From: Vulcanimicrobiaceae bacterium
GTDB lineage: Bacteria > Vulcanimicrobiota > Vulcanimicrobiia > Vulcanimicrobiales > Vulcanimicrobiaceae
DNA: 26,675 nucleotides
Direction of reading: 5' to 3'
NCBI GenBank assembly: GCA_046262595.1
Contig: JBHEMM010000035.1
Location: 1-26,675 of the forward strand
Shown here: piece after piece, positions 1 through 26,675 of the stretch
Layout of the letters: every line of letters starts with the position of its first letter
Numbering within the stretch: the stretch's first letter is position 1
Translations under genes and position numbers: made by a program
Notes under the pieces: model-generated
Told to the model about the DNA's origin: nothing
Databases searched by the model: none
Seen by the model: only the letters and a program-made list of their open reading frames with translations

Positions 1-550
1 TGTCGGCGCGCTCCGCGTTGGAGATTTCGTCGTCGCCCAGCTCGAGCAGCAAGTCCGCAAATCCGGAAACGGCGGTAAGGGGACCGCCGAAATCGTGCGC
101 AAGCATGGCGATCAGGTCGCTGCGGAACTTCGAGAGCTCCTCGATCTGCTCCAATTGCCGCCGCGACTGCGTGATGTCGGAGCCAATCGCAATCCAATGC
201 GTCGGCGCGCCTTCAACGTGCAGCACACGCCCCCGAAACCGTGCCCACATGATCGATCCATCGCGGCAGTAGGCGGCGTATTCGCCGCCGCATTCACGGT
301 GTTCGAGAACGCTGGTCCGCAACTCGCGGATAGCGCGCTTGTCGGTTTGCGGCCCCCAGAACATCGCGGTGTTTCGTCCAATGACCTCCGCTTCTGCATA
401 GCCGAAAGCGTCCAACATCGCCCGATTCATGTAGACGATCAACGGGCCGCCGTCCGCCGGCGGCGTCATGTCCGCCAGGTAAACGAACTCCGTCGCCGCT
501 TCATCGATCGCGCTGCTGAGGGCGTCCCGCATTGCGGCTGAAATACTCAT
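1..550 (-). CDS. PAS/PAC-domain sensor histidine kinase, N-terminal part (runs off window start)
   Basis: Not in the ORF track. Manual translation from ATG 550 is open to the window edge: MSISAAMRDAL...PLIVYMNRAMLDAFGYAEAEVIGRNTAMFWGPQTD (PAS), YCRDGSIMW...GSDITQ (PAC, DIT motif), then LIAMLAHDFGGPLTAVSGFADLL (HisKA H-box). Confidence 0.9.
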   Translation of the reverse strand, partial: MSISAAMRDALSSAIDEAATEFVYLADMTPPADGGPLIVYMNRAMLDAFGYAEAEVIGRNTAMFWGPQTDKRAIRELRTSVLEHRECGGEYAAYCRDGSIMWARFRGRVLHVEGAPTHWIAIGSDITQSRRQLEQIEELSKFRSDLIAMLAHDFGGPLTAVSGFADLLLELGDDEISNAERAD

Positions 551-620
551 ACCGGATCATTATCGGCCGCCCGGCACCTTTCCAACGGCTCTCCTATTAG
601 AAGCGGCGGCCGCCTGCTTG

Positions 621-1421
621 TTATGGCAGCGCGAAGAAGAATCCGGCGCCGACGGAGATCCGTGAATAAATTCGCGCAGCGTTCGTGCGATCGAGCGTCC
701 CGTATAGCAGATCGATGTGGTAACCCCGCGCCGTTCCGGTCCAATGCTTTACAGACAGCGACGTGGTGTATTCGCGTTCGCCGATAAGCGTCGGGTTCAA
801 GGGAGTGATGAGCGAGACGTCGCTTTCGCCTCCGGTTCCCGCACGAAACGTTTCCGTCGTTCGCCCGGGATGCCCGAGCGCGAGCGCGAAGGTATAGCCT
901 TGCGCGGCGCCCAGAAGCTTTGACCACGATGGCATGTACCGGAATGACGCGTAGTCATCGCCGAAATAATAAAATGCTCCGGCGTCCAGCTGCTGCGTTG
1001 CGCCGATCCCGTAGCCGCTCCCGAGCGATCCGCCGATGAACGGCACCCAATGGCGCCCGACTTTTACGTCGGTTTCTAGCGTAAAACGGTCGCGGGCATA
1101 TGGCGCGCCGCTGCCAAACGACGCGGCGGCATAGAGCGTAATCGCTTTTGAAAAAGCACGGGATGCATCGAGCCCAAGCAACTGGCGGGTGCTTGAATTG
1201 AAGCGATCGGCTGATCGGCGGTTTTCGAAGTGCACGCCGACCTCGCCGTCCGGCGGCAACTGCACATCGAGATCTTCGAAGGTCCACGGGCCGTAGACGT
1301 TCGACGGCGAAGAAAGCGACGAGGCCGACGTTGAAATATCAACCGAACCGGCCGCAGCGCCATGCGCGGTGTCGGCAAGGATCCATACGCACAACGAGAG
1401 CACGGCGAGCACGACACGCAT
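621..1421 (-). CDS. YaiO-like outer-membrane beta-barrel protein
   Basis: Start reassigned to ATG 1421, which gives a Sec-type signal peptide (MRVVLAVLSLCVWILADTAHG/A). Mature part has alternating, aromatic-rich beta strands (AGAFYYFGDDYASFRY, YTTSLSVKHW, YSRISVGAGFFF). Context next to HEAT and GT2 genes fits the YaiO family. Confidence 0.65.
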   Translation of the reverse strand: MRVVLAVLSLCVWILADTAHGAAAGSVDISTSASSLSSPSNVYGPWTFEDLDVQLPPDGEVGVHFENRRSADRFNSSTRQLLGLDASRAFSKAITLYAAASFGSGAPYARDRFTLETDVKVGRHWVPFIGGSLGSGYGIGATQQLDAGAFYYFGDDYASFRYMPSWSKLLGAAQGYTFALALGHPGRTTETFRAGTGGESDVSLITPLNPTLIGEREYTTSLSVKHWTGTARGYHIDLLYGTLDRTNAARIYSRISVGAGFFFALP

Positions 1422-1827
1422 GCCGGAGGTAGTTATTCGCGACTCCGAAGACTCCGCCCCGGCACGGCCGTTCGTGATTGTGGCAGACGACGACCCCGTC
1501 GTGCGCCGGCTTTTGGAGGTTACGGTAAGGAACGCCGGCTGCGACGTGGCGACGGCAAAAAACGGCGATGAGGCGCTCGAGCTCATGGCCGGCAAGCAGC
1601 CGGTCCTCGCCATCCTGGACGTTTCCATGCCGTTCCGTTCCGGGTTGGAAGTTGCGCGCGAGCTGCGCGCACGCGGCCAAAGCGTACCGATTATCTTTTT
1701 GACCTCACACACCCAAGAACAGGACGTACTCGAGGGCTTCCTTTCCGGAGCGGTCGACTACGTCTTCAAACCGTTTTCGCCGCGCGAACTGCAAGCGCGG
1801 ATTAAAGCCATGCTCTTGCGATCGTGA
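1420..1827 (+). CDS. Single-domain response regulator (receiver only)
   Basis: VIVADDD, phospho-acceptor ILDVSMP, IIFLT and KPF motifs. Ends at ELQARIKAMLLRS with no output domain. Start (ATG 1420) is uncertain. Confidence 0.92.
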   Translation: MPEVVIRDSEDSAPARPFVIVADDDPVVRRLLEVTVRNAGCDVATAKNGDEALELMAGKQPVLAILDVSMPFRSGLEVARELRARGQSVPIIFLTSHTQEQDVLEGFLSGAVDYVFKPFSPRELQARIKAMLLRS

Positions 1828-2876
1828 ACGCCCATCAGCTTCTTACGCCGGAGGCGCTCCCGCTTGCGCTTGCAGCCGCAGCGGGCGCGAACCTGCTGCT
1901 GATCGCACTCATCGTGTGCAACAAAATTGCCCGCGACCGCCGCGAGATCCGAGCCGGCACGGTGAGAACCAGCGTAATCAACGATGTCGTTTCACTGCTG
2001 GAAGGCGACCGTGAGGACGTTGTTCTGCCGCCGCCACGCCATCACGATGCGGTTGTTGCTCTCGATGCGGTGCTGAGCGTGCTCGAAGCGATCAAGGGCG
2101 ACTCTGAAGCGGTGCTCGTCACGTTGCTCGAGCAAAGCGGATATATCGGCACGCTCGCTCAGCGCGCGCGCAGCCGCGATCCGGTGCGGCGCTGCGCAAG
2201 CGCGATGCTTTTGGGCGCGGCGCGTTCCGCGCAGGGCGCCGCCGTTTTGTTCGAGTTGCTCGAAAACGATCCGGCTCCCGAGGTGCGCACGATCGCCGCA
2301 GAAGCGCTGGGCTCGATCGGCGATCCGCGCAGCGTTCCGCTGATCATGAAGGCGCTCGCACACGCCGCTCCCTTTCAGCAGCTGCGGCTTGCGGGCGTTC
2401 TCGTGGCGATGGGTGCGGCAGCGGCGCCATTCTTGGAACATGCGCTCCGCGAGCCGGGCGAAATGCCGATCACACTTGTGTTGGAGGCGCTCTCGGAGAT
2501 CGGGCTGCTCGAAGATGCGCAGCCCGTGCTGACACTGCTCCGGCACGCCTCGCCTGAAGTTCGCGGGCGCGCCGCGACGCTCTTAGGCGCAGCGGGCGTT
2601 GTGGACAGCGTTCCGGATCTCGCCTTCGCGTCTCGCGACGCCTTTTGGTTCGTGCGGTTGCGTATCGCGAAGGCGCTCGGCGCGCTGGGCGTACCGGACC
2701 GAGAGCCGGCATACGCGGCGTACTTCGCCGTGCTCCAACATTTGCTCCTCGACGACAACTGGCACGTGCGGCGCAACGCCGCAGCGGCGCTTGCGCCCGC
2801 CGGGGCGCAAGGGGAAGCGATCCTTCGCAGCGACGGATCGGCTTTCGCACGCGCGGCGCTGCAGCAACTCCGATGA
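1824..2876 (+). CDS. Membrane-anchored HEAT/PBS-lyase-like repeat protein
   Basis: N-terminal hydrophobic helix, then repeated D..PEVR..AAEALG-type units (DPVRRCASAMLLG, DPAPEVRTIAAEALG, HASPEVRGRAATLLG, DAFWFVRLRIAKALG, DDNWHVRRNAAAALA). GTGA overlap with the regulator stop. Confidence 0.88.
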   Translation: MNAHQLLTPEALPLALAAAAGANLLLIALIVCNKIARDRREIRAGTVRTSVINDVVSLLEGDREDVVLPPPRHHDAVVALDAVLSVLEAIKGDSEAVLVTLLEQSGYIGTLAQRARSRDPVRRCASAMLLGAARSAQGAAVLFELLENDPAPEVRTIAAEALGSIGDPRSVPLIMKALAHAAPFQQLRLAGVLVAMGAAAAPFLEHALREPGEMPITLVLEALSEIGLLEDAQPVLTLLRHASPEVRGRAATLLGAAGVVDSVPDLAFASRDAFWFVRLRIAKALGALGVPDREPAYAAYFAVLQHLLLDDNWHVRRNAAAALAPAGAQGEAILRSDGSAFARAALQQLR

Positions 2877-4282
2877 GCCTCGTTCATCACGTGTTCAACG
2901 CGTTTTCGTGGTTTGCGATTGCGTACACGTTTTTCGTTGACGCAACGTACTACCTGTTTACCATCATGGCGTTCTTTGCGCTGCACCGGCACATCCACAC
3001 GAGGACGCGCGAACGGCTCGAACGCATTTTTCGCTCACGCCTCGTGCCGCCCATATCGATCGTTCTGCCGGCATGGAATGAGGAGGCCACGGTCGTCGAT
3101 TCCGTCCGCGGCATGCTGCGGCAACTGTACTCGCAGTACGAGCTGATCGTGGTGAACGATGGCAGCACCGACGGTACGCTCGCGCGCCTGACCGAGGCGT
3201 TCCGTCTGGAGCGGATCGAGAAAACCTATACGGACGACATTGCGACCGCTCCGGTTCGCGCGGTGTACTCGTCCTACGAATACACGCGCCTAACCGTTGT
3301 CGACAAGTTGAACGGCGGCTCAAAGGCTGACGCGATCAACGCCGGCATCAATGCGTCGAGCTATCCGCTCTTCTGCGCGTGCGACGCAGATTCGCTGCTG
3401 GAGGAAGACGGGCTGCTGCAGCTCGCGGTTCCGATGCTCGATCGCTCAGGTTTCGTCCCTGCGAGCGCCGGGGTCGTGCGGGCGGCGAACGGCTCTCGCG
3501 TTGCCAGGGGAACGCTTTACGACATTGCGCTTCCACGCCGTCCGATCGAGATATATCAGATCATCGAATATTTGCGCTCGTTCTTGGCCGGACGAACCGC
3601 GCAATCGTCCATGAACATCATGCTGATCGTTTCAGGGGCTTTCGGACTGTTTAACAAAGCGATCGTCAAAGAGGTCGGCGGGTACAACGGCAACGCACTG
3701 GGCGAAGACTTCGAACTGATCGTGCGCATCACCAAGCATTTGCACGAGCAGGGCTCGCCCTTCGAGGTTGTTTTCGTTCCGCAAACCGTTTGCTGGACGA
3801 TGGTACCGCACGATTACGCGACGCTGGGCCGGCAACGCGCGCGATGGCATCGCGGGCTGCTGCAGACCTTGTTGTGGAACCGCGACATGGTCTTCAGCCC
3901 TGCCTACGGCCGCACGGGGATCGTCGGCATGGGGACGCTGCTCTTGATTGAAGTGCTCGGTCCGCTCGTGGAATGCTTGGGCTACATCATGCTGCCGGTC
4001 GCGGCGTTGATCCACGCGATAGCGCCGTGGACGGCGGTGCTGTTTTTCCTGATCTCGGTTTTTGGTGGAACGCTGCTTTCTTTGAGCGCACTGCTGCTCG
4101 AGGAGCGTTCGTTTCAGCGGTACAAACGTCCGCGCGAGTTGGAGCGCCTGATATTCTATGCGATATTCGAGAACTTCGGTTACCGGCAGCTCACGCTCTG
4201 GTGGCGCACGAAAGCGTCATTGCTGTTTCTGACGAACCGCCGGAGCAGTTGGGGTGAAATGAGCCGCAAATCGTTTTCCTAG
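2873..4282 (+). CDS. Processive family-2 glycosyltransferase (PgaC/IcaA/cellulose-synthase-like)
   Basis: Start ATG 2873 (ATGA overlap with the HEAT gene). D,D,D,QxxRW signature: NDGSTD, CDADS, GEDFE, RQRARW, plus KADAIN. One N-terminal and several C-terminal TM helices. Confidence 0.92.
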   Translation: MSLVHHVFNAFSWFAIAYTFFVDATYYLFTIMAFFALHRHIHTRTRERLERIFRSRLVPPISIVLPAWNEEATVVDSVRGMLRQLYSQYELIVVNDGSTDGTLARLTEAFRLERIEKTYTDDIATAPVRAVYSSYEYTRLTVVDKLNGGSKADAINAGINASSYPLFCACDADSLLEEDGLLQLAVPMLDRSGFVPASAGVVRAANGSRVARGTLYDIALPRRPIEIYQIIEYLRSFLAGRTAQSSMNIMLIVSGAFGLFNKAIVKEVGGYNGNALGEDFELIVRITKHLHEQGSPFEVVFVPQTVCWTMVPHDYATLGRQRARWHRGLLQTLLWNRDMVFSPAYGRTGIVGMGTLLLIEVLGPLVECLGYIMLPVAALIHAIAPWTAVLFFLISVFGGTLLSLSALLLEERSFQRYKRPRELERLIFYAIFENFGYRQLTLWWRTKASLLFLTNRRSSWGEMSRKSFS

Positions 4283-4285
4283 CGC

Positions 4286-4690
4286 TTACTGCCCCGTAAT
4301 CATCCATTCCGTTCCGAACTGATCGACGACCGAGCCGAATTTGCCGCCCCAAAATGCATCGGCGAACGGCACCTTGATGCTCCCGCCTTGACTGAGCGCG
4401 TTGAAAACGCGCTCCGCCTGCGCCTCAGCGGAAATGGCGAGGCAAAGCGATACGTTGCCCGCGTCCGGGTCGACGCTTTTGGAGAGGTCCCCGTCGGAGG
4501 CCATCAGGGTAAAGCCGTCGCCTTTGAATGTGGCGTGCATGATTTTGCTGCGCAGATGCTCGGGAAGTTGCTCGGCCATAGGCGAGCCTTCAAAGCGGTT
4601 CAGTTCGTACGTGCCGCCGATCGCACTTTTGTAAAAATCGAGCGCTTCTTCGCAGCGGCCGTAAAAGTAGACGTAAGGTTCGAGGTGCAT
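4286..4690 (-). CDS. VOC/glyoxalase superfamily protein (PhnB-like)
   Basis: From ATG 4690: MHLEPYVYFYGRCEEALDFY...IMHATF...LMASD...AFWGGKFGSVVDQFGTEWMI, the PhnB/YjdN pattern. Confidence 0.9.
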   Translation of the reverse strand: MHLEPYVYFYGRCEEALDFYKSAIGGTYELNRFEGSPMAEQLPEHLRSKIMHATFKGDGFTLMASDGDLSKSVDPDAGNVSLCLAISAEAQAERVFNALSQGGSIKVPFADAFWGGKFGSVVDQFGTEWMITGQ

Positions 4691-4796
4691 GTAAAATGTG
4701 TTCAGCGCGCTTTCGGGCGTCCCTTTGCGGCCGGGCCGGTAAGAGCCGCCTCCCGCCGCGACGGGGTTTCCATGCGCAACGCCCAAAAAGAATCGC

Positions 4797-5342
4797 ATGA
4801 GATTGCCCGACGTTATCGCCACGCATCGCTTGCGCGGACGCCGCATGACGCAGGGCGACTTGCCGTATCTCATCGAGACCGACAGCGATCCCGCCATTCA
4901 GATGCCGATCTTCGGGCGTGTCCACACGCCTGACGAATCGCAGGCGCGCATGCAGCGGTGGCTGGACGTCGATCGGGAGCACGGCCTGGGCTTTTATCTC
5001 TTCAATGCTCCGGGCGCGGAACGCATCGGTCACGCCGGCCTGTTTCCGTCAAAGATGTCGCCCGGCGACGTCGAGGTGGGCTATGCGCTCAAGCCCGCGT
5101 TTTGGGGCTGCGGATACGCAACAGAAATGACCCTGGCCTTTTTGCATCTTGCATTCGAAACGCTCCGCGTCGAGCGCGTGATCGGTGTCACGCGTTCGAA
5201 AAACACGGGCTCGCGCCATGTCATGGAGAAGGCCGGCATGCTTTTCGATGCACCGCTGGACGCGGGAAGCGCCGGCCCGGCGGTGCGTTACGCAATCGAT
5301 CGGGAACGCTTTTGCTTGCGCAACGCGACGCACAGCGCATAA
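4797..5342 (+). CDS. GNAT N-acetyltransferase (RimJ/RimL-like)
   Basis: IATHRLRGR, IGHAGL, VEVGYALKPAFWGCGYATE (acetyl-CoA loop), NTGSRHVMEKAGM. Confidence 0.9.
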   Translation: MRLPDVIATHRLRGRRMTQGDLPYLIETDSDPAIQMPIFGRVHTPDESQARMQRWLDVDREHGLGFYLFNAPGAERIGHAGLFPSKMSPGDVEVGYALKPAFWGCGYATEMTLAFLHLAFETLRVERVIGVTRSKNTGSRHVMEKAGMLFDAPLDAGSAGPAVRYAIDRERFCLRNATHSA

Positions 5343-5352
5343 TCGCCGAACG

Positions 5353-6540
5353 CTAGCGTGACGAGCGCGGCAGCGTTATGCGTTCGAGCGCAAGCCATTC
5401 TGCCATCGCGGCAAGGTCCTCACGCAGGCGCGGCAGCACGGTACGCTTCGGACGACCCGGCTCGTAATGAACCGCTTGCACAAGCAGCGCCGAATTCGCG
5501 CGGTCGGCTTTGAGGTCCACACGCGCCGAGAGCCTTCCATCCAACAGATATGGCAGCACGTAATACCCGTGTACGCGCTTATGGGCGGGCGTATAAATTT
5601 CGATCCGGTAATGGAAATTGAATAAGCGGTGCGTGCGTTCGCGGTTCCAGACCAGCGAATCGAACGGTGAAACCAAAGCGGTCGCATCGATCGCTCGGGG
5701 TATCCGCGCATCGCGATGCAGATACGCCTGCGCCTTCCATCCCTCGACGCCGACCCGCAGGAGCGTTCCTCGTTCCGCAAGCGCAGCGACGGCAGTTCGC
5801 GCCGCGAGCAGCGGCAGACGGAAGTAATCGCGCAGATCCGCTTCGGTCGAGATGCCGAACGCACGCGCGGCGCGATCGACCAGGTGCGCAAACGCTTCTT
5901 CCTCGGTGACACGGCTTTCGAGCAGGGGGGCCGGAATCACGCGCTGCGTGAGATCGTAGGTACGCTCAAAACTCGTGCGGCGCCCAACGGGCGTGAGTTC
6001 GCCGCACCAATACAAAAACTCAACGGCACGTTTCGTATCGCTCCAGCCCCACCAGCTCTCGCGGTTCTTCGCACCCGTGAAGTCGCTTGCACCCAGTGGC
6101 CCGCGCTCTTCAAATGCCGCGCGAATGCGTTGAATCAGCGCGCGCTCTTCGCGTCCGACGCGAGCGACGTTCGCCCACATGCCTTTGCCCGCTCGGGCCT
6201 GTTCCATGCGCCACCGCATGAACGGAAAGAGTTCGATGGGCAGATACGACGCCTCGTGGCCCCAATATTCGAAGACGCGCCGCGGCTTGCCGTACGCTAC
6301 CCCGTCCAGCAGGGCGCGATCGTAGGCGCCCATGCGCGAGAATGCGGGCAGGTAGTGGGAACGCACGAGCACGTTCACCGAGTCGATCTGCAGCGCACCC
6401 AGCCGGCGGATAAGGCCGCGCACGGCGGCGGCGCCGGGGGCTTGGGCGGCGCCGGCTTGCGCGCCGTTCCCAAAGCCCTGGGCCCGCAACGCGATTGCGC
6501 GCGCTTGGCCGATGGAAAGCCGCGCCCGCCGGTCCGACAT
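5353..6540 (-). CDS. YcaQ/AlkZ-family DNA crosslink repair glycosylase (winged-helix)
   Basis: LQIDSVNVLVRSHYL (QxD motif), FEYWGHEAS, WWGWSDTK, LVSPFDSLVWNRER, FHYRIEIYTPAHKRVHGYYVLP. Start placed at ATG 6540. Confidence 0.9.
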   Translation of the reverse strand: MSDRRARLSIGQARAIALRAQGFGNGAQAGAAQAPGAAAVRGLIRRLGALQIDSVNVLVRSHYLPAFSRMGAYDRALLDGVAYGKPRRVFEYWGHEASYLPIELFPFMRWRMEQARAGKGMWANVARVGREERALIQRIRAAFEERGPLGASDFTGAKNRESWWGWSDTKRAVEFLYWCGELTPVGRRTSFERTYDLTQRVIPAPLLESRVTEEEAFAHLVDRAARAFGISTEADLRDYFRLPLLAARTAVAALAERGTLLRVGVEGWKAQAYLHRDARIPRAIDATALVSPFDSLVWNRERTHRLFNFHYRIEIYTPAHKRVHGYYVLPYLLDGRLSARVDLKADRANSALLVQAVHYEPGRPKRTVLPRLREDLAAMAEWLALERITLPRSSR

Positions 6541-6612
6541 CGGGACGGCGCATTTCCTCAAAAGCCGTGCGCCCCTTCATCCGCGGCGCCCTCTGGCGCG
6601 TTTAATGAGGGT

Positions 6613-7179
6613 ATGAGAATCTTCCACGTTTCCTTGCTTGTGGCGTTGCAGCACGCGGTCTTCGCCGGCGGATGTTTTTGGGGCATGCAGGCCGTCTTTA
6701 ACGAACTGCGCGGCGTGAGCGCGGTCGCCGGTTACGCCGGGGGAAGCGCTTCGACTGCACATTACGAAACGGTGAGCACCGGGGAAACAGGGCACGCCGA
6801 ATCCGTGGACCTCACCTACGACCCGGCGAAGATCTCGTTCGATCAGTTACTCGACGTCTATTTCCTTGTTGCTCACGATCCCACGCAGCTGGACCGCCAA
6901 GGGCCTGACGAGGGCACGCAATACCGTTCGGAGATTTTCTACACGACCAGCGCGCAGCGCGAGCTGGCGAAGGCGAAAATTGCCGCGCTAGAGCGCCGTC
7001 ACGCGTTCGGCGCACCGATTGTGACGAAAGTTGCACCGCTCCCAGCGTTCTTCCGCGCCGAGGATTATCACCAAGACTATGTCGCACACAACCCATGGCA
7101 GCCGTACGTGATGATCAACGACAAGCCGAAGCTGACGAACCTGCGCCGCGAGTTTCCGCAGCTCCTTAAACGAGGGTAA
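6613..7179 (+). CDS. msrA: Peptide methionine-S-sulfoxide reductase MsrA
   Basis: FAGGCFWG, GYAGG, TGHAE, HDPTQLDRQGPDEGTQYRS, AEDYHQDY. True start ATG 6613; the upstream part of the 5716 ORF is antisense to the ycaQ-like gene. Confidence 0.95.
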   Translation: MRIFHVSLLVALQHAVFAGGCFWGMQAVFNELRGVSAVAGYAGGSASTAHYETVSTGETGHAESVDLTYDPAKISFDQLLDVYFLVAHDPTQLDRQGPDEGTQYRSEIFYTTSAQRELAKAKIAALERRHAFGAPIVTKVAPLPAFFRAEDYHQDYVAHNPWQPYVMINDKPKLTNLRREFPQLLKRG

Positions 7180-7642
7180 CGTGTTGCGGGTCGGCGCGAC
7201 CCACAACGTCGCCGCGTTCCGTCTTCAGAACAACGTACGCGATATCCGGGCCGTGCGGGCACATTTTCGCCGCCCACGTGCTTCGCGCCGCCGTTAACAC
7301 CTCTTGCTTGTGCGCGTTCGGCAGCGTTCGCCATACGACGGAATCCATAACCAAAAGCAGCTCTTTATGCTCGACGTTCATCGCCCCGACGCGCACCGAA
7401 CGCACGAGCCCTTGCGGACCGTATTGAATCTCTAGGCCTTCCACGGTATGCGCCTGCGGCCGCGTGATGTTCACGACGCCGGTCACCACCGGAACGCCTT
7501 GCGCCTTTTGCGGGGCTTCCACAGGCCGGTTCGCTGCCTGTATGTCCTTGCGGCGGCTGGCAACTTGAAAGCACCCCAGGACGATGAGGCCAGCGGCGCA
7601 TGCCGCCGCGAGGAACCAGAGGACCAAGAATAAAGGGGCCAC
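7166..7642 (-). CDS. Hypothetical protein with N-terminal membrane anchor
   Basis: GTG 7642 gives a hydrophobic segment (APLFLVLWFLAAACAAGLIVLGCF) followed by a soluble domain. Fills the gap between the MFS fusion and msrA. Confidence 0.65.
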   Translation of the reverse strand: MAPLFLVLWFLAAACAAGLIVLGCFQVASRRKDIQAANRPVEAPQKAQGVPVVTGVVNITRPQAHTVEGLEIQYGPQGLVRSVRVGAMNVEHKELLLVMDSVVWRTLPNAHKQEVLTAARSTWAAKMCPHGPDIAYVVLKTERGDVVGRADPQHVTLV

Positions 7643-7688
7643 GTTCTTGTGTACCCGAGCCTTCGCGAAGCTTACTCGGCCATGCGGC

Positions 7689-10052
7689 CTAACCAGCTGG
7701 GCACGACGCCTCGCGCGACGACGCGGCAGCCAGCGTTTCCCGATGAAATGCGCTCTGCTGGGCGAGAATGTCGGGCGTGTGCGCGAACCGCGGGTGGCGC
7801 CGCACGGCATTGAGCCGATACTCGGCGCGGGCGCGCCGGGCGATCTTCAAGCGGACCAACGCGTTCAGCGCGTCGCGTACGCAACCCCGGATATTTCGCG
7901 ACAGTTCAGGATCGACGAAAAGTCCATCGGGAAGCCCGCGCAAACGCGCCTGCACCGCGGCGAGTACGTCCTCAAATGTGAATGGTCCCTCGACCGTCAC
8001 GAGCCAATCGGCGAGCACCGCGCTGACCGTCACCGGCCGTGCCTTCTTCAGCTCGTCCTGCGCCCTGGTCCGGTTACGCAGCGGCACCACGCGGTAAAGT
8101 TGCGAGAATTTTCCCGTCCGCAGCGGATCGTAGCTGATCGCGCACAGGTAGATCTCGCGCGCGTGCGGCTCGACGCGCTGCCAAATCCCGCGAAACGGGA
8201 GCATCTTGCCGTCCACGGGATATTCGCCTTCGGGCGTGAGATAGAACGTTGCGCCGCGATCGATTGCGCTTTCGATGCGCTGCAGATCGCCCTCGACTCC
8301 CGAACGCATCTCATCGAACGCTTCCTTACGATAAGCCGTCTGCAGATCGGAAAGGCGCGCTTGAACCGTGTGTCCTTTCGCGCAAAGCGGGCTGCGCAGC
8401 AGATCGGCCGTCGTGGCATCGTGCAGGCCGGCGGCGGCGAGCAGCGGCGCTTTGAAGACATCGCGCAGCGGTGTGATGCCGTGGCGGCGCTGCACGGCAA
8501 ACGCCCAGCGTGCAATTGACCGCGACTGCAATTCATTCTCGAGCGGCAGCAAGCCCAAGCCGGCAAACAGCCAGCCGAAATTCGCGTTGCCCAAGAGCGC
8601 GCGCAGCCGCGGAACGCGCATCGTCATGAATCCCGGCTCGTACATGAGCCGCGCTGAGACGGCGAGCACCGGACACGACCGCGCGCTGCCTAAAATAAAA
8701 ACCGCAAGCGGCTCCATCAAATCCAAATCGATCTGGTGATTCGATATCACCAGCGCCGGGCCGCGTTCGCGCGGCAGCGCGCCCCACGAACGCATGCGGT
8801 TCTGCAGGTGCAGAAACGACCATACGGCGATCGATGCGGCGATGCGTAACGGCGAACCCCACCACGGAACGATCGGCCGCGCGCCGACGCCCAGCACCGT
8901 TACCGATCCCAGCGCAAAACAAACGGCAGCGCCGTAGAAAAGGGTCTGATAACCTGCCTCGCCGTTCCCGAACGCGGCAAGGACGGCGCCGCCCGCGAGC
9001 GGGGCGATCACCTGCGGAGCATTCTGCGCGATGCCCCAGATGCCGAGATCGCGCGCGACGTCACGCAGTTTGGGAACGGAATCGATCGCCAGCGCCCATC
9101 CGGTCGACATGATTCCGCCGAATCCGACGCCGAACAGCACCGCGAAACCGTACATCCAATGCTCGTTCGGAAACGTGGCAAAGCCCGCCGCCGCAACGGT
9201 CATGGGAATGCCGCATAGAGCGACGACGATCTTGCGCGAGACGCGATCCGAGAGCCAGCCGAGATAGATGCCCGAGATAATGGCTCCCGCCAGGGACGCG
9301 AATCCGACGTACGCCGTTCCGGCCGACGGATTGCCGGCGTGCAGAATGTCGCGGAAAAAATACAGCACGAACGTCATCAACAACGCAAGCCCGAACGCAA
9401 GAAAAAGACGCGCGATAAAGACAACGCTGAAATCGTGCCAGTCGCTCACGTGTGCGCGTTCTTCCCGAACGTTCGGCAGAGCGTTCTCGCGCTGCGCGAG
9501 CAGCACCACGGCGAACACGCCGAGCGCGACAGCCACGCCGATGAACGTGGTCGCCACCGTCGTTCCCGCCGCAACCGCGAATCCTAAAATCACGCCGAGC
9601 AGCGTTGCAATGTTGCGCACGCCCGAGGCCGCGCCCCACGATTCTTGCGGCACGACGTCCGGTATCATCGCTTGATATGCCGCCAGGCTGATGTTGGCTC
9701 CCATCGTCGCCACCAGAACGAGGACGACGAAGAGCGCCAGCGAGTGCACGTTCGCCAGCAGCACCAAGGCCGCCATATCCAAACCGGCGCCCGACCAGAT
9801 CAATACCCGCCGAGGGAGTCCGCGCGCGCGCAGACGGTCCGAAAGCGCTCCTGCGAGCGGCGGAACGATCATCGCGAGCAGCGACATCGATGCCAAAACC
9901 AAAGATAGCGCGCGAATGTGATCGCGCGGCGCAAGCACCGCTACGGCAGCGGGAATCGTGATCGCCGGAAGCGCGGTATCCTGGAAATGCAGCGGCACCC
10001 AAAACCCGTTGAGCGCGAGCGCCTCCCAAACGCGCCGGAGCGCTTGCCTCAC
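7689..10052 (-). CDS. MFS transporter fused to a C-terminal PlsC-like acyltransferase domain
   Basis: About 12 TM helices with MFS motifs GALSDRL and GWLSDRVSRK. C-terminal part has the acyltransferase HX4D motif (ISNHQIDLD) and FYLTPEG block. Confidence 0.85.
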   Translation of the reverse strand: MRQALRRVWEALALNGFWVPLHFQDTALPAITIPAAVAVLAPRDHIRALSLVLASMSLLAMIVPPLAGALSDRLRARGLPRRVLIWSGAGLDMAALVLLANVHSLALFVVLVLVATMGANISLAAYQAMIPDVVPQESWGAASGVRNIATLLGVILGFAVAAGTTVATTFIGVAVALGVFAVVLLAQRENALPNVREERAHVSDWHDFSVVFIARLFLAFGLALLMTFVLYFFRDILHAGNPSAGTAYVGFASLAGAIISGIYLGWLSDRVSRKIVVALCGIPMTVAAAGFATFPNEHWMYGFAVLFGVGFGGIMSTGWALAIDSVPKLRDVARDLGIWGIAQNAPQVIAPLAGGAVLAAFGNGEAGYQTLFYGAAVCFALGSVTVLGVGARPIVPWWGSPLRIAASIAVWSFLHLQNRMRSWGALPRERGPALVISNHQIDLDLMEPLAVFILGSARSCPVLAVSARLMYEPGFMTMRVPRLRALLGNANFGWLFAGLGLLPLENELQSRSIARWAFAVQRRHGITPLRDVFKAPLLAAAGLHDATTADLLRSPLCAKGHTVQARLSDLQTAYRKEAFDEMRSGVEGDLQRIESAIDRGATFYLTPEGEYPVDGKMLPFRGIWQRVEPHAREIYLCAISYDPLRTGKFSQLYRVVPLRNRTRAQDELKKARPVTVSAVLADWLVTVEGPFTFEDVLAAVQARLRGLPDGLFVDPELSRNIRGCVRDALNALVRLKIARRARAEYRLNAVRRHPRFAHTPDILAQQSAFHRETLAAASSREASCPAG

Positions 10053-12913
10053 GAGTGGTGAAACAGGGGCGCCGCTTGCCGTTCCAGCGCGCCCAAGCGC
10101 GCCGCATACGCGTCAACCAGGGCGAGCTGCGCCGCAGTCGGCGCGCCGTCGTACTGCTCCATCGTATACCGGACATAGGCCAGCTGTTCGGTAAGCTGCG
10201 CCGGCTGACGGTATCCGCTCGGTTCAGGATTGCGCAATTGCGCCGCGAGCACCATAGCGGCGGACGACTTCTGCGCCGAGAGGCGTGAGAGCAAAACCTC
10301 GGCACGCTCCTGGAGTCTCGCGACGTGCGAAGCTGCGTCGTACAGCGCGTGCAGCTGCGTCGAGCTCGCGCTGCTGCGCGGGTCCATCAATACGCTAACC
10401 GGCGCACGCAGCACGGGTGCGCCGGGGTCCGTCCCCGTGCGCACTTCGATCGTGTAACTCCCCGGCAAGACCTGCGGTCCTTCGATCGACATCGGAACGA
10501 AGATGTACGCCTCGCGAGCGTCCTGGACGGCGCGCGGTCCGCCCGGCGCCGCTTCGTGCAGATCCCATGTGAAGCGGTTCATTCCGGCGTGAACCTGCGC
10601 GTCGAACGCGTCGATTGACTCGCCGGTTGCGTTCAGCACGCGCACCGCAACCGACGGCTTTTTCTTCGGCGCAGCGGCTGGGGCGGCCGGAAGATACAGC
10701 GTCACCAGCGCGCCGTACGGTTTGTTCTGGGCAACGAATTCCCCGCGCCCCCGTTCGTGATACGGCAGGCCGGTGTAACGGTATGCCGGCATCGGCGCGA
10801 ACAATTGCGCCGCACGTTGGTCCTTCAGCTCTTGCAGCGGCGTGAGGTCATCCAAGACGTAGAAGCCGCGGCCGTGCGTTCCGAGAAGTAAGTCGTTGTC
10901 GCGCGGATGAATCTGCAGATCGTAGACCGGAACATGCGGCAGGCCGAGTTGCAGCGGCGTCCACCGCGAGCCTGCATCGAAGGAAACGAAGATGCCGCGC
11001 TCGGTCCCGGCGTAGAGCACCGATGCGTTGCGCGGGTCCTCGCGCACGACGTGCACGTAGCCGTTCAATCCCGGTCCAATCGCGCGCCACGTCTTGCCAA
11101 AGTCGGCGGTAGCATACGCATAGGCGCCGTCATCATCCCATTGATGGCGGTCGACCGCAACATACGCGACGCCCGGACGGCGCGCGGAAGGCGAGACCGA
11201 ACTGATGCGCGCGGGAAGCGTGAAGCCGGCGGCGCGCGCAAGATCGTTCCAATGCGCGCCGCCGTCGCGCGTGAGTTCCAAATGTCCGTTGTCGGTGCCG
11301 TACCACACCGTGCGGGCGTCGAGCGCGTCTTCGCCGATGCTGTAAATGGTGCAGTACGTTTCCGCGTTCGTGTCGTCGAGGGAAATCGGGCCGCCGCTGG
11401 CGTCCAATTGCCGCGCGCCGCAGTGCGTTAAGTCGGGGCTGAACACGCTCCACGTCGCGCCCGCATCGCTCGACCGGAAAAGCGCATTACCGCCGAAGTA
11501 CAGCGTGTCCGGGTGAAAATGCGAGAGCAGCAGTGGTGCACTCCAATTGAAGCGGTACGGATACGTTTTCGCGCCGGTCCCAAAGCCGAGCAGCGGCTGC
11601 GGCGAGATGTAGCGCCGCTCGCCGGTTTTGAGATCCAGCCGCGCCAGATCGCCGAAATGCGTGTCTTCGTAGACGATGCTGGCATCGCGCGGATCGGCCA
11701 TTGCGAACTGTCCGTCGCCCCAATCGGCGATGTTGAGCCAATCGCCGTCGCCGGCTGCATCGCGCAAGCTGAAGACGGTGCTCGGCCCCCACCAAACTTC
11801 GTGATCTTGCAGCCCGCCCATGACGTGATACGGCACCGCCATGTCGTAACCCACGCGGTATACCTGCGCAAACGGAACCACGTCGTCATACGACCACGTC
11901 TTTCCGCCGTTGACCGTGAAATGCAAACCCATGTCGCTGCCGTTGAGCATCCGATCGGGGTCCCGCGGGTCGATCCACAGATCGTGATTGTCGCCGCCGC
12001 CGCCGGCGTAACGGAACTTGCGCCCGCCGTCATCGGAGACCAGGAGCGCTCCGCCGATCGCATACACGCGCTGCGGATTTGCCGGGTGGCAGCGCACTTG
12101 CGAGAAGTAGAATGGACGGAAATTGATGTCTTGACTGGCGTTTCGCAGCTCCCAACGTTTGCCGCCGTCGGTCGAGCGGTACAACATGCCGCCCCGCACC
12201 GGAACGAAGGCATAGATCACGCGCGGATCGCTCGGGCAGATGCTTACGCCGACGCGGTTGATGTTGCCCGAAGGCAGACCGTTGTTCAGCCGTGCATCGG
12301 TGAGGCGCTTCCACGTCACGCCGCTGTCGGTCGATTTGAAGAGGCCGCTTCCCGGACCGCCGCTGCGCATGGTCCACGGCCGGCGCAGAAAATCGAACGT
12401 TCCGGCATAGGCGATCGACGCATGCTTCGGATCGAACGCCGCATCCGAGGCGCCCGTCGTGTTATTGACCGCAAGCACGCGCGTAAAATGCGCGCCGCCG
12501 TCCGCGCTGCGGTACAACCCGCGCCCGGCATCGGGAGCAAACTCCTTGCCGAGAACGGCGACGAGCAGGACGTTGCCGTTCGCGGGGCTGATCGCAATCC
12601 GGGTAATGAGCCCGGCGTGCTTGAAGCCGAGATGACGCCAGTGTTTGCCCGCATCGCTGCTTGCCCATAGGCCGTCGCCGGCATCGGCGGTGTTGCGCGG
12701 AAACGACTCGCCCGTCGCCGCAAAAATATGGCGCGGATTGTGCGGATCGAGCGCGATGGCTCCGATAGCACTGCTCTGCGCCGTGTCTAACATGGACGTG
12801 AACGAGAGGCCGCCGTCCGTACTCTTCCATAAGCCGCCCGAAGCATGGCCCAGATAGAACGTTTTCGGATCGCCCGGAACGCCCGCCACTACATCGAGGC
12901 GGCCGCCCATCAC
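10049..12913 (-). CDS. BNR/Asp-box (VPS10/sortilin-like) beta-propeller glycosyl-hydrolase-like protein; 5' end probably frameshifted
   Basis: Many SxDxGxTW Asp-boxes (KSTDGGLSF, SSDAGKHW, KSTDSGVTW, RSTDGGKRW, RSSDAGATW, TRDGGAHW, SFDAGSRW), plus RPFYF, DNHDLWIDP, GGLQD, YRFNWSAP. Homology-like sequence (DLHYRWLGPA) continues upstream of the called start. Confidence 0.88.
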   Translation of the reverse strand: MMGGRLDVVAGVPGDPKTFYLGHASGGLWKSTDGGLSFTSMLDTAQSSAIGAIALDPHNPRHIFAATGESFPRNTADAGDGLWASSDAGKHWRHLGFKHAGLITRIAISPANGNVLLVAVLGKEFAPDAGRGLYRSADGGAHFTRVLAVNNTTGASDAAFDPKHASIAYAGTFDFLRRPWTMRSGGPGSGLFKSTDSGVTWKRLTDARLNNGLPSGNINRVGVSICPSDPRVIYAFVPVRGGMLYRSTDGGKRWELRNASQDINFRPFYFSQVRCHPANPQRVYAIGGALLVSDDGGRKFRYAGGGGDNHDLWIDPRDPDRMLNGSDMGLHFTVNGGKTWSYDDVVPFAQVYRVGYDMAVPYHVMGGLQDHEVWWGPSTVFSLRDAAGDGDWLNIADWGDGQFAMADPRDASIVYEDTHFGDLARLDLKTGERRYISPQPLLGFGTGAKTYPYRFNWSAPLLLSHFHPDTLYFGGNALFRSSDAGATWSVFSPDLTHCGARQLDASGGPISLDDTNAETYCTIYSIGEDALDARTVWYGTDNGHLELTRDGGAHWNDLARAAGFTLPARISSVSPSARRPGVAYVAVDRHQWDDDGAYAYATADFGKTWRAIGPGLNGYVHVVREDPRNASVLYAGTERGIFVSFDAGSRWTPLQLGLPHVPVYDLQIHPRDNDLLLGTHGRGFYVLDDLTPLQELKDQRAAQLFAPMPAYRYTGLPYHERGRGEFVAQNKPYGALVTLYLPAAPAAAPKKKPSVAVRVLNATGESIDAFDAQVHAGMNRFTWDLHEAAPGGPRAVQDAREAYIFVPMSIEGPQVLPGSYTIEVRTGTDPGAPVLRAPVSVLMDPRSSASSTQLHALYDAASHVARLQERAEVLLSRLSAQKSSAAMVLAAQLRNPEPSGYRQPAQLTEQLAYVRYTMEQYDGAPTAAQLALVDAYAARLGALERQAAPLFHHS

Positions 12914-12996
12914 GGCGGGGCCGAGCCAGCGGTAATGCAGATCACCGAACGAAGAATGATTGCCAGCAAGCCGTTCACCTGGCTTGCAATTGGCGT

Positions 12997-13350
12997 CTAA
13001 GCTTCGGGAGCCTCCGGCGGTTCAAGCCAGCGCTGCGCCCACTGCGCGATTTCGTCGAGCGCCGGCTGCAGGTCGCGCCCGCGTTGCGTCAGATCGTAGA
13101 CCACCCGTACCGGCGATCCGGCATGCACGTCGCGGCGGACGATGCGCTCGGCCTCCAACTCGCGCAGACGCTCGGTCAGCAGACGGTCCGAGATTCCGGG
13201 AATGGCGCAGACGAGCTCATTGAAACGGCGCGGGCGGGCGGCGAGGGTCCGGACGATTGCGCCCGTCCAACGGCGGCCAATCAGTTCGACGGCGCGATGA
13301 TATCTCGGACACAGGCCCGAGGGGTGCACGGCGGTTGGGCTCGGGCTCAT
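12997..13350 (-). CDS. HxlR/DUF24 (MarR-type) winged-helix regulator
   Basis: LCPRYHRAVELIGRRW...RRFNEL...IPGISDRLLTERLRELE...PVRVVYDLTQRGRDL. The N-terminal Cys matches redox/quinone-sensing YodB/HypR-type members. Confidence 0.92.
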   Translation of the reverse strand: MSPSPTAVHPSGLCPRYHRAVELIGRRWTGAIVRTLAARPRRFNELVCAIPGISDRLLTERLRELEAERIVRRDVHAGSPVRVVYDLTQRGRDLQPALDEIAQWAQRWLEPPEAPEA

Positions 13351-13437
13351 GGCATCGCAGCTTCCTCTGGGCCTTTCAGGCTATCATAGCTCGAACCGCA
13401 AGGACAAGCGGCGCTTGCGGGTGTAGCCGTAGCGCCT

Positions 13438-15147
13438 ATGCCCGGCGCCAACGTCTTGCTCCCCGCCCGCAACTTCGGCGACATCGGCGCGCCGCCGCCC
13501 GACCTTGCGCATTTGCAAGCGCACTACGCGAGGCTTTCGAGCGATCTGGACGGCGCTGCCAACAGCGCGCAGGCGCTTGCCGTCTTTTCCGCCTGGGACG
13601 GCCTTCGGCGCGAATTTACGACATGGGCATCGTTGACGGAGCTGCACTTTCAGCAAGACACGAACGATCCGCGCTACCGGGCAGCGAACGATCTGCTCAA
13701 CGAGCTGCGTCCCAAAGTCACCGGCCTCGATGTCGCGATCAAGCAAAAGTTCTTAGCCGGTGCGCTGCGGCCCGAACTCGAACGCACGCTCGGCGCATAT
13801 TTGTTCGAGCGGTGGGCGCTCGATGTCACCGCGTTCGATCCGGCGATCGAGTCGCACGCCGTGCGCGAAGCGCAAATCGCCGACGAGTACACCGCGCTGC
13901 TGGCTGGCGCGGCGTTCGATTTTCAAGGCGAACGCGCAAACCTCTCGACGATTTCCAAGTGGCGCGAAGATCGGGATCGCGAGGTGCGCCGCCAAGCGGA
14001 GATCACGAAGTGGTCGTTTTTCACCGAGCATGCGAGCGAGCTGGACGAACGCTACGGCGAGCTCGTGCGCGTGCGTCACGAGATGGCACGCACACTGGGA
14101 TTGCGCGATTTCACCGATTTAGGGTACCGGCGCATGCTGCGGACCGGCTACGGCACCGCAGAGGTTGCGCGCTATCGCGAGGACATCGTGCGCGAGATCG
14201 TGCCGCTTGCCCAACGCATCGTGCAGCGGCAGGTCAGCGATTTGGGCGTCGATTGCCTGATGTATTGGGACGAGCCGGTCTTCGATCTGCGCCGCCCGCC
14301 GCAGCCGCCGCAGCGTTACGCACAGTTGATCGCAAGCGCCTCGGACGCGTTCGCCGGCGTTGATGGCGAAGTCGGCGCCTTCGCGCGGCTCATGATAGAG
14401 AGCGATCTGCTCGACTTGCAGGCGCGCGACGGCAAAGCGGGCGGCGGATTCTGCACCTCGTTCCCGGCGTACGGCCTGCCGTACATCTTCGCGAACTTCA
14501 ACGGCACGACGGGCGACGTCAACGTGCTGCTGCATGAAATGGGCCATGCGTTTCAAGGCTACGCCAGCCGCACGATGCCGGTCATGGAATATCTGTGGCC
14601 GACGTACGAGGCCTGCGAAGTGCACTCGATGAGCATGGAGTTCTTCGCTTGGCCGCAGCTCGAGAAGTTTTTCGGCGACGACGCGCAGCGTTATCGGGAA
14701 CAGCATTTGAAGTCCTCGCTGCTCTTTCTGCCTTACGGCGCGGCGGTCGATCACTTTCAACACTTCGTCTACGAACGACCCGACGCATCGGCGCGCGAGC
14801 GCAACGCGTACTGGAAGCAACTTGAAGCGACGTATTTGCCGTGGAGACAGTACGGCGGCATCGAACATCTGGAGCGCGGCGGTTTGTGGCAGGCCCAGCG
14901 GCACATCTATCAGATGCCGTTCTACTACATCGATTACACGCTTGCGTTGTGCTGCGCGCTGCAGTTCTGGTCGCACTCACTCGACGATTACGGTGCGGCG
15001 CTTTCAGCATACACGGCGCTCTGCCGGCGCGGCGGCGAATTGCCGTTTCAAGAACTTGTGCGCAGCGCCGGACTGCGGTCGCCGTTCGATGCCGGCGTCT
15101 TGCGCGGCGTCGCAGAGCGCGCCGCACAGGTTCTCGATCTGCCCTAA
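13438..15147 (+). CDS. M3B-family oligoendopeptidase (PepF-like)
   Basis: Zn motif LLHEMGHAFQ, ACEVHSMSMEF, GKAGGGFCT, QRHIYQMPFYYIDY. Confidence 0.93.
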   Translation: MPGANVLLPARNFGDIGAPPPDLAHLQAHYARLSSDLDGAANSAQALAVFSAWDGLRREFTTWASLTELHFQQDTNDPRYRAANDLLNELRPKVTGLDVAIKQKFLAGALRPELERTLGAYLFERWALDVTAFDPAIESHAVREAQIADEYTALLAGAAFDFQGERANLSTISKWREDRDREVRRQAEITKWSFFTEHASELDERYGELVRVRHEMARTLGLRDFTDLGYRRMLRTGYGTAEVARYREDIVREIVPLAQRIVQRQVSDLGVDCLMYWDEPVFDLRRPPQPPQRYAQLIASASDAFAGVDGEVGAFARLMIESDLLDLQARDGKAGGGFCTSFPAYGLPYIFANFNGTTGDVNVLLHEMGHAFQGYASRTMPVMEYLWPTYEACEVHSMSMEFFAWPQLEKFFGDDAQRYREQHLKSSLLFLPYGAAVDHFQHFVYERPDASARERNAYWKQLEATYLPWRQYGGIEHLERGGLWQAQRHIYQMPFYYIDYTLALCCALQFWSHSLDDYGAALSAYTALCRRGGELPFQELVRSAGLRSPFDAGVLRGVAERAAQVLDLP

Positions 15148-15611
15148 GGCGTAGGCGAGGCCACGCTCACCGGCAACGGCGTGCGGCGGGGCACGGGCTT
15201 GCCGCTAACCACCGGCCGAGGCGTAACCTGCGGCACGGGCGTGAAGATCGCGAGCGGCGGCGCTTGCGGAACGGCGCGGTTAAACGGTGTCGGCGTGGCA
15301 AACGGCGGCGCTTTGGCGATGCGAATTGCCATGACGCGCGTGCGCGGATCGTAAGCGACTTGCGCGCCCAGCGCCCGCAGCACGGGCGCTATCGCGATGT
15401 AACCGTCATACGCCGCAACTTCTGAAAAGCGATCGCCGCGCCGCACGGTGACCCGCGCGCCGTCGGTTTCGATGCTCGCCGCCAAGAGGGTGATATAGGG
15501 TTCCAGCGGCGCCATGACGCGGCCGCGCAGCAGATACGCCGCGTGATACGCGCGCACCGGAGTGCCGTTGAGCACCACGTGCAGCGCAACAGCCCCTAGT
15601 GGGAAAATCAT
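15144..15611 (-). CDS. Copper-amine-oxidase N-terminal (stalk)-like domain protein with Pro-rich tail
   Basis: VVLNG, GRVMAPL and YIAIAPVLRALGAQVAYDPRTRVMAI match the stalk-domain pattern. The C-terminus is P/T-rich. Confidence 0.7.
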   Translation of the reverse strand: MIFPLGAVALHVVLNGTPVRAYHAAYLLRGRVMAPLEPYITLLAASIETDGARVTVRRGDRFSEVAAYDGYIAIAPVLRALGAQVAYDPRTRVMAIRIAKAPPFATPTPFNRAVPQAPPLAIFTPVPQVTPRPVVSGKPVPRRTPLPVSVASPTP

Positions 15612-15640
15612 CGCCGGACCACGATAGTAGGGGAGGCATG

Positions 15641-16513
15641 ATGCGGCTCATATTGGCGTTCCAAGAAGCGGGCGTGCGCTTTTCTCGCGACGGATGCGCG
15701 TTTTTGTCCCAGGCCATCGCATTCAACGCGCTCTTTGCGATCTTTCCGCTGATCGTGCTTGTGCTTACGGTTGCTTCCGTCGTCATTCCGAACGCCGAGA
15801 AGCAGCTGCTCAGTTTCTTCGATACATTCGCTCCGGCGCTGCACGACACCATCGCCGAGAACGTCCGCACGTACGTGTACGGCCGCGGCATCTCCAGCAT
15901 CATTGCGTTTGTCGTGGTGATCTGGGCGTCGAAGAATCTGTTCATGGGTTTGGCGTACGCGCTCAACCGGGCGCTTGCGGTGCCGAAGAGCCGCCCGCTG
16001 TATCACGATCTGCTCCTCTCCATCGTCATGCTGCCGCTCACCGGCCTGATGCTGATCGTGGCGATCGGCATGCCGGTTGCGGTTTCGGTCGTCTTCAGCG
16101 TCGCGCAGATACCCGATCCTCAGCACTTCTCGCAGCTTCTGGCATATGGGCTTTCGATGGCCATGGTGTTCGTGGTCGTTGTTTTTCTGTATACGTTTCT
16201 GCCGAACCGCCAGGTGCACTGGCAATTCGCCGTACCCGGCGCGACGTTCGTGGCGCTTGCGTGGCCGGCGGTGCAGTACGCCTTCGCCTTCTACACCGTG
16301 CACGTGAATTTCGCGCGCATTTATGGCGCGCTCTCCGCGCCGCTCGTGCTGCTGCTGTGGTTCTACATTATCGGCCTCATCTTTTTCTTCGGCGCCGAGC
16401 TGAGCGCGGGTTGGGCGCACCACAAGGGCTCCGAAGAGGTCTCGCCGCTCGTCGATCCGATTAAGCCGACGGAGGAGCACCTCGTTCGAACCGAGGGCGC
16501 AGGCGGAGCGTGA
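15641..16513 (+). CDS. YihY/virulence factor BrkB family membrane protein
   Basis: AIAFNALFAIFPL, LYTFLPN, NFARIYGALSAPLVLLLWFY..GLIFFFGAE. GGGAGG SD before ATG 15638/15641. Confidence 0.92.
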   Translation: MRLILAFQEAGVRFSRDGCAFLSQAIAFNALFAIFPLIVLVLTVASVVIPNAEKQLLSFFDTFAPALHDTIAENVRTYVYGRGISSIIAFVVVIWASKNLFMGLAYALNRALAVPKSRPLYHDLLLSIVMLPLTGLMLIVAIGMPVAVSVVFSVAQIPDPQHFSQLLAYGLSMAMVFVVVVFLYTFLPNRQVHWQFAVPGATFVALAWPAVQYAFAFYTVHVNFARIYGALSAPLVLLLWFYIIGLIFFFGAELSAGWAHHKGSEEVSPLVDPIKPTEEHLVRTEGAGGA

Positions 16514-17193
16514 CGTTACTGTTCATCCATGGCGCAGGTTTTACCGGCGCCTGCTTCGAGCGGCAGCTGCGCGCTTTTCCCGGTTCACAGGCGCCGAACA
16601 TGCCCGGGCATTGCGAGCCCGGCGCTCCCGCGAGCATCGAGGACCTGGCGCTCTCCATCGCTTTTTACGCAGCGCACAACGACCTCTCGGAGATCGTGCT
16701 TTGCGGGCATTCGATGGGCGGCGCCATCGCGCTGCATATTGCGCTGGAACAGCTGCTGCCCCTCAAAGGACTGGTCCTGTTGGGCTCCGGCGCGCGGATG
16801 CGCGTCGCACCCGCTTTTCTGGAAGGCATGAAGGCCGACTTCGCCGGGACCGCGCGCGAGATGTCGGCAATGTTCTTTGCAGAACCTCTTCCGCGTCTGG
16901 TCGACTGGGCCGCCGCGACCATGCTCACGGTGGGGGCCGCGCAGACCCGCCGGGATTTTGAGGCATGCAACGCGTTCGATGTGATGGAGCGCCTCGGCGA
17001 GATCGATCTGCCGCTGCTTGCGCTCACCGGGGAGAGCGACCGCATGGCGCCCTCGAAGTATGCTCAGACGTTTGCCGACCGGGTGCCGGGCGCGCAGAGC
17101 AGAATCATTCCGGATGCCGGACACTTCGTCATGGTCGAACGGCCCGAAGAAACAAACGAGGCAATCGCGACGTTTCTCTCGGGAATCGTTTAA
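16510..17193 (+). CDS. Alpha/beta-fold hydrolase
   Basis: LFIHGAG, nucleophile elbow GHSMGG, GESD and AGHFVMVERP (Ser-Asp-His triad). GTGA overlap with yihY. Confidence 0.92.
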   Translation: MTLLFIHGAGFTGACFERQLRAFPGSQAPNMPGHCEPGAPASIEDLALSIAFYAAHNDLSEIVLCGHSMGGAIALHIALEQLLPLKGLVLLGSGARMRVAPAFLEGMKADFAGTAREMSAMFFAEPLPRLVDWAAATMLTVGAAQTRRDFEACNAFDVMERLGEIDLPLLALTGESDRMAPSKYAQTFADRVPGAQSRIIPDAGHFVMVERPEETNEAIATFLSGIV

Positions 17194-17212
17194 CATCGCT
17201 GAAAGGACCGTT

Positions 17213-18214
17213 GTGCGTCGAGTTCCCGTTCTGCTTTTGCTGTTTGCAAGTCTCGCGCTGGTGGGCGTCGCGCGGCCCACGCCTTCGCCGTCGCCGACAC
17301 CCGCAGCGGCGCCGGCGCCGCCGCGCGCGCTTCCGCTGGTGATCGTCTATCCGTTCGATACCAGTACCGACATCAAGTCGGGAACCGGCCAGAGCGCCGC
17401 ACAGGTATTCATGCAGCAGATGAACGCGGACGGCGGCCTGGACACGATTGAAGGTCCGGCGAACGTCAAGCGTCCCGACTACTTAACACATGCGCGTTCG
17501 GTGAACGCCGCGTACTATGTCGCCGGCTACATGACGCCGCTCGGTAACGGCGTTTCGCTCGTCGAGCAAGTCGTTTCCACGCGCAGCGGAACGATCGTTT
17601 TTGGACAGACGGCGCAGATTGAATCGATTCAAGACGCGACGGCGCAGGCGACGATGCTGCACGACGGCATCACGGCGCGCGAACGTGAGCTGAGCGACGC
17701 CTATACGCAAACGCAAGCGCAAGCGACCTCGACGCCGGCCGCCGGCAACCAGGCCAATATCGGCAAAGGCCTCGCCGGCATCGCTGGCCTTTTCCACCGG
17801 AATAAATCCGCCACGCCGGCGCCGGCCATCGTGAAACCGGCGAAGGGCGTATTCGTCGTGCACGTCGGCGGTTCTCTGCCCTCAGCCGATCTCAGCCGCG
17901 CGAGCGACGCCCTCTACGCCGCGATGAACGAACGCTACAACGTTCGCAAAAGCGCTGCTTCGCCGGCGAACCTTTCGAAGAGCGCCGACGGGATCTGCGG
18001 CACCGACCGCAACAACACGATTGCAAGTGGTACCGCATCGGCGCAAGTGCGCCATCATGGTTTTGGTGCGCGCGCCCAGTATACGTTCGTGCTGGACGTC
18101 TATACGTGCTTTGGCGCCAAACTCGCAGAGGAAACCGCTACAGCGGATTCGCTCGCGCCTGCCGTGCGCAAAGCCGTACAAGCGTACGCGACGGATTACC
18201 CGGGGAACGGTTAG
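17213..18214 (+). CDS. Exported hypothetical protein with TolB-N/CsgG-like alpha/beta domain(s)
   Basis: AAGGA SD 5 nt before GTG 17213. Signal peptide RRVPVLLLLFASLALVG, Pro-rich linker, then VIVYPFD...YYVAGYMTPLGNGVSLVEQVVSTRSGTIV. Confidence 0.7.
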   Translation: MRRVPVLLLLFASLALVGVARPTPSPSPTPAAAPAPPRALPLVIVYPFDTSTDIKSGTGQSAAQVFMQQMNADGGLDTIEGPANVKRPDYLTHARSVNAAYYVAGYMTPLGNGVSLVEQVVSTRSGTIVFGQTAQIESIQDATAQATMLHDGITARERELSDAYTQTQAQATSTPAAGNQANIGKGLAGIAGLFHRNKSATPAPAIVKPAKGVFVVHVGGSLPSADLSRASDALYAAMNERYNVRKSAASPANLSKSADGICGTDRNNTIASGTASAQVRHHGFGARAQYTFVLDVYTCFGAKLAEETATADSLAPAVRKAVQAYATDYPGNG

Positions 18215-18342
18215 TTAAGCGGATCGCTATCGTGCCGCTCATCGTCCGCGGCAGGGCTTGACGGTTCCGGCCTACAGGCCGTGCACGAAAGCAGTCAATA
18301 CTCCGCCGGGCAGCCGCACGGTTTGTCCCGTTCTTCAGCCAT
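18211..18342 (-). CDS. Candidate 43-aa Cys-rich peptide with in-frame TGA (putative selenocysteine)
   Basis: AGGGGT-aaa-ATG at 18342. Translation MAEERDKPCGCPAEY-TGA-LLSCTACRPEPSSPAADDERHDSDPLN-TAA. The final TAA (18213-18211) overlaps the convergent gene's TAG. Confidence 0.45.
18258..18298 (-). promoter_or_regulatory. Candidate bacterial SECIS-like stem-loop
   Basis: Apical stem CGGCC/GGCCG with UGUA loop starting 18 nt after the UGA. Lower stem UUGAC/GUCAA includes the UGA itself. Confidence 0.4.
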
Positions 18343-18473
18343 TTTACCCCTAACGACCGCCTTTCGTAGATCTGCGCCCGGAGCACCGGCGACCATGCGC
18401 ATGTCATCAGCAAAAGCCGACGCTATGACCTGCTTGTTGTCGTTGTTGCCGCTACGGGAGCTTTAGCTCTACA

Positions 18474-18986
18474 TCATTCCTCGTCTGAGAGTAGGCCGGG
18501 CGGCAGCTCGACGACGATCCGTTTCGCCGCGGTGTCGATGGAACGAATGAATGCGGCAACCATGGGAACCAGTCGGCCGTTGACGACGAGCATGTCCGAG
18601 CTCGGAAAATGCTCGACCGCCGTCACGCTGCCTAAAGCATTCTCTGCGCCGTCGTACAACACGCAGCCCGTCAAGTCGCAATCGAGGTACTCGCCGGCAT
18701 CGAGTTCGATGCGCGAACGATCCGCAAAAAGCCGCGCGCCGGCAAGCGCCTGGGCCGCGTCCGCGTCAGCAGCGCCTTGCACGCCGATGAGCAGGCGCCC
18801 TTTGTGCTCGCGCACGGAGGAAAGCGTGATGGCGCGCCGTGCGCCGTCTTTGAACTCGAGATCGAAGTGCGCCCCGGGGATGAAAAGATCGCGACCCGAT
18901 GTGGTCGGGTCGCATTTCAACTCGCCTCGAAGGCCGAAGATGCCGGCGATGCGTCCGACGGGGAAACGTTCACTCGGTTCCTGCGT
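18474..18986 (-). CDS. rimM: Ribosome maturation factor RimM (start uncertain: ACG 18986 or GTG 19046)
   Basis: VGRIAGIFGLRGELK, ELDAGEYLDCDLTGC, LVPMVAAFIRSID...IVVELPPGLL. Follows rpsP-khpA. Confidence 0.92.
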   Translation of the reverse strand, partial: TQEPSERFPVGRIAGIFGLRGELKCDPTTSGRDLFIPGAHFDLEFKDGARRAITLSSVREHKGRLLIGVQGAADADAAQALAGARLFADRSRIELDAGEYLDCDLTGCVLYDGAENALGSVTAVEHFPSSDMLVVNGRLVPMVAAFIRSIDTAAKRIVVELPPGLLSDEE

Positions 18987-19515
18987 CGCCTTGCTCCTGG
19001 CCGCCTGGTTCTTCTTCCAGTTCGCTCGTGTCGAAAATTTCCACACCGACTTTGCCCTCGGCCGTCGCGCGGATGATCGTGCGCAGCGCTTGTGCTACGC
19101 GTCCGCTGCGGCCGATCACTTTGCCGACATCATCGGGATCAACGATCAGCTCGATCGAGGCTTGCTCGCCGTTTTCGGGTGGGAAGTTATCGACGATCAC
19201 CTCGCCGGGCTTGTCCACGAGCTTCTTGGCCAGAAACTCAAGCAGCCGCGCGGCGCGTTCGCGCGACGCAACGGGATCCGCAGGTTCGCGGTTTTTGCTG
19301 ACGCGCTCGAAGCGACCGCCGGCGAATTTGCGGCCGCCTTGCCCGGCGGGCGCTCCGCCGCCGCTTGAACGGCGCCGCGGCGCGTCGTCCTCCGGTTCAA
19401 CATCGTCGGCGATCGATTCGCTCGAAGCGATCTTGCGCGCGCCCAGCGTCGAGTGCCGCTCGGCTTCTTCGCCTTCTTCGTTGAAGAGCCCGAACTCGTC
19501 ATCGAAGGCGCTCAT
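18970..19515 (-). CDS. khpA: KhpA/YlqC-type KH-domain RNA-binding protein with long N-terminal extension
   Basis: LLEFLAKKLVDKP...VDPDDVGKVIGRSGRVAQALRTII (GxxG loop). Lies between rpsP and rimM. Confidence 0.88.
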   Translation of the reverse strand: MSAFDDEFGLFNEEGEEAERHSTLGARKIASSESIADDVEPEDDAPRRRSSGGGAPAGQGGRKFAGGRFERVSKNREPADPVASRERAARLLEFLAKKLVDKPGEVIVDNFPPENGEQASIELIVDPDDVGKVIGRSGRVAQALRTIIRATAEGKVGVEIFDTSELEEEPGGQEQGDAGTE

Positions 19516-19811
19516 TAGCCTTCGCCTTTTTCGCTCTTGGGTTTGCGTTTCGTCTCGGGAATGAACCCGCGGTCCATGATGCCTTTTTCAGCGAAGAGCC
19601 GGCGCACGGTATCGGAAGGCTGAGCGCCTTTGGCGAGCCATGCTTTGGCTTTCTCCTCGTTCACCACGACTTCGCGCGGTTCGACGCGCGGATTGTAATG
19701 TCCGAGAATTTCGATGAAGCGGCCGTCGCGCGGCGAGCGCGCGTCCGCAACGACGAAACGGTAGGTGGGCTGCTTTTTGGCGCCCATGCGGCGCAGTCTG
19801 ATTTTAACCAT
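19515..19811 (-). CDS. rpsP: 30S ribosomal protein S16
   Basis: [41 protein letters not shown]...GAQPSDTV. Confidence 0.98.
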
Positions 19812-19812
19812 G

Positions 19813-21150
19813 TTACTTCCGTAAGGAGGGGATGAGTGGAAATCTTGGGCGTTTCTTTCCGCCGGCGAAGCCCATTTGCTTCATCATCTTGCGCGCCTCT
19901 TCGAAGCGTTTGACCAGGCGGTTGACGTCGGACACCTGCGTGCCGCTGCCGTGCGCGATGCGCTTGCGGCGCGAGCCGTTGAGAACGTCCGGATGTTGGC
20001 GTTCGCGTTTCGTCATCGAGCAGATGATGGCTTCGATGCGTTTGAGATCCGATTCCGGGATCTCGAAATCTTTGGGCAGCGCGCGGGAGATGCCGGGAAT
20101 CATCTTCATGATGTCGGTCATCGATCCCATCTTGCGGACCTGACGCATTTGATCGAGGAAATCGTCCAGCGTGAACTGCTGCTTGAGCAGTTTTTCCTCG
20201 AGATCTTTTGCTTGATCGGCGCTGTAGACGCTCTGCGTGCGCTCGATGAGCGTGAGTACGTCTCCCATGCCCAAAATGCGCGAGGCCAAGCGGTCCGGAT
20301 AAAACGGTTCGATCGCTGTGAGTTTTTCACCCACGCCGACGAATTTGACCGGTGCGCCGGTAACCTTGTGGATGGAAAGCGCCGCGCCGCCGCGGGTATC
20401 GCCGTCCATTTTCGTGAGAATGACGCCGGTGATGCCGAGACGATCGTGAAAGCCTTTGGCGACGTTCGTTGCTTCCTGCCCGGTCATCGCGTCGGCGACC
20501 AAGAGAATTTCTTTGGGCGTCACGGCGCTCTTGAGGCGCTCGAGTTCCTGCATCAGTTCGTCGTCGATCTGCAAGCGTCCGGCCGTGTCGATGATGACGG
20601 TGGAAAGTCCCAGACGCTTGGCTTCGGCGACGGCGTCGCGCGCTATCTTGACGGCGTCCGTCTGGCCTTCTTCAAAGACGGGCACGTCGATCTGCTTGCC
20701 CAGCATCTGCAGCTGCGCGATCGCCGCCGGACGGTAAATATCCGCAGCGGCGAGCAGCGAGCGCCGCCCTTGCTCTTTCAAACGCAGCGCAAGTTTGCCG
20801 GCGTGCGTCGTTTTTCCGGAACCCTGCAAACCCACGAGCATGATGACGGACGGCGGCGCATCGGAAAACTGTAGGCGCGCCTCGGCGCCGCCGAGCAACT
20901 GCACGAGCTCGTCGTGCACGATCTTGACAATCGTCTGCGCCGGGGAAAGCGAAGCCATCACATCGGCGCCGATCGCTTTTTCCTTGACGTTGGCGACGAA
21001 CTCTTTTGCCGCGGCAAGCGAAACGTCGGCCTCAAGCAGAGCGATGCGTACTTCGCGCATCACTTCGCCGACCTGCGTTTCGCTTAAGCGGCCACGGCCG
21101 GTGATGCCGGCGAAAATCGCCTGCAGCCGGTCGCTGAGTTGTTCGAGCAA
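19813..21150 (-). CDS. ffh: Signal recognition particle protein Ffh
   Basis: [38 protein letters not shown], Met-rich M domain with [14 protein letters not shown] start. Confidence 0.98.
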
Positions 21151-21153
21151 CGT

Positions 21154-21396
21154 TTACTCTTTTGCGGTGGCGTCTTCGACGCGTTTGACGGCGTCGCCGA
21201 CGGTTTTGATCTTCTCTGCTTCTTCGTCCGGAATGTCGATGTTGAATTCCGTTTCGAAAGCCATCACCAGCTCGACCTGATCGAGCGAATCCGCGCCCAA
21301 GTCGTCGGTGATCGACGCTTCGGGAGTCACTTCGGACTCGTCGACGCCGAGCTGCTCGACGATGATTTTCTTGACTTTATCGAACGTGGTGGACAT
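21154..21396 (-). CDS. acpP: Acyl carrier protein
   Basis: [17 protein letters not shown] (phosphopantetheine Ser). Strong TAAGGAG SD. Confidence 0.98.
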
Positions 21397-21415
21397 ACGT
21401 CTCCTTATTACTGGC

Positions 21416-22159
21416 TTACATCAAAACGCCGCCGTCCACCACTAAGGTTTGTCCCGTGATGAACTGGGCAGCTTCCGAACAAAGAAAAGTCACTGCTCCG
21501 CTTACGTCTTCCGGTTTTCCCGCGCGTCCCAGGGCCGTTTGAGCGAGCAGATATTGGCGCGCCTGCTCCGGCATTTTCTGGGTCATTGCGGTTTCGATCA
21601 AGCCCGGGGCGACGGCGTTGACTCTTATGTTCCGTGACCCCAATTCCTTCGCTAAGGACTTGGTCAGACCGAGCAGGCCGGCTTTGGATGCGGCGTATGC
21701 CGCTTGACCCGCGTTGCCCATCAGACCGACGATGCTGGACATGAGGACAATGGAGCCCGCACGCTGCTTCATCATCGGCTTTGCGACGGCGCCGCATAGG
21801 TAAAAAGCCGATTTCAGATTTACCGAGAGCATTCGATCGATGACATCGGGTTTGAGACGAAGCAGCAGCGCGTCCACCGATTGCCCGGCGTTGGCAACCG
21901 CGAAGTCCAGGCGGCCGAATGCGGCCATCGTCTGCGCAACAAAGTCTTCGACTGCGGGTTGATCGCTCACATCGCCGGTGACGATCAGATGGCGGACGCC
22001 CGCACGCGCGGCAAGCACTGCGGCAACCGTTTCTTCGAGCGCCGCCGCATCACGGCCGGCGAGCACGACATCTGCGCCGTTGCGCGCAAGATCGACCGCA
22101 ATCGCGCGTCCGATGCCGCGGCTCGCGCCGGTGATTAGTGCCGCTTTGCCCTCAAACAC
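21416..22159 (-). CDS. fabG: 3-oxoacyl-ACP reductase
   Basis: [23 protein letters not shown] (YxxxK), VNAVAPG. GTG start at 22159 overlaps the fabD end. Confidence 0.95.
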
Positions 22160-23084
22160 GGCTCGTCTGCAATTTCCGGATGCCGGCATAGTCGCTGATG
22201 TTCATCACCGCGGGGGCGTCGGGCAAGCGTTTCATCAACGGTCCGAGCACCGCAGAGGCGCCAAATTCGATAACCAGTTCGAGATCGTAGTGCAGCAGCG
22301 CAAGCGCCGTGTCGTGCCAGCGCACTTCGTCGACGATCGATCGAACCAGGTTCTTGCGGATCGCTGCAACATCGCGGTACGGCTGCGCGTCCAAGTTGGA
22401 GATAACGTCGAACTGCGGCACCTCGAACGGCGCGGCGTTCACCGCCGCAGCGAAACGCTCTACCGCAGGCTGCATGAGGGCGCTGTGCCATGCGCCCGAA
22501 ACGTTTAAGGGAACCACGCGCTTCGCGCCGCCCTCCAACAGTGCTTCACCGGCATGCTGTACCGCATGCAGGTCGCCGCTGATGACGATCTGGGCGGGCG
22601 AATTGAAGTTCGCCAATTGAATGCGCCCGCCGTTCTGCTCGCGCGTGCGCGCGACGATATCTCGAATGCGGCCCGCATCCAGGCCGAGCACGGCGCTCAT
22701 TCCGCCGGCAGCCTGCTCCGCCGCCGCCTGCATCGCTTTTCCGCGTTCGTCCACGATCCGCAGCGCTTCTTCGAATGTGAGCGCACCGGCAATGGTCAAG
22801 CTGCAAATTTCGCCGAACGAATGCCCCGCACTCACGACCGGCTTTACGGCGTCGCCCGCGGCGTAGTAGATCGCAAGATTGGTCGTAAAGATTGCCGGCT
22901 GGCTGTACTGCGTCTCACGCAGCTTCTCTTCGGGGCCGTTCTCCTGCAGCGCGAGCAGATCGTAGCCAAGCACGTGCTGCGCGCGCTCGAAGACGCGGCG
23001 CGCTTGCGGTGCGTTGGCGGCGACGTCCGCGCCCATCCCGATGGCTTGCGAACCTTGGCCGGGAAATATCGCGGCTTGACGCAC
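22152..23084 (-). CDS. fabD: Malonyl-CoA:ACP transacylase
   Basis: FPGQGSQ, QPAI, GHSFGE, ANFNSPAQIVISG, VSGAWHS. GTG 23084 overlaps the fabH TAG. Confidence 0.96.
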   Translation of the reverse strand: MRQAAIFPGQGSQAIGMGADVAANAPQARRVFERAQHVLGYDLLALQENGPEEKLRETQYSQPAIFTTNLAIYYAAGDAVKPVVSAGHSFGEICSLTIAGALTFEEALRIVDERGKAMQAAAEQAAGGMSAVLGLDAGRIRDIVARTREQNGGRIQLANFNSPAQIVISGDLHAVQHAGEALLEGGAKRVVPLNVSGAWHSALMQPAVERFAAAVNAAPFEVPQFDVISNLDAQPYRDVAAIRKNLVRSIVDEVRWHDTALALLHYDLELVIEFGASAVLGPLMKRLPDAPAVMNISDYAGIRKLQTSRV

Positions 23085-24073
23085 TACGTCATCCACTTCC
23101 AGCACACCGCGCCCCACGAGAGGCCTCCGCCGAAGCCGACGAACACGAGCACGTCGCCGTTTTTTATCTTGCCCGAATCCACCGCTTCCGAAAGCGCCAT
23201 TGGAATCGAAGCCGCCGACGTGTTGCCGTATTCTTCGATATTGACGATGACTTTTTCTTCGGGCATATCCAAGTACTTAGCGGCCGCCATGATGATCCGG
23301 CGGTTGGCCTGATGCGGGATAAGCCAATCGAGATCGGATTTTTCCAAGTGCGCTTTCTCGAGCGCGACGTCGGTGGCTTCGATCATCTTGGTGACGGCGA
23401 ACTTGAAGACTTCCTTGCCTTCCATGCGCAGAAAATGCGCTCCGGCTTCAATCGCATCGGGCGTATGCGGCGTACGCGACCCGCCGCCGGGAATGTACAA
23501 CAACTCCGGGCGGCTCCCGTCCGAACCCAGTTCGCTGGAGAGAAAACAATCGTCCGCGCTTTGCTCGAGGATGACGGCGCCCGCGCCGTCGCCGAACAGC
23601 ACGGCGGTGGAACGGTCGGTGCGGTCCGCAATGCGCGTGAGCACCTCGGCGCCAATGAGCATGATCCGTTTATAAACGCCCGCGCGTACCATGCTTGAGG
23701 CGATGGTGAGCCCGTAGATGAAACCGCTGCAAGCGATCTCGATGTCAAACGCCGGCTTGTCCGCAGCGCCCAGTTTTGAGGCAACGATACACGCGGTAGC
23801 GGGAAACGGATAATCGGGCGTGGCGGTTGCCACGATGTAGCAGTCGATGTCGGCGGGCTTCAGCGAGGTTTTGGAGAGCGCGCTTTTTGCGGCGGCAATG
23901 GCAAGATCGCTCGCGGCCTCCTCGGGCGCTGCGACATGGCGCCGCTTCATCCCGGTGCGCGTGCTGATCCACTCATCCGTGGTGTCCAGAACTTTTTCGA
24001 GATCCTGGTTCGTCAAAATAGCCGCGGGCGCATAATGCCCGGCGGCGGCGATTCTGACGCCGCTCTGGCTCAA
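23084..24073 (-). CDS. fabH: 3-oxoacyl-ACP synthase III
   Basis: IACSGF (Cys), LFGDGAGA, IPHQANRRI (His), GNTSAASIP (Asn), GFGGGLSWG. Confidence 0.97.
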   Translation of the reverse strand: MSQSGVRIAAAGHYAPAAILTNQDLEKVLDTTDEWISTRTGMKRRHVAAPEEAASDLAIAAAKSALSKTSLKPADIDCYIVATATPDYPFPATACIVASKLGAADKPAFDIEIACSGFIYGLTIASSMVRAGVYKRIMLIGAEVLTRIADRTDRSTAVLFGDGAGAVILEQSADDCFLSSELGSDGSRPELLYIPGGGSRTPHTPDAIEAGAHFLRMEGKEVFKFAVTKMIEATDVALEKAHLEKSDLDWLIPHQANRRIIMAAAKYLDMPEEKVIVNIEEYGNTSAASIPMALSEAVDSGKIKNGDVLVFVGFGGGLSWGAVCWKWMT

Positions 24074-24076
24074 CGC

Positions 24077-24283
24077 TTAGCCGTGCGAATGTCCAGCATG
24101 ATCGTCTTTCACGTCGATCACTTGGCGCCCGGCGTACGTTCCGCAGTGCTCGCACGCGAAATGCGGACGCTTAGCGGCGTGGCATTGCGGGCATTCAACC
24201 GTGGTGACGGGATTGAGTTTCCAATTCGCGGCGCGACGGCTGCGCGTCTTGCTGCGCGGAGTTTTCCATTTTAAGTTGGCCAC
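24077..24283 (-). CDS. rpmF: 50S ribosomal protein L32 (zinc-ribbon type)
   Basis: K/R-rich N-terminus KTPRSKTRSRRA, CPQC...PHFACEHCGTY. Directly downstream of yceD. Confidence 0.95.
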   Translation of the reverse strand: MANLKWKTPRSKTRSRRAANWKLNPVTTVECPQCHAAKRPHFACEHCGTYAGRQVIDVKDDHAGHSHG

Positions 24284-24753
24284 TAGTTTTCTCCATTATC
24301 CGGGCATGCGCACGCGCCGGTGTTTTTGTTCTCGCCGCAATGCGGGCAAATGCCCTTGCAGTTTTCCGCACACGTGAGCGTGAGCGGAATGGCGCTGCAG
24401 ACGAGCTGCGTTGCCAAATCGCGTACGTCCAAACGATCGCCCGTCAGAACGTTGCTCGGTCCGAACGGATCCGCTTGCGCATCCGGCCCGGCATCGAGCT
24501 GTTCGTCGACTTCCAGTTCCATCGTGCGCTCGAGCCCTCCCAGGCACCGGTCGCACTCGCTCTCGTACTTCGCTTCGATGGTGCCGCTTATTTCCAGCAC
24601 CTCGCCCGAAGCACACACGTTCAAATGAACCCGCGCCGGCTGCGGAAAGCGTACGCCTTCAAACGGCTCGAGTTCAACCTGCTGGTCCAGCGCAAGCTGC
24701 TGGCGGCCGCCCGCCAGCAACCCACCGATATCCACTTTATATGAAGAAGCCAT
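24283..24753 (-). CDS. yceD: YceD/DUF177 family protein
   Basis: ECDRCL and CAENCKGICPHCGENKN..C.C motifs. Conserved position upstream of rpmF. Confidence 0.92.
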   Translation of the reverse strand: MASSYKVDIGGLLAGGRQQLALDQQVELEPFEGVRFPQPARVHLNVCASGEVLEISGTIEAKYESECDRCLGGLERTMELEVDEQLDAGPDAQADPFGPSNVLTGDRLDVRDLATQLVCSAIPLTLTCAENCKGICPHCGENKNTGACACPDNGEN

Positions 24754-24800
24754 AACATAGACGAAGGCCGCCCGGCGATGGGGGCCTTCTGAACTGAGAC

Positions 24801-24829
24801 ATTGTAGAACCCCGGCGACGCCTTGTCAA
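24801..24829 (-). promoter_or_regulatory. Sigma70-type promoter of the yceD...rimM operon
   Basis: Minus strand TTGACA (24829-24824), 17-nt spacer, TACAAT (24806-24801). Confidence 0.85.
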
Positions 24830-24859
24830 ACGCGCGCGCCGTCGCGATGGACGGGCACG

Positions 24860-25519
24860 ATGAGCACATTCTTAGCCGGGGTCGCGTTTGCGCCCCAAAT
24901 TACGGCCGCGGCCCGGGCTCACGGGCTCGATCCGCGCCTACTCGCCGCCGTTGCCGCCCAAGAAACGGGCGGACCGGGCCGCGACTCCGGCCGCAATACG
25001 GTCGGCGACGGAGGCCACGGCCGCGGACTATTCCAGATCGACGACCGGTTCCACGATTTCGCCCGTAGCGCCGCCGCCATGAATCCTACGGACAATGCGG
25101 AGTATGCGGCCGGGATGCTATCCGGCCTGCTGCGCCGGTACGGCGGCAACGTGCACGAGGCGCTCTCCGCCTATAACGCCGGAGATCCTCATGCAAGCGG
25201 CTCCGTGACGCGATGGCAGGATGGCAAGTGCCTGGGCTACGCGGATTCCGTGCTGCGGCATTACGCCGACTTGGGCGGCCCATCGGGGTCGCTCTCCGAC
25301 GAGCTGCAAGCGGAGGCTCCGTCGGCTTCGGCGGCGCTTAATGCGCTGATGCAGATGGCCGGGCAGAGCTCGCCTGCGCCGGTTGGCGCGATACCGGACG
25401 TCCGCTCATGGCGCTCGATGGCCGGCGTCGGCGCGAATGGGGCGAGCGACGCGGCGAGCGGCCTGGACGGCCTAGTGGATCCACTCGCCGGTCGTGATAG
25501 CGATGCGAACACCGTCTGA
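24860..25519 (+). CDS. GH23 lytic transglycosylase / g-type-lysozyme-like muramidase with low-complexity C-terminal tail
   Basis: LDPRLLAAVAAQET (catalytic Glu), GDGGHGRGLFQIDDRFH, NPTDN, ALSAYNAG, YADSV. No Sec signal peptide. The last ~80 aa are Ala/Ser/Gly-rich. Confidence 0.88.
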   Translation: MSTFLAGVAFAPQITAAARAHGLDPRLLAAVAAQETGGPGRDSGRNTVGDGGHGRGLFQIDDRFHDFARSAAAMNPTDNAEYAAGMLSGLLRRYGGNVHEALSAYNAGDPHASGSVTRWQDGKCLGYADSVLRHYADLGGPSGSLSDELQAEAPSASAALNALMQMAGQSSPAPVGAIPDVRSWRSMAGVGANGASDAASGLDGLVDPLAGRDSDANTV

Positions 25520-25536
25520 ACGAAAGGCACGCACCT

Positions 25537-25809
25537 ATGAGCAGCTTATTGAGTCACATCGCACACGGCGTTGAAAGCGGACTGATGACGCTCGCCACGA
25601 CCGGCAATCCGGCACTGGCCGCCGGCGCAGGGATCGCGGGCGCCGTCTGCGAGAACGGCGCCCGCAGCGCGAACGCGGGCCCCGGCATGACGCAGGCGGC
25701 GGGCGGCCCGCTGCTCCAGATGCTTCGCGCCGAGAATCCAACGGAGCGGCAAAACGTGAACGCGCTTTCGTCCTTCGCCGACCTCATCTATCCGGCGGCT
25801 GCGGCGTAA
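25537..25809 (+). CDS. Small hypothetical protein with glycine-zipper-like hydrophobic segment
   Basis: AAAGG upstream of ATG, 17 nt after the muramidase stop. Contains TGNPALAAGAGIAGAV. Confidence 0.7.
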   Translation: MSSLLSHIAHGVESGLMTLATTGNPALAAGAGIAGAVCENGARSANAGPGMTQAAGGPLLQMLRAENPTERQNVNALSSFADLIYPAAAA

Positions 25810-25822
25810 GGCAGGCGGCGAA

Positions 25823-26167
25823 ATGGCATTTCTTTCATCCTTGGCGGGGTTTGCCCAGTCCAATCCGGGGCTGCTCGCTTCGGCGCTGAGCTTGTTTACG
25901 GGCGGCCTCGGCAACGCTGCCGGCAACGCCGGCAATGCCGCGATGAACGGGCTGAACGCGCAAAGCGAGGCGTTTCAGGTCGGCATGTATGCGCAGCAAC
26001 TACAGCATCAGGAACAGATGCAGATGATCTCGCAGTCGTTCGATGAGATGATGGATCAAAAATCGGAGAACATGCGCGAGCAGAATACCCTTCGCGACGT
26101 CAACATGGCGCAGCGTAAAGCCGACAATGCGATCGTCAAGAAATTCATCGAAAGCATCACGGAGTGA
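25823..26167 (+). CDS. Small Gly/Asn/Gln/Met-rich helical protein (Hrp-pilin/needle-like composition)
   Basis: 13 nt after the previous gene. GNA repeats, Q/M-rich helix, and a C-terminal 40 aa paralogous to the next ORF. Confidence 0.75.
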   Translation: MAFLSSLAGFAQSNPGLLASALSLFTGGLGNAAGNAGNAAMNGLNAQSEAFQVGMYAQQLQHQEQMQMISQSFDEMMDQKSENMREQNTLRDVNMAQRKADNAIVKKFIESITE

Positions 26168-26361
26168 TCGCTCCCGTCGCGCGGGGGCCGGCGTCCCCGA
26201 AAAGCGGCTCGCCGCGCGTGCAGGCGCAACAGGCGGCATTTGACGACGCGATGGAAGAACGCGCGGAGCTCGAGCGTGAAGCCAACGTGCTGCGCGACAT
26301 GATGCTCGCGCAGCTCAAAGCGGACGATGAAGCGCTGAAAAAATACGTTGCGATGATTTGA
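26164..26361 (+). CDS. Small helical protein, paralog of the preceding gene's C-terminus
   Basis: GTGA overlap. 18/40 ungapped identities with the preceding protein (hand alignment). Confidence 0.75.
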   Translation: MIAPVARGPASPKSGSPRVQAQQAAFDDAMEERAELEREANVLRDMMLAQLKADDEALKKYVAMI

Positions 26362-26375
26362 ACGGCAGCGGTCAC

Positions 26376-26423
26376 GGGCGTCGATGCCCGGGCGGTTTTT
26401 GTCCGCGCCCGGCATCGACGCCC
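26376..26423 (+). terminator. Strong GC-rich hairpin closing the muramidase operon
   Basis: GGGCGTCGATGCC (26376-26388) / GGCATCGACGCCC (26411-26423) perfect 13 bp, plus GGGCG/CGCCC. Starts 14 nt after the stop. No U-tract. Confidence 0.55.
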
Positions 26424-26472
26424 TTCCGCCGCGCGCCTGGGCGCAACCGCGGGAGGGTCCGCTTGCGTCGTA

Positions 26473-26481
26473 TGGTACAAT
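26473..26481 (+). promoter_or_regulatory. Extended -10 promoter for the tRNA
   Basis: TG-g-TACAAT ending 12 nt upstream of the mature tRNA 5' end. No clear -35. Confidence 0.65.
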
Positions 26482-26493
26482 CCTACTCTGTGC

Positions 26494-26570
26494 GGGCCAT
26501 TAGCTCAGTTGGTTAGAGCGCATGCTTGATAAGCATGAGGTCCCAAGTTCGACCCTTGGATGGCCCACCA
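26494..26570 (+). tRNA. tRNA-Ile(GAT)
   Basis: Full cloverleaf: acceptor GGGCCAT/ATGGCCC, D arm GCTC/GAGC, anticodon arm CATGC-TT-GAT-AA-GCATG, T arm CCAAG-TTCGACC-CTTGG, encoded CCA. Confidence 0.97.
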
Positions 26571-26575
26571 TATAG

Positions 26576-26605
26576 AAACCCCGATTGTATCGGGGTTTTT
26601 TCTTT
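26576..26605 (+). terminator. Intrinsic terminator after tRNA-Ile
   Basis: AAACCCCGAT-tgt-ATCGGGGTTT followed by a T-rich tract. Confidence 0.88.
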
Positions 26606-26675
26606 GGTTCACCGCCCCGCGGTCTCGCCGTCCTCGTCGCCAAGGCCGACTGCCTGATCGGCAATGTCCTTGAGT

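Follow-up and report, generated by a model that had tools for sequence, protein, structure and literature searches.

A short open reading frame (ORF) on the minus strand of the window, by which we mean the whole 26,675-nucleotide stretch of Vulcanimicrobiaceae DNA analysed here, appears to encode a 43-residue micro-selenoprotein whose in-frame UGA would be read through as selenocysteine (Sec). Judging from the comparison of homologous sequences, we put the probability of this read-through at about 0.9. In the proposed mechanism, SelB would bind the G-U of a hairpin loop 3' of the UGA and deliver Sec-tRNA to the codon, and the full-length peptide would be made only if selenium is available. An earlier note on the window had suggested that such a micro-selenoprotein lies hidden here, with a bacterial SECIS inside the ORF, and this proposal is now strongly supported by the Sec machinery of the genome, by a TGA shared by all distinct homologous cores and by a covarying hairpin. 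Every hallmark of a selenoprotein that could be tested was found here, except for the usual Cys homologue. The ORF and its homologues form an apparently undescribed family of small, lineage-restricted, position-variable and Cys-rich micro-selenoproteins of environmental bacteria.

A Cys-rich ORF with an in-frame UGA downstream of rimM

The translation of the ORF (18342..18211, minus strand) reads MAEERDKPCGCPAEY-U-LLSCTACRPEPSSPAADDERHDSDPLN up to its stop codon, with a single TGA at 18297-18295 (codon 16), the candidate Sec codon, lying inside a Cys cluster just as the earlier note had described. Alignment with homologues places the conserved core at residues 8-25, including a C-G-C (Cys9 and Cys11; 18310..18318, minus strand) ahead of the TGA and a C-x-x-C (Cys20 and Cys23; 18274..18285, minus strand) 3' of it. 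The SD-like AGGGGT proposed for this ORF is present at 18351-18346 on the minus strand, only 3 nt before the ATG, which is a short spacing. The frame was also claimed to end on the stop of the convergent gene, and the peptide TAA (18213-18211) indeed overlaps the TAG of that gene (18212-18214).

The upstream neighbour is rimM (18474..19046, minus strand; TIGR02273, over cut-off), itself preceded by two genes which we take to be ffh and rpsP from recognition of their sequences; a KH-domain gene upstream gave NCBIfam matches below the cut-off. The convergent gene (17018..18214, plus strand) is of unassigned family, with no Pfam or NCBIfam match, and its true start is probably later; similar genes convergent to rimM occur in many relatives. 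Between the stop codons of rimM and the convergent gene lies a 259-bp gap (18215..18473), which is much shorter in several relatives and only a few bases long in the congener G002, where the rimM stop nearly abuts the convergent gene. This stretch has no repeat elsewhere in the genome. An Rfam search of 18000-18700 with E up to 10 gave no match, and neither the promoter scan nor the terminator scan gave a hit at the locus (0 each).

Taken from this single genome, the case for a selenopeptide is suggestive only. The motif C-x-C-x4-[TGA]-x3-C-x2-C has a single occurrence in the genome, where about 0.05 would be expected, a UGA followed by 18 nt, UGUA and a stem of at least 4 pairs was found at 2 of 53,730 TGA triplets, and the codon usage of the 43-codon ORF is not coding-like (LLR -3.6). 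It is the conservation among homologues that lifts the ORF above chance; the 43-residue gene is missed by gene finders.

Conservation of the UGA and its flanking codons

Members of the family were found in 12 genomes (8 genera, 2 families, one order) and on at least 12 metagenome contigs. The 24 member loci, the metagenome ones being taken from the matches listed, were reduced to 18 distinct 66-nt cores for analysis; one core, and with it one genus, comes from an unpublished genome (G420), on which no conclusion rests. The motif with its TGA and its four invariant Cys is kept in all 18 cores, and frame 0 contains no other stop in any of them. The codons of the first three Cys alternate between TGC and TGT (16/2, 11/7 and 12/6, respectively), as expected under selection on the protein. 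The fourth Cys is encoded by TGT in 18 of 18 cores, although TGT makes up 15% (1082/7007) of the Cys codons in the long ORFs of the genome, as expected if the same codon also serves as the hairpin loop described below.

When all pairs of cores were compared, replacement differences (567) exceeded synonymous ones (385), since the spacers are free to vary. In the four codons 3' of the UGA, 6 synonymous and 0 replacement pairwise differences were counted in genus g51, and 4 synonymous and 5 replacement ones in genus g19. Outside the stem, third codon positions are the least conserved (0.68 vs 0.83 and 0.86), and the indels in the tails are multiples of three (6 and 24 nt in g51, 3 and 18 nt in g19). 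The coding-type conservation 3' of the UGA, for which a check had been proposed along with one for a conserved TGA in relatives, was thus found both as synonymous variation and as frame-keeping indels. Several members have no clear SD, and for one (G336) a standard start codon is lacking within 30 codons.

The exchange of TGA for a Cys codon, also proposed as a check, was not found. No Cys-for-Sec homologue was detected in 185,579 species genomes or in protein collections, where the DNA pattern used for the genomes was strict and proteins of 40 aa are poorly called in the collections. A library of 1.84 billion proteins gave 3 matches, each in 5-14 short stretches, the one inspected being repetitive, and a collection of 5.8 billion proteins searched at near and longer lengths with E up to 10 gave none. 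According to PMC12013277, it now appears that Cys-containing homologues exist for every selenoprotein known.

A covarying hairpin 3' of the UGA

The hairpin CGGCC-UGUA-GGCCG, which the earlier note had placed with its loop 18 nt after the UGA, was located at 18281-18268 on the minus strand, with exactly this spacing to the start of the loop. The loop consists of the fourth Cys codon plus A, with its G at +20 after the UGA. Such an arrangement of SelB and SECIS is the bacterial route of Sec insertion in the consensus model (PMC13188914, section 5). The SECIS model applied here calls for a loop of 3-9 nt with a G within its first two positions, a stem of 4-16 bp, a spacing of 16-37 nt and an energy of at most -7.5; the hairpin has the loop UGUA, a stem of 5 bp (6 in the consensus), a spacing of 18 nt and an energy of -11.8 kcal/mol.

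In isolation the hairpin folds no better than shuffled sequences (z -0.2 to -1.3). Across the 18 cores, 102 of 108 cells of the upper stem are paired, with compensatory changes on both sides at 4 of the 6 pairs; these counts overstate the number of independent events, as the members are related, but the pattern still recurs across 8 genera. The same degree of pairing was reached by 0 of 500 shuffles, controls with a slid register paired at 16-46%, and RNAalifold, unprompted, predicted exactly the same UGUA-loop hairpin. Some compensatory changes came at the price of altering the amino acid, as with P to A in g51. A lower stem UUGAC/GUCAA (18258..18298, minus strand) had been proposed to enclose the UGA as well. 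It can surround the UGA in the MFE fold here, but it is found at this locus only, with 23% of the cells paired across the 18 sequences, and the lower stem is not conserved.

Synonymous changes at the Cys and Leu codons flanking the UGA on both sides, the low conservation of third positions and downstream indels that keep the frame all argue for translation through the UGA. They speak against the alternative that the UGA is a true stop, or that the locus is a non-coding element (a hairpin, or a promoter-like TTGAC plus palindrome), a pseudogene or a chance ORF. This alternative could draw on an invariant TTGA which resembles a -35 box, though no -10 box lies at promoter spacing and no terminator was found, and further on the hairpin not being significant by itself, the negative codon-usage score and the lack of a Cys homologue that would tie the UGA to a sense codon. 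Given that an identical TGA is present across 8 genera, it is not a fresh nonsense mutation. Overall we regard the absence of read-through as highly improbable, and the nonsense-mutated gene and the chance ORF, both kept as options in the earlier note, are effectively excluded by the conserved TGA together with the covarying hairpin.

Selenocysteine machinery and other selenoprotein genes of the host

The host genome (2.4 Mb, 62.7% GC, about 90% complete) contains selA, selB, selD and two tRNA-Sec genes, and the proposed check for selA, selB, selC and selD thus turned out positive for all four. In-frame TGA codons are carried by selD itself (G000:C4:12992-13915, L078), by a molybdopterin oxidoreductase gene with an FdhA-type U-H motif (G000:C2:88217-89569, L267) and by a peroxiredoxin gene encoding TPG-U-T (G000:C15:17423-17764, L272). 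In fdhA the G-U of the SECIS loop lies at +20/+21 after the UGA, the very offsets of the micro-selenoprotein hairpin; the loop G is at +18 in the peroxiredoxin gene, and the best such loop in selD is at +34. The candidate SECIS loops of these three genes have A-G-U-U-U in common.

The two tRNA-Sec genes (G000:C22:39385-39478, L003; G000:C62:4644-4737, L002) are clearly different from each other. Each of them exceeds the Rfam cut-off and has covarying stems. L002, the second, lies on a different contig from selA and selB, and contamination, put at 2%, may play a part here. Among the 12 member genomes, selA is intact in 11, while in G325 it is in frameshifted pieces and selB is intact. This co-occurrence discriminates little, because 299 of the 348 genomes of family f1 carry selA.

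All 18 cores have U as the base 5' of the UGA, though the amino acid encoded there can be Y, H, R, S, A or V, and U is also found at this position in 2 of the 3 other host selenoprotein genes (selD and peroxiredoxin). This might possibly reflect a context rule for read-through in this lineage.

Distribution of the family

A search of 60 relatives yielded 2 true homologues (L041 and L042); the other weak matches were put down to chance, 5 of them having been inspected. The alignment search of 401 genomes of the phylum gave 11 matches, 8 of them members including the window's genome, and L088 and L089 were judged to be chance matches. A further locus, L090:1500-1560 of G376 (E 0.0075), shows identical Cys spacing but carries Ser where Sec would stand; it lacks a hairpin and may be either a chance match or a decayed copy. 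Among 348 genomes of family f1, 13 matches were obtained, comprising 10 members (3 of them new) and the chance matches L102-L104. A relaxed DNA pattern run on the 401 genomes returned 58 matches, of which 30 were inspected as loci and the rest judged from the matched 41-mer only; 9 were members, namely the earlier 8 and the divergent G325. Since G325 was missed by the profile searches, their sensitivity is incomplete.

The strict pattern, in which TGA, TGC and TGT were all permitted, gave 8 matches in the 185,579 species genomes; 7 were members, all with TGA, and the eighth (L108), which has no hairpin, was a chance match. Among the 114 matches listed in the metagenome scan, at least 12 were members, all with 6/6 stem pairs, and the other 102 were judged to be chance, with 6/6 stem pairs in 0 of 102. 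A covariance model scored the members, which were in its training set, at 58-92 bits, and the next match in 150 genomes at 25 bits; of the matches at 25 bits or less, 8 were inspected and none was a member. The same model gave 0 matches in 41 further genomes of the class, which include no known positive. On viral contigs the strict pattern gave 0 matches and all 15 looser matches were rejected, leaving no member. The gene is rare, being present in 11 of the 348 family genomes searched.

Genomic contexts of the putative selenopeptide gene

The earlier note had assigned the ORF to the tail of the ffh-rpsP-rimM operon, but the position behind rimM is incidental. Within about 520 nt after rimM, the motif was found in 0 of 29 relatives (less was covered in L030, where rimM is split), and the family members occupy at least 9 different, unrelated contexts with no neighbour common to them. 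In genus g51 the gene lies 3' of recR and is followed by repeats, and this cassette is present in 4 of the 6 genomes in which recR was assembled. The end of recR reads ATG-TGA in the 4 carriers and ATG-TAG in the 2 non-carriers, and the ending ATG-TGA creates the overlapping GTG start of the selenopeptide. The first repeat in g51 supplies the last codons and the stop of the selenopeptide. REP-like repeat arrays were also seen 3' of recR and rimM in several relatives (L318-L322, L011, L015 and L020).

Elsewhere the gene lies 3' of a VOC/glyoxalase gene and 5' of a small ORF and a PemK-like gene (G045), with its end overlapping the start of the small gene; 3' of the tmRNA (G027); beside DUF1801 (G336); convergent on a HAD hydrolase gene (L163); or with an AhpD-like gene in its neighbourhood (L178). 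In genus g19 it sits between divergent PAP2 and downstream phosphoesterase genes, and its frame continues into a 60-aa ORF whose stop overlaps the phosphoesterase start. This acidic ORF (L082:1606-1788, plus strand), in frame with the selenopeptide, has an SD and an ATG of its own and gave no Pfam or NCBIfam match.

In L141 the gene overlaps the stop of a ResA-like redoxin gene, behind a gene for an ArsR/SmtB regulator and one for a membrane protein with a CC motif. The three genes occupy L141:978-2462, the regulator matching NF033788 over cut-off and the membrane protein (172 aa) being unannotated. The Atlas clusters matched by the membrane protein at 0.93-0.96 are without Pfam, and the named Atlas cluster, HMA, scored 0.76, which is below the tool's lead threshold. 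These genes perhaps form an undescribed metal-resistance unit.

In G325 the gene lies 3' of tRNA-Ser, with its core joined in frame to a DUF167 domain (PF02594) that lacks its own start codon at the usual place. DUF167 occurs minus the core in five congeners, where it follows crcB or another gene; the start codon is at the usual place in four of them, and one is apparently frameshifted there. As selA is also frameshifted in the G325 assembly, the fusion may be an indel artefact. One weak independent hint for it comes from P0006, which is 87% identical and was called from an internal GTG, and none of 66 DUF167 relatives has an N-terminal Cys module. Given these contexts, we propose that the gene moves as a short cassette, often starting on the stop codon of the upstream gene and landing at the 3' ends of other transcripts, such as those of rimM, recR, the VOC gene, the redoxin gene, tmRNA and tRNA-Ser.

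Possible function of the peptide

The core consists of 15 residues, C-G-C-P-x-x-x-U-L-x-x-C-P-x-C, in which only the five chalcogen positions are invariant. The tails of the peptide are unconserved and often acidic, and the chain outside the core is probably disordered. A self-contained soft-metal site fits best with invariant chalcogens, free tails and the lack of a partner gene. Our best guess, at somewhat below even odds, is that the peptide may be a soft-metal-binding micro-selenoprotein: the five thiol/selenol ligands of the core would wrap an ion of a soft metal (Zn, Cu, Cd or Hg), making the peptide a chelator or buffer in the manner of a minimal metallothionein. The ArsR/SmtB metalloregulator beside the gene in L141 supports metal binding, and the weak sequence matches in the PDB (E above 0.1) are all C-P-x-C zinc knuckles. 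Against it, only 1 of about 10 contexts points to metal resistance. No metallothionein or zinc-finger model in Pfam or NCBIfam matched, the AlphaFold model is of low confidence (pLDDT 64, pTM 0.30), and Foldseek returned 0 matches for it.

The spacing of U-x3-C-x2-C equals that of the radical SAM CxxxCxxC, from which the earlier note had derived an Fe-S reading. The radical SAM motif requires an aromatic residue before its last Cys. In all 18 cores this place is taken by A, V, L or D. With neither a barrel domain or other surrounding fold nor a Pfam or NCBIfam Fe-S match, the radical-SAM-like reading is weak and is left with the spacing. More broadly, a redox or Fe-S selenopeptide, in which U-x3-C-x2-C would ligate a cluster or four Cys would hold a structural Zn beside a free redox Sec, is in line with most characterised bacterial selenoproteins being redox proteins (PMC13188914, section 7) and with the redoxin (L141) and AhpD-like (L178) genes adjoining in single contexts; given no partner enzyme common to the neighbours, it seems unlikely.

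The in-frame DUF167 fusion of G325, whose congeners have DUF167 minus the core, the g19 frame running into the phosphoesterase-overlapping ORF and the overlap ahead of the PemK-like gene in G045 could also be taken as signs of a portable selenium gate, making downstream translation selenium-dependent, or of a store that banks Sec and titrates SelB. Such a role is quite unlikely in our view: there is nothing to gate where the next gene is convergent (the window, G027 and L163) or where repeats follow (g51), the extension in g19 comes with a separate SD and ATG, the fusion in G325 may be an artefact, and a gate would not require four invariant Cys. The peptide is short, Cys-rich and patchily distributed, which would also suit a modified-peptide precursor (a selenobacteriocin- or ranthipeptide-like RiPP) with a maturase in trans; the catalogue offers a precedent in selenobacteriocin (TIGR04081; PMC13188914, Table 1). 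With 5-16 variable residues instead of a conserved leader before the first Cys, no TIGR04081 match, and scanned neighbours that include no family of radical SAM enzymes, proteases or exporters, a precursor of this kind is very improbable.

Along the line of soft-metal binding, a more specific and quite tentative possibility is a Sec-only micro-module, that is, a mobile metal-binding cassette of about 60 bp in which the codon of the last ligand doubles as the SelB-binding loop. It would have no Cys counterpart, and would sometimes be grafted onto genes (DUF167 in G325, the 60-aa ORF in g19), bringing them under selenium control.

Relation to known selenoproteins and metal-binding peptides

VhuU and other short catalogued selenoprotein families are small in size. 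Listed in Table 1 of the 2026 review PMC13188914 are the dual-CXXC (NF041197), KCU-star (NF033934), selenobacteriocin (TIGR04081), MbdU (NF045648), metal-binding UxxU (NF041115) and VhuU (NF041786) families, which share shortness and/or Cys richness with the present family and some of which are proposed to bind metals; no motif given in that table equals C-x-C-x4-U-x3-C-x2-C. When 17 members were searched at E up to 1, none of these small-selenoprotein models in NCBIfam release 20 matched, Pfam gave 0 families, and NCBIfam gave one unrelated match (E 0.085, far below cut-off). Catalogue families with no NCBIfam or Pfam model are set apart by motif only.

Bacterial metallothioneins (SmtA, MymT) and CxC-x4-C zinc units (CXC/post-SET) are small and Cys-dense. 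The core resembles them in its CxC and CxxC pairs with little else conserved, and differs from metallothioneins in having only five chalcogen ligands, one of which would be Sec, and in having no Pfam match. Bacterial selenoprotein genes whose ORF contains a SECIS that SelB reads, as outlined in section 5 of PMC13188914, have the same in-frame UGA and small downstream hairpin, with a G at one of the loop's first two places followed by U and a spacing range that includes 18 nt. Unlike them, the product here is a peptide of 30-60 aa and not an enzyme subunit, the SECIS loop is a conserved Cys codon, the neighbourhood is not fixed and no Cys homologue was found.

The literature search, with subscription papers mostly outside its coverage, found no description of the family and no paper combining the phylum name with selenocysteine. 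No description turned up in the passages of PMC13326102 covered, and its further parts may list Eremiobacterota selenoproteins. The selenoproteome of family f1 looks unexplored, even though selA is so widespread there. The present family would add one to a prokaryotic catalogue that counts 119 families and subfamilies in PMC13188914. Discovery pipelines filter on Cys-containing homologues, and the authors of deep-Sep (PMC12013277) state that the filters of such tools may miss selenoproteins without Cys homologues. That no Cys version has turned up for so very short a family suggests that a hidden layer of micro-selenoproteins exists, one that searches for SECIS covariation might uncover. Chemical synthesis of the core is feasible at this length, which makes the contribution of Sec to the putative metal site directly testable.
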